The notes beneath the pieces were generated by a model. It worked only from the letters and a program-made list of their open reading frames with translations, was not told the DNA's origin and did no database searches. 64,000 nt of DNA, from NCBI GenBank assembly GCA_964016885.1, contig OZ024740.1, forward strand, positions 202,182,001-202,246,000, read 5' to 3'. Shown in pieces: positions 1 to 64,000 of this stretch. Position numbers and translations under genes: made by a program. Source of the stretch: Eledone cirrhosa (taxonomy: Eukaryota). Numbering within the stretch: position 1 is the first letter of the stretch; the number at the start of each line of letters is the position of its first letter.

Positions 1-686
1 AGAACTTGGGTGGTATCAAGTGGTTTAGTATCAAAAATATTAAAACAAAGAAAGAATAGTGTACACTGTAGTCTGATAAAGAAAAACTATCTGAAATGAC
101 AGGGTGGTCATGGCTAGACTGTCATTGATCCTATGTTTGTTGAAGTAGGGTTGACCTATGTTTAATCAACAACTACTACTACTCCATGTGATAAACTAAA
201 ATAAGTAATACAATGATATTTACCAGTTCCATTGTAGTTATAGCAGGCACATGTAGCATTGGCTTTTATGCTACTGTCAATCTAGGAAGAAAGAAAATTA
301 AGAATTTTTATAATGATAATGAAAATGATTGTGTACAGTGCTCAGGTGCACTACAACTCATCAAAGGTGCATGTATAGTACATAGAATAATGTACAAATG
401 TCAGGAAAGTTGAAAATTATATCAGATATTAAAAAATTATATTCGACATTGAAAAGTGTTAGACACTGAAAATTATTTAGCATGACAATGACAGGGCTGA
501 CCCTTTAAATTACAGGTAGTACTTAGTTTTGTCAATTGAGTAAAATGGATCAACATAAAATACAGTGTTTTGCTCAAGGACACAATGGGCTCTCAAGAAT
601 CAAACTCAAGACGTCATGATCCTGAGCCAAACACTATAACCACTAAGCCACGCATAGAAAGACAACAGACTGAAAGATTTACTCAC

Positions 687-731
687 TAAATGCTGAGGAC
701 AAAACTTTTTTAGAACTCCATCATTGACAGT
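687..731 (-). CDS. DCAF8: DCAF8 coding exon 7 (gene continues beyond window start)
   Basis: TVNDGVLKKFCPQHL, resembling DCAF8 'NGVLKKFCPHHL'. 45 nt, tttttccag acceptor, GTGAGT donor. Confidence 0.9.
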
Positions 732-977
732 CTGGAAAAAATACAATTAGATAATTGTTTTAACTCATTAATTTATACTTTCTTCATAGTAACGATGGCA
801 ATGTCACATTAAAAGATCAACACACTAAATAATTCCTTCTTCCTCTTCTACACTCACATCTGTTGACTTTAGACAAACACTGGGTACTAGAGAAGGAGAG
901 AGAGGCAGAGAGATAGAGACAGATAGAGAAGGAGAGAGGGGGCATGGAGTAGAGACAGATATATAGATAGATAGAGA

Positions 978-1116
<139 letters not shown>

Positions 1117-1297
1117 AGGTGTTTTTTATAATTTATATAAACATATCCTTTAAGCTGGTTTTTAAAAAGAATTGATTCAAATACTTAAATACTGAAAATA
1201 AAGTTTTTGTTTAAATATGAACCCTATAAAATTAGTTGCTTTGTTTAGTAAAAAAGGGGCAGGCCACTTATTAAAAGAATTAAAATATAATATTTAA

Positions 1298-1514
1298 CCC
1301 TTTAGCATTCACATTACTCTATATATACTATTGTATTTTCATGGTAAAGGCTTTATCTCACATAATTATCTCGCATAATATCGAATCTATGAGATCTTGA
1401 AAGTATTTATTTTGAGAATACCTTAACATCAGTTTGAGCGACCAGTTACAGCCAGTTTCAACAGAAAAAGGTAGAGAATTCTGGCCGGTTTTGGCCGGTT
1501 TGAACATTAAAGGG
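1298..1514. mobile_element. piggyBac-type MITE
   Basis: TTAA|CCCTTTAG...TAAAGGG|TTAA ends, about 217 bp. Related copies at about 16736-16945, 28760-28965, 30799-31016, 32910-33108 and 41339-41543. Confidence 0.82.
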
Positions 1515-1899
1515 TTAAAAAATGGAAATGAGCCCATCATCAGATTGGACCAAGGAAACAATGTTTCCATTGCTGATACAATCTACCAATTGCAGTTGTT
1601 AGTAGAATTTGAACAAAGAAAGAACTGAACTAGATCAAATACTGTAAAGTACTTATCTGACCTTAACAATTCCTCTAATTCACTACCCCTGGCATGGCAA
1701 GATTTGAACAAAGAGCACAGGGAACTGGAATAAATAGAGGTATTTCATCCTACACTCTAATGATACAGCCAATCCACCTCCTAATATCAAAAAGTGCCAC
1801 TAACAGGAAAATCTCATTTTATCAACTAAAATTTCTCCAAAGTGACATCCAAAAATTTATCATCAGCATTATGCCTCATTATGTCTGATGGTTGGCAAA

Positions 1900-3970
1900 T
1901 ATGTGCTGAACATCCTTCTCTATATCTTCCAGTTCAATAAATTTGTTGCTGATTATTTTTGCACAATGAAACAAAGAGATTTGTTTGCAGCCTGGTGCAG
2001 TCTTCTTCTCAGTGGCTGAAGTAATGACAATTCACTTCAAATCCATCCCAGCAGAACAGTGTAATGTGTGTCCAAGATATTGCAAGTGTTATCATTTAAT
2101 ATTTCATAGTAGTATTGAGCCATCTAGATATATCACAGTAATATTGAGCCATCTAGATATATCACAGTAATATTGAGCCATCTAGATATATCACAGTAAT
2201 ATTGAGCCATCTAGATATATCACAGTAGAGCCATCTAGATATATCACAGTAATATTGAGCCATCTAGATATATCACAGTAGTATTGAGTCATCTAGATAT
2301 ATCACAGTAATATTGAGCCATCTAGATATATCACAGTAATATTGAGCCATCTAGATATATCACAGTAATATTGAGCCATCTAGATATATCACAGTAGAGC
2401 CATCTAGATATATCACAGTAGTATTGAGCCATCTAGATATATCACAGTAATATTGAACCATCTAGATATATCACAGTAATATTGAGCCATCTAGATATAT
2501 CACAGTAGTATTGAGTCATCTAGATATATCACAGTAATATTGAGCCATCTAGATATATTACAGTAATATTGAGCCATCTAGATATATCACAGTAATATTG
2601 AGCCATCTAGATATATCACAGTAGAGCCATCTAGATATATCACAGTAGTATTGAGTCATCTAGATATATCACAGTAATATTGAGTCATCTAGATATATCA
2701 CAGTAATATTGAGCCATCTAGATATATCACAGTAGAGCCATCTAGATATATCACAGTAATATTGAGCCATCTAGATATATCACAGTAATATTGAGCCATC
2801 TAGATATATCACAGTAGAGCCATCTAGATATATCACAGTAGTATTGAGCCATCTAGATATATCACAGTAGTATTGAGCCATCTAGATATATCACAGTAAT
2901 ATTGAGCCATCTAGATATATCACAGTAATATTGAGCCATCTAGATATATCACAGTAGAGCCATCTAGATATATCACAGTAATATTGAGTCATCTAGATAT
3001 ATCACAGTAATATTGAGCCATCTAGATATATCACAGTAATATTGAGCCATCTAGATATATCACAGTAGAGCCATCTAGATATATCACAGTAATATTGAGT
3101 CATCTAGATATATCACAGTAATATTGAGCCATCTAGATATATCACAGTAGAGCCATCTAGATATATCACAGTAGTATTGAGCCATCTAGATATATCACAG
3201 TAATATTGAGCCATCTAGATATATCACAGTAGAGCCATCTAGATATATCACAGTAGTATTGAGCCATCTAGATATATCACAGTAATATTGAGCCATCTAG
3301 ATATATCACAGTAATATTGAGCCATCTAGATATATCACAGTAATATTGAGCCATCTAGATATATCACAGTAATATTGAGTCATCTAGATATATCACAGTA
3401 ATATTGAGTCATCTAGATATATCACAGTAATATTGAGCCATCTAGATATATCACAGTAATATTGAGCCATCTAGATATATCACAGTAGAGCCATCTAGAT
3501 ATATCACAGTAATATTGAGTCATCTAGATATATCACAGTAATATTGAGCCATCTAGATATATCACAGTAGAGCCATCTAGATATATCACAGTAGTATTGA
3601 GCCATCTAGATATATCACAGTAGAGCCATCTAGATATATCACAGTAATATTGAGCCATCTAGATATATCACAGTAGCGCCATCTAGATATATCACAGTAG
3701 AGCCATCTAGATATTTCACAGTAATATTGAGTTATCTAGATATATCACAGTAATATTGAGCCATCTAGATATATCACAGTAATATTGAGCCATCTAGATA
3801 TTTCACAGTAATATTGAGTTATCTAGATACATCTTATCCAATACTTGAAAGTTGCTCACTTCCTCAGTCCAAGTAATTTTCAATATCCAGTGGTAGCCAG
3901 ATATTTTTAAAGCTCCAATCTTTCTCATAATACTTCTAGTCATGAGCCATACCTCGCAACCATAATGGAA
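1900..3970 (-). pseudogene. Decayed RTE-like LINE 3' fragment interrupted by the minisatellite
   Basis: Minus strand reads HYGCEVWLMTRSIMRKIG...ILKITWTEEVSNFQVLDKM before the array and LQYLGH...KKTAPG after it, typical of RTE ORF C-termini. Confidence 0.65.
2104..3830. repeat. 29-bp minisatellite GAGCCATCTAGATATATCACAGTAATATT with interspersed 24-bp deletion variants
   Basis: About 60 head-to-tail units read directly. Variants include GAGTC, GTAGTATT and loss of ATATT. Confidence 0.97.
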
Positions 3971-4097
3971 TACCAACCATATATATGTTCTGAGTACCCT
4001 AATCTGTGTAAAAGCAAATATTTATATCAAGTATTTTCCTTGATTAAAATACTAAAATAATTGCTTCTATTATCAAACAACAAAATTAATTACTTAC

Positions 4098-4125
4098 TTC
4101 GGCTATCTTCCGTTTATCATAAATC
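4098..4125 (-). CDS. DCAF8: DCAF8 coding exon 6 (28-nt microexon)
   Basis: (R)IYDKRKIAE, ttttag acceptor, GTAAGT donor, phase 2-0. Supplies the 'RIYDxR' motif expected in DCAF WD repeats. Confidence 0.85.
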
Positions 4126-4289
4126 CTAAAATATAATTTCAAAAAACAATAATTAGAATTGATGCAGTCAGGAGAAATGAAAAATATACAAAATATTTTT
4201 TGAATATGTTTAAATATTAGAGATGAGGTACAATAAGAATGCAATTTCTTTTTTTTTTGTTATTAAGCTCATCTTTATAGATGAAAATC

Positions 4290-5050
4290 ATCATCTTAAA
4301 TGTTTTCCCATACTTGCATGGGTTGGATATGTCTTCTCCACCACATTATCTAACCATATGCTTTGGTCCTTTGTCATCTCCCTCATGAGGTTTGGTTTCT
4401 TGAGATCAGCCTTCACCACTTTTTCCCATGTCTTCTTTGGTCTTCCTCTTCTACTTGGATTTCTTGGCACTTCTTTACCCAACTATCATCCTTCATAGGC
4501 ATCACATGTCCATACCAGAGCAGTCTTCTTTCTAACACACTACATTTGATTCTTCTTAGATCCAACTTTTCTTTCAATGCACATTAATATTTGCACATCC
4601 AGCAAAATATGTTCATCTCGTTTCTTTTCAGTCTTTGAACACTGCAATTCATACACAAGCATCATATAATCTCTTCATTCGGAGCTTTTTCCACCCCTTT
4701 CTCACTCTGGCAACTATGCTTTTGGAACATCCTCCTTCATTACTAATTAGCTCACCTAGGTAACAGTAGTTATTAACTACTTCTTGGGAGCCCTTTGAGC
4801 ATATTAAAACATTTATTTAATGAATGCTCTTACTACTAACTACTTTTGTGCTACATACAAAGTCTTTCTTTTGTTTCAGTGTGCCTGTAATCCCACTACA
4901 TCTCATAAGTATCCTTTATATTGGGTACACTGTATAGAGTTACAACCTATTTATCTGTATATCAAGCATGGCCACTTTCCCCATGTGAGCAGAGTCATGT
5001 CGTCTTTCCTGCTAACTAAAACGTTTAAATTTGCATAATTTACTTTGAAG
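4290..5050 (-). mobile_element. RTE LINE 3' relic
   Basis: RRGRPKKTWEKVVKADLK motif and a (GAT)n tail. Similar relics at about 8790-9205 (+), 12130-12560 (+), 15240-15720 (-), 39360-39760 (-), 39920-40430 (+) and 42500-42630 (-). Confidence 0.75.
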
Positions 5051-7069
5051 TCTCTTGATTCTGCATTTTGAAATTCTTCTCTAACTCTTCAACAGATTTA
5101 GCTATAAATATTAGGTTATTGTCATACAGGAGTTCTCAAAGACATCTGGTCTCAGTTGTTATGGTCTGAAGAACTATATAATAAACAGAAGCCTGAGAAT
5201 TGGGACTTGATGGACACCTAACTGCTCATTAAACTCCTCTGAACTTACTGTTAACTCTTACCTTGCTGACAGAATCTCGGTACATAGCTTATACAGAATT
5301 CACTTCGCAATCATTAAGTCCCAGGTTCAATCCCACTCTGTGACATGTTGGGTAAATATCATTTATCATAGCCTCAAGTTGACCCATACATTGACAATAA
5401 TTGGGTAGACAGAAACTGTTTGGAAGCCCATCAAATGGAATGTATTTGTAATTCAAAGAACCAGAGTCATTAGTGTCACACTGGATCTCCCACAGAATTA
5501 CATTATGTGTACATGTGTCTATGGAATGCTCAGCCACTTACACATTAATTTCATAAGCAGGTTGTTGTGTTGATCAAACAACTGGAACACATAGGTCCAT
5601 TCCACCAACTCTAGTGTTGTTACCCAGCCAAAGTATTTGTACTTGTGACCCTTACCTGGGAGGAATCAGGCTGAAGCTCCTCCCTATCTTACCCCTTGTA
5701 TGCAATTTACATCTACTCTCCTTAGCTCTAACATCTCTCAGATCACTCCAAACCTACCTTTGTGCCAACTCTGATGGTAACAGCTCTCATGTTTTTGCAC
5801 CAAACAGAGAGAGAAAAATCTCTGGCAGTGTTTTTGTTGTTTGGTATCTATTTTCTACATCTGAAAGGAAGAGAGTTGGTACGATCGTTTGATGATGATC
5901 AAGAGGTTGAGACACATGGCCAGATGTTTCCATCTGGCGCCCAACTATCATGGACAGCACTGACAAGGTAGATGTTAACCTTGTATACCCACTTAGTGTT
6001 TATCATCAATTTGATTGTCATGTTGTTGACGCTTCTTTTTTACAGCATGGAGAAAGTATGTTGCATAAGACCATCTACACAAGAGATGGTGTCATCATCA
6101 TCATCACCATTTTACAACCGTTTTCCACATCAGCATGTATTAGATGGGTTGCTGTGGTCTGAAATTAGACAGGTCAAATGACCATGTCATTCTCATATAC
6201 TACATACTACATTTTGGTGGCGTTTACAGTTGGATGCTTGTCTTAATGGCAACCACTTTATGGTATTTACTGGGTGCATTTTATTGTAGCACCAGCACTA
6301 ACCCTTTATTATGTTTACTGGGCATATTTTATTATGATACCAGGCTTTACAGGATGTGCTGGGTGCATTTTATTATGTCATCTGCACTACCACTTTCCAG
6401 TGTACTGGGTGCATTTTATTGTGGCGCCAGCACTACCACTTTATAAAGAGTACTAGGTGCATTTAATGTTGATAAGTTCTTTACAGAGTGTACAGGGTGC
6501 ATTTTATCATAGCACCAGTACTACCGCTGTACAGTGTGTACTGGGTGTATATTAGGATGTATTTTATCATGGTACCAGTACGTCCATTTTACACTGTACT
6601 GGATGCATTTTATCATGACACAAGTACTTTAGAGAGTGTACTAGGTGTATTTTATTATGGTATCAGCACAACCCCTCATGATTATAAGGTCATGAGCTTG
6701 ATATCCAGACTGGGCAGCAAATTGTGCCCTTGCATAAGATACTTTATTTTGTGTAGCGTCAGTCCACTCAGCTGGAAAAAATAAGTTGTTATATGACTGG
6801 TATCAAGCTGTAGTGGACTTTGTCTTTCTATTGGGCATCATTGGTGTGGTGAGGAGAGTTTGACATTCATAGGTAACTGATGGTTTATCCCCATACATCC
6901 AGGCTTATGCTTTGGAGAGGAATTTTCCAGGTGCAAACTCATGGTCGGTCATGACTGAAGGCTTCATCATAGTAGTTGAAGCATATATTGAGGTATGATT
7001 CAAGTGTCAGTGAACAGGTGAATAGAAACCTAGTCTTGTCTACAGGAGAGTATAAAGTGGTATTATTTA

Positions 7070-7260
7070 TCGGTGGTGGATTGGCAGTATCGGTAGAACA
7101 TCGGACAATATGCTTTGTGGCATATAGTTTCATCCTTTTACATTCCGAGTTCAAATTTCGCTGAGGTTAGCTTTGCCTTTCATCCTTCCGGGTCGTTGAT
7201 AAAGTACCAGTAACACACTGGGGTCGATTTAATTAACTTTCCCCTCCCACAAAATTATAA
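7070..7260 (+). mobile_element. tRNA-derived SINE (representative plus-strand copy)
   Basis: GGTGGATTGGCAG...GAGTTCAAAT (A/B-box-like) followed by the core CTTTGCCTTTCATCCTT..GGGTCG..ATAAAGTACCAG, which resembles the Meta-SINE domain. Many other copies, e.g. 9895-10110, 13278-13462, 14531-14710, 23525-23690, 24925-25097, 46485-46860. Confidence 0.75.
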
Positions 7261-7282
7261 ACCATTATTTAAGGGTAGTTAC

Positions 7283-7390
7283 CTGAGATAGTAGTCTTTA
7301 CCGCCAACACAGAACTCAAAGGAATTAACAGGGTTAGAGTGGATGGAATAAAGAGGCACTTTCTTATCACATTCTTTCACTGTTACTAAT
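7283..7390 (-). CDS. DCAF8: DCAF8 coding exon 5
   Basis: (K)LVTVKECDKKVPLYSIHSNPVNSFEFCVGGKDYYL(R), 108 nt, tttccag acceptor, GTAAC donor, phase 2-2. Confidence 0.92.
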
Positions 7391-7977
7391 CTGGAAATAA
7401 TTGAACAATCAGTCATTAGATTAATGTTAAATAAACAGGTAAAAAATAAAAATAACTGAATGCAGATTACATATAGGGTTGTCAGAGACCAAGCCAGTTC
7501 TTAATCAGAGCTACTGTCCTCTCATATGGGCCAGGTACCACATCTGATTTACATACATTCTGGTTTTGGCATGGGCTCTAGAGCTGAATGATCTTCCTTT
7601 CACTAATCATCATCATTATTTAACACCCATTTCCCTGCCCAACAAGGGTTGGAAGGGTCATCACAGACCAAGTCAGTACTTGGAGCCTGTGTACTCAAGT
7701 GAACCGGTGGCGACATCTTGCTTACAAAAATTCCTGACCTTTACAGAGTGTACCTTGAATTTTATAATGGCACCAACACTAGTGAAGTGTCATGTCCTTG
7801 ACACAAATAAAAAGTCTTCTTAGCCCTTTATGTGGCCAGTTTTCTACAGGTGGATGCCCTTTCTATCATCAAACTGGGTGCATTTTACTGTGTCACCAAC
7901 TCAAGAGAGATTGATGTTCCCTTGATACAATTGATGATTCTTCTCAACCTTTTGTTTGGCATAGTGTGTGTATGTGT

Positions 7978-8146
7978 CTTGGGTTCAATCAGGGCTAACC
8001 ACAGTAAGTAAGGTACTCAATACATTAGTAGAATGTATATAATAAATTTAATATAGAAATGGCTTCTACAAGACTATAACTGTTTCATTCAAAGGAAATC
8101 ATCAGGAAAGCTTTCCTGATGATTTTCTTCAAATGAAACAGTTATA
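7978..8146 (-). mobile_element. Short fold-back element with hammerhead-like cores in DCAF8 intron
   Basis: Imperfect palindrome 8075-8146 centred on AAG|CTT, each arm carrying CTGATGA-N12-GAAAC. The tail TATTGAGTACCTTACTTACTGTGGTTA is shared with 45580-45710 (+), 54735-54865 (-) and 38790-38860 (-). Confidence 0.65.
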
Positions 8147-8444
8147 CTTAGATATAATAACAATAGTAGTATAAAATATAAAATAGAAGTGAGTATACCT
8201 CACTATTTTTTATGAATGATTAGAAAGAGATCCTGAATAACAGATCTTGTATGACATACAATGAATGATTTTATTTACTGTTCACAATCATTCAAAGGAC
8301 AGACACAGATACAGACATAGACACAGACATATAGACAGACACTGACACACAGAGGCTAACAAGCACACACACACACGCATAATAGAAACATATAAAGGAA
8401 GAACTACATAGAAATGGTAAGTAAATTAAGATTATTGTACTAAC

Positions 8445-8539
8445 TTATTTGGTTTTTCTTGCCGTAAATCTATCTCATAAGTCAAAGCATCCTCTCCACA
8501 ACTGAGAAAGACATGTGGTGAATCTAACTCCAGAGCCAA
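8445..8539 (-). CDS. DCAF8: DCAF8 coding exon 4
   Basis: [31 protein letters not shown](K), 95 nt, ttttttaacag acceptor, GTTAG donor, phase 0-2. Confidence 0.92.
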
Positions 8540-10150
8540 CTGTTAAAAAAGAATATATATTATATACCATGATCATAGCATGCAAGAGAGAAGAATGTAC
8601 TAGTACTGGTATGTTATGAAAATTGATACGGTCAACTAGGTTATATGTAGGTTTAATCATTTTCTTAGTGTGGTCAGAGCAAGAAGTGTCAAAATCTATG
8701 TTTGTCAGCTTACCAAACTAAGTTGAAATTATTTTATTAAGGAAAATGGAGTGCATATTTTAGAGCTAGTGTAAGGTGCTAAATACCCATGTGCTGACTT
8801 GGGGTATGGATGATGATCAGTGGGTGAAAAAGTGCCAAGAGTTACTTGTGGAAGTAAGCTGCAGGACAGAAAAGAGGTAGACTAGGATGTGAGCAGAGAG
8901 TGTGAGAGCTAATCTCAAGAAACTACACCTCACAAAGATGATTAAGGAAAGAGACAGACAAGTGGAGAGATACTGTCCTAGGGAGGACTCATCCCAATGC
9001 CAACCACCTTACAAGGTGGATAAAAATCACCCAATCAACAATGTAAGTTGGTTGGTATTAGGAAGGGCATCCAGCTGTAAAAACCCCACCCCAAAACAGA
9101 GTAAGATGTGGCCTCCAGACCTATCAAACCTCATAACATGACACTCCATCTAACAAGTGCAAGCATGGAAAATAGGCGTTAAACGGTGATGATAATGATG
9201 ATGATATCGATACACATACATGATGGTTGCATCTCAATTTTGAGATTTGCCATAATTTTATCTCTTTCTCATACATTCATACGTGTGTGTGTGTGACACA
9301 ACATAACTTTTTAGCCTTCCTATTAAGGAATACTCTTTTAACATTTTATTGTTACCTCCCTTTAGTATTTTAGCCCTACCAGAGTTACATTCCTTTTGCA
9401 TATGCTGCAGTGAAAAAAAAGAAAAAAAACTTTTTCCGCTACTGCCAACCATGTTCATGCAAGACATGAGAAAGATGCTTAGATCAACTGTTGCTTGTAC
9501 TTGAAGTTTTTTAAATGAAGAAAGGCCTTGCACTGGACCAATCCCACTCTCTAAACAATGGTGGCAGGTACCCCAAAAGAACAGGTCAAACTCATTCGCT
9601 GCCATCAAGTTGCAGGTTTTACATCAGTTTTCCTTCTAGAATAATGTACTAACAAGGAACAGAGGTTCTCTCTCTCCCGGTGGGTTAACCACACACTCGG
9701 GAACACACACACACATTTGTATATTGTTATAGAAATTCCAATAATTGAAGCATTGTGGTTTTAGTTAAAACAAGAATAAGGAAAAATATAAGAATTATAA
9801 CAGACATGATTATTATTCCTCACTTTTATGCACCATCTTTTAATGATTGCAATAGGATGGGGAGGTCTTAAAATGTGTCTTTCAAATAATGATTTCTACT
9901 TTAGGTACAAGGCCAGTAATTTTTTGGGGGGAGGCGAAAATTGATTAAATCGACCCCAGTGTTAAACTGGTGTTTTATTTATCACCCACCCCCACCCCTG
10001 TAAAAATGAAAAGCAAAGCTAACCATGGCAAAATTTGAACTCAGATCATAAAGAGCCATAACTCTATGCTGCAAAGCATATTGTCCGCCGCTCTACTGAT
10101 AAGCCAATCCAGTTCCCTATGTGTCTTTCAAATAATAGCATTTTATTTAC

Positions 10151-10291
10151 CTTGTGTGCAGCTCCCCTATGAACTGCTAGTTTCTTTGTACCCTTACAAA
10201 CTCCTGTCAGTGAAAGTTCTGCCAAGCGTACCTGACCATCACGAGCACAGCTTACCACATGGCAATCTCCACTAAATGGCATGAATTTGGC
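10151..10291 (-). CDS. DCAF8: DCAF8 coding exon 3
   Basis: [47 protein letters not shown], 141 nt, AG/GT flanks, phase 0-0. Confidence 0.94.
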
Positions 10292-10910
10292 CTAAAATAA
10301 CACAAAAAAAGATAATCAAATTATGAATACATATATATATATTAAATTAGAAATAGAAGCTTTCGCCATATTTTTGACTAAAGAAATTTTAGCCTGATAG
10401 TGGAATTTAGAACCCTCAAAGAAATGGAAAAAGATGAGCATTGAGTATAGACAGGGGTGAGACGTTGCCAAATGTTGAGGGAAATGTCTATGACTAGATG
10501 GGATAGGCAGCCTTTGTAAGGGAAATGATATACATAGATCAGATGTGTATGTGTGTGTGTGTCATCATCATCATCATCTTACGTCCGTTTTTCCCTGCTT
10601 GCAAGGGTGGGACGGGAACTGATTCTGGCTTGATTTTTACAGCTGGATGCCCTTCCTAACACCAACCTCATTGACAGTGAGTAGTGCTGGGTGCTTTTTT
10701 TCTGTGGCGCCTACACGTCCACTTTACAGAGGAATGATAGGGACCCCAATCCTATCATCTCATTTCTACAGCTGAGTAAACTGGAGCAATGTGAAATAAA
10801 GCGTCTTACTCAAGGAAACAACACATCACCCGGTCTGAGAATTAAACTCACAAACTTTTGATTTCAAGCCCAATGCTCTAACCACTAAGCCATGTGCCTC
10901 CATGTATGTG

Positions 10911-10953
<43 letters not shown>

Positions 10954-12719
10954 AATCCTAAAATATTTATGCTAGAAATCAGCATATATTAAAAGAATTA
11001 ATGTAAATTTAATGTAGATATAATTATAGTTCTTGAATCAGAAGGCTGATGAAGAGACATTAATTTTTGAAATGCATAAAGGTTATCTCTTATGTTATTC
11101 TGTGCACAGAGAAAAAGTGGCAATATTTGCACTTCATTCTTTTCAAAGCAAAAACTTTGAATTCAAAAATTATATTTTTATCGACATTAAATTTACCTTA
11201 TATGTATAATGGCAATTATTGTGTACAGTGCTCAAGTGCACTACAACTCATCAAAGGTGTATGCATAGTACATAGAATAATGTATAAATGTCAGGAAAGT
11301 GAACAGTGTATGAGTCATGATATACACAAATATACATGCATACGTGTGTATGAAGGGGGAATATCAGGTGTAGTGTTGGCGAAATTTGGATGCAGTGTCC
11401 CAACAGCTAACAACTGATGCAGGTAGTTTGTTCCATGCTTCAGAAACTCTGAATATGAAAAAATGTTTCCATACTGTTTCCTGTACTGTTTTGTAGGCAT
11501 GTCCACGGGTGAGGAGCTGATTTTTTCCAGATAGGAAGAATTAAAGCCAGTACTAGACTGGTACTTTATCAACCTTCAAAGGATGAAAGGCAAAGTTGAC
11601 CGTGGCAAGATTTGCAATCAGAGCACAGTGAGCCAGAACATATACCAAGGTATTTTAATACATCTAACAACTCTGCTAATTTTCAACGTTGACCACTGGA
11701 CATTGTACTAGGGTTAATTCAATCAACTACACCTATCCTCTACATAAGTCTGGCCAAGTGCCAGTCTTTCTAGCTGAATGGCTTGTGGTGAAAATAGACA
11801 TCTGAGAAAACAAAAACTGCTGCAACTATATATCATCACCGTTTTATGTTCATTCTTCCACACTAGCATGGGTATATCAACATTCAATATTTCAAAATAG
11901 TCACCACAAAGATCACTGAATGAAACACCAGAAATTGGCATATCAAAGAGGTTATTCTCATTAATAGAACAGGACCAATCATAAAGAGCTAGTGTGAGTT
12001 GCATGAAGTCAATTGGCTATTGCAACTACACCATCCTGCACACGGCACTAATTTCCCAACCCAATTTCTATGCAGTAGAATGCAGCTAATCAACAACACC
12101 ACACTCCATTCCCTTTTTTTTTGACAAAGAAGTCCAACCTCGAAATATTATGAAATATACTGTAAAGAATACGATCGTGAACACAAGCGGCTGAAATGAG
12201 GCTCCTCCGAAGGGTCTTTGAAGTAATATTACTCGATAGAGTGCGTAGCTCAGAGATCACATAGTCACTCCAGGTAGAGCCACTACTTCTCTGAATTGAG
12301 AGATCACAGCTCCGATACTATGGGCATGTGGTTAGAATGTCTCAGGAAAGAATCACTGGACGATTTTAAGAGGAAAAACAAGTAGGAGACCCAGGGGTAG
12401 ACCCCGAGTAAGACTGTTGGATAACATCAGCTTGGCTGGTCACACCTAGGGATCCAGCCAGATCAGTTGGAGATAGTTACTTGACAGGACCTGCTGAAAG
12501 GAGTGTTTGAGGACTCAGCCCCCACAACCCTCTCAAGAATAAGTGGGTGAACAAGAAGATATTGTAAAGGTGTAAGCTGTTGTTTTGTTTTTCATTCTTG
12601 TATTTTTTATTTGCATTTACCGTCTTTCCCGAAACAATTATTTTATCTCATATGCAAAATAGTACGCATTTTAAAAAAATAAATGAAGCCATATAAATAG
12701 ATATTTTCATGAGACATAC

Positions 12720-12829
12720 CTGGAAAATATTACTACGATGTCCACTATCAAACACTAAAGCTGGTCGATTCTGAACCCAATTCCATAATACAATGTTCAA
12801 ATCATCTGAACCACTTGCAAGTAATGTGC
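12720..12829 (-). CDS. DCAF8: DCAF8 coding exon 2
   Basis: Translates (G)[38 protein letters not shown] at 12831-12830, GTATG donor at 12719, 110 nt, phase matches the previous exon. Confidence 0.93.
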
Positions 12830-13479
12830 CTGAAATATAAACAAAATATATTTATAATAATAATAATGGTTTCTAATTTAAGAACAAGGTCAGCAATTTA
12901 TTTTAGATAGGGGGCAGGGGTCAAATTAATTGACCCCAGTACTTGATTACTACTTTATTTCATTGGCCCTGTAAGAATGACAGGCAAAGTTGACTGCAGC
13001 AGGATTTTAATTCAAATTTAAAGAACTAGAGTAAATACCACACTAATAACAATAGTGGTTTCTACTTTAGGCACAAAGCCAACAATTTTGGGGGAGGAGA
13101 AAGTTAATTCAATCAACCCTCAGTATATTACTAGTATTTTATTTTATTGACATAAGGATGAAAGGTAAAGCTAACATCTGAAGGATATTAATTCAGAACG
13201 TAAAGGGCCATAGCTCTATGATGCAGAGCATGTCCGTCATTCTACTGATACTGTCAATCCACCACCCTAATAATAATGTTTCTACTTTAGGCACAAGGCC
13301 AGCAATTATCCCAGTGCATTACTGGTTCTTTATTTTATCGACCCCATAAGGATGAAAGGCAAAGTTAACCTCAGCCGGATTTGAACTCAAACCATAAAGG
13401 GACGTAACTATGCTGCAAAGCATGGCGTCCGACTCTCTACCAATACTGCCAATCCACCGCCCTAATAATAATAATAATG

Positions 13480-14530
13480 ATTTCTTTATTAACCACAAAG
13501 GGTTTACATTAAGAAAAACATTAAGGACAGCACAGGACAGAATATTGTGTGGGGGGGGGTGTTGTAAACAGGTTTAATATTACTAAAGGGAGGTAACAAT
13601 AAAATTTTAACTGGGTATTCCTCAGTAGGAAGGAGACGTCCGAGAGCTACTTGTGGAAAAAACCCATAAAACAGCAGATGCTCTGACTGCTAGGCTAAGT
13701 GCCCTCTCTCAGTTCTTCAGCTCCGATTTACAGGCGTATACTTAAGGCAAGCTTGTTCACTCGGACCATGCTTGCCACTCTCATCTATCTATCAACAAAA
13801 TGAAACAAAATGAAATTGATGAGGGATTCGTCAGAGGAAAGTGTTTGTCTTCAGCTCTTTCAATAATGTCAACCATACAACCTCTTCCATCATGGTCACC
13901 AGGCATATAAAAATTGCCTGCTCTTCCTGGTTAAAAGAAGGCAGCAAGGCAATCTTCTCAATGGATTCAGTTGATAACCGGATCTATCTTACACCTGACA
14001 GATGTTTGACAGTTTAGTAATGCTCGGACATTGAACAAATGTATGTATGAGGGTTTCATCACCCTGCTCACATCTGACGTGCTCGGCTGACAGCACTTCC
14101 ATACTTGTAGAGTTTATCTCAAACTGGCAAAGCTCCCTGGTAACACTGCCAGGCCAAGGATTTCTGGAAGTTAACCATTAGCCCTGGAGTGAAGGTTCTC
14201 CAGAAGTGAACAACTAGTTGCTCGTCTTTGACACCCAGGGTCTCCCCAAGAATGCTGTTGCTTTACCCCACCACTAATCCTCTATCTACTGATCACAGTG
14301 CCCAACTGGCTAAGGTCTGTGAGTTCTTGAAAGCATTCCAGTTTCCAAGCACTCCCTCTGAATCTTTGCTTGACCCAGGACTGTAGCTCCGTCAAGGAGA
14401 TAAGCTCGGGAAACACATGACTGACAAATGACTACACCTGTTCATCGTCACGGAAATTCTGGAGATGTCATAGACTCAGTACATATTTGTGTATTATCAG
14501 CCATAGTATGCCCAGTCCTTCACAAAGGGA
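13480..14530 (-). pseudogene. Decayed L1/Tx1-type LINE 3' fragment (zf-RVT region)
   Basis: Minus strand about 14160-14025 reads LAWQCYQGALPV*DKLYKYGS...RCEQGDETLIHTFVQCP, a CCHC zinc-binding region typical of L1/Tx1. Confidence 0.6.
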
Positions 14531-17500
14531 GGTGGATTGGCATTATCGGTCGAGGGTCGGGCGCCATGCTTTCCAGCATAGTTACGTCCCTTTACGATCT
14601 GAGTTCAAATCCCGCCGAGGTTGACTGCCTTTCATCCTTACGGGGTCGATAAAATAAAGTACCAGTAATGCACTGGGTAATTGCTGGCCTTGTGCCTAAA
14701 GTAGAAACAATTATTATTATTATTGATGACTGTAATGGTGTTGAGCACCATTACAGTGAACAAAGCTATTTATTGTACCACTTCATAAAGAAATGCTGAA
14801 TGATTAAGAAGTTTGCTTCGCAATCATTAGATCTCATGTTTGATACCACTGAGTGACATCTTGTAATGAAACTGGATAGACAGAAACTGTTTCAGCCAAC
14901 CTTGTCACACACAGTGTCATGATGAAGACCCCAGGGAATTATGTTAAAGGTACATGTGTCTGTGGAATGCTCAGCCCCTTGCATTCCGTGTTAATTTCAT
15001 GAGCCGGCTGTTCTGTTGATTAAATAACTGGAACACCCATCATTGCAACCACCAGAGGTCCATTCTAAATGCAACGTATGTAATGAGTAGGAAGAAAACA
15101 CAGGTCATATCCCCACAGGTAATAAAATGTTAGCCCAGAAAGAATACTAGCACCAGCATGTCCCAAATTGAACTAGTTACTTTGTAAAAAAAATAGATAT
15201 TAACAGCTCAGGTGAGTGGTACATTCACTAAGACATCCATTAGAACATACTTTATTTATTTCTAGCCTTTGCAAGTCTTCTGCAGTTAAGGCTCATGTCT
15301 CACTGTAATATTGATGTTTATACACAAGTATCATACAGTCTTTTCATTCAGAGATAGAAGTCCTTTCTTCTCAGAAGTGGTATCAGCTTCCGAAACATCT
15401 TCCAACCAGTTCTTACCTAGGTCACCATACTTTCAGAGCATTCTTCCCCACTGCTAATTAGGTCTCCTAGGTAACAAAAGCTGTCAACAACTTCTAGGGA
15501 ACTACCTTGGTATCTGAAGAAATCTATTTCACATGTGTTCTTAGTGCTTACTTCTCCTGTGCATCTACTACATATAAAATCTATCTTGTGCATCCATAAA
15601 TTACACTGTGTGCACTTTATGGAGTTTTTGTCATCCATTTTTGACACATTGAGCACGGTCATTTCCGAGATGGCAATGGCTCCCTACTTAAAACTTCAGT
15701 CTTTGCCAACTTTTAGGTCTTTTGACACCAGGGTTTTCTTCAATGCTTAGAATTTTGTCTAACTCTCACATGGATTCTCATATTCTTAGAAAAATACTTT
15801 CCATCTAAGGCATTTTGTTAGGAGGCTTTACAGTTAGTTTGAAGAGAAAAATTAAAAGCAGTATGTTAAATTCATACTATTGTAATGTAAATATAATAAT
15901 AATAGTGTTAGTGATCTACACGATAAACACACTCAGCACACTCTGTAAAGTGGTTGGTGATAGAAAAGGCATCCAGCTATAGAAAGCCTGCTAAACAAAG
16001 GGTTAGGAGAACTCTTAGTTGTGACAAGGACATGACAACCTTCCCTGTGCACTTGGTAAAATGCAAGACCATATATAAGCAAGACGACAAATCCCTGGCT
16101 TGTCTGGGAGATCAGTAGCCACCGCTTCGGTACTGACTTGGTCTATGTAGACCCATCCAACCCTTGTAGCCGGGAAAGCAGATGTTAAAACAATGATGAT
16201 GATGAATAATTCATTCTAACATGAGCCTAAGACCAGCAATTTGGGAAAAGGTAAAGTCAATTATATTGACCCCAGTACCTAACTGGTACTTCCTTTTATC
16301 AACCTCAGATGAATGAAAGGCAACTTCGACCTTGGTGGGATTTGAAATCAGAACATAAAAGACTAACTAAATATCATCAGGTATTTTGTCCTGCACTCTA
16401 ATGATTCTACCAACCACCTACCTTCAATAATATTAACAATAATAATAATATTTGTGTATATGTATTAGCTAGTACTGGCATATTGCCAAAGCTTGTATCT
16501 TTAGGTATATTTGTGCCAAGTTTCTGATGATGATGACAATTAAATCTCTTCAGTCAATCCTTTTTTTTGTTTTGGCTAATTATCAGAACCTTTCCAGACC
16601 ATTATGCATTATTAAGCAATCTATGATATTAATGTGACCATATTACAGAGATACATAGATGGCAGCTAAACACAAGATTCCTTATTCCTTGTTGTCATAG
16701 CAATGTTAACAGAGACCCAACAGTCTATGATTAACCCTTTAGCATTTACATTACTCTATATATACTATTATATTTTCATGGTTAAGGTTTTGCCTTACAT
16801 AATTATCTTACATAAAATTGAATCTATGAGATTTTGATTTCATTTATTTTGAGAACAACACCTTAACATAAGTATGAGTGGCCGGTTACAGCTGGTTTGA
16901 ACAGATGAAGGTGAGAGAATTCTGGCTGGATATGGCCAGTTTAAAAAAACACCCCTGAAATTTACAGATTGCACTTACGCAGGTTGTATCTCATAGGAGG
17001 TTTCTTGGGTGTTTTAATTATAGTGTATATGAAATGCAACATGAAGTGAAGAATCTTGCTCAAGAACACAATACAACACCCAGTTCAGGAACTAATTCCA
17101 TGACCTTATGACCATGAGTCCAGCCCCTTAATTACTATGCCAATCTATGATAGTAATGTAGTCATAATACAGAGCTACACAGATGGCTATTGCTGCTGAA
17201 GTGAAGGCGCATGTCTGAGTGGTCAAGGTGTTAGACTCGTGATGATAAAGTAATGAGATTGATTCTCAAATTGGGCAATGTGTTGTGTTTTTGAGCAAGA
17301 CAATTTCACATAATTAAAATACCCAAGATACTTATACTAACTAAACCTACAGTGGTGTGAGCTGGAATAACAGCAAGAAATTAATTAATTACTTCTTAAT
17401 TATTATTTCAGTGTTTGATTAGACTTTTATTTTTGAACTAGGTTAGAGATTTTACTAATTAACTAATCCTAATAATACTGAAATAATAAAGTATGTAATT

Positions 17501-17699
17501 ATTGTCTAATTAATAGCCATATGGTCAATTCATCCAGTTGTGATAAATCAAACACTTAAAGCAAAACTCTGAATATCAGTCAACCCAAATGGATAATTTT
17601 GACTACTACCAGTATTGAGTCCTCTTAGTAAATGTTTATATTATAAGTTAGTAACTCCAACTTTATTGTGTGTGTAAAAAACAAGGCTGACTAACTACA

Positions 17700-18088
17700 A
17701 TATGTAGATACCCACAAGATTATTAACCATCTTTCCAACAACAACCCTGGGCATCTTTTTGAATTCTATATGTCTAACACCCGTGGACATGCTTACAAAA
17801 TCAGAAAACAACACAACTCCCATAACTTTCAGAAACATTTTTTCACGCTTAGAGTTGTTGACGCATGGAACAAACTTCCTGCATCGGTTGTTAGCTGTCA
17901 AGACACTGCATCCTTCAAAACTTCCATGCTTCCTGAGATTCGCCAACACTGCACTTGATATTCCTCCTCTCGTGTGTATATCATACACTGTTCACTTTCC
18001 TGACATTTGTACATTATTCTATGTACTATACATGCACCTTTGATGAGTTGTAGTGCACCTGAGCACTGTACACAATAATTTTCATTAT
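17700..18088 (+). mobile_element. CR1-type LINE 3' end
   Basis: NTRGHAYKIRKQ...HFFTLRVVDAWNKLPASVV...FK is the classic CR1 C-terminus. The same 3' UTR recurs at about 315-410 and 11205-11460 (minus). Confidence 0.85.
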
Positions 18089-18504
18089 AATATATGTTTC
18101 TCTCTTCTACACCCTTTTCCCTGTTTTCTTTTTTACTCTTATCCATCTTCTTTTTCAGGATGATTGGAGTCTATTCAGATACAATGTCAGAATAGACTGA
18201 GCATATTTGTTAAGTCCTAACATCCCATAATGATTTCTTAACCACAAAAGCACTGAATATTTACAGTAAATGAACACATGATTAATAACCAGATGATAAT
18301 CCATCACATTATATTACACCCAGCCAGCTCACCGTTACTATATATATATATATATAGTCAATTCTATAAGTTGATAAAACAATGGTAAGCAGTTCAGATA
18401 TTTATTTAAAGCTCAAATCTGGTTTATTCTATATCCAAAAAGCGAGAGGTATTTCCAAGATAAATCCAGTTGGTATACTTCCGGTCATCTTAGATTTATA
18501 ATCA

Positions 18505-21500
18505 CAGCAATCCGGACTGCCCGGCACTATAAAAGACAGATTCTATAAGACACTGATGCTCACTACCTCCCAAATAACCGACAGTGACTATATAATTATT
18601 GCAGGCGACCTAAATGGTCACGTTGGACAACATTGTGACGGCTACGACGAAATCCATGGAGGCTATGGGTTTGGTACTAGAAATGAGGAAGGCTCCAGAA
18701 TCCTGGAATTCTGTGACGCAAATAACCTAACTATCTGTAACACTAACTTAAAAAAACGTGACAATCACCTGATCACCTATAGATCGGGGAAACACACAAG
18801 CCAGGTAGATTATATCCTTACCAGAAGACGTGACAGAGTGTCTGTTGTAAACACTAAATCCCTCCCCCATGAAGAATGCACCTCCCAACATACTGATAAT
18901 TAGCGACCTAATAGTCAGGACAAGATGTACTAGACAGCAGAAGAGGACTATCCTCAGGAGAAAAATATGGAAGCTAAAGGACCCCACAGCCAGAAATAAA
19001 TTTAAAAGCATACTACTTGATGCTTTCGACAGTAAGGAAGAGCAATTAGAGTCGTACAATATAGAGGAACAGTGGGAATTCCTGAAAGCAAACCTGCTGA
19101 TGGCGGCAGACAAAGACTGTGGCTGGAGCAGGCCTGTAGGCAGGAGGAGAGTAATATGGTGGTGGAACAGTAAGGTAGAGGGGTCAATTAAGGCCAAAAA
19201 GCAGGCTTGGAAAGTATGGCGGGATGGGGGAAGTAGAGAAGACTATCAAGTGGCCAGGAGGGAAGCTAGGAGACAAGTGTACTTCGCAAGAAGGGAAGCA
19301 GAGGAAAGAAAGTTCAAGCATGTTCTACAATGCGAGGACCAAAAACGTGAGGTGTTCAGGATTGCTAGGCAATGTGTCAAGGAAAACCGTGATATTGTCG
19401 GGGAGAAGTGTGTACTTAACGATGATGGCGTACTTGCCATCACCGACGCTGATAAGAAGGTAGCTTGGAAGTGTCACTACGAAAGGCTACTAAATGAGGA
19501 GAATAAATGGGAGAAAGACAGTCTCCCCCACATCGACCCAATAGAGGGACCAGCAGTGTTAGTCGAGGGTAGTATAATAAGTAAGGCAATCAAAGATATG
19601 AAGACGGGTAAGGCGGCTGGGCCTTCGGAAATAGTTGCTGAGATGCTGAAGGCATCTGGAACGGTGGGACACACCATGGTCACCCGGATAGTTAACCAAG
19701 TCGTACAGAATGGGGTTGTTCCAAAGGACTGGCGTAGCAGCATCATCGTTAACTGTTATAAGAGTAAAGGAGATGCCCTAGATAGGAGTAACTATAGAGG
19801 CATTAAATTAATCGACCAGGTCATGAAGGTCACGGAAAAAGTAATAGCGCAACTAATCAGAGAGAGAATTGATCTAGATGAAATGCAGTTCGGGTTTGTG
19901 TCAGGCAAAAGTACCACAGACGCTCTTTTCATTGTACGACAACTACAGGAGAAGTACCTAGCTAAAAGTAAACCCCTATACTTAGCTTTTGTCGACTTGG
20001 AGAAAGCCTTCGACAGAGTCCCCCGTTCCATTAGCTGGTGGGCTCTTAGAAAACTAGGTGTTGACGAATGGCTTGTGAGAGCTATACAAGCCATGTATAA
20101 AGAAACAGTCAGCAAGGTTAGAATTAACAACGAATATAGTGAAGAGTTTAGCGTAAAAGTTGGTGTCCATCAGGGCTCTGTTCTTAGCCCCCTACTATTT
20201 ATTATTGCCCTTCAGGCTATAACAGAGGAGTTCAAGACCGGCTGCCCATGGGAACTCCTATACGCAGATGACCTAACTGAATCAATGGCCGAGTTAGAGA
20301 AGAAATTCCAAACATGGAAGCAAGGCCTAGAATCAAAAGGCCTTAAAATTAACCTGGCTAAGACTAAAGTTCTAGTTTGTAAGAAAGAAAATAAGGCGGC
20401 AGTCCCTTCCGGGAAATGGCCATGCTCAGTGTGTAGGAAAGGCATAGGTAGAAACTCCATTTTATGTCCCAAATGCAAAGTATGGGTGCATAAAAGATGT
20501 AGTGGGATCACAGGTAAGCTAACTAAGAACATAGATTTTACATGTGGCCGGTGCTCTGGTGCAATAAGTAGCAGCAAGTGCCCACAAAATACTAGCTCTT
20601 TCAACTGCGCAGAGGGTTCTATAGAAATAGTGGACAGCTTCCGTTACCTGGGTGACAAAATCAGCAGTGGGGGAGGGTGCTCTGAAAGTACAGTAGCTAG
20701 AGTCAGAACTGGATGGAAAAAGTTCAGAGAGCTTATACCACTATTAGCCGCTAAAGGGTTCTCCCTAAAAATGAAAGGCAGGTTGTATGATGCCTGCATA
20801 CGAACAGCAATGTTGCATGGCAGTGAGACCTGGGCATTGTGTGCAGAGGATATACGCAGACTAGAGAGGAACGAAGCTTGCATGCTCCGCTGGATGTATA
20901 ATAGTAATATACGTGAACGGCAAAGCATAAACGAACTAAGGAAAAAATTAGAAATAAGAGGGATCAGATGTTGTTTACTCGAGAGAAGGCTACGTTGGTA
21001 TGGTCACGTGATGCGCATGAAAGACGATAGCTGTATAACAAAGTGCAGGGCAATAAAGATAGACTGTAGCCACGGAGTAGGCAGACCCAGAAAAACCTGG
21101 GATGAGCTGATAAATTCCGACCTCACACACTTACACCTCTCCAAGACAATGTTACTGGACCGAGACCTTTGGCGGTACTCAGTAATAGAGAAGACCCGCC
21201 TTACCTAAATACAAAGTAACACCTACTATAGTCAGTAGGCATCTCTAACAAAATACACCCCTGTCCCACTACCCCCACCCCATCCACACCGCCCCTTTCA
21301 ATGTAAAGTTATGTTGGTGCCACAACATCCAGGCCGAAACAAATGAGATCGTGTAGGTGTCACGACAAAAAAACACACAGTCCACGCTGTAATGTGGCCG
21401 TGTAGGCAACACGGTAAAAACCTCCCAGCCCCACACTGTAAATGTGGTTGGTGTTAGGAAGGGCATCCAGCTGTAGAAAACCCGCCAGACAGTCCTATGC

Positions 21501-21592
21501 GAGCAAGACAATCACTCTTGCCTCAAGTGGGAAAAACCCCGTCCAAACCCATGCAAGCGTGGAACACGGACGTTAAACGAAAAAGAAGAAGA
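18505..21592 (+). mobile_element. RTE-clade LINE, 5'-truncated, antisense in the DCAF8 intron (APE endonuclease fragment, RT, 3' UTR)
   Basis: APE motifs GDLNGHVG, RNEEG, SQVDYIL (18556-18903). A frameshift near 18890 leads into the 779-aa ORF with DLEKAFD, GVHQGSVLSP, YADD, FRYLG and RLRWYGHV..GRPRKTW. The 3' UTR ends in a (GAA)n tail. Confidence 0.95.
18869..21208 (+). CDS. RTE reverse transcriptase ORF with internal PHD finger (frameshifted from endonuclease; probably non-functional)
   Basis: RT motifs as above. C4HC3 pattern CSVC-x10-CPKC-x4-H-x2-C-x14-CGRC. YADDL is followed directly by TES, suggesting a short in-frame deletion. Confidence 0.88.
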   Translation: MKNAPPNILIISDLIVRTRCTRQQKRTILRRKIWKLKDPTARNKFKSILLDAFDSKEEQLESYNIEEQWEFLKANLLMAADKDCGWSRPVGRRRVIWWWNSKVEGSIKAKKQAWKVWRDGGSREDYQVARREARRQVYFARREAEERKFKHVLQCEDQKREVFRIARQCVKENRDIVGEKCVLNDDGVLAITDADKKVAWKCHYERLLNEENKWEKDSLPHIDPIEGPAVLVEGSIISKAIKDMKTGKAAGPSEIVAEMLKASGTVGHTMVTRIVNQVVQNGVVPKDWRSSIIVNCYKSKGDALDRSNYRGIKLIDQVMKVTEKVIAQLIRERIDLDEMQFGFVSGKSTTDALFIVRQLQEKYLAKSKPLYLAFVDLEKAFDRVPRSISWWALRKLGVDEWLVRAIQAMYKETVSKVRINNEYSEEFSVKVGVHQGSVLSPLLFIIALQAITEEFKTGCPWELLYADDLTESMAELEKKFQTWKQGLESKGLKINLAKTKVLVCKKENKAAVPSGKWPCSVCRKGIGRNSILCPKCKVWVHKRCSGITGKLTKNIDFTCGRCSGAISSSKCPQNTSSFNCAEGSIEIVDSFRYLGDKISSGGGCSESTVARVRTGWKKFRELIPLLAAKGFSLKMKGRLYDACIRTAMLHGSETWALCAEDIRRLERNEACMLRWMYNSNIRERQSINELRKKLEIRGIRCCLLERRLRWYGHVMRMKDDSCITKCRAIKIDCSHGVGRPRKTWDELINSDLTHLHLSKTMLLDRDLWRYSVIEKTRLT

Positions 21593-24500
21593 GCATATAT
21601 TATCAAAGAAAATAGGTCACCAAGTTCAACAGTTAATATATTATTTCATCAAATAAATAATAACTGTTGAACTTGGCGACGTATTTTCTTTGTTAATATA
21701 TATATATATACACACACACACACAAAGAGAGAGAAAGAGATTTGAAATGTGGTCATCCTAATATAAATAAGCATAATGCTAGTTAGTCCTAAAGTTGAGG
21801 AAATCAAGTAAAGTATTTCTGAAGACAGAAAAAAAAGGACATTTCGGATACCTAGTGAATGCATTAACCATTATGCGAAGGGGTCCCTGGCCAACAACTG
21901 TCATCTTTTTAGAAGATTTTATTGTCTATAGCAAAAAGTGTGAACATCCGTTTGACTTAAGAAACATTATAGAAATTTGAAATAGTCAATCACTACAAAT
22001 AATAGTTAAGAAAATCAGGTAAAGTAATCCTGGCGACAGAAAAAAGGTGACTTTAATATTAAAAAATTTTTTAAATAAAAAAAATAAAAATCTAAAATAA
22101 ATAATAAAAAAAATCCAGGCTAACGTTTACTACTAACAATTTATTGGCAAATTAAAAGTTTATATATTTGTGTCCTGTTAAATAATCTGAGCAGTATAAA
22201 AATGTGAATATAACCTGACCCATTCATGCCCCACTCCACCATTAAATATTGGAAATGTGTTCATCTGAGATTCTACTAAATGTTAACCATGATGTTACCC
22301 ACAATATCACATCCATACGATTAGAGTTGGTACTCTTCACTATACTATGCCATGTCCATACCATTATAGCTGGAATGGCTCTTCCAGCACATCTCCCTCA
22401 CCATCCTCAAGAGAAACGCCTTCGCTATTCTGTCTGCCAGGGCCCCCCATTTGCTCATAATAGTGAGAGATGGGGAGAGCAGGAGAGATGAGTTAGTGGC
22501 AGTGGGAGTTTGGTTCCTTTGTGCTCAGACCTGGTATATGTTTCACAGACATTACCTACATGGTAGACAAATAAGTAGATGTTTTTGTTGCTCAGCTGCT
22601 GTGATGCCCACTAACCCTCAGTAAACACCTGTATACACATTACATAGACAAGTAACCATTGGTACTCTTCACTACACTGAACAACAATAAATAACCCAGA
22701 TCACATAATGGTGTCAAGGGTTGCCATTCACGAATGTAGCTTTGAAGAGTTACCTCACCTATTTAGCTATCTTTACCTCCTGTAATTTTCACCTAGCAGC
22801 ATGGAAAGCAGATGTTAAATGATGACGATGATGACAAAGAAGCACAATTTGAAGGGAGACAATTCTCTCTTTTTATGAGAACTATATTACAAATATTTAC
22901 ATCAAATATAGAAAGCAATGAATTGACAGTTGTCAGAGCATCAGACAGTTCTTTACAGTTCTCCATGCTGGCGTAGATTGTTTACATCACCAAAACCTGA
23001 GATTAGACATTTTTGGCAGGATTTCTACAGCTGCTAAGTGTTCTTCCTAATGCTAACTCCTTTACAGAATGTACTGGGTGCATTTTATCGTGGCACCAGC
23101 ACTAAAGTGGTTGTTATGTCCTCAGTGGGGCCTATGTTGTTTCAGTCCAAAAGTCAACCACTATAGTGAGTGCACTAGGTGCATTTTAGTGAAGCAATAA
23201 CATTAGAGTTTGTTTTGAATCTTACAAGACTAAGGGAGTATTCACAACTTATGTTATCCCCTATTCATTCAAGGCAGCATGATTAGAAGGGAGTGAATAG
23301 AAGCGAGACATGTTGTACATAAATATATGGAATTAATTTAGGAAAATATAATCCAAGTGAAATATGTTGACTAAAAATTGTATATTTTAAAAGGTACTGA
23401 TGCTGTCTACAAATGAAAGTACATGTACTTTGTTACAGAGTACACTCACATACAAGGAGTACAAAGTAAGCTTGCTTCGAGTTTATAGCTCTATGGTTAG
23501 TTGCCACTCAATAACAATAAAAATTGTTTCTACTTTTGACACAAGGCCAGCAATTACCCAGTACATTACTGGTACTTTATTTTATCGACCCCATAAGGAT
23601 GAAAGGCAAAGTTAACCTCGACGCGATTTGAACTCAAAACGTAAAGGGACGTAACTATGCTAGAAAACATGGCATCCAGCCCTCTACCGAATAATAATGA
23701 TTTCTACTATAGGCACAAGGCTTGTCATTTTTGGGGAGGGAAAAGTCGATTAAATTTATTCCAGTACTTTATTTTATTGACCCCATAAGGATGAAAGGCA
23801 AAGCTAACCTTGGCAGGATTTGAACCTAGAATGTAAAGGGCCAAAACTCTATGCTGCAAAGCATGGTGTCTGTCGCTCTACCGATTCTATTATTTAGGCA
23901 TAAGGACAGTAAATTTGGAGTGAGGGGAAAATCCAATATTTCGAACCCAGCATTTGACTGGTACTTTTTTTATCATCGCCAGAAAGAAGACAAATTACGA
24001 CTCGGAAGGATTTGAACCCTAACTGTAAAGAGCTATAACAAATACCCTAAAGTATTTTGTTTGAAATTAACAATTCTACTAATCAATCTCTGTAAAGTGA
24101 TAGTGCTGGTACCCCCAGTACACACAGTAGAAATAATAGTGATGGTACCACAATAAAATGTACCACACAATGTTAAGTGACTGATGGTAACACAATAAAA
24201 TGTACCACGCAATGTTAAGTGACTGATAGTATCACAATAAAATGTACCAAGTAAAGGATGTTAAGTGACTGATGGTACCACAATAAAATGCATCCAGTAC
24301 ACACTAGAAAGTGGTGGTGCTATGATAAAATGCTCTCATTACACACCGTAAAGAGACTGGCGTTAAGAATGGCATCTATTTGTTGAACCAATGCCAAATA
24401 TGGAACATGAGTAAGAAAAGGTTCTCCAACCCCTGTAGTCTTGGACTGTGACAACCCATCCAACTCATGGAAAACAGTCATAAAACAACAATGATGATGA

Positions 24501-25133
24501 TTTGTATGTTGAAGAGGATAAAACTGAAGTGAAATACAACCAGTGTAAGTGTGTGTGTTGCTATTAGCAGTATGACCTGTTCTGATAGGCACGGACTGTG
24601 TGGTTAAGTAGTTCACTTCTCAACCACGTGGTTTCAAGTTCAGTCCCACTGTGTGGCACCTTGGGCAAATGTCTAGTGAGTGAAATTTAGTGTATAGGTA
24701 TATATGTGTGTGTACATGTGTATTTTTTACGTTTAGAGTGTGTAATTTAGTGGTTCAACAAAAAATAAATATTGGTGTTGATATGATTGACTAGATTCTT
24801 GGAAGGTGGTACCCCAACATGGCCACAATCTAATGACTGAAACCAGTCAAAGAATAAAACACACAATTTCTCATCAAGAATCTTGCAAAATAAACACAAA
24901 ACTGATGATAAACTAATAGTAATTGTTTCTACTTTTGGCACAAGTCCAGCAATTACCCCCAGTGCATTACTGGTACTTTATTTTATCGACCCCAGAAGGA
25001 TGAAAGGCAAAGTTAACCTCAGCAGGATTTGAACTCAGACCATAACTATGCTGCAAAGCATGGCGTCCGACCTACCGATACTGCCAATCCACCACCCTTG
25101 ATAAACTAATAATAGTGATAGTTAAATACTCAC

Positions 25134-26136
25134 CAATTCGGTTAAAATTAAGAGCATTCACACAGCCATTATGGTACTCCATCTTATACTGCAAGGTTAA
25201 ACGTTGCACCATTTGTAAACTTGAGTTAACCTTTTCTCTAAAAAGACTTGGAGGAGTTTTTGTTGAATGTCCAAACTCACGAGAGCGGAGATCATATATT
25301 GCTTTCCAATTATGTTTCGGTATTTTGTCAGAATCATAGTCCATATCACTTTCATCCTCATCTTCTTCATCATCAACATCATCTTCCTCATCTTCGTCAG
25401 ATGAAGAAGATGAAGAAGACAACAAAGAAGACAGCTTTTTACTGCCCGTCTCTTCGTTTTTATCATCATCGTCCTCAACATTGTCATTGAGATCTTCGTA
25501 ATCCATCTCAGCTTTACCACCTTCATCACTATTAACAGGTGAGGCTAGGATGGGTTTCCCCTTTTCTTTCTCTACACATTCAGAAGTGCCATCTTCAGTG
25601 TTCACAGTATCTAAGTCCATCTTTTCTGCACTACACACTAATTTACACGAGCCTTCTTTATCATTCAGCTCAGAATCCTGCACATCCAAAGATGGTAAAT
25701 CTTCCTCATCTGACACAGAAACTTTTGATTTGCCATCAAATTTTATATCACCAACAGAATTTGTGAAAGAGCAAGCAGCGCTGTCTGTCAGTGACTCACT
25801 GACACTTTCACTACAGTCTGATAGAATTGGTCCTTCCTGTGCACTTGTGCTTGCCGGAGATTTCTCAAAGTCAATCCCACTGTCATCTTTTTTCAATGAA
25901 GGTAGAGACAGATCAGGTTCATGGGAGATTTTTTCCTCCATAATTGCCAGATGAGTGGGGATTTTAGAAGTGGCATTATCATTTTTCGCCTGATCTTCGC
26001 TTATTTTCTCTGTAACATGGTTATCTGAAGTCTGACTGGAGTCATGAAACTTGTCTTCATTGTTGAAGTGATTATTGCCTTTTTTATTGTCTACATCACA
26101 GTCACTGGAGCTTATGACTAGACTAGATTCAGCCAT
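25134..26136 (-). CDS. DCAF8: DCAF8 first coding exon (acidic low-complexity N-terminus plus start of WD40 repeat 1)
   Basis: ORF MAESS...DEDEEDD...KHNWKAIYDLRSREFG...VQRLTLQYKMEYHNGCVNALNFNRIG, resembling the DCAF8 'HxGCVN' start. Phase-1 donor GTGAGT at 25133. Probable acceptor (ttttctttttatag) at 26341-26340, so about 200 nt of 5' UTR lie in the same exon. Confidence 0.92.
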
Positions 26137-27366
26137 GATGGTGAACTGGAGTCTAGTTTGTCACAGATTATCAGATTATCGAGAGATAAACCAAACAGAA
26201 CAAAAGTTAGGATACATTTGTGTGCTGTGGTTATAAAGCTGTCACAATTACAGATTCAGTTTTTCCAATAGCCTTTCTGTAGCTGGGGGCCTCCAGAACA
26301 CATAGTATTCATAATGACATCTGGAGTATAAAATTCAACCTATAAAAAGAAAAAGTTATACATTTAAAAAAGTTAGTTTTTATAAAATGCACCACTACAC
26401 TCAATAAAGTGGCAGTGTTGGTGCCACAATAAAATACATGTAGTACATTTGCTAAAGTGGTAGCGATGGTGCCACAATAAAATGTACCAATTACATTCTA
26501 TAAGTAGCAATGCTGGTGCCACAATAAAATGTGTGATCATTCTGATTCTTAAGATGGAGCTGTGAAGGCTTTGAAATGTTAATATACACAGATTTAGGAA
26601 AGCTACATTTCCAAACAAAGCATAAACAACTAATAAGGAAATAAGAAAAATCCTTAATAAAATGATCAAACAGGAGCACAGTTGCATTTTCAATATAACA
26701 TGTTTGAAAGAAACGCTGTTCCATATTTATACACACACAGATATATATACTGTAAAGTGGTCGTTTTAGTGCCACAACAAAAGGTGCCCAGTCCACACTG
26801 TAAAATGGGCATATTGGTGTCACAACAAAAAGTGCCCAGTCTGCACTGTAAAGTGATCATTTTGGTGCCACAATAAAAAGCACAGTCCACACTGAAAATG
26901 TGGTTGGCGTTAGGAAGGGTATCCAGCTGTAGAAACCAAGCCAGAAACAGTTCTGTATGAACAAGACAGTCATCTGATCTGACTTGTCTCACAATGGGAC
27001 AATTCGTCTAACCCATACTTGCATAGAAAAATGGATATTAAACTGATATATATATATATATATATATACTAAGTCATCACTGAGAAAGTTCACAGTGAAT
27101 ATCATCAGAATTAAAACCATAAAAAAATAACTAATCTAAATATTACATTTCTCCAACAGTATTTTACCAAACTGTTTTGTAAAAGACAAAGGTAGTAGCT
27201 CCTTTTGGCTTCCTGACAACACTTATATTATGAAATATTTGGCATAAAAACAAACTGCTTTGCACTTTGGAGTTATTTGTATCAGTTTCCAAACCTTAAC
27301 CTTCAATTACGACATCAACACACGCAATGTTATCAATTCCTTCATCCCTGATTTAAGAGAGTACCC

Positions 27367-27396
<30 letters not shown>

Positions 27397-27398
<2 letters not shown>

Positions 27399-27474
27399 GG
27401 GGTCCCAAAAAATGTATACATACTTCAAAAGCATTCTAATCAAAGTGTGAATACATTTTGGGGGGACACCCTGT
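27397..27474. mobile_element. Tc1/mariner-type mini-MITE
   Basis: Degenerate copy of 35203-35281, ends GGACACCCTG-TA. Confidence 0.6.
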
Positions 27475-29439
27475 ATATAGGCACTAGCATGGCAGTGTGG
27501 TTAAGTAGTTTGCTTTCCAAACATGTGGCTTGGGGTTCAGTCTCACACCTTAGGCAAGTGTCTTCTATCACCAGTGACAATTTGTGAAAGCCCATCACAT
27601 GGTTTAAAGGGTAAGGATGTTGGACTCACAATCATAAGATGGTGGGTTTTATTCTTGGACCATACAATGTATTGGATTCTTGAGCAAGACACTTCCTTTC
27701 CTGTTGCTTTTCATTATATGACTAGGGCCCTATCATTAAAGCACCCCCAAAACCTCCTATGGAGATGGAATACTTAGAGCACCAAACATGATGCCTTGTA
27801 GTATCTTTTTCAGCCTTTTGCATTGTTTTCTGCCTGTGACGTCCCTAGTACCAAGCTATATCAACCTTTGTCTTTCCCTTCAACAATATTGATGGTGTGA
27901 TCATTTAAGGTTTATTTTCCCTGCTAGCAAGGGTTGAACATGCTGTGACAGACTAACCAGTACGCAGGTGGAATTCCAGATGGGCCCCGAGGTCCGGCAT
28001 ACAACCTCGCACTCTACTGTGAGCATTTTATTGTGGCACCAAAATATAGAGGCTCTAGAGTACCAAATTGACATTTGAAATTGGTTAGTAGAATACATCT
28101 ACTATTTACTAAATTGGTTAATAAAATAGCTCCCTCACCCCCAACACATAATAAATACATTCACTACCTACTAACATATTTATCTGGGTTTTTTTTACAA
28201 TAAATTAGTAAATTATATTTGCATTAGTATGTAACATACAAAGATGTATTGGAAAACAGAAACAATATCTAAATGAAATGTTAAAAGCAGTGAAATTGTT
28301 TGAATTAACACAAAATGTTGATGATGATGATTGAATAGGTTTCAAAGTTTGAATATATGTAAATCAGAAATTAATAAATAAAAGTGATTGTTAAGCTAAA
28401 AGTATTATTGAAATAACATAATAGGAGGACATAAATATAATAATTATTATTATTGTAGAGAGGAAGAATCTAATGAAATTAATCTAATGGATAGTTTTAT
28501 TTTGTATGGCAGAATAAAGGTGGCGAATTGGCAAAATTGTTAAAATGTCAGATACTTTGCAGTATTCATTCTGGATCTCTGCTCTCTGAGTTCAAATACT
28601 GATGAGGTCAACTTTGATTTTTATCCTTTCAAGTTTAATAAAGTATCAGTTTAGTGCTGGGGTTGATTCCTCCTCTATATCTCTTGCTCAATTCCTCCCT
28701 TTCTCTGGAAGAAATTGACTTTGTTCAGACCTAAAGTAAGAGGGGCTCTACCATGCTTAACCTTTTAACATTTACATTACTCTATATATATTATTGTATT
28801 TTTGTGGTAAAGGCTTTATCTTACATAATATCGAATCTACAAGATTTTGATGTTATTTATTTTGACAATAACTTAACGTCAGTATGAGTGGCCAGTTATG
28901 GTCGGTTTGAACAAAAGGAGGTGAGATAATTCTGGCTGGATACGGCCGGTTCAAATGCTAAAGATACAACATATATCATTGAGGTGTACCTCAGAGTTAA
29001 TCAGGAATTAACTCTTTCATGATCATATTTCTAACAAAATCCACTCCATTTCAATTAAGTTATAAAGAATTTTGAAGGATTAACTAAGATCATTAATTAT
29101 TTCATTACTAAGATAGTAACTTAACATAGTTCTTATATGAAATTATGTTGGAAGATTTTAATTTAAATAGGAATTCTTTAAAATAGATTGTTTATTTCAC
29201 AGAACTAAAACCAGTACCAAAAGTGTTAAAGACCCATGGCATTGACCAGAATGAAACAATAAGGTTTCTGTCTGAAACTCAGCCATCACACAAGAGCAGT
29301 AATATTTTTGAATAGTAACAATGTAACATCCACACCACCAATATTGTCACCATCACCACAACCAAACTGGAAGGAAAATAAGACGGCATTGTAGTTAATA
29401 TGAAGCATTGTGAGATATGTAATAAAAGACTGATTATTT

Positions 29440-30025
29440 TTTTTAAAAAAGGTACAATCTGGTAGAAAAATATGAAGGACTAATGATGACAAATAAAACA
29501 AACAAAGTAATGTTTTACCCAGTATATTTCAGGGCTATTACTCTCTTTTCAAATGTGGAGCTGAAACAGTTCAAAACAAATGATCATTGTGTTCTTCCTT
29601 AACTGGCCTACATGTCTGTAATATACATGTGTGAAGTCATAGTAACCAGTCTCCCTCGTGCATTTCTGATCTATTATTTATCTGTTTTTTTCTGGTTGAT
29701 AATAATGACCTCTTTGATTCTTAAATTGTCTATATTCTTTTCTGTCACCTCAATGTCTTGGTTGCGATATCTGTCAACAGAAGCCCTTGTCATCATGTGC
29801 TCCTTGATTTCACGCAAGCATATTACAGACATGTAGACCAATAAAGGAAGAACACATCGATCATTCATTCTGTTTTCAACTGCTTCAGCTCCACATTTGA
29901 GAAGAGGGTATTAGCCCTGAAATATCAAGTTGAAATATACTGGGTAAAACATTACTTTGTTTTATTTTATTTGTCATCATTTTCCCTTCATATTTTTCTA
30001 CCACATTGTACCGGCTTTTTGAAAA
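29440..30025 (-). mobile_element. Old Penelope-like 3' fragment with inverted pseudo-LTR arms
   Basis: Arms about 29440-29640 and 29804-30025 are diverged inverted repeats. The spacer on minus reads KEHMMTRAS...KNIDNLRIKEVIII..INNRSE, resembling the GIY-YIG C-terminus at 48500-48706. Confidence 0.7.
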
Positions 30026-30798
30026 TTATTGAAAAAAGCATTGATTATCTTCAGATTGGAGAGCTATTCCAAATGCTTGCAATACTGTGGACTCCACTAA
30101 AGGCACCCAAGATATATTATAGTAACTTCTGACATGCTACTAGCTCCATCTTTAACCCTTTTGATACCAAACTGCCTGAAACTGGATTCATTATATAAAA
30201 CTGTTAGTTTCAAAGTGTTTTTTTTATTTATCTAAAAACTTTCCATCATAATCTTATGTAAGAACATTTTTTAAGTTATGTTCCAAACTTTTAAAAAATC
30301 AGCCTAACCCTTTTGATACCAAACCACCTGAAACTACCATTGGTTCTATGATACTGAGCTGTTTATTTTAAAGTGTTTATATTTAGCTAAAAATCTTTTA
30401 TCATAATTTTATGTACGAAACTAAGATGCATTCCAAACATCAGCTTAATAATGAAAAAATGATGTTACTAAATCCCTCCAAAATTTTGATTATTTTCAAG
30501 ACTATTTGAAAATCACAGACAATCTTTCATTACAAATATGATCATCATCACTGTTTTACAACAATTTTTTCCATGCAAACAAGGGTTAGACAGTTAATGA
30601 AAAACTTAAGGTATATTACTAAATTCCTCTAAATTCTTCCTTATTTTCAAAATAAACTGAAACACATGGGTACTGTGTTTCCTTAGAAATCTTCACATGT
30701 AATCTTTACCTCTGTAACAGCTGACAAATATTTAGGAAATTTTATGCCCGAACATAAAAGTAAAATAAAAAATTAGAAACACCAAAATATTTCTTTAA

Positions 30799-31016
30799 CC
30801 CTTTCGCACTTAAACCAGCCGCATCTGGCCAGAATTCTTTCACCTCTTTCTGTTCAAACCGGCTGTAACCAGGCGCTCATACTAATGTTAAGATGTTGTT
30901 CTCAAAATAAATAATATCAAAATCTCATAGATTTGATATTATGTGAGATTATGTTAGGTAAACCCCTTACCGTGAAAATATAATAGTAAATATAGAGTAA
31001 TGTAAATGCTAAAGTG
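30799..31016. mobile_element. piggyBac-type MITE (same family, opposite orientation)
   Basis: TTAA-CCCTTTCGC...GCTAAAGTG-TTAA. The internal sequence is the reverse complement of 1298-1514. Confidence 0.78.
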
Positions 31017-31819
31017 TTAACTAAGCTGGAGAAATTTCACAACAGAACTAGATAAACAATGTAGCAAAAGATTGTTTAAAAACCCTTATCTGATGCAGTT
31101 GATTGACAATTCTCTGGCTATGTATATACTTTAAAAATGAAACTGTGTCACTTCTGTAACAAAAGTCCTCTATAATATACAGTAACCAATTCAATTGAAA
31201 TCAATAATCTTTAAATATTCTCACAATATATTACAGGAGTATATCAGGCTGAAGTTTAACCCTGTTTCATTAACATTAAGTGACTATTTCAAGGTTAACT
31301 TCCAGCTGCTGCTGCTGTCACTCATTTTCAACTGAGTTGACAGGAACAATGTGAAATGAAGTGTTTTGCTCAATAACACAATGCACCACCCAATCGAGGA
31401 AACAAACCCATGACATTACGATCATAAGTCCAACACCATAACCATTAGGCCAACATAAAGTGAACTGACAGTTGTCAGAACATTGGATGCTCCACCTTGC
31501 CATATTTATTCCAGTTCTTTACAGTCTAAGTTCAAATATTGCTCTTCTCTACTTGGATGGCAGAATTAGTCTTGTATATAGTTTAATACCACCTGAAGAG
31601 TTATTTTTATTACTGTTGTTATTGTCACCAACTGTATCATGTCTGTGTGTATCTTGGTTTAGAATTGGTACACCATATCCCTGCATGTTGTGTTGTAAGA
31701 TATGATTAAACGGTTTGCCCTTAACATCAGAAAAACCTTCAAGCATGTCTGGCATTTGAATTTTCTGATAAAACTGCCCACTTCTGGTCTGCCTGTCTCA
31801 CATTTCTAGATGTATGGCT

Positions 31820-32480
31820 TCTTATCAGATAAAGCTCCTTCTGACCTACACTATCAACTCTGATGTACCCCAAGGTTTGGTTTTGTCTCCAACACTCTTT
31901 CTCTTCTATATCAACCTACTTGTTGCCCCCGCCAATACCCAGTCCTATGCAGATGATACTACCCTTCATTCTTGTATAGCATTCTGTACCCAAGTGTCAT
32001 CCACATGCAACATAGATATTTCACACCATGAAAAGATACCTTGGAAACATCCCCCCATGGGATCAGGCCAATCATGTATCCTATAACACAAAGACATAAT
32101 CCCTATACACATGAAAACATTATCACACTTTACTCCCAACTAAACATTCATGACATGTAAGCAGAATAGAATACTAAAACAGCTATAAAACTTAGGATTC
32201 ACCTACACTGAGGCCCTCTTCTAGAGAATGCACATCGTCAACAGACTAGCTTTCCTCGTCAGAGACAGAAAAATATTTCATTCCCCACCAATTACTAGCC
32301 CTCTATAAAGCTCATGTGAGATTCATAATAGAGTACTATTTTCACATCTGGGATGCTGCTGCTGTTACTATATCCTAAACAAAAAAGGTAAATTTGACTG
32401 ATTACTCATCAACCTCTGACCCAAAACATGCTGTCTCCTCTGCATATTGTCTACCATTTCTGTAGTAGTTTGCCTGTTGC
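31820..32480 (+). pseudogene. Decayed L2/CR1/Jockey-group LINE RT fragment
   Basis: INSDVPQGLVLSPTLFLFYIN...SYADDTTL, followed downstream by LYKAHVR..IEY..HIW. Confidence 0.7.
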
Positions 32481-33319
32481 AGCTGGCTAACTTCATATCA
32501 CCACCACTCACGCATCTGTTTCTCCTACTGTTATTCATATTGTGTCCGGCGGTAACTCCTATACCCAGTCCTCCCCTGTCAAGAATGTGCCTCCCCTTGC
32601 CCATGGTTTTCTTACAGCCACCAAATTGCAAAATTGATGGTTCCAGTCTTGGAGAGTCTGTGATGACTGAGTGCAGCCCCTTCTTCCAGTGACTTGCTAA
32701 ATCATTTGACAAAATACCTTCTGGTATCTGTTCCAGCTCTCTGCACTTTGAGTTCAAATCTTACCGTGGCCCACTTTGCCTTTCATAGTGGATACAATAA
32801 TGTAGCAGTTTAGGCCAGTGGATTGCAGGAATTGTTAAAGTGTTCAAATCCTTCTGTGGCCAACATAAGTGGTAGATTTGATCATGGTGCCAAATTGCTT
32901 CATGATAAACCGTTTAGAATTTACATTACTCTATATTTACTATTATATTTTCTTGGTAACAAAATTATCTCACATAATATCGAATCTACATGATTTTGAT
33001 ATTATTTATTTTGAGAAAAATACCTTAACATCAGTATAAGTAGCGCGTTTGAACAGAAAAAGGTGAGAGAATTCTGGTCAGATATGGCCGGTTTAAAAGC
33101 TAAAGGGTTAATCACATTTTTGTTCAGAATTCTGTATAATGCAAATGCATGTCCATTAATGTTCCAACTAAGTTTGTTTTGAGGTGTAGTCTGATGCAAT
33201 TGCTCCTTATTAGCACCAAGCTCAATATCCAGCATGGTGCCAGCCACATGAGTAATATACGCACTTCATAAACATGTATTATGTAATGCTAGCAATATAG
33301 GAATAAGACGTGTCCTAAC

Positions 33320-34550
33320 CAGAGTAAAGAAACCCTGGTTGGGAATGACTGAGAATTCAGAATGGGGGTCAGTGTGTCAGTTGGGTGACCTCAAGCTAAA
33401 GAGACTGCAACACATAGGAATGACTAGGACCCTATTCCTAGTCAATAGAGTCAACTCCAATGTTACAAGGGAGAGCTTTCAGAAAGTGATCAGGAGCTGC
33501 AATAGGTGTCAGTCCATCAACCCTGCACCAGACACACACATACAAGGAAAATTCTGGTAGAATACAACTGGAAAAGATTGGCAGTAATCAAGATATACTA
33601 AAAGCAGGTTTGACTGAGGACTAGAGTGGATGACAATATGAAGGGAAATCAAGATGAAGACTGAAATACTCCTGGAGCAGGGCTCTGTGGACAAGTTACT
33701 GACAGAAAAAGCATTGCACAATAAGTGGAATGTGAATCATTTCTTCAGAGTTGCATATGGGCTGAGTGGAAACGGGATTGTAGAGAGCCCCAATCAAGGC
33801 CATGACTGGGAAGGGACATATCTCCCCAATCAAGGCAGTGTTCAAATACAATGTCAACCTAGTCATAAAAGGCCCAGGAATCGGTGCCACAATAAGATTA
33901 GAATGGTGACATCTTAGTATGATACCACAGCTACATGAGGAAGGTGGAAGGCCTGCATCTGTTCAGATTGGAAAGACGTCTGGGTAAAGCGTCCAAATCA
34001 ATGGGGAAGGGGAACAATAACAGCTGTGAATTCATAAAACATGCCCGTGAATGGAGTGCCATGTAACATCCTGGACAACTGCAGGATCATCAGCTTGTTG
34101 GATGATAATGAAGATGAAGTGGGCAACACACCAGTGATAGAGGGAACAACATTGGCCCAGGTGGATTTCTACATGGAGTGAGGGCGTGTTCAAGGGGGTA
34201 TATGGGTTATGGATGGCATGCCGGAAGTAAGCAGGAGGAGTGACGAAAGGTGATAGAGAAGGGGCCTCTTTTCCTGGCAGCGTGTTGGAAGTATGAGGAG
34301 GGTCAACGTCATCTGAGCAGAAGTGAATTAGTACAGGATCTCTTTCTTGGTTGGTTACAGTAGTGAGTGGACGTATCCTGATGAGCTCTTATGAGACCCA
34401 AAAATGTCTGATCAGAGTTTGAGAATATAGGGTTCGCAGACTACGCCACTTGAGAAGAGCAATGTTTAGAGTTTGTGGATTACACTGGATGAAAGAAATG
34501 TTTAAGGTAGGACTGGCAAGGTAAGCAGTAATAGGATTCCCATCTACATA
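33320..34550 (+). mobile_element. Decayed Gypsy-type integrase/LTR relic
   Basis: VIRSCNRCQSINPAP and HFFRVAYGLSGNGIVE, colinear with the younger copy at 53095-54400. Confidence 0.72.
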
Positions 34551-35202
34551 CATATATAAATGAGGTTGGCGTTAGGAAGGACATCCAGCCATAGAAATCA
34601 AGCCAGAAACAGTTTTCTATGAGCAAGACAGTCACCTGACCTGACTCAAACGGGACAACCCATCTAACCCATGCTAGCGTAGAAAATGGACGTTAAACGA
34701 TGATGATGATGATATATACGTGTGTGTGTGTGTGTGGACACATAAGCACACATACTGTATACAATGAGAAGGAAAAGGTTTTAAGATGGCTTAAATATAA
34801 TTATATACAGATACATATATTACCATGTGTACATCGGTTTTTTTAATAAACCTGTGCCGTAAGAGATGAGTAAAAAGGTTGATATCAGGATGGGTACTCA
34901 GTTGTAAAACACTGCTTCAAAACACCATAGAAAACTGAACTGAACGATTATATATATATATATATATATATTAAGGTTCTTATATATTTGATATATATTT
35001 ATCCTTATCGATCCCTCTTTGGATTTTAGTCTTCACATTTATTATTATTATTAATCCCGCCGAGGTTAACTTTGCCTTTCATCCTTACGGGGTCGATAAA
35101 ATAAAGTACCAGTAATGTACTGGATGATTTGCTGGCCTTGTGCCAAAAGTAGAAACATTTATTATTATTATAATATATATACATATTCACACACACACAC
35201 AC

Positions 35203-35281
35203 ACAGGGTGTCCCAAAAATGTATACACACTTCAACAGCATTCTAATCAATATGTGTATACATTTTTAGTGGACACCCTGT
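35203..35281. mobile_element. Tc1/mariner-type mini-MITE (about 80 bp hairpin)
   Basis: CAGGGTGTCCCAAAAATGTATACACA...TGTGTATACATTTTTAGTGGACACCCTG followed by TA. Confidence 0.72.
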
Positions 35282-35578
35282 ATATATATATACACTTTAA
35301 TTGCTGAAGCTTTCATCAGAATGAAACAAATTTGGACTGAGTTTTTATATAAATTACCTGTTTTCTATTACATGTATGATCTTAACTTTGTTAGATAATA
35401 TATTTCATATTATTTGATTTAATATACGTGTTAATTATATGTGTATGTACGTACGTCTATGTATACACACGGTTATATAGTGATATGAAATAAAAAGATG
35501 TGAGGTTTGTGTTAACGAATGTACAATATCAGCGTCGTGTCCAAGACAAATAGAAAATCTAGTTGATAAATAACACTT

Positions 35579-35661
35579 TAGAAAACAAACACTATATATT
35601 ACCTAAAACCCCGTACCCCCTTCTTTCTCTATCTCTCTATTATATATATATACATATATAT

Positions 35662-35695
<34 letters not shown>

Positions 35696-35823
35696 TCACA
35701 CATACATATACACAAATATATATATATATACACATACTTACATATACACATATAAAAATATATATATATTAGAGAGAAAGAAAGGGTACGGCATTTTAGC
35801 TGAAATATATTGTTTGTTTTCTA
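35579..35823. repeat. Inverted repeat (about 60 bp arms) flanking a TA/CA microsatellite
   Basis: TAGAAAACAAACACTATATATTACCTAAAACCCCGTACCCC.. versus ..GGGTACGGCATTTTAGCTGAAATATATTGTTTGTTTTCTA. Confidence 0.7.
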
Positions 35824-36981
35824 TATATATACTAATAATAAAAAGGACGAAGTGTTAGATATATGTATATATAATGACACAATGCTTAGAGGAAAGTCAT
35901 AAAATCACATATCAACACAAGTGGATAAGTTCCTTCAGAATGAAAATATAAACAGAGCATATAAATAAATTTACAGTAGAAAAACATAACAAATGTTTTA
36001 AATATATACATAAATAACATTACAAATGCCTCGGTAACACTAAAAAGGATGATACAATGAAAGATATATTCCTTCAATGCTACAATATTAAGGTAAATGT
36101 CATCATCATCATAACATAATATATATATGTGTGTGTGTGTGTTTGTGTATACAGAGATAAACAGAAATATTGTGTGTAGATTCAAAATAAATGGCGTGGG
36201 TTCAATTGCAATCGTGATCTATTTTCTTATTACCATGTTTTGGGGGTGGCAGTGGTTGGTTAGGATATAGATATTCGTGTTTGTATGTTTGGTCAAGGCT
36301 GTTTGAAAACATACACAGGCACATACACGGACTCACTCATTTTATATATATAGTCAGCTATACATGGCTGACTATACGAGATAAACAACTATACATAACG
36401 ATAGTAATTATAATGGTACTTAATTGAAAAGCTTAGATGATCAAAATAAATACAAAACTGTATGTATTTGTGGTGTGTGTGTGTATAAACAGATTTTGTT
36501 GATGTAATAACTATATATAATATATATATATATAATATATATTATATAAATATATATATCATATATATTATATAAATATATATATCCTATATATATATAA
36601 ATTATATATACATATATACATCATAAATATATATGTATACATCATACATACATTATATATATTTATATATAAACATATATATATACGGACCAAGGTAGAT
36701 ATTTATAGAGAAGATATTAAGGCAGTTGATTATTTTCAGTGGTGAAAAACGGATGCTTATAGAAATGGCTGCACGTATTATGTGGTTGCTGAAACATAGG
36801 TTGGACGGATATTACAAATATCTAGAAATTGGCTGAAGATAGTCAATTAATTTTCAGTTTAGTCTTTAAAATTGTACCAGTTAATATAGAGGTCTATACT
36901 TAAAGTTTACCGAATTAATATCAATTCATATTATAAGGACATTTAAACACTATCTGTCCAATAACACCTGCATATATTAAG

Positions 36982-37018
<37 letters not shown>

Positions 37019-37200
37019 GAGTGAATAATATATACACTCTTAAATTGGTAAATAAACAAAATTAAATGGTTACATAGGTTATATACACATATATAGATTT
37101 TTTAAAGAGTTAAATATGATAAATGCTAAGAGTTTAAACAAACGTCCATATATATATAAATATATATAGATAGATATATTTATATATATGCATATCTCAC

Positions 37201-37545
37201 AGAAATGTCCTATTGGCGTGTGTAAAAGACTTGTTTAACTTGTGTACATTTCAATACGATTCGCCATTTTGTTAGTGAAAACCTGGACGAAAAGTCGGGG
37301 ACTGATTCACAATGCACTTCTATCGCTAAACTGATCCTCCATTTTATGATCAACACTATTAAATCTAAACCAAAACAAACACAGGTGAATATTTTTTTTA
37401 GATGGCAAAAATTAGGCCCATGCAAATAGCACACGTACAGGATTTTTTTTTTAACATTAAAAATAACCAACTAACCAAAACAATAAAAGCCATATTGTAT
37501 CTACCTGGCTTTCGGACAGTGGTCAAACTAGCCAATGGCCATAAG
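37201..37545 (-). promoter_or_regulatory. Candidate DCAF8 promoter and non-coding first exon
   Basis: Non-repetitive, CpG-containing patch with a YY1-type CAAAATGGCG at 37271-37262 (minus), a GTGAGA donor at 37200 and a CCAAT at about 37532. Inferred only; no transcript data. Confidence 0.4.
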
Positions 37546-38068
37546 ATTAGCTTGAGTTTTTGCCTTTCTTCAACATATACACACAGCTGATGGCTTGCAA
37601 CCTAAATATATACACAAACATATAACTGTGTATACGAGAATGGGTGTGCTAAACCTCTTCTTCTCCTCCTTATTCACTTTATATCTTTCTCTTTCACTTC
37701 CTCCTTCAACGTTTTTCAGTTTTTCTTTTTCTCTCTCCACCCTCTTCTTCTATTAACTACCTCTCACTCTCCCTCGTTTCTCACTCTCCTGCACTGCTTA
37801 CCTTCTTTGTTTACGTTACACGTTTCATACCTCCCACTCTCTCTGTCAGTCTTACTAACTCTCTGTCAGTCTTACTAACTCTCTTTATGACTCCATCTCT
37901 CTTTCGTCTCAAATACACTTTCTTTTCCCCTCTCATTGTATTTTTAACCCTCCCTCCTATTGTTCACGCCCTTCTTCTTCCCTCTTCTCGTTACCATAAT
38001 TACACGTCTTCCACCTAACTCACTGTCTACTTACACGTTTGTATGTGTATATATATATATATATATAT

Positions 38069-38265
38069 ATAGGAAAAAGTATGACCCCGACGGCAGAGCT
38101 CAAGCCGTTTCGACGGCTATTTCTGGACAGTCCAGAAATAGCCGTCGAAAAGGCTTGAGCTCTGCCGTCGGGGTCATACTTTTTCCTATTTCCCACTCTA
38201 CTACCCTAAGTATTGAGTACTCTGGTGCGTTATGGTCCATTTGGTTCCTTGCCACATTTCCTTTG

Positions 38266-38270
<5 letters not shown>
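38069..38270 (+). mobile_element. Fold-back short element, copy A (121-bp palindrome plus 3' tail) in (TA)n
   Basis: Palindrome 38069-38189 centred on CTGGAC-A-GTCCAG with one mismatch. The right arm continues through CTCTACTA..TATTGAGTAC to (TA)n. Confidence 0.85.
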
Positions 38271-38305
<35 letters not shown>

Positions 38306-38355
38306 ACACTTGCACAACCATAGAAACATGCACATACATACTTACACACACACAC

Positions 38356-38382
<27 letters not shown>

Positions 38383-38386
<4 letters not shown>

Positions 38387-38583
38387 ACGAAGGAAATGTG
38401 GTAAGGAACCAGGTGGACCATAACGCACCAAAGTACTCAATACTTAGGGTAGTAGAGTGGGTAATAGGAACGAGTAGGACCCCGACGGCTGAGCTCAAGC
38501 CGTTTCGACGGCTAATTCTGGACGTCCAGAATTAGCCGTCGAAACGGCTTGAGCTCAGCCGTCGGGGTCCTACTCGTTCCTAT
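38383..38583 (-). mobile_element. Fold-back short element, copy B (120-bp palindrome plus 3' tail) in (TA)n
   Basis: Perfect palindrome 38464-38583 centred on CTGGAC|GTCCAG. Its tail is a diverged reverse complement of the copy A tail. Confidence 0.85.
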
Positions 38584-38605
38584 ATATATATATATATATA
38601 CACAT

Positions 38606-38694
<89 letters not shown>

Positions 38695-41338
38695 AATATA
38701 TATATGTATACACATAATATATATACACATATATATGAACATACACATACACACATATATATACATACACATATACATATATATATGTGTGTATGGATTG
38801 ATTCCCAATGAGTTTCGGGAGTTGACCACAGTTTAAAAAGGTACTCAATATGTTGGTAGTGTATAGTCATCTTTCTCGTTAACATAATTACAGTCTTCCA
38901 CCTTCTTCAGAGAGAGGGGAGAGGGAGAGATACTACTGGTAATGATGTAAGCCAGTACAACCTGTTCAGGGTTGGGTCGTTGTGTTACTAAATAGATGAG
39001 GTGGGTGATTTTAGTCACCTTGCGGAGAGCTGGTAAATGGACCTCCGTTGGTTTCGATGGTGAGTGTTTCAGATGTTCGATTAACAAAATAGCATGCCTA
39101 TGAAATTAACATGACTGAGCATTCCCCAAACACTTGCATTCTCAGGGAGATTCAGCATGACACCGTGTCTGACAAGGCTGGCTCTTTGAACTATAGGTAC
39201 TGTCTATCCGTTGAGCTTCCAAATAGTTTTGAACTACGCAGCTTTACACACAAGGCCAGACGTTTGCCAGACAATGAGATTGAACCCAGGACCTAATGAT
39301 TGTGAAGCGAACTTCTTACCCCTTCAGCCATGCCATGTTTACACTCTGCTGGATCTTCTTCTTCGCCCACTTATTCCGGAGAGGGTTGTGGGTGCAGAGT
39401 CCTCAAACACTCCTTCCAGCGGGTCCTGTCAGAAGCAACCGTCTCCAACTGATCAAGCTGAATCCCCATACGTGACCAACCAAGCTCATGGATGTTATCC
39501 AAATATCTTGCTCAGAGTTTATTTACCCCTGGGTTTCCTGCCAGTTAAAATCTGTCCAGCGATTCTTTCCTGAGACATTCTAACCCCATGCCCATAGTAT
39601 CGGAGTTGTGATCTCTCAATTCGGAGAAGTAGCAGCTCTACCTAGAGGGATACTTTGATCTCCGAGCTATGGATTCTATCGAGTAATGTTACTCCAAAGA
39701 CCCTTTGGAGGAACCCCATTTCGGCCACTTTATTCACAATCATATTCTTTCACTCTGTAGGATGAAAAACAAAATATTTTTCATCCCACATGGTGTCTAA
39801 ATTTGCCACATGCTATTGTCTTTTAAAATATACAAAGACCAGGCTCTACAATCAATAAAAAATAAACACTTTGGACAATATAGTACTAGATTTAGAACAG
39901 ATTCAAAATAGATGCTATGTAGAGATCTACTACCTCTGTTGACTATAAAAGGTTTCTCCCTACAAACAAAAGGTTGCCTGTATATGATGTGCGATACTGC
40001 ATGGTAGTGAGACATGGGCAGAGGATATGTGAAGGCTGGAGATAAATGAAACAAGCATGTCGTTAATGTGCATCGAACGTTAATGTGCATGAACGACAAA
40101 GCATGGAAGAACTGAAAGACAACATGAGTATAAGAGGATACAGATGTAGTGTGCAATAGAGAAGACTGCACTGGTATGGACATGTGAATTGCATGGATGA
40201 TTATCATTGAGCAAAGAATTGCCACAGAATCCCAGTGGAAAGAAGTTACAGTAGAGGAAAACCAAAGAAGACCTGGGTGGAGGTGGTGAGAGCTGATCTC
40301 AAACCACTGAAGCTCACAGATGATGAAGAAAAATTGCGAGTGGAGAGATGCTGTACGAGAAAAGACTCATCCAACCCAAGCAAATATGGAAAAGGGAATG
40401 TAAAATGATAATGATGATGGGGATGGTCATGGTGTGAATACCTTCGATCATAGGTTGAACAGAAAGCCAACCTGTATATATAATTGATTCAACTGAACAT
40501 CCAATTAAGTTACAAGGCCCCTTACTTGAAACACATTTGAAAATTTCATTGTAAACATTTTTTGGGGCAGGAAGATGCACATCCTGCCCCTGGCCAACGG
40601 GGCCCTGTGCTTAAGCACACCTAAGCACAATGGTAAATCTGGCACAAGGCTTGGATAACCAAGAGATCGATAAAAGAAAGTATCAACTGGAAAAAGATGA
40701 GCACTGAAGGTCAATATGATTGACTAAATCCTGCAAGGGTAGTACTCCAGCATAGCCTTAGTCAAGTGACTAAAACTAGTAAAAGACTGAAATAATGTCA
40801 TCCATTACAACAAACTTGGTCGATTTCCTCTATTGCTGCATGTACCAAATAATGAAGGACCATGATGAATTATGAGACACTGTCAGGCCTGACTAATCCA
40901 TAACATCGGGGAAAACCAGATGTAAAATGATAATGATATTGATACAAATATAAACATGTACGCACATACACACACAGATATACAGACACATGCACACAGA
41001 TATACATTTCCATATACATACATACTCATACTAATACAGATATACACACACACACACAGATGTACACATCACACACACAGATGTACACATACACGTGTGT
41101 GTGTATGTGTGTAACAATATGAACTTAACAGGGTACATCTTAATTCATCTTAATCACAGTATAACTCTTTGAAAGAGCTCAACAAAGAATTATAAATAAT
41201 TATTTAATGCAGTTAAGTCTCTAATAACAAAATAGACTAGAAATAATTAACATTTGATAATCCTTTTTTAAGAAATGTTATGCTCAAAATGATATACTCA
41301 TCATGGGGTCCTTTTTGAAATGTTGGGTCATGTATTAA

Positions 41339-41543
41339 TCCTTTAGCATTTAAATCAGCCACATCCAGCCAGAATTTTCTCACCACTTTCTGTTCAAACT
41401 GACTGTAACTGGCTGCTCATACTGATGTTAAGGTATTGTTCTCAAAATGAATAATATTAAAATTTTAATTTCAATATTATGTGAGATAAAGCCTTTGCCA
41501 TGAAAATACAATAGTAAATATATAATAATGTGTTGCTAAAGGG
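41339..41543. mobile_element. piggyBac-type MITE (same family)
   Basis: TTAA-TCCTTTAGC...GCTAAAGGG-TTAA with internal similarity to the other copies. Confidence 0.78.
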
Positions 41544-44169
41544 TTAAGGAAGGATATAAGTGACTGAGTAAGAGTACTGATGGAAATGAATGGAAAAAAT
41601 GTACAAATATTTATTAATAAGTAAATATGTTTTAATTTCTGACTGAAGATATATTGAGAAATATATATGTATTAATCTTGTTTTTAAATTGAAAGAACCT
41701 ACTCTAGGAATGAAATAACAACAAGTATTTAAGCAAGATTTAACATTGTCAGCCCGTGACAAGATTCTCTATTTTTCCCTATTGTCTACATCTCCCTTCA
41801 CTAATTCCCTAGCTTGCATTTCTTCTCTCACACACAGTCACTTTCATCCTTCCTTGTCACATGATCAGTGCCGAATTTAGACCTTGGGTGACCCAGGGCA
41901 CTTTAGGGTTGGGGGGGGGGGGGGGCTCATACACCAAAAATTAGAATACACACCAAACCCCCAATTTTACAAATCAAAGTCAGCTGGTGTAAGTAATTGG
42001 AATTGAAAAGTTATATATACAGGTATTAAATCTAAAAAATCTAACTATCCTCATTTTTGTCCACTTTCCATACTGGCATGTGTTAGACAGGTTGTCGCAG
42101 TTGGAAACCAGACATATTGGAGTAACCTCATCTTTCTCCTACATTACATGGCATGGTTTCTATGGCTGGATGCCCTTCCTGACATAATCACTTTAAATTC
42201 TTTACTGGATGCACTGTTTTTGCAATAGCAGAACCACTTTAAGCAGCAACATCAAGTACATCTTATTAGAATATTGTTCTTATAACAACCTGATGTCTCT
42301 AAAGTTAAGAAAGTTTGATGAATTTTGCCACAGTAAGGACATTAAATACTTTTGGTTAAAAATATTATTCCATTGGCAAAGAGATAAAACTAAAATTTCC
42401 AGCAGAGGGCACAAATAAATTGCTACAGCGGTTGCTGGTGGGGACCCTGCTGTGGGGGAGCCTAGGGCAATTGCTCCCTTTGCCCCTGTTCTTTCTAGCC
42501 TTCTCTGTCGCCATGTCTTGCTCCCATAAATTATGGTACTTCTCACACATGCAACATTCACCTCTGCCTTCAGTTTTAGTGACACTCCCTCCTCATTAGC
42601 TCACCACCCAGTTCCCAGAACTTCTTCCATGCACATCACACTTTAGATATGGGGCGTATACATACCATATATACACATGTATAGGCAACGAATTGGCAGA
42701 GTAATTAGAATATCAAATAAAATGCTTTACTGTATATGTTCTGGCTCTATATTCTCTGAATTCAAATCCTCTCAACTTTGCCTTTCATCCTTTTGAGGTT
42801 AATAAAAAAAATACCAGTCAAATACTGAGGTCGATTCTTCTTCTGTATCTCTTTTTCACTTCCTCTTTCTCACTTTCTACCCTTCTCTTGAAGAAATCTG
42901 TTATGTTCAAATCTGGAAAATAGATGGGCTCCCACAGGCTTTCAAATGCCCAAGAAACGCTGTATGTCACTTCTGCGCCCCTATGATTCCACCAGGAGTT
43001 ACGGGACCATACATATACTCGTGTATAAGTTATACCTTTTCCCAAGAAAATACGGTCTGAAAAACCAGCTTGTGACTTATCTACTGGCCACACAAAACCT
43101 CAATTTAATAACTACTTTGTCATTTATGGTACAATTGTTTATCTAGCTCTATTTCAGGATCCCAGATCCTCAACCTTTGACCACATTTTGTAATATAAAT
43201 CCATCAATATATCAGGGGAGCAGCTGAATCTTGACCAAAAGATCTCGCTAAGATGTAGAAAGCAACAACAATAATAAGAGGTGTTTTAAAGCTTCATACT
43301 CATCATGGGTCCTTCCTAGCATCAACCCCTTTAATCACCTCTTATGATATGCAGAGATACAGTGTACCTAGGAGCAGCACTTCCATTAAGTTATCTTGGC
43401 AGCCACCTAGGTTGTAGGCCCCTGAGAGGTGCATTACTGAACCTTAAAAGGTCACAATTTGATACAAATTTGTATAATTTAATTAAATATATTATATTTC
43501 CTGTTTAATTAAATATATTAGAATTTCCTGTGGACAATAAATAAATCACAAAACATATTCAGATCTGTCAACTCTCCCCACCAGACTGGAAGATCTCCCA
43601 CTAGGTGGAAGATGTGAAAATGGGTATAGCTTTCATTATGTAAAAATCTCCCCAATTTGTCTCATTTCTCCTTGTTTGGGGGCACTTTTTGGGGATTTTT
43701 CAAGGTTAGCTGGTCTGCATATTACCATGGAGCAGTGCTGTAGAAAAATCTGAAGTGAGACAGAGGGTCATATGGTGTTATGGCCTGTCACATGATTTGG
43801 TGTGGGTGAGTGTGGACTGTGTAGTGGAAAATGCAGACTTATCCATTTTCTTAGTGTGGTCAGAGTATGAAGTGACAAGAACTAGGTTCATCAGTTTACC
43901 AAGCTGTAGAGCCAGAATAGGACCCTAAATACACCAATCAGCTTACTAAACTGTAAGTTGAAATTATTTAAGTTGGGAGATGGGGGTGGATAACTGAGAA
44001 AGAAACACATTTTGTAACGATAGCCAAGGACCCTAAACACCCGGGTGTCAACTCTGGGTGTTTTTCTTCTAAACCGGATAAGGACAGCGTCTGAGATGTA
44101 GAAAGGGGAGGATATTTACAGGATATGGCTTATTAACGATTAAAAATGGGCCGCAAAGTAAAATTCATC

Positions 44170-44940
44170 TTAAGTTTATTTAGTATATATAATGTACACT
44201 CCTTCATAAGGAAGTTTGTTCTATATATATGTGTGTATGTGTGTGTGTGTGAAAGAGAGAGAGAGAAAGATAAATGGGAAGACAGAGAGAGAGAGAGAGA
44301 GAGAAAGAGAAAGGGGAAGGCAGAGAGAGTGAGAAAACAAAGTATGGGGAACGGAGTGAGAAAGAGAGACAGACACTCAAAAGTAGACTAATGTAATAGA
44401 GAGAGTGTGTGTGTGAGAGAGAGAGAGACAGAGGAAGATAGATAAATGTAAAATATACTGGGAGAGAGACATACAGACAGAAATGGAGATAGAGAGACGC
44501 TAAAATATAGACTAGAGAGAGAGAGTGAGAAGACAGAAAGAAAGACAAAGAAAAAGATAGTTTAATGTAGTAGAGAGGGAAAGAGAAGATAGGGCGAGAG
44601 AGAGAGGAGGTACACAAAGCGAAACATAAATTAATATAAGAGAGAGACAGATAGACAGACAAATACAAGGACCGAAACACTGGCTTCAGGGTGGGGGTGG
44701 TTTCTTCTCCGAAGACTTGCTGCTGTCCAGCTCTCTTGAGAGTTTCTTACCACCACTAATGTAAGAGAGAGTATCTATGACTGTGAGAGAAGGGCAAACA
44801 ATGAGAGGGAGACATACAAAGATAAACCAATGTCTGAGAAAGAGTGTGTGTGTTTATGGGTGAGAGAGAAAAAGATTATGTGTGTGTAAGTGTGTGTGAG
44901 AGAGAGAGTGAAACAGACAGAGACGGAAAGTAAGACATGA
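44170..44940. repeat. GA/GT-rich low-complexity tract
   Basis: Degenerate (GA)n, (GACA)n and (GT)n runs. Confidence 0.85.
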
Positions 44941-45049
44941 AAATTGGTGTGTGTGTATGTATCTGTGTGTTTGTCTGTCCATTTCCAGTAGTTGAAATAG
45001 TTTTCTCATGTTAACCAATTTTAATTCAATTTTGTTATATAAATATACT

Positions 45050-45363
45050 TATTCTCAGGTCCCAAATAATAGAGGGGTGGTGCAATAATCAGAGAGTGGG
45101 GGTGGACATTTTGCTTAAATTCTTATAAGTGTGTATGTGTGTGTGGGGGGGGGGGGGGGTAATTGTATAGTGTACGTCCGTAAATATGGGATTTTTTTGT
45201 TATATATAATGTTAATTTTAATACAAAATAAAATTATTATTAGATTCTCAAGCTGCTGTATCAATATGAATCACTTACAATAAAATTTCGCAGGAGATAG
45301 ATTAGCAAAATTTAATGGGGAATTAATAAGCGGGCGGGGACGATTATTCAAGACTTGAGAATA
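45050..45363. mobile_element. MITE with about 21-bp imperfect TIRs
   Basis: TATTCTCAGGTCCCAAATAAT ... ATTATTCAAGACTTGAGAATA. Confidence 0.55.
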
Positions 45364-45761
45364 CATATTCTTTAGCCAGTTTCAGCCATTAAACTGCAGT
45401 CATGCTAGGGCACCATCTTGATTTAGTTAATCACTATAAACCCAATACTTATTTTTCAAGTCTGGTAATTATTTTAACGATCTCTTTATGTTGAACAGCT
45501 AATTTACGAGACATAAACACAGACACAAACGTAAACAAACATGCGCACACATTCACACACACACACACACATATATATATGATTTCTTTTGAATGAAACA
45601 GTTCTAGTCCCGTAGAAGCCATTTCTATAATAAACGTGATGTTTACACTCTACTAATGTATTGATTACCTTACTAACTGTGGTTACCCCCGATTGAACCC
45701 GGGACTCACACACACATATATTTATACAGGTTCGCAATCTCTTATCCGAAAGATTGTAAAC

Positions 45762-45848
<87 letters not shown>

Positions 45849-45913
45849 TTCAAACGATATACAAAAAGTCGCTTTCATATATCTAGTTGAGAAACAACGT
45901 AGTATCATGTACA

Positions 45914-46412
45914 TCTATATATATAAAACTGAGGGTGTGTGTGTGTGAGAGTTTGAATCCCTTAAACTCGAGAAGTACCCAACCAATTTTTTTCAAACTT
46001 TACATGTGTATTACTTATGTTTCAGGGAGTGTTGTGCATATGTTGCAGGGAGTGTTGATACCCTAGGGCCCGCATTAGGTGAAAAACTGCGTTTTTTTTA
46101 GCTTTTTAGGTTTTTTTTTAGGAGTTACGTCAGACCGATTTCCTTGAAATTGTAACTATATATTAGTCAATCTCTTCTTCATACTGTGAGCAAAGAAAAT
46201 ACAACTTCTTTATGGCCTAGGGCCCGCATTAGGTGAAAATCTGCATTTTTGCAGTTTCATCGAGGAAAATCTTAAAGATTATCCAGCCATCAGAGTATTC
46301 GATCTATTTTCTTTACATATTGTCCAAGCATGCAGTTTTTCCACGATTAGGTCTGTTGGCGGCCCGCGTTCCAAAATACCTTATCCCGTGCAACGCCGGG
46401 TAGCACTGCTAG
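45914..46412 (+). mobile_element. Non-autonomous Helitron
   Basis: Inserted between A and T. 5' end TCTATATATATAAAA followed by (GT)n. 3' hairpin CCCG-TGCAACGC-CGGG then CTAG terminus. Internal direct repeat CCTAGGGCCCGCATTAGGTGAAAA at 46062 and 46217. Confidence 0.85.
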
Positions 46413-46484
46413 TATATATATATATATATATAATGATTTCTAGTATACCGATACTGCCAATCCACCATATATAATGATTATAAT

Positions 46485-46900
46485 TGTTTCTACTTTTGGC
46501 ACAAGGCCAGCAATTATCCAGTGCACTACTGGTACTTTATTTTATCGATCCCGTAAGGATGAAAGGCAAAGTTAACTTCGGTGGCATTTGAACTCAGAAT
46601 GGCAAGGGCCGTAACTCTATCCTTCAAAGCATGGCGTCCGATTCTCTACCCATACTGCCAATCCATGATAATTGTTTCTACTTTTTGGCACAAGGCCAGC
46701 AATTACTCAGTGCATTACTGGTACTTTATTTTATCGACCCCGTAAGGATGAAAGGCAAAGTTAACCTCAGCGGGATTTGAACTCAGACCATAAAGGGCCG
46801 TAACTCTTTGCTGCAAAGCATGGCGTCTGACCCTCTACCGATACTGCCAATCCACCGCCATGATAATAATTGTTTCTACTTTTGGCACAAGGCCACCAAT
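46485..46900 (-). mobile_element. Tandem array of tRNA-derived SINE copies
   Basis: Two complete head-to-tail copies (about 46485-46665 and 46675-46860) plus fragments, same core as 7070-7260. Confidence 0.8.
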
Positions 46901-46927
46901 TACCTGAATATATTCACTCATATACAT

Positions 46928-46961
46928 GCTGCTGCTACTGTTACTGCTGCTGCTGCTGCTG

Positions 46962-47010
<49 letters not shown>
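46928..47010. repeat. (GCT)n/(ACT)n trinucleotide microsatellite
   Basis: Read directly. Confidence 0.95.
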
Positions 47011-47012
<2 letters not shown>

Positions 47013-47322
47013 TGTGGTTGTGCGCTTGTGTGTGTATATGTGTATATATGTGTTTGTGTGTGTATATATCTATGTGTCTGTGACCAGTGTATATAGGTCA
47101 CAGACACCCACACACATATATATATATATGTATACACACACATATATGGGCCTTCCAATTTCATTTTACATTATATACATGCCTGTGTTTATTTTCAATT
47201 ATTCAAAAATTTTTCTTAAGTGAACATGATCCATGATATATATAGTTTGAAATAACAATAAACAAACAAACACAGGAGTAAATGTTACATGGTGTTATTA
47301 GCTTCATGCTTAATGAGAGTGG

Positions 47323-47353
<31 letters not shown>

Positions 47354-47360
<7 letters not shown>

Positions 47361-49310
47361 GTTTGAATATGTGTAATAAGGCCAAAACAATGCAGGTATG
47401 GACATAGAAAAAAGGAATGCAATAGTGAAAGATATTGATGAGAATTCGTCTTTCACCTTGAATTTATTTAAATGTCCTTAATTTTCGAGATAATATCTCT
47501 TCTTCGGAGGGAAGTAAAGGTCTCAAACCAGCGTCTTTAAATCTCTAGCCAAGCCATGCTGACCGGAAATAGTATAGAGTATCTGTTCTAACTCTAATAT
47601 CAAAGAATTAAAATTAGGTGGATAAAGAGTAGTCTCCCTTTAAGAGGGGTTTGTTTAGGGTTTTTTTTAAATTTTTTTTTTAAATTTTATATACGTGCCT
47701 GTATATGTGTGTGGGAGAATGCATGAAGGTGTAGGTATGTGGGTGTGTGTGTGTGAGTGTGGGAAGATAGGGCTAATCGTAAAAGTGGGGGGTAGGTGTT
47801 ATCTGGTGTTAGAACTGGTTTTGTGTGTGTATGTGTGAGAGAGAATAAGTGGAGGTGTAAGCGTGTGTGTGTGCGCGTGCGTGTGTGTGGGGTGTGTAAA
47901 AATGGGGCTAGAGGCCCTATCAGGTTATAAATTGGGTGTTGAGCTCTAGTCTATTATTGATTGGTGGATGTGTTCTATCTATAATAAGTGCTTCCTTAAT
48001 TCTAAGATTGCCGAGGTTTCTTTCCTTAGTTTCTATCCTAACTGTTATGTTTTTATCGGTGTTTTTGCATTTAACTAGGTGTTTCTTAAATGAGGAAGCG
48101 TTAGTATTGAGGTGTTCTTTTATTCTGTTGTTGTTTCTTCACTGAAGTGTGGGAGCTTCAGGAAACAAGTGTTAGTGCCTCGGGTGTGGTGTCCTCTGTT
48201 CTTTCTGGCACGGTTTGTGGTGGATGTCGTGTATCCGTTCAGTTTGAGAAGAAACAACAACAGCCATCCGCAGAGCCATCAGACGAGAGGGACTGGATAT
48301 CCAACTGGCCCACTCGGGTCCTTCTCTGCGCGGACGGCTGGCCAAGAGACACTCCACCAGACATGACAACTGCTGCAGACTAGCCAACTGCCCCATCAAC
48401 GACACAGACCTATGCCACCAGGCTTACGTAGTATACAGACTAGAGTGTGACAAATGCAACAACTTCTACATAGGTAGCACCACCAGACCACTCCACATAA
48501 GAATAAAAGAACACCTCAATACTAACGCTTCCTCATTTAAGAAACACCTAGTTAAATGCAAAAACACCGATAAAAACATAACAGTTAGGATAGAAACTAA
48601 GGAAAGAAACCTCGGCAATCTTAGAATTAAGGAAGCACTTATTATAGATAGAACACATCCACCAATCAATAATAGACTAGAGCTCAACACCCAATTTATA
48701 ACCTGATAGGGCCTCTAGCCCCATTTTTACACACCCCACACACACGCACGCGCACACACACACGCTTACACCTCCACTTATTCTCTCTCACACATACACA
48801 CACAAAACCAGTTCTAACACCAGATAACACCTACCCCCCACTTTTACGATTAGCCCTATCTTCCCACACTCACACACACACACCCACATACCTACACCTT
48901 CATGCATTCTCCCACACACATATACAGGCACGTATATAAAATTTAAAAAAAAAATTTTTAAAAAACCCTAAACAAACCCCTCTTAAAGGGAGACTACTCT
49001 TTATCCACCTAATTTTAATTCTTTGATGTTAGAGTTAGAACAGATACTCTATACTATTTCCGGTCAGCATGGCTTGGCTAGAGATTTAAAGACGCTGGTT
49101 TGAGACCTTTACTTCCCTCCGAAGAAGAGATATTATCTCGAAAATTAAGGACATTTAAATAAATTCAAGGTGAAAGACGAATTCTCATCAATATCTTTCA
49201 CTATTGCATTCCTTTTTTCTATGTCCATACCTGCATTGTTTTGGCCTTATTACACATATTCAAACGTTTATACCTCATTACACAATGCTTCAAGTGAACT
49301 ATAACCTCCT

Positions 49311-49313
<3 letters not shown>
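47354..49313 (+). mobile_element. Penelope-like element 3' portion with 773-bp inverted duplication, flanked by (TA)n
   Basis: Arms 47354-48126 and 48500-49272 are near-identical inverted repeats. GIY-YIG ORF on plus. The right arm extends 41 nt further to the 3' end. Confidence 0.93.
48251..48706 (+). CDS. Penelope-like GIY-YIG endonuclease C-terminal ORF fragment (no start; missed by ORF track)
   Basis: Manual translation ETTTAIRRAIRREGLDIQLAHSGPSLRGRL...CCRLANCPINDTDLCHQAYVVYRLECDKCNNFYIGSTTRPLHIRIKEH...HL...NLRIKEALII...INNRLEL..*. VVY/YIG, catalytic R and E, and CCHH-type residues are present. Confidence 0.9.
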   Translation, partial: ETTTAIRRAIRREGLDIQLAHSGPSLRGRLAKRHSTRHDNCCRLANCPINDTDLCHQAYVVYRLECDKCNNFYIGSTTRPLHIRIKEHLNTNASSFKKHLVKCKNTDKNITVRIETKERNLGNLRIKEALIIDRTHPPINNRLELNTQFIT

Positions 49314-49406
<93 letters not shown>

Positions 49407-49447
49407 GATATTAATAAATGGAAACTATATTTATAAAACCATATTTA

Positions 49448-49508
49448 TTTCATTATACATATTTCAGGGATACCAAATTAAATTATGGTATGCCTTCATC
49501 AGACAAAA
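49448..49508 (-). ncRNA. Type-I minimal hammerhead ribozyme (3' end of the 51267-53090 PLE)
   Basis: UUUUGU-CUGAUGA-AGGcAUACCA(loop)UGGUAUcCCU-GAAAU-AUGU-AUA-AUGAAA. Intact core, good stem II, weak stem I with GU pairs, AUA cleavage triplet. Confidence 0.75.
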
Positions 49509-51266
49509 TACAATATATAACAGTTTTACAAATAAGCTTTGACGTACCCTTTTAAAATGCAACCATTATTTTTGGAAGCCATCCGGATAGTGAGTTGTTT
49601 ATATTATTTTAATAAGTCATAGTGTTAAGGACAATTAGAAAAAGACGGAGAGAAAGAAAAAGACGGAGAGAGAGAGAGAAAAAACGGGGAGAAATATCGG
49701 GGAGAGAGAAATGCATGGAGAAAAAAGAAAGAGATAAATAAAGACAGGAGGAAAGAAAGAAAAAAGAAAAAAGAAAAAAGAAAAAAGAAAAAAGAAAAAA
49801 GGAAGAAATAAGAAAAACAGAGGAAAGCAACAGAGAGATATTAAGTCATCAGATAGAAAAACTCAAGAGAGAGAAATATTATATAGAGAGAGGGGGAGAT
49901 AATGAAAACTTTACGTCATGTCATATTAAGTTGAGTTAACAATTTATATGAAATGAATAATAAAAATATAAATATTAATATTCATGAATGGGACATAGAT
50001 ATATAATATGAGAAATTAAACATTGTTTAATAATGACTATATGTTTAGTTTAAAACTTGAGATCAATATACCAAAATTTTGGGTTTAATCATCCAAAATG
50101 TACACATTGCTAGAGAAATCAGTACCTTAGGCAAAGACACACAAATATATATATATATATACGCACGTCCTGAAAATAGAAATTATATTTACTCAAGTCA
50201 ACAATATAGACATACAAAACGCAGACGATTTCTCTTAATCACTGCTATACATTCCTTGTGTTATAAAAAGTTCACAGTACATATACATAAATATACGATT
50301 ACCATTCATTTCTTCATATATACGATTACCATTCATGCATTTAACATTCTGTTAAAATTATGCATATCTGCAATCAAAACTGCGTGGTTAGGCAACATAT
50401 CTCTTACCCACCCACATACATATACATATATATATATACACATATATATGTATAAATAAATATTTGCGTGCGTTTTCACGCATCACTCATGTATACATAC
50501 AGACATATATACAATCATAAAAAACCTATAACACTTTTATATGCATGTTAATACACACATACACATTTGTATAGAGATAATCAAATATCAATATATTACT
50601 AAGGATTATACTTTGGAAATATAATTATAACAATATAAATTTAAAATACCAAAGGATTATATTTTGGAAATACAATTATATTAGTATAGTCAAAAGGACA
50701 AACGAATTCTAGAAATATCAAAGCATTAAATATCTTTAAAACACTATAGAGTATCTTAAGTTAAAATAATATGTTTCATATATTTAGTATAGAAATTTAC
50801 CCTACGTATATTTCAATCAAGATATTGAAAGGGTAGACTTATGAAAATTATGAGAAGCTATCAGAATCAAAACAAAACTAATAAAAATAAATAAAAATAA
50901 AAATAAAAATAAAAATAAAAGTTAAATAAATATTATATCAATATAATTTAAAAATTAAAAAATTTAAAAATTTAAAAATTTAAAAATTTAAAAAATTTAA
51001 AAAAGTTTAAAAAATTTAAAAAATTTAAAAAATTTAAAAATTTAAAAGATTAAAAAAACCCAAGGATTCTACAGATATCCTTATATTTAGTATAGAAATT
51101 TATCTTACGTATATTTTATTTAAGACATTGGAAGTATAGACATTTTAGAGTAGTTTATTATATCTATGTTTATATTTAGGAAGAAAGTTTAAAAAGAAAA
51201 AGGTGAAGGAATCTAATGATTTATCGACAGGTTTCATATATTAACTAAATTAGTTAATTAATTATA

Positions 51267-53090
51267 CTACATTTTAAATTTATATTTATATTTAAACGTT
51301 GAGTTCAATCTATGTCTGCAGCAACTGAATAAATTGTTCCTTAAATTAAGGGAATTTTTGGACTTTAATATAAAGAATATTTCTTCAATACAAAGATCAC
51401 AATTTTCTGAAGAGGAATTGAAAGGAGTAGCTTATGAAATAATATTCCAAGTCATCGAATATTTAACATTATCTCGTTTTAGGTCCCATAGTAGGCTAGA
51501 TAGCGAAGTTGAAGATTTTTTGTTTGGATCTGTGAAAGAATTTTTATGATTATTGAAGCGAAATTTAAATTCTGTAGAGGTAGAACCAACATAGTTAAAT
51601 GAATTTAAATTAGTTTTAGCATTACAATTGTACACTACATTTTTAGCTAAGCAGTTGTTATTTAACGGACAGTTAGATTTATTTCTACAGTTACAGTTAT
51701 TCAATTGAATATTGCTTGGGTTATTATTGGTATTTTGGTTAGGTTTTAAATTTCTATTATTAATTCTATTAATATTTTGTACTAAATTTTTGGTGGACGA
51801 GTAAGTTAATTTTATAGTGTGTCTATTAAAAATTGAGTAATATTTATGTGTTCTAGGGAAGCGTTTGTCAAGAGCTTTAAAGAATAGTTTAGCAATAGGG
51901 GTTTTAATATTTAGTGAGAAAGGGGGAGCAAACCATAATATATTTCTAGTTCTATTTCTTTTTCGGCTTTTGGAATTATTGTAATGTTTTCTATTATAGT
52001 TGTTAAAGTTGTTACCATAATTAAAATTGTTATTATTTTGGTTAGTTTGCTTATTATTATTATTATCAATGTATTTAATTTTATTTCTATATCCAGCTCT
52101 ACCTAACGCTTCGTTGTAATACTGCGCTTTTTCATCAAATATATTTTTATTAGATGAAATTCTTGAAATTCTTTCTTGAACAGAGTTCACTATAGTATTT
52201 TTAACAGATCTGGGGTGATTAGAGTTAAAATTAACATAATTCAAGTTCTCATTTAGTTTGTGAAATGGATAATGAAGACATGTGTTGAGATTTAGTGTTA
52301 CGTCAAGAAAATTGACTATTTTATGGTTATTCTCTATTTCTACTTTTAGATTAAGGTAATTAAAAAATTGTATAATTTGTTTTCTTTTTCTATTTAGTTC
52401 ACAGCTATTATTTTCTATAAGTAAAAGCATGTCATCACGATATAAGCCTCCGGTTACACCTGGTATTTTTCTATGTAGCGAATTAACTATAAATAGGCCC
52501 ACAAGGTCCGTTACCTGAGCTGAGTCTGATGATCTCATAGTTATGTCGAAATTATTATTTCTATCTGCCCTAGTCCAGAGTTGGTTATTAAATTCTATCA
52601 ATGTTTTCCTTGCCGATAATATAATGTGCATTTCATTGCTAGTTAGGTCTGTATGTTTAAATGCGTAATTTAGTGCCTTATTCGGTAGATTAGGAGTGAT
52701 AGATGAATAGTAGTTAGCAATATCCAGCTGAATAAACTTATTATTATAATTATATTTAATTTCTTTAAACCAATCGATAACCTCACTAGTCCCTTTCCAT
52801 AATTTTAAGTAAAATAAATTAGGTAAGTTTTTAATTTGTTGTATTACCCTGTCTAGAATATTTTTGCTAAGTTTGCCCAGGTCAGATTTAGATGGTGCAA
52901 TTAATCTGACTGGTAAATCATTTTCAAAGTTTCTTTTGTGATCCTTCATATTGATTTTAGGTTTCCTAGGCATGAAGGGTTGTGTTTTATTCTCAATGTC
53001 TAATTCATGCATTATACAAGATGCATCTCTATTCAGTTTTTCAAGTTCGTCCTTATTTGCTACCTTGTACTTTTTCCTTAGTTCTTTCAA
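51267..53090 (-). pseudogene. PLE RT + GIY-YIG ORF with one nonsense codon (TAA at 51434-51432)
   Basis: FIQLDIANYYSSI, GGLYRDDML, VNFLDVTLNL, SNHP, CNCRNKSNCPLNNNC, VVY...YVGST..FKFRFNNH. After the TAA the frame continues ATPFNSSSENCDLCIEE...LNLRNNLFSCCRHR to TAG at 51269-51267. Confidence 0.92.
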
Positions 53091-53094
53091 TATA

Positions 53095-53970
53095 AGGTCG
53101 TTAACAGACAGTGTTCAAAGAGTGGTTAGAGGCTGCGTCCGATGTCAGTCCATTGATCCCGCTCCGGGTGTGCACGAAACGGGAAGCCTCCTGGTGGATC
53201 GCGACTGGAAGCGATTGGCGGTGGATGTAACACACTACCGACAAGGAACATACCTCTCAATGGTCGACTGTGGACCGGGGCGGATGGCGATATGGAGGGA
53301 GATGAAGACTGGAATGGCTGAGGAAATCACGCGGACGTTGAGATAGGTGTTCTTGGAGCGGGGCCCTGTGGTCGAACTGCTGATGGACAACAGCGCAGCG
53401 TTCCTCTCGGAGGCGCTGAGGGAGATGCTCGATGGATGGAAGGTGGACCATTTCTTCAGAGCAGTGTACAGGCCGAGGGGAAATGGAATCGTGGAGCGAC
53501 ACCACCGGACGATCAAAGCAATGGCGGAGCGGGGCCACATCTCACCAATGGAGGCAGTGTTCTGGTACAACATGTCTCCTCGGGTGGGACAGGTTGAGGA
53601 ATCGGTGCCACACAGAGCAGTATTCAGATACAAGTGGCGGCACCCGTGCACGCCACCGCAACGGCCAGTGGAGAGAGAGAATGCATTCGCGCAGGTGGGC
53701 GAAGAAGTCTAGGTTAAGCCCCCAGATGCACGTTGCACATCTCAATGGGGAAGGGGAACGGTGACGGCCGTAAATTCCCAGAACAATGTGTCCGTGGACG
53801 GAGTACCACGTCATGTCCTGGATGTCCATAGAAGTACTGTGTCAACGGACTCCAAGGAAGAGGAAACCCAAACTGCCGCCCCAACACTGTGGAGATCGCA
53901 AAGAAGTCGCAAACCACCAACCTGGACAGCAGACTTTCATATGCAGCAAGACGAGGGGGAAATTTATCCT
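53095..53970 (+). pseudogene. Gypsy-type LTR retrotransposon integrase fragment (internal stops)
   Basis: VVRGCVRCQ (zinc-binding), LAVDVTHY, LMDNSAAF, YRPRGNGIVERHHRTIK (DDE core). TAG stops at about 53344 and 53710. Confidence 0.88.
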
Positions 53971-53993
53971 TGAGATCGTGGGGGAGGGGGGCG

Positions 53994-54361
53994 TGTAGGT
54001 ATGGAGTGGTGTGCGGTGGCCGGAGGCTGGGGAGTGCTTGACCGGAAGGGTGCTCGACCGGAAGGGCCAGCAGGTCTGCCTCTCTCTAGGGTGGTCAGCG
54101 AAGGTGGTGGCGTCAGTTTTGGAGCTCCCAGTTAACGAGTTGGATTGTACGCACATGGGAGAGGAGAAACCAGCTATTGGATTACCGGTGCCAGCAATAA
54201 GCGGTAAGTGAAGTAGCTTTTTCTAACCACAGTTAGTTTTTTCGTTACTTTGGTATTGTGTGTTGGGTTTTGGTATTGTGTGTTGGGTTTTGGTATTGTG
54301 TGTTGGGTTTTGGTATTGTGTGTTGGGTTTTGGTATTGTGTGTTGGGTTTTGCCTACCACA
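53994..54361 (+). mobile_element. Probable 3' LTR of the Gypsy fragment
   Basis: Polypurine tract GGGGGAGGGGGGCG directly before TGTAGG at 53994. The right boundary (CCTACCACA) is uncertain. Confidence 0.6.
54249..54352. repeat. 20-bp tandem repeat TTTGGTATTGTGTGTTGGGT x5
   Basis: Read directly; identical units. Confidence 0.95.
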
Positions 54362-55186
54362 ATGTTCAATTTGTCAAGCTATTTAAACGTATGTTATTAC
54401 TCTCAGGACCTACCCTTATTGAATGCTTTGCTAACTCATTCATATTGTAGGTCGACTTTGCTTGCCCACAGCCAAAGATTCGATTTTACTAAGGCTCCAC
54501 AACACGCTGTAATGTGGCCGTGTAGGTAACACGGTAAAAACTTCCCAGTCCACACTGTAAACGTAGTTGGTGTTAGGAAGCGCATCCAGCCGTAGAAAAC
54601 CAGCCAGACAGTCCTATGCGAGCAAGACAACCACTCTTGCCTCAAGTGGGAAAACTTCCGTCCAAACCCAGGCAAGTGTGGAAAATGGACGTTAAACAAT
54701 GATGATGATGATGATGATGATATAGGTAAGTTATTCCGGGTTGAATCGGAGGTAACCACAGTAAGTAAGGTACTCAATACATAGCAGAGTATAAAAGTTT
54801 TAATATAGATGAGAATCTACAGGACTAGAACTGTTTCATTCTTTAGAAATCATCAGGAATCTGGCTTTCCAAAATAAATGTTGTGGTATTTATATCTTTT
54901 CAGGTGGTACGAGAGGGTGGGGAGTGGGATGGGTGAAGGTCATTGGTTGAAAGAAAAGGGAATTCATTAAAAGCTAATTCTTTAAGGCTATAATTTGTAT
55001 TTAGAGTGACCAAGGCAGAAAGAATTCTATAAACAAGTTCAGAAATGGGTGCCACTCCTTATTTTTAAGTTTCTCTTAGGCTAACAATGCCTATATTTCA
55101 GGTGTCTATAAGATGGTTGGGGTCGGTCATGGTTGATGGATTTAAAGAAAAAGGAAATTCTTTAAAAGCTAATTCTTTAAAGCTCT

Positions 55187-55864
55187 AAGGGAAAAATTAG
55201 AAATAAGAGGGATCAGATGTTGTTTACTCGAGAGAAGGCTACGTTGGTATGGTCACGTGATGCGCATGAAAGACGACAGCTGTATAAAAAAGTGCAGGGC
55301 AATAAAAATAGACGGTAGCCACGGAGTAGGCAGCCCCAGAAAAACCTGGGACGACTTGATAAATTCCGACCTCACACACTTACACCTCTCCAAGACAATG
55401 TCACTGGACCGAGATCTTTGGCGCTACACAGTAATAGAGAAGACCCGTCTTACCTAAGTACAAAGTGAAACCTACTACAGTCAGTAGGCACCTCTAACAA
55501 AATACACCCCCGTCCCACTACCCCCACCCCATCCACACCACCCCTTTCAATATAAAGTTATGTTGGTACCACAACATCCAGCCCGAAACAAATGAGGTCG
55601 TGTAGGTGTCACGACAAAAAAACACACAGTCCACGCTGTAATGTGGCCGTGTAGGCAACACGGTAAAAACCTCCCAGCCCCACACTGTAAATGTGGTTGG
55701 TGTTAGGAAAAGCATCCAGCCGTAGAAAACACGCCAGAAAGTCCTATGCGAGCAAGACAACCACTCTTGCCTCAAGTGGGAAAACTCCCGTCCAAACCCA
55801 TGCAAGCGTGGAATATGGACGTTAAACGATGATAATGATGATGATGATGATGATGATGATGATA

Positions 55865-55865
<1 letters not shown>
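55187..55865 (+). mobile_element. RTE LINE 3' fragment, same family as 18505-21592
   Basis: Nearly identical to 20937-21590, with (GAT)n tail. A shorter 3' UTR copy is at about 54500-54722. Confidence 0.92.
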
Positions 55866-55896
<31 letters not shown>

Positions 55897-55924
55897 AATA
55901 TATATATGTGTGTATATATGTATA

Positions 55925-55991
<67 letters not shown>

Positions 55992-56072
55992 ATATATATA
56001 TTTATATATGTGTGTGTGTGTGTGTATATGTATATGTATGTGTATGTATGTGTGTATGTATATATATATGTA

Positions 56073-56153
<81 letters not shown>

Positions 56154-56319
56154 GTGTGTGTATATATATGTATATGTATATATATGTGTATGTGTGTGTA
56201 TATGTATATATATATATGTGTGTGTATATATATGTATATGTATATATATGTGTATGTGTGTGTATATGTATATATATATATATGTGTATATATATATGTG
56301 TGTGTGTGTGTGTATAATA

Positions 56320-56350
<31 letters not shown>

Positions 56351-56455
56351 GTGTGTATGTATATGTATATATATATATGTATATATATGTGTATATATAT
56401 ATATATATGTAAGTATATGTATATATATGTATATAGATATATGTATATATATATA

Positions 56456-56952
56456 TTTCGTTTCTGAATTTGTTTAGCAAGATTCTTTATCTGAAATCGT
56501 GTGTTGAAACCGATATTGTTATACTTTGGGCGGGTCATGTTGCCAATAAGAAACACACGCACCAGTTGCTTTCACTTCAATTTAATTTATTATATATTTA
56601 TAAATTTACAAATTTATAAATTTCTGGTTGGTTGGTTGGTTCCACAACCAGATAGTTGTTTATATATATATAGTCATAGTTCTTTCGGAAAACAAAATGG
56701 CGTAGGATAGAAGAAAGGAAAGGCACAGAAACGAAGAAAGAAATCCCCAGTCACTGAAGAGGTCACAGAATGTGTGACGAAAGAACTATGACTATATATA
56801 TATAAACAACTATCTAGTTGTGGAACCAACCAACCAACCAGAAATTTATAAATTTGTAAATTTATAAATATATAATAAATTAAATTGAAGTGAAAGCAAC
56901 TGGTGCGTGTGTTTCTTATTGGCAACATGACCCTCCCAAAGTATAACAATAT
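56456..56952. mobile_element. PLE-type pseudo-LTR with about 175-bp inverted arms in TA microsatellite
   Basis: Arms about 56513-56687 and 56778-56952 are near-perfect inverted repeats. A hammerhead spans the spacer and right arm. Confidence 0.8.
56749..56793 (+). ncRNA. Type-I minimal hammerhead ribozyme
   Basis: AGUCA-CUGAAGA-g-GUCAC(AGAAUGU)GUGAC-GAAAG-AA-CUA-UGACU. 5-bp stem I, 5-bp stem II, 2-nt loop III, CUA triplet. Confidence 0.8.
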
Positions 56953-57011
56953 ATATATATATATATATAGATATATATATGCGTATGTGTGTGTATATAT
57001 ATATATATGTC

Positions 57012-57044
<33 letters not shown>

Positions 57045-57279
57045 ATGTATATATATATATATATGCGTATGTGTGTATGTATGTGTGTATATATATATGT
57101 GTATGTGTATATATATATGTGTATATGTATATATGTATATATATATGATTATATATATATATATATATTTGCGTATGCGTGTATATGTATATATGTGTAT
57201 ATAGATGTATATGTATATATAGGTATATGTATGTGTATATTTCGTTTTTTTAATTTTTTTTTTTTTAAACGAAATATAC

Positions 57280-57350
<71 letters not shown>

Positions 57351-57387
57351 GAAGTTCTATTTAAATTGTTGGGATACAACAAACAAA

Positions 57388-57486
<99 letters not shown>

Positions 57487-57600
57487 ACCTAGTTAATATA
57501 TTCTTTGCAATTTTTGATGTATACCTAGTTAATATATTCTTTGCAATTTTTGAAAAAATATGTATATGTATGTATGTATATGTATGTGTATGTATGTATG

Positions 57601-57649
<49 letters not shown>

Positions 57650-58636
57650 ATGTATATGTATATGTATATGTATTAATTTTGATTTCTATTTGCATATAAT
57701 TATATTCTGCTATTGATAAAATACAATATCTGTTTTATTTATTATATACCTAATTAACATATACTATAGAAATTAATATATAATTTTTAATTTAGTTAAC
57801 CTATAATTTATATTCTACTACCGATGTAATACTTTATTTGTTTTTTCCCTATTACTAAATTCATTTCCTAATATTGATACCATAAAGTTAATAACTTTAA
57901 TTTAGTTATACTATAATTAATACTCTACTACTATTTAACTTCAAAATTCTGCTTCAAATATTATAAACCTAACTAATTTACACCTTAGAAATCAATATGT
58001 TAACTATCTTTAGTTTAGTTAACATATAATTAATGGTATACTTATTTTGAAATGCATAATTTTGCCTTATTTCTTGCATTTCCTAACACTGAAACTATGT
58101 AAAAACATATATTGAGATCCAAATACAGATTAATATTCTATGTTTCTTGAAACATATATTTACTATAATCCCCTTCTCCACCCCCCCCCCCCCTTTCCCC
58201 CATACTATTATCATCTGTGTTTGTAAGCGTGTATGTATGAATATATATGTAGGTAGGTGTATATATGTTTGGGTGTTTATATCTGAGTATAAAAATACAT
58301 ATATGCGCATGCAAATAAGAATGTATGATTGTGGGTATATATATGTGTATGTATATATGTGTGTATATATGCATGTGTATATATATGTGTATATATATAT
58401 ATATATATGTGTATTTGTGTATATGTGTGTGGGCGTGTATGTGTGTGTATATATATATATATGTGTGTATGTATGTGTATGTATATATGTGTATGTATAT
58501 GTATGTCTCTCTATATATATGTCTATCTTCGTATCTATGTGGGTATATGTGTGTATGTACATGTATGCACATGTATATGTTTATGTGTATATGTGTGTAT
58601 GTGTATATATGTACGTGTGCGCACATATATATGTGA

Positions 58637-58668
<32 letters not shown>

Positions 58669-59261
58669 GTATATCTATGTGTGTATATATGTATTCGTAT
58701 GTGTATATATATATATTATTTATTATTATAATATAACTTATGTGTATATGTATATATGTGAAGGTATGTATATGTATATATATGTATATATATATGTAAA
58801 AATATATATGTGTATGTGTGTTTTTGTGTGTGTGTATATATATGTATATATGTGTGTATGTATGTGTTTGTATGTGTGTTTATGGTTGTATGTGTGTGTG
58901 GGTATATATATAAATGTATGTGTATATATATATATATATATGTGTATATGTATCTCTATTAATGTGTGTATATATGTATATGTATATACCTTTTTCTTTG
59001 TATGTCTGAGTTGTGTGAGAGTGTAGTGGTGTTTGTATGTATATACGCATATATGGATGCGTATGTATTTGTATATATGCGTATATGTAAGTGCGTATGT
59101 GTGTATGAATATATATCTATGTCTATGTATGAGTATGTATGTGTGTGTATGTATGTGTGTGTGTTTGTATGTATGTGTGTATGTGTGTATATATATATAT
59201 ATATGTGTGTATATGTATGTATGTATGTGTATGTATGTACATATATGTGTATGTATATGTG

Positions 59262-59301
<40 letters not shown>

Positions 59302-59494
59302 CGTTTATTTTTTATATATATGTGTGTGTGTGTATGTGTGTATATATATATCTTTATATATGTGTATGTGTATGTTTGTGTAGGTGTGTGTGTGTGTGTG
59401 ACTATATATGTATGTGTGTATGTGTGTATGTATGTATGTGTATGTGTGTGTACATGTATGTATGTGTATGTGTATATATATGTGTGTATATGTG

Positions 59495-59539
<45 letters not shown>

Positions 59540-60011
59540 GTATCTCTATTTGTATGTGTATATGTGTATATGTATATACCTTTTTCTTTGTATGTCTGAG
59601 TTGTGTGAGAGTGTAGTGGTGTTTGTATGTATATACCGATATATGGATGCGTAAGTATTTGTATATATGCGTATATATAAGTACGTATGTGTGGGTGAAT
59701 ATATATCTATGTCTATGTATGAGTATGTATGTGTGTGTATGTATGTGTGTATGTGTGTATGTATATATGTATGTCTGTATGTATATATGTGTGTATATAT
59801 ATGTATGTATGTGTATGTCTGTATGTATATAAGTATGTATGTGTATGTATATGTGCGTGTATGTGTATATATATGTGTGTCTATATATGTGTGTGTGTAT
59901 ATATGTGTATATATGTGTGTATATATATATATATATATGTATGTGTGTATATGTTTGTATATATATATATGTATATGTTTATATATGTGTGTGTGTGTGT
60001 TGTATGTGTAG

Positions 60012-60118
<107 letters not shown>

Positions 60119-60729
60119 GATTTTCTTGATATATTTCTTTTTTCTTTTTTCTTTTTCTTTTCTTTTTATTTCTAAGCTTATAGATACATCTATAAATAAG
60201 CAGTCTGCCCAAACCGTTGAATACTGACCTCTCCCCCCCTCCCACCTAATTTCTGTATCTTGATCTAAATGTGTGTGGCAGTGTTTATGTGAGTGAATTA
60301 ATATCCATGTGCTTATGATAATATTATATCCACATATATATGTGTGTGGGGGTGTGTGTGTGTATGTATGTTCGTAATTATGTGTATGTTTATGCATATA
60401 CGCGCGCGTGTGTGTGAGTGTACGGATATGTGTGAGTATGAGAATATGTGTATACACTTATTTCATATTTATGTGTCTATACGCATTTTATCTGTGGATT
60501 ATAAACTTACAGAGACATTAGCCTTGAATTTTTGTATTTGCATACATCTTTTTGGCATGCGTATGCATGTTGAGCATATATCTTTGTATAAATATGTGTA
60601 CGGGGTTAGTTACATGTATATACACACACCAAACTGCATAAAACTTTTTGTATTTTCATTGGTCAATTTTGAACTCCGTTCCCAAACGGACCTGAAATTT
60701 TGAATTGTTGTTATTATCAATAAATATAT

Positions 60730-60884
60730 TTCATTATTTCTGAAGACGGCATATATGTGTGTTTGGTATGTATATTTAATCTTGATAGTTTGTATATTTT
60801 TGTATAATTTTGTACATAGATCTGTTGAATATGCATGCCAATTCTAACACATATATATCCTAGAAACGATCGTTAAATAATGAA
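60730..60884 (+). ncRNA. Type-I hammerhead ribozyme with greatly extended stem II
   Basis: UUCAUUAUUU-CUGAAGA-[about 115-nt irregular hairpin]-GAAAC-GAUC-GUU-AAAUAAUGAA. Long stem I and self-complementary stem III AACGAUCGUU. Confidence 0.75.
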
Positions 60885-60938
60885 CTTTTTTTGTTTAATA
60901 TAAGGAACTGTTTCATTGTTTTATTCATTATTTGTTTA

Positions 60939-60982
<44 letters not shown>

Positions 60983-61112
60983 TATATATATATAATATAT
61001 ATATATTTGTGTATGTGTTTTTATGTATTTTGTATATATATGTGTATTTCTGTAGATCTGTTTGTATATGTGTATATTTATATGCATATATATATATGTG
61101 TGTGTATATGTA

Positions 61113-61163
<51 letters not shown>

Positions 61164-61189
61164 GTATATGTGTATGTATATATATATAT

Positions 61190-61283
<94 letters not shown>

Positions 61284-61460
61284 ATGTATGTATATGTGTA
61301 TATATGTGTGTATATATATATATATGTGTCTGTGTATATGTATGTGTATATATATGTAGATGTGTATATATATATATATGTATATATGTATATAGATATG
61401 TGTATATATATGTGTATATATATATATATATATATGTTTATGTATATATATATATATATA

Positions 61461-61927
61461 TGCAGTTGCAGGAAGCCGGATGAATGCCCATTGCAGGGTA
61501 AATGTAACACAAAATCTGTCGTTTATGAGGCTAAGATAACGCCAGTTATCAACAACCAGCCAGAAGTGAGCGATATGTCGGTATGACCCAGGACAGGTTT
61601 AAAACCAGATTTTACTCACATGTCGCTTCTTTTAAACACTCAGATAAACGAACATCAACGGCCCTCGCAAGTAAGGTATGGGATCTCAAGGATAGTAATA
61701 TCCCGTACTCTATTGATTGGTCTATATTAGACCATTCGAGGGAGTACCAAAGGGGCACAAAGAATTGTTCTTTGTGTACCACAGAAAAGTATAGGATTTT
61801 GCTAAACTTGAGAGCCACTTCCGCTTGCCTTAACTCAAAGACTGAGATCTTCAGATGCTGTCCTCATCTGAAATCGCATCTGATCTGTAACTGGATTGAC
61901 ACTCCTACGATAAATCAACCGCCTTGA
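61461..61927 (+). pseudogene. Second Naiad-like PLE GIY-YIG fragment (frameshift near 61570)
   Basis: [24 protein letters not shown] / [16 protein letters not shown]...ALASKVWDLKD...CSLCTTEK...LNSKTEIFRCCPH, colinear with the 51267-51720 domain. Confidence 0.88.
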
Positions 61928-62159
61928 ACTCCTTCTCTGCTCTTTACTTTTGCTACGGTTTTTATTTTGCTGATTCTACCTTCTGTACTCTTGTATATTT
62001 AAAATTTTTTTCTCCCTTACCTCCCCTTATATTTTACCTCCTCTTAGCCCCCCCCCCATATATTCTTTTTGTTTTGCCCTTCACATACCTATGTGTATGT
62101 GTATGTATTTTTGTGTGTATATATATATGTGTATATATGTATATGTGTATGTATATGTT

Positions 62160-62258
<99 letters not shown>

Positions 62259-62342
62259 ATGTGTGTGCGTGTGTGTATGTGTGTATATAATTGTATATTT
62301 GTGTGTGTATATGTATGTATATGTGGATGAACCAGGCTTTTT

Positions 62343-62400
62343 TTCATTCTGAAGATTGAAGGAAACTTTTTTTGCCTTTAAGAAACCTCTGGTGAATGGA
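62343..62400 (+). ncRNA. Hammerhead-like motif in the 3' UTR of the 61.5-kb PLE (non-canonical GUG triplet)
   Basis: UUCAUU-CUGAAGA-UUGAAGG(loop)CCUUUAA-GAAAC-CUCUG-GUG-AAUGGA. Confidence 0.6.
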
Positions 62401-62524
62401 TTAATTGCCTTGTATGGCTTTATTACTTTACTACTATATATACGTTTATGTAAGGTTCATTTGTCTTATCTAATACTGAGCTTTACACATACACACATGT
62501 ATATGTGTGTGTGTGTGTGTACGT

Positions 62525-62597
<73 letters not shown>

Positions 62598-62842
62598 TAT
62601 ATGTATATGTATATATGTGTATATGTATGTGTATGTATGTATATGTGTGCGTGTGTATTTATTTATTTTTATGTATGTGTGGGTGTGTGTGTTGGTGTGT
62701 GTGTGTGTGTGTGTGTGTTTGTATTTGGTTGTGCGTGCTTTTGATATATACGTAATTGCATGTGTATAATTGTTTAGTTATGTATGTATATGTGTGTTTA
62801 CGTATTTATATGTGTGTGTACGTTTATATTTTTATATTTTTG

Positions 62843-62895
<53 letters not shown>

Positions 62896-63283
62896 ATATA
62901 ATTACATATACATGTGTGTGTTTATATTATATACGTGTACGTGTTTGTGTATGTATGTGTCTGTAGAGGCTTATGTATTTGTATATGTATATTTATGTGT
63001 GAGAGTGTGTGTATGTGTTTACTATTTCGTACGTATGTATCTGTGCTTTTGTTTGTATTACTTACCACGCGTGTCTGTCCTGTTAGCTGGGGCATGTATC
63101 GCTGTCAAAAATTTGTTAATATATATTTATATATTTTTTTCTTATATTTATTTGCGTGTGTGAATATGTAGTGGAGTGCATTCATGTATGTGTATGTATG
63201 TACGTTGTATGTTTGTGTGAATGTATGTATGTGTATATATATGTGTGTGTGTATGTGTATGCTTGTACACACACATGTGTGTG

Positions 63284-63356
<73 letters not shown>

Positions 63357-63387
63357 AGATCAAAAGATGGTTAAAGGAGTTCCATAT

Positions 63388-63456
63388 ATTTTATTATGCG
63401 CATTTCAAAAACAAACATCATCATGCAATAATATTTGTGTTTTCATCAGATAAAAT
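63388..63456 (-). ncRNA. Type-I minimal hammerhead ribozyme (mirror copy, minus-strand arm)
   Basis: Exact reverse complement of 63577-63645. Confidence 0.85.
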
Positions 63457-63576
63457 AGGAGAACATGATATGAAGGCTAAAAAACACTTGTGGATAGTGC
63501 AGTTTTAAATCAACATATGTTGATTTAAAACTGCACTATCCACAAGTGTTTTTTAGCCTTCATATCATGTTCTCCT

Positions 63577-63645
63577 ATTTTATCTGATGAAAACACAAAT
63601 ATTATTGCATGATGATGTTTGTTTTTGAAATGCGCATAATAAAAT
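63577..63645 (+). ncRNA. Type-I minimal hammerhead ribozyme (plus-strand arm)
   Basis: AUUUUAU-CUGAUGA-AAACACAAAUAUU..GAUGUUUGUUUUU-GAAAU-GCGC-AUA-AUAAAAU. Palindromic stem III AUGCGCAU, AUA triplet. Confidence 0.85.
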
Positions 63646-63767
63646 ATATGGAACTCCTTTAACCATCTTTTGATCTTATATTATGCATACTCCAGTCCCA
63701 CAAACTGTAGAGTGCTTCTTATCCGATATCTGCATTGCTTTATTGTACTACAATAAAACTCACCTCC

Positions 63768-63819
<52 letters not shown>

Positions 63820-63841
63820 TGTATATATATGTGTGTGTGTA

Positions 63842-63882
<41 letters not shown>

Positions 63883-64000
63883 ATGTATGAATGTATGTAT
63901 GTGTATATGTGTGTATATATGTGTATGTGTGTGTAGGTGTACGCTTTTTATATATATATATATATGTGTATATGTATATGTGTATGCGTACATTTATATA

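What the first reader, a model, noticed from the sequence alone, without database searches (positions are those of the whole stretch)
38069..38583. Two diverged copies with the same fold-back point and the same short-arm end
Copies A and B differ at many positions (e.g. AAAAGTATGA vs ACGAGTAGGA, GCAGAG vs GCTGAG, CTATTTC vs CTAATTC). Within each copy the two arms are identical or nearly so. Both fold at CTGGAC(A)GTCCAG and both short arms end at ATAGGAA next to (TA)n. So the palindrome was regenerated or homogenised separately in each copy at a fixed position, which argues for a programmed step rather than random 5' inversion. The copies face tail-to-tail across about 115 bp of microsatellite, forming a nested larger inverted repeat. 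Each arm has an internal hairpin AGCCGTCGAAACGGCT. The GAAAC and the downstream CTCTACTA..TATTGAGTAC align in layout with the CTGATGA..GAAAC family at 8075, 45590 and 54830, but the CTGATGA half is missing.
Basis: partly seen in the sequence, partly recalled or inferred. Interest (0 to 1): 0.8.

Follow-up and report, generated by a model that had tools for sequence, protein, structure and literature searches.

The report
Retrotransposon double-priming leaves tiny hairpins
The two fold-back sequences are short, non-coding copies of the front end of a Penelope-like retrotransposon that has about 30,000 copies in this genome; each was likely made when both cut DNA strands copied the element's RNA from two fixed start points back to its likely capped 5' end and were then joined head-to-head, which would explain the long-puzzling inverted repeats of these elements.

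Summary
Observation confirmed, interpretation partly right. Copies A (38069-38268, +) and B (38385-38583, -) are independent insertions, from two subfamilies, of the 5' leader of a Hydra-clade Penelope-like element (PLE). A 26-mer of its tail has 29,193 exact genome matches; intact 717-aa RT-endonuclease copies exist. Outer ends are fixed: one arm ends at site S1 (CCTAT), the other at S2, 79 nt further on, both against (TA)n; 15 of 15 two-ended full-length inserts have one of each. The fold is not one base: inner ends pile up 54-67 nt upstream of S1, at a wall about 30 nt behind a TATA-like box, and a non-templated G precedes the wall's A (6,014 matches, versus about 750 for A). A sister family repeats this with a canonical TATA box. 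Best model: twin target-primed reverse transcription from two internal sites, stopping at the capped RNA 5' end, then end joining. The 'missing' hammerhead half is a U3-A8 variant upstream of the wall. The nested tail-to-tail layout is incidental. Inverted pLTRs, tails and two internal start sites are published; the one-S1/one-S2 rule and cap wall were not found in print. No RNA data.

The parts
38069..38128 (-). Copy A inverted (tail-less) arm, 60 nt; outer end at RT start site S1 (CCTAT), flush with (TA)n
   Evidence: S1 flush end in 66 of 74 sampled inverted arms
38129..38189 (+). Copy A direct arm from A+1 (the central A of the palindrome, likely transcription start) to S1; holds the 3' half of a hammerhead (stem II 3' strand, GAA, stem III, GTC cut site after 38169)
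   Evidence: positions in intact unit: S1 +61, cut after +41; fold of intact leader
38190..38268 (+). Copy A tail, 79 nt, from S1 to S2 (…GTTA), then (TA)n; in tandem parents it runs on into the 5' UTR and ORF
38269..38384 (.). (TA)n/(CA)n microsatellite target shared by the two insertions
38385..38463 (-). Copy B tail, 79 nt, S1 to S2
38464..38523 (-). Copy B direct arm, 60 nt (subfamily B; long arm 5 of 139 nt different from the intact unit in L209)
38524..38583 (+). Copy B inverted arm, 60 nt, ending at S1 against (TA)n
38047..38068 (.). (TA)n flank of copy A
38584..38786 (.). (TA)n-rich flank of copy B

Best explanation
These are short insertions of the 5' leader of a Hydra-clade Penelope-like retrotransposon, each likely made by two target-primed reverse-transcription events, one from each cut strand of a (TA)n site, that start at two fixed internal RNA sites and likely run out at the RNA's capped 5' end before being joined head-to-head. 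Steps: (1, shown) parent unit about 3.5 kb: TATA-like box, A+1, S1 at +61, S2 at +140, ATG at +232, 717-aa RT + C-terminal GIY-YIG ORF. (2, shown) every insert end examined falls at S1 or S2, both of which read TAT and abut (TA)n; two-ended inserts carry one of each. (3, inferred, by analogy with Anolis PAc in vitro) the protein nicks both strands of (TA)n and each 3'-ATA end pairs with UAU at S1 or S2. (4, inferred) on RNA started at the element's own promoter both cDNAs reach the 5' end after about 61 and 140 nt, often copying the cap as an extra C; on read-through tandem RNA they run for kilobases and give the classic inverted-pLTR full-length inserts. (5, inferred) the two cDNA 3' ends are trimmed and joined by end joining, giving variable junctions. 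The short products lack promoter and ORF and are predicted to be dead on arrival.
For: Parent: inverted arm + partial tandem + ORF in L085; many 784-codon open frames of equal score; intact 3,531-bp tandem unit; Hydra motifs (vs paper passages). Two fixed ends: S1-then-(TA) 19,784 vs S1-then-tail 18,747 genome matches; of 19 full-length inserts fetched, 15 showed both ends and 15 of 15 had one S1 and one S2 end, with the ORF on either arm; 66 of 74 inverted arms flush at S1, 87 of 99 tails at S2. Wall: inner ends 54-67 nt upstream of S1 in 51 of 99 direct and 53 of 74 inverted arms, only 11 and 2 reach 70; ending rate 0.059 per nt there vs 0.003-0.011 elsewhere; contig depth in public DNA runs steps up about 20-40-fold over the leader (depth is not copy number). 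Cap sign: G before AGTCCAG 6,014; A/C/T 24,978, of which A is 3 of the first 100 rows; 23 of 42 G cases inspected cannot come from the partner arm, a duplicated arm piece or the flank (my reading); one base further in, G is the rarest non-templated base, 18 of 100 rows. Sister family: wall 30 nt behind TATAAATA, upstream of its hammerhead rather than inside it; G 1,928 vs A+T 422, 9 of 12 inspected not explained by the partner arm. Two independent cDNAs: inverted arm reaches at least 10 nt further 5' than the direct arm in 27 of 74 inserts, the reverse in 10; 5 clean inserts have a near-full inverted arm with the direct arm stopping at S1 (L064, L098, L110, L141, L150), the abutting pattern of twin priming on one RNA. 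Same template: arms within an insert differ at 1.7 of 45 nt vs 7.7 between inserts; subfamily tag identical in 29 of 38 pairs vs 5.7 shuffled, max 15. Literature: PAc nicks and extends both strands, is predicted dimeric and starts RT at two internal sites bounding the tail (PMC11167929); untemplated G marks capped templates (PMC6425141).
Against: No RNA evidence for the start site or cap. Most arms reaching A+1 have T or C before it (97 of 100 rows); these mix read-through copies, junction bases and arms ending at 62-67, so the wall is soft by a few bases and start-site heterogeneity or A-tailing must be assumed (13-16-nt A/T runs at junctions in L063, L128). 19 of 42 G cases are ambiguous. 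The TATA-like box of this family is non-canonical (TATTTAAA/TATTTATT/TATTCATA) and the initiator consensus is recalled, not tested. 37 of 99 direct arms stop short of the wall, and palindromes can delete after insertion, which could inflate the asymmetry. 25 of 99 copies had no inverted arm detected (some long, some damaged, some truly solo). The sample is the first 23 Mb of one chromosome and needs an intact 26-mer. The 15 full-length inserts are all from one young subfamily picked for intact ORFs.
Confidence: 0.72

Rival explanations
1. Snap-back or self-priming: one cDNA (or an antisense template) folds back near the wall and copies itself, as proposed for PLE junction palindromes in Adineta vaga.
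For: Arms within an insert are near-identical; 30 of 74 junctions overlap by microhomology, some at short palindromes AATT or TCGA; self-priming on an antisense template is the published proposal (PMC3846280 passages).
Against: A fold-back of the tailed cDNA cannot give an inverted arm holding 5' sequence that the tailed arm lacks, yet that is the commoner asymmetry (27 vs 10 of 74; inverted arm over 1 kb against a 153-nt direct arm in L130); it does not explain the copy stopping exactly at S1; both arms can carry their own extra G (L062).
Confidence: 0.12
2. Twin priming is right but the wall is an RT stall at RNA structure (hairpin inside hammerhead loop II) or a ribozyme cut, not a capped start.
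For: An A/U-rich hairpin is predicted just 5' of the wall; many arms extend to 62-67; no RNA data.
Against: Stronger G+C stems II and III are passed at low ending rates; the predicted hammerhead cut is at +41, 20 nt from S1, not at the wall; in the sister family the wall lies upstream of the whole ribozyme but at the same distance from TATA; position-specific extra G in both families.
Confidence: 0.1
3. The hairpins are a self-amplifying non-autonomous family (MITE-like or SINE-like) copied from hairpin masters, with arms kept alike by gene conversion.
For: Short, very numerous, inverted-repeat ends; a few junctions recur.
Against: 71 distinct junction strings in 74 inserts; ends are asymmetric (79-nt tail on one side); sequence is the leader of an RT-encoding element and the same end rule holds for inserts of several kb; the promoter is cut off in short copies.
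Confidence: 0.04
4. Assembly or sequencing artefact (fold-back chimeras at microsatellites).
For: Palindromes beside (TA)n are artefact-prone.
Against: Arms carry independent point mutations (mean 1.7 of 45), ends follow element-specific rules, and strand-switch joints appear in contigs of public DNA runs.
Confidence: 0.01

Closest known systems
Hydra-clade Penelope-like elements (Craig et al. 2021, PMC8557442), e.g. Hydra-1_Obim
   Same: C-terminal GIY-YIG, RW-type and DKT motifs, CxCx5C linker, no CCHH, CxxC and CxH around E/N, (TA)n targeting, hammerhead near the pLTR end; N-terminus and RT resemble Hydra-1_Obim by eye.
   Different: A different family from Hydra-1_Obim (different hammerhead and N-terminal sequence; two typed leader motifs had 0 hits in the supplement); unit 3.5 kb rather than under 3 kb; clear pLTR tandems and intact young copies; hammerhead core is U3-A8 with a roughly 40-nt loop II; about 30,000 mostly leader-only copies.
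Poseidon PAc of Anolis (Frangieh et al. 2024, PMC11167929)
   Same: Two internal RT start sites bounding the tail, downstream of a hammerhead; AT-rich target; both strands nicked and extended in vitro.
   Different: Tail 79 nt and upstream of the ATG here, versus 30-40 nt inside the ORF start; that paper (parts 1-2 of 4 read) does not tie one site to each strand, explain the inverted arm, or report a cap stop.
Inverted pLTR plus optional tail of Penelope elements (Adineta vaga, PMC3846280)
   Same: Head-to-head inverted pLTR, tail on one end only, palindromes at the junction.
   Different: There explained by self-priming on an antisense template; here the tail is on exactly one end of each two-ended insert and the junction sits at the likely sense-strand start.
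L1 twin priming (passages of PMC11702581)
   Same: Two primers from the two target ends on an RNA, inverted product, microhomology junction.
   Different: In L1 the second primer lands at variable sites and the two cDNAs barely overlap; here both sites are fixed and the cDNAs usually overlap fully, giving a palindrome.
U3-A8 hammerhead variant of Schistosoma Cercyon PLEs (PMC4209133)
   Same: U3-A8 instead of C3-G8 in a PLE pLTR, type I topology, palindromic loop III.
   Different: Full 5-6-bp stem III and a long loop II that holds the likely transcription start; activity untested.

Membership tests
Penelope-like element (EN+) | Single ORF with telomerase-like RT and GIY-YIG endonuclease | tested here: met
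   717-aa ORF with YRDD and VIY…YIG; by motif and by eye against published Hydra proteins. Pfam and PDB sequence searches gave no hit.
Penelope-like element (EN+) | pLTRs from tandem or partial-tandem arrangement, inverted 5'-truncated copy, tail on one end | tested here: met
   L085, L208-L227; tail is 79 nt, longer than the published 30-40
Hydra clade | C-terminal EN lacking CCHH; CxCx5C linker; CxxC and CxH flanking E and N | tested here: met
   CNCPDRSIC at 572, one Cys between VIY and YIG, CNLC 670, CKH 698 (criteria)
Hydra clade | RWK and DKT motifs | tested here: met
   RLRWR at 35 (R for K), DKT at 117
Hydra clade | Insertion into (TA)n | tested here: met
Hydra clade | Canonical hammerhead in the pLTR | tested here: inconclusive
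   No canonical CTGANGA core in the intact unit and no Rfam hit; a U3-A8 variant folds as a three-way junction (z -0.58), 87.8% of cells paired but no compensatory change; 51 of 60 parsed cores U3-A8, position 7 free
Hydra clade | Placement in the Hydra clade on an RT tree | not tested
   reference proteins were only seen in a supplement; no tree built
Naiad/Chlamys clade | N-terminal endonuclease | tested here: not met
   endonuclease is C-terminal
MITE (DNA transposon) | Symmetric TIRs, shared internal sequence among copies, DDE parent | tested here: not met
   asymmetric ends, unique junctions, RT-encoding parent; TSD cannot be read inside (TA)n
Non-LTR retrozyme | Head-to-tail tandem units each with a complete hammerhead | tested here: not met
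   short copies are head-to-head and hold only the 3' half of the ribozyme
Capped-template retrocopy | Untemplated G at the 5' junction at a mapped start site | tested here: inconclusive
   G excess shown; start site not mapped, no RNA run listed

The most novel reading that the evidence does not exclude
Penelope-like elements integrate by obligate programmed twin priming: the two cut strands are each assigned to one of two fixed RNA sites, so the inverted pLTR and the one-sided tail are two faces of one reaction. Because those sites lie in the mRNA leader, the commonest outcome is abortive copying back to the cap, which has seeded this genome with tens of thousands of 60-bp hairpins; the promoter sits inside a variant hammerhead, so leader RNA cannot self-cleave while read-through RNA could.
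Probability: 0.55. Interest if true: 0.72.

Novelty: new variant of a known kind. Interest (0 to 1): 0.58.

Why it matters
How PLEs (sister group of telomerase) form their tandem and inverted repeats and one-sided tail is named as an open question in PMC8557442 and left open in PMC11167929. This family supplies thousands of natural reaction products plus intact young elements, and gives sharp predictions that the existing in vitro PLE assay can test: one start site per strand, an inverted join, a stop at the cap. It also means that most copies of the family are non-coding leader hairpins that repeat annotation would file as MITEs or unknown repeats, and that in introns they would form 60-bp double-stranded RNA (possible editing or small-RNA substrates; speculation, untested).

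Tried and rejected
Rfam at gathering threshold on the window and at E<=10 on the intact unit: no ribozyme family. Pfam on ORF fragments and the intact ORF, and PDB sequences: no match. The look-up of sequencing runs: no RNA holder listed; contigs cannot show starts. First inverted-arm tabulation used references contaminated with flanking microsatellite and was redone. First structure string was out of register, redone. A strict regex for sister-family walls caught only 4 arms, so that family's wall rests on reading and. Folding the leader alone gave no unusual stability (z 0.46 to -1.52). Hairpin-ribozyme, pistol, twister and HDV readings of the leader were considered from recall and dropped for lack of the pairing partners. 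A secondary pile-up of ends at the predicted hammerhead cut (19-23 nt: 6 of 99 direct, 3 of 74 inverted) is confounded by deletions between two GCCGTC repeats and is not claimed. Naiad was my first guess and was rejected on domain order. Earlier scan notes: nothing by place or sequence. No complex or structure prediction was run.

Full report
Observation. The two fold-backs are in the sequence as described. Copy A: inverted arm 38069-38128, central A 38129, direct arm to 38189, then a 79-nt tail to 38268. Copy B is the same on the minus strand (38583 to 38385) with no central base. Arms differ at 1 of 60 (A) and 0 of 60 (B) positions within a copy and at 5-6 of 60 between copies. The host is a 3.0-Gb animal genome; its size, (TA)n load and the resemblance to Hydra-1_Obim suggest an octopus (inference).

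Family and parent. The long arm gave 1,963 first-look candidates; 29 of the 69 listed matches were short inverted partners beside the 40 scored copies. A 26-mer of the tail has 29,193 exact matches, control 0. Four of 30 loci extended upstream into a shared 3' UTR and, in L019, a GIY-YIG endonuclease. L085 shows the textbook PLE layout: inverted 5'-truncated arm, partial tandem, full ORF, tail, (TA)n. A protein search scored 150 of 13,148 candidates and listed many 784-codon open frames of identical score. One tandem array gives a 3,531-bp unit with a 717-aa ORF; relative to A+1 of AGTCCAG, S1 is +61, S2 +140 and the ATG +232. Window copy B differs from this intact leader at 5 of 139 nt, copy A at 15. 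The protein has the Hydra-clade marks listed in PMC8557442 (passages): RWR for RWK, DKT, CxCx5C, no CCHH, CxxC and CxH, and resembles, but is not, Hydra-1_Obim (supplement passages and part 2 of 59). No tree was built; Pfam and PDB gave no hits.

Unbiased sample. I fetched 99 of the first 100 places listed (flanks 1.5 kb for 30 loci, about 3.5 kb upstream for most others) and measured both arms against natural long copies. An inverted arm was found in 74 of 99; the other 25 include long inserts, damaged anchors and solo arms. Outer ends are fixed: 66 of 74 inverted arms end at CCTAT followed by AT/AA, 1 carries the tail, 7 end within a few bases or against other repeats; 87 of 99 tails end at S2 against TA. 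Both sites read TAT, matching the target by 3 nt. Genome-wide, S1 followed by (TA) has 19,784 matches and S1 followed by tail 18,747. Of 19 full-length inserts fetched (20 stretches), 15 showed both ends, and 15 of 15 had one S1 and one S2 end, the ORF lying on either arm or both; 4 showed one end only.

The fold. Inner ends lie 54-67 nt upstream of S1 in 51 of 99 direct and 53 of 74 inverted arms; 37 and 19 are shorter, 11 and 2 reach 70 or more. The ending rate is 0.059 per nt in that zone against 0.003-0.011 elsewhere. Junctions are nearly all different (71 strings in 74, unparsed ones counted as distinct); 30 overlap by microhomology, 6 are blunt, 38 have inserted bases; none had the window's exact 60/60 or 61/60 join, though B's join recurs in 4 inserts among the first 100 rows. 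Contigs of public DNA runs show the same step in depth over the leader and strand-switch joints (three runs, depth is no copy number).

What the wall is. It lies 29-31 nt behind a TATA-like box and in a TTAGTC/TCAGTC context (initiator consensus recalled). G before AGTCCAG occurs 6,014 times although no long copy seen has G there; A, C or T occur 24,978 times, with A in 3 of the first 100 rows, about 750. Of 42 G cases in 40 stretches, 19 could take the G from the partner arm, a duplicated arm piece or the flank, and 23 could not (my reading). One base further in, G is the rarest non-templated base (G 18, C 38, T 44 of 100 rows). An untemplated G is the accepted sign of a capped template (PMC6425141, two passages). 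Its wall is 30 nt behind TATAAATA but upstream of its hammerhead, and G outnumbers A+T 1,928 to 422 (9 of 12 inspected not from the partner). The wall therefore tracks the promoter, not the RNA structure. Against: most arms reaching A+1 in the first family have T or C before it, so the wall is soft by a few bases; no RNA run was listed.

One cDNA or two. The inverted arm reaches at least 10 nt further 5' than the tailed arm in 27 of 74 inserts, the reverse in 10; a fold-back of the tailed cDNA cannot do the former. Five clean inserts have a near-full inverted arm with the tailed arm stopping at S1, as expected if both primers share one RNA. Post-insertion deletion of palindromes could add to these counts. 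The Anolis PAc protein nicks and extends both strands, is predicted dimeric and initiates at two internal sites that bound the tail (PMC11167929, parts 1-2 of 4); L1 twin priming is the analogue (PMC11702581 passages). Self-priming on an antisense template is the published alternative (PMC3846280 passages).

Ribozyme. Long copies carry ACCCC-TTGANAA-G upstream of the wall; with the downstream GAA, stem III and GTC this makes a type I hammerhead whose topology is the unconstrained minimum-energy fold of the intact leader (z -0.58). Of 64 distinct long arms, 60 parsed: 51 U3-A8, 7 C3-A8, none G8, position 7 takes all four bases. 87.8% of cells pair in 15 aligned arms, with no compensatory change; Rfam has no hit. 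U3-A8 is known from Schistosoma Cercyon PLEs (PMC4209133 passages). The predicted cut (+41) is not the wall; activity is untested. A stem pairing the tail start with GTAGTAGAG past S2 is kept in 7 of 8 tandem junctions checked and is a candidate protein-binding structure.

Nested layout. A and B are of different subfamilies and share one microsatellite. Close pairs among the places occur convergent, divergent and in tandem, and mini-hairpins sit against the (TA)n ends of long inserts (L221, L225). The larger inverted repeat is incidental.

Novelty. Inverted pLTRs, one-sided tails, (TA)n targeting, the Hydra clade and two internal start sites are published. Searches of the held library and passages of the O. 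vulgaris repeat annotation (PMC13282606) and the retrozyme preprint (10.64898/2026.07.22.740005, part 1 of 5 and passages) showed no account of a one-S1/one-S2 rule, a cap-limited leader hairpin or a promoter inside the hammerhead; subscription papers were not searched. Verdict: a new variant of a known kind, identity about 0.95 sure, mechanism about 0.7, interest 0.58 because it makes an open mechanistic question directly testable.

Noticed in passing
window 7975-8200 (-), 45560-45710 (+), 54715-54890 (-): Three copies of a sister Hydra-type PLE leader with a canonical CTGATGA hammerhead; the 8.1-kb copy is itself a fold-back; 15,616 genome matches of a tail 27-mer.
   Followed up: yes
window 51432-53114 (-): 560-codon open frame of another Hydra-type PLE, 41% identical to the 717-aa ORF, with an Asn-rich insert between RT and endonuclease.
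   Followed up: partly
window 25072-26160 (-): Large acidic exon ending in a WD40-protein-like stretch, resembling DCAF8 (recalled, not tested); the finding may lie in an intron or upstream of this gene.
   Followed up: no
window 18851-21208 (+): 785-codon LINE RT frame with an internal Cys-rich insert; a similar frame occurs in L078.
   Followed up: no
window 48248-48706 (+): GIY-YIG fragment with two Cys between the GIY and YIG parts, i.e. a canonical (non-Hydra) PLE endonuclease.
   Followed up: no
L009:1600-1790: A mini-hairpin whose loop holds about 130 nt of the element's own RT coding sequence, suggesting template jumping during joining.
   Followed up: no
L063 and L128 junctions: Runs of 13-16 A/T added at the cDNA end right at the wall, suggesting reiterative or terminal-transferase addition by this telomerase-related RT.
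   Followed up: no
L209-L210; G000:C1:91476075-91487154; C2:51278387-51285895: Head-to-tail arrays of 3-4 intact units about 3.53 kb apart, implying long read-through or circular templates.
   Followed up: partly
window 2099-3833: Tandem array of a 29-bp unit, about 62 copies.
   Followed up: no

Follow-up and report, generated by a model that had tools for sequence, protein, structure and literature searches.

A stretch of 64,000 nucleotides of the Eledone cirrhosa genome (contig OZ024740.1, positions 202,182,001 to 202,246,000; hereafter the window) carries an insertion of a Penelope-like element which consists of two arms placed 5'-to-5', the left one being shortened by 238 bp at a common AG. 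Head-to-head arms are the usual layout of this element family in the genome, and the deletion is one of a recurring class in which a short piece is kept at the join and the following sequence is lost, such that a known architecture is complemented by a modest new regularity. The window locus is itself a broken copy to which no function is attached, and its value lies in being a member of a countable class rather than a single copy. Its features are the following, with element coordinates given according to the sister copy L073.

47326..47357, no strand: left (TA)n target tract
47354..48126, minus strand: left arm, outer part, element 2377-3121, which finishes at the tailless 3' end
47476..47510, minus strand: left minimal hammerhead-like motif, mirror image of 49116-49150
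48125..48126, minus strand: deletion junction at the common AG, with 238 bp of the element gone and the frame broken
48125..48248, minus strand: left arm, inner piece of 124 bp, element 2017-2140, RT-EN linker (LKLNGY...FSEETTT)
48125..48140, minus strand: 16-bp duplication, copy of the start of the right arm at 48248-48263
48248..48248, no strand: head-to-head join of the two arms, with 1 base in common
48248..49312, plus strand: right arm, element 2125-3161, 5'-truncated
48248-48706, plus strand: ORF remnant in the right arm with GIY-YIG and CCHH residues
49116..49150, plus strand: right minimal hammerhead-like motif, assigned by sequence features
49273..49312, plus strand: tail of 40 bp, present in the right arm only, which continues into the ATG (49285) of the next ORF unit
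49314..49405, no strand: right (TA)n target tract

Read along the window, the L073 coordinates run from 3121 to 2377 and from 2140 to 2017, both on the minus strand, and then from 2125 to 3161 on the plus strand. The outer part of the left arm, which contains the C-terminal GIY-YIG half, the 3' UTR and the pLTR, forms with 48500-49272 the near-perfect inverted repeat of 773 bp described in an earlier note based on the sequence alone; as assembled, the repeat has 3 mismatches and 0 gaps, two of the mismatches being located within a poly-A/T tract and one representing a substitution (49028 G, derived, found in 2/112 aligned copies). The plus frame 48248-48706, ETTT...RIKEH...stop, is the C-terminal end of a retroelement ORF with a GIY-YIG match (E=7.6e-6), and the minus piece 48248-48125 is its upstream continuation, as had been proposed: of 197 stretches fetched from the genome, 112 contain a 42-nt probe that matches the uninterrupted form. 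The 16-bp overlap of the inner piece with the plus part (element 2125-2140) and the joining to RIKEH by a common AG, with 238 bp removed, were likewise recovered. Neither window junction occurs in any of the 197 fetched stretches, and no second copy of the AG-junction deletion was found among 40 scored of 1,608 candidates. A spliced intron as the source of the 238-bp gap was rejected, as GT..AG ends are absent on both strands. Both arms carry a C where 100/100 aligned subfamily copies have an A, each arm is the best match of the other among the 40 scored candidates and the nearest-neighbour divergence of the window is 0.29%, which argues that the arms derive from one template lineage and that the insertion is young, in agreement with the earlier note.

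The whole 3.0-Gb genome contains 1,164 exact matches to a 19-nt motif of the element 3' end. From the 197 fetched stretches, 196 loci (window included, two duplicates left out) were mapped onto three real copies which served as references for the subfamilies A (youngest), B (middle, to which the window belongs) and C (oldest). Most loci were obtained via similarity searches that favour long copies; a position-ordered sample consists of 59 of the 63 loci from the first 100 listed motif matches, with 4 unfetched. The copy L073, with a unit of 3,133 bp, encodes an ORF of 860 aa with profile matches to RVT_1 (E=8e-16) and GIY-YIG (E=3e-5), the RT motifs GPKF, DKG and YVDD and, in the endonuclease, the CCHH residues, namely C-x2-C between VY and YxG followed by RIKEH and KKH. 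The CCHH motif defines C-terminal EN+ Penelope-like elements (PMC8557442, available text). Partial tandems that form pLTRs are found in L048, L072, L136 and others. With RT followed by GIY-YIG, CCHH, pLTR tandems, inverted copies and a one-sided tail, the family is a C-terminal EN+ Penelope-like one, whereby the identification as a Penelope insertion holds for Penelope as a group name, not as a clade. The RT-EN linker is cysteine-rich (C-C-x4-C-x7-C), with a spacing that differs from the published CX2-5CxxC (Neptune/Nematis versus Penelope/Poseidon). Both ends of the window insertion lie in (TA)n, which adjoins 213 of the 238 classifiable 3' ends of the family.

A minimal hammerhead-like motif, a putative ribozyme as judged by its letters, is present in each arm. 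It consists of the core CCGAAGA (in the oldest subfamily the canonical CTGAAGA), helix II, GAAA and a palindromic AATT. Core, the base between 9 and 10.1, the G-C first pair of helix II and the palindromic helix III all match the features of the published minimal descriptor (PMC4209133, in the part available), while the fold z-score is -0.19 and an Rfam search gave no hammerhead, only sub-threshold miRNA and snoRNA matches driven by microsatellites. Both arms of L187 have their start at 2998, where the hammerhead is predicted to cut, in contrast to neighbouring cases, whose joins lie at short palindromes.

The family is probably still mobile, as L065, L072/L073 and L076, members of the youngest subfamily, possess uninterrupted frames of about 900 codons and near-zero arm divergence. 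Among 325 5' ends, 12 fall into the 23 bp of element 2006-2028 (about 1.9 expected), a hotspot common to all three subfamilies which includes the 5' end of the left window arm (48248, element 2017). A stable fold was looked for at the hotspot and none was found; it could represent an internal RNA start, a cut or an RT stop. Many short copies begin near 2903-2921 (with the element regions 2897-2947 and 2990-3003 of note), perhaps the transcript start, in which case the RT would begin about 200-240 nt from the RNA 5' end. L052 and L053 (G000:C14, about 300 kb apart) are one insertion at two places, apparently a segmental duplication.

Head-to-head arms are found in 36 of the 59 position-ordered loci, and 121 such joins were counted among the 196 mapped loci. 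All 103 classifiable pairs combine one tailed end (3161) with one tailless end (3121), 18 pairs with a non-standard end being left out. The longer arm, compared in 83 pairs, is the tailed one in 32, the tailless one in 30 and about equal to its partner in 21. The 30 pairs with the longer tailless arm rule out the fold-back of a single cDNA as a general model; as a folding cDNA cannot add a tail that its template is without, two cDNAs are needed, and these were very probably primed from both target ends. The involvement of two cDNAs had been correctly recognized in the earlier note. For the Anolis Poseidon element PAc, the RT has been demonstrated in vitro to start internally at two sites, one on either side of the tail (PMC11167929), and the layout with a one-sided tail has been described for Penelope-like elements (available text of PMC8557442 and PMC3846280). 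The identity of the arms was not attributed to ongoing gene conversion, a reading rejected because older pairs differ by 1-2.6% and the partner arm is the nearest copy in only 35/81 pairs (11 ties).

At some joins, the filler consists of repeated short copies of the adjoining arm end (L072:7079-7119, L049:5130-5144, L149:4923-4949, L052:4405-4443), which resembles iterative realignment by polymerase theta or a telomerase-like RT. In L171, a deletion of about 30 bp is identical in both arms (4792-4802, 7184-7194), which were either copied from one deleted template or one of which was converted. Near-perfect palindromes with arms of 1.4-2.9 kb and centres of 0-52 nt were assembled intact in L239:761-3586, L124, L077 and L152.

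Internal deletions of at least 50 bp were listed automatically across the mapped loci. Of 17 such deletions, 2 are located in the 150 kb of single-arm copies and 15 in the 331 kb of head-to-head insertions, where 11 are no more than 500 bp away from the join and 4 are beyond 1 kb; starts at 0-130 bp inside the stem account for 8/12 versus 2.6 expected for random breakpoints along the arm (P=0.0002, with the interval chosen post hoc). Manual classification separated 81 long inverted insertions into 60 intact long-stem loci and 21 events that keep a short piece at the join and have lost the following sequence, 10 in the manner of the window and 11 with the inverted piece directly adjoining flank DNA. 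Not counted among the 21 are L054, L068, L069 and the outer deletion of L032 (all more than 1 kb from the join and within the deletion listing), L191 (a piece of about 32 bp on a tandem), L188 (a same-strand piece of 40 bp) and L073 and L053 as duplicates of L072 and L052. The kept piece has a median length of 112 bp (124 bp in the window), similar whichever arm is longer, and 19/21 events start 0-380 bp inside the inner stem end, L032 and L052 being the exceptions. The 5' ends of the arms are within 300 bp of each other in 16/21 events versus 10/60 intact loci (P=1.4e-6). Beside the flank-joined pieces, (TA)n is found in 0/11 cases versus 28/64 single-arm 5' ends (P=0.005); these cases have thus lost the 3' end of the arm together with the target tract. 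In 7 of 8 well-anchored junctions, at least 2 bp are shared (19% expected). In a literature search of the main texts of mostly non-subscription papers, no published account of a deletion class that keeps a short piece at the join was found.

Loss of the 238 bp at the DNA level, either during fill-in or by later hairpin deletion, is probable, and a loss from the left arm during outward second-strand fill-in from the central join is tentatively placed first, ahead of a later hairpin deletion and of an RT jump. From the three mapped pieces with their element coordinates, the tailed and tailless ends, the private variant in both arms and the recurrence of the architecture, we infer the following course. 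Two cDNAs would have been copied from the two cut ends of a (TA)n target to give a 5'-truncated insertion, one target end priming at the tail start site with extension of the cDNA to 2125, the other priming 40 nt further in with extension to 2017, a common stopping place. The 3' ends of the antisense cDNAs would join via 1 base, and each would then serve as primer for a copy of the other. Synthesis on the left cDNA would stall after 124 nt, 16 nt past gaining complementarity to the same-strand right arm, onto which the stalled new strand can snap back; either re-annealing by the AG 238 nt further on would follow, or the unfilled gap would be broken at replication and rejoined there. The class as a whole may likewise result from two cDNA arms, single-stranded and each from its own RT start site, which are joined centrally and whose outward fill-in breaks off at a constant point, at a distance of about 100 nt from the join, as soon as the new strand can pair with the opposite arm, a generalization that is advanced with some reserve.

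Such a failure of fill-in covers the window-type and the flank-joined classes, a piece size independent of the arm and events on very young copies. A precedent exists for L1, where incomplete second-strand synthesis leads to 3'-truncated insertions with flank deletion (bioRxiv 10.1101/2024.12.14.628481); the loss of the 3' end and of target features is shared with the 11 flank-joined events, while the L1 cases, as far as the available text goes, are single insertions in cancer genomes with neither inverted arms nor a fixed piece length. On the other hand, events are scarce in the youngest subfamily (2/28 versus 19/53 in the others, P=0.007) and loci with close 5' ends are deleted in 2/7 young versus 14/19 older cases (P=0.07), both of which fit a loss after insertion. 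Furthermore, the tailless arm is the deleted one in 8/10 window-type events (P=0.11; 11/19 events overall, P=0.65), which mildly fits one RT chasing another, and deletions like those of L068 and L069 occur without a nearby join.

A later hairpin deletion, an unlikely reading, would start from an ordinary palindrome with a stem of about 1 kb and a loop of 108 nt. Such is L031 (3763-5891), an intact member of the youngest subfamily with 5' ends at 2008|2131 similar to those of the window and thus a look-alike at another site which models the undeleted state. At a later replication, the palindrome would fold, be nicked near the loop and be rejoined at AG, whereby the spacer is widened to 373 nt. 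Besides the scarcity of events in the youngest subfamily and in the youngest age bin (2/22 versus 19/59, P=0.046), the link of events to close 5' ends agrees with this course, which accounts equally for the flank-joined class. Palindromes in E. coli show asymmetric deletions with one end near the centre (PMC1851657, available text), and in PATRR22 type A breakpoints near the centre and further out are joined at short repeats, as here. However, there is no steady rise with age (2/22, 9/22, 4/18 and 6/19 across the age bins, P=0.10) and none within subfamily B, where the copies with events are no older than the others (nearest-neighbour divergence with a median of 0.83 versus 1.16%, P=0.045), and the very young L128 (0.06%) and window already carry events. 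Arm divergence is equal in events and intact loci (0.68 versus 0.64%, P=0.9). The tightest long palindromes, L239, L124, L077, L159, L160 and L152, with 5' ends 0-52 bp apart and stems of 0.8-2.9 kb, are intact, although in the E. coli work instability disappeared with a spacer of 9 bp. Central symmetry is required for PATRR22 and its repeats measure 6-23 bp, according to the available part of PMC1851657, whereas in the present family the deletions affect loops near 100 nt and spare near-perfect palindromes, and the majority of joins have 1-3 bp in common.

The earlier note had read the locus as two template switches. One of these is the ordinary head-to-head join; the other, as a jump of the RT during first-strand synthesis, is doubtful and less favoured than a loss at the DNA level, as sister events have also lost the arm end and the TA target. 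With both cDNAs on one RNA, the tail-primed RT would displace the left cDNA at 2377, which would re-anneal by AG at 2140 just ahead and then run to 2017, while the right cDNA would stop 16 nt into the new hybrid. In line with this version, the landing point is located 0-65 nt downstream of the 5' end of the partner arm in 10/21 events (window 2140 versus 2125), the preference for the tailless arm in window-type events points in the same direction, one arm of L181 shows two successive skips, the strict pairing of tailed and tailless ends fits one RNA engaged twice, and a PLE RT is able to initiate internally without homology (PMC11167929). A stricter rule, which allowed no landing point upstream of the partner's end, was abandoned because of L032 and L052, which break it. 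A jump of the RT cannot, however, make the 11 flank-joined events with their equal piece size and missing TA tract, and the partner arm extends past the kept piece in 7 events. The left 5' end at 2017 falls into the hotspot of intact arms, as expected if the left arm was first copied whole. A one-sided homology signal is also absent, with scores of extended homology of 4 versus 3 (11 junctions, of which L181a, L086 and L200 are poorly anchored), a comparison which does not separate DNA- from RNA-level jumps.

That the deletion is a background microhomology deletion, or was already present in the template, with its nearness to the join due to chance, is improbable. L068 (2140|2376, with other junction letters) and L069 (2116|2345) have lost nearly the same stretch far from the join, and this A-rich spot therefore deletes unaided; microhomology deletions are common in Penelope copies (PMC3846280, in the portion available), and for the window taken by itself, a position no more than 130 bp from the stem end has a chance of 0.16. 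Against this stand the family-wide excess near the join, with its post hoc interval, and the absence of the junction from the scored candidates and fetched stretches, while a pre-deleted template is contradicted by the undeleted right arm of the same template lineage. An assembly artefact by a fold-back read or a collapsed repeat is highly improbable: among the contigs of 4 public runs, which may be from other individuals and in which rare variants are dropped, none is listed across either junction, one carries the normal uninterrupted joint and the window A at 48165 has zero depth, but a substitution distinguishes the arms, whose ends are two separate, biologically fixed points, where a fold-back read would produce a single mirror point and no tail asymmetry, and the three-part form recurs at nine other loci.

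The earlier note had also invoked a twin-priming inversion of the L1 type. In L1 twin priming, the inverted piece is primed by and adjoins target DNA and the fragments are without overlap (available text of PMC2837659), whereas in the window both arms derive from the element 3' end, overlap by 773 bp and place the middle piece beside element sequence. As 48125-48248 adjoins the 773-bp element arm and not target DNA, L1-type twin priming does not apply, and a left arm of 2017-3121 with one deletion is the simplest reading. The 11 sister pieces beside flank DNA are without a (TA)n target. On the other hand, L1 twin or dual priming, as described in the same available text, shares with the insertion two cDNAs from both target ends, an internal junction of low homology and an inverted piece that ends near the stop of the other cDNA (here 2140 versus 2125). 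Taken as a whole, the insertion operates in the manner of twin or dual priming, except that it starts from two fixed sites close to the element 3' end.

Closest to the present family are the EN+ Penelope-like insertions in which, according to the available parts of PMC8557442 and PMC3846280, the same head-to-head arms, a tail at one end (30-40 bp), a pLTR running into the ORF start, a (TA)n target and microhomology deletions in copies are found. For this layout, self-priming or endonuclease resolution is proposed there, in contrast to the two cDNAs here, and the available text gives neither a strict count of tailed and tailless ends nor a deletion class at about 100 bp from the join, both of which are provided here. 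Anolis PAc resembles the family in its RT start sites, which compare with the two 3' ends 40 nt apart around the ORF start, in its AT-rich target and, as judged by sequence features, in the hammerhead-like motif in the pLTR; second-strand synthesis and repair were left unvalidated and inverted pairs were not analysed (PMC11167929).

How Penelope-like elements complete integration after reverse transcription is an open question (PMC11167929; PMC8557442, available text). If the proposed failure of fill-in is true, about one in four long inverted insertions would record PLE second-strand synthesis, a step still unvalidated. The length of the kept piece, its dependence on close 5' ends and the loss of the TA target translate into predictions that apply to the in vitro PLE system already available or to a cell assay. 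Should the loss be a later one, the same data measure the germ-line erosion of kilobase inverted repeats in an animal. A read-through transcript would, judged from the arms, pair over 773 bp, and a look-up of sequencing runs listed none of RNA; given the 1,164 motif matches and the inverted layout of 36/59 sampled loci, the window locus is not a special source of dsRNA, and the dsRNA idea of the earlier note adds little for it, inverted copies being the majority in the sample.

Several other elements surround the insertion in the window. A long acidic exon-like frame at 25072-26160 (minus strand), at a distance of 21 kb, is the nearest gene-like exon observed; it ends in a WD40-type start and matches the DDB1- and CUL4-associated factor 8 (PDB 9u7t_B, E=1.3e-6) with no Pfam match. 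A second, unrelated Penelope-like ORF remnant of 560 aa is located 2 kb from the insertion (51432-53114, minus strand); it has no Pfam match, and its CxCx5C linker and the lack of a CxxC within the GIY-YIG core correspond to descriptions of the Hydra clade. At 18851-21208 (plus strand), a non-LTR-type RT frame of 785 aa has a PHD-like finger after the RT, and similar frames are found beside several of the fetched loci. Immediately left of the insertion, 46446-46902 consists of two to three tandem copies of a unit of about 189 bp with 88% identity.
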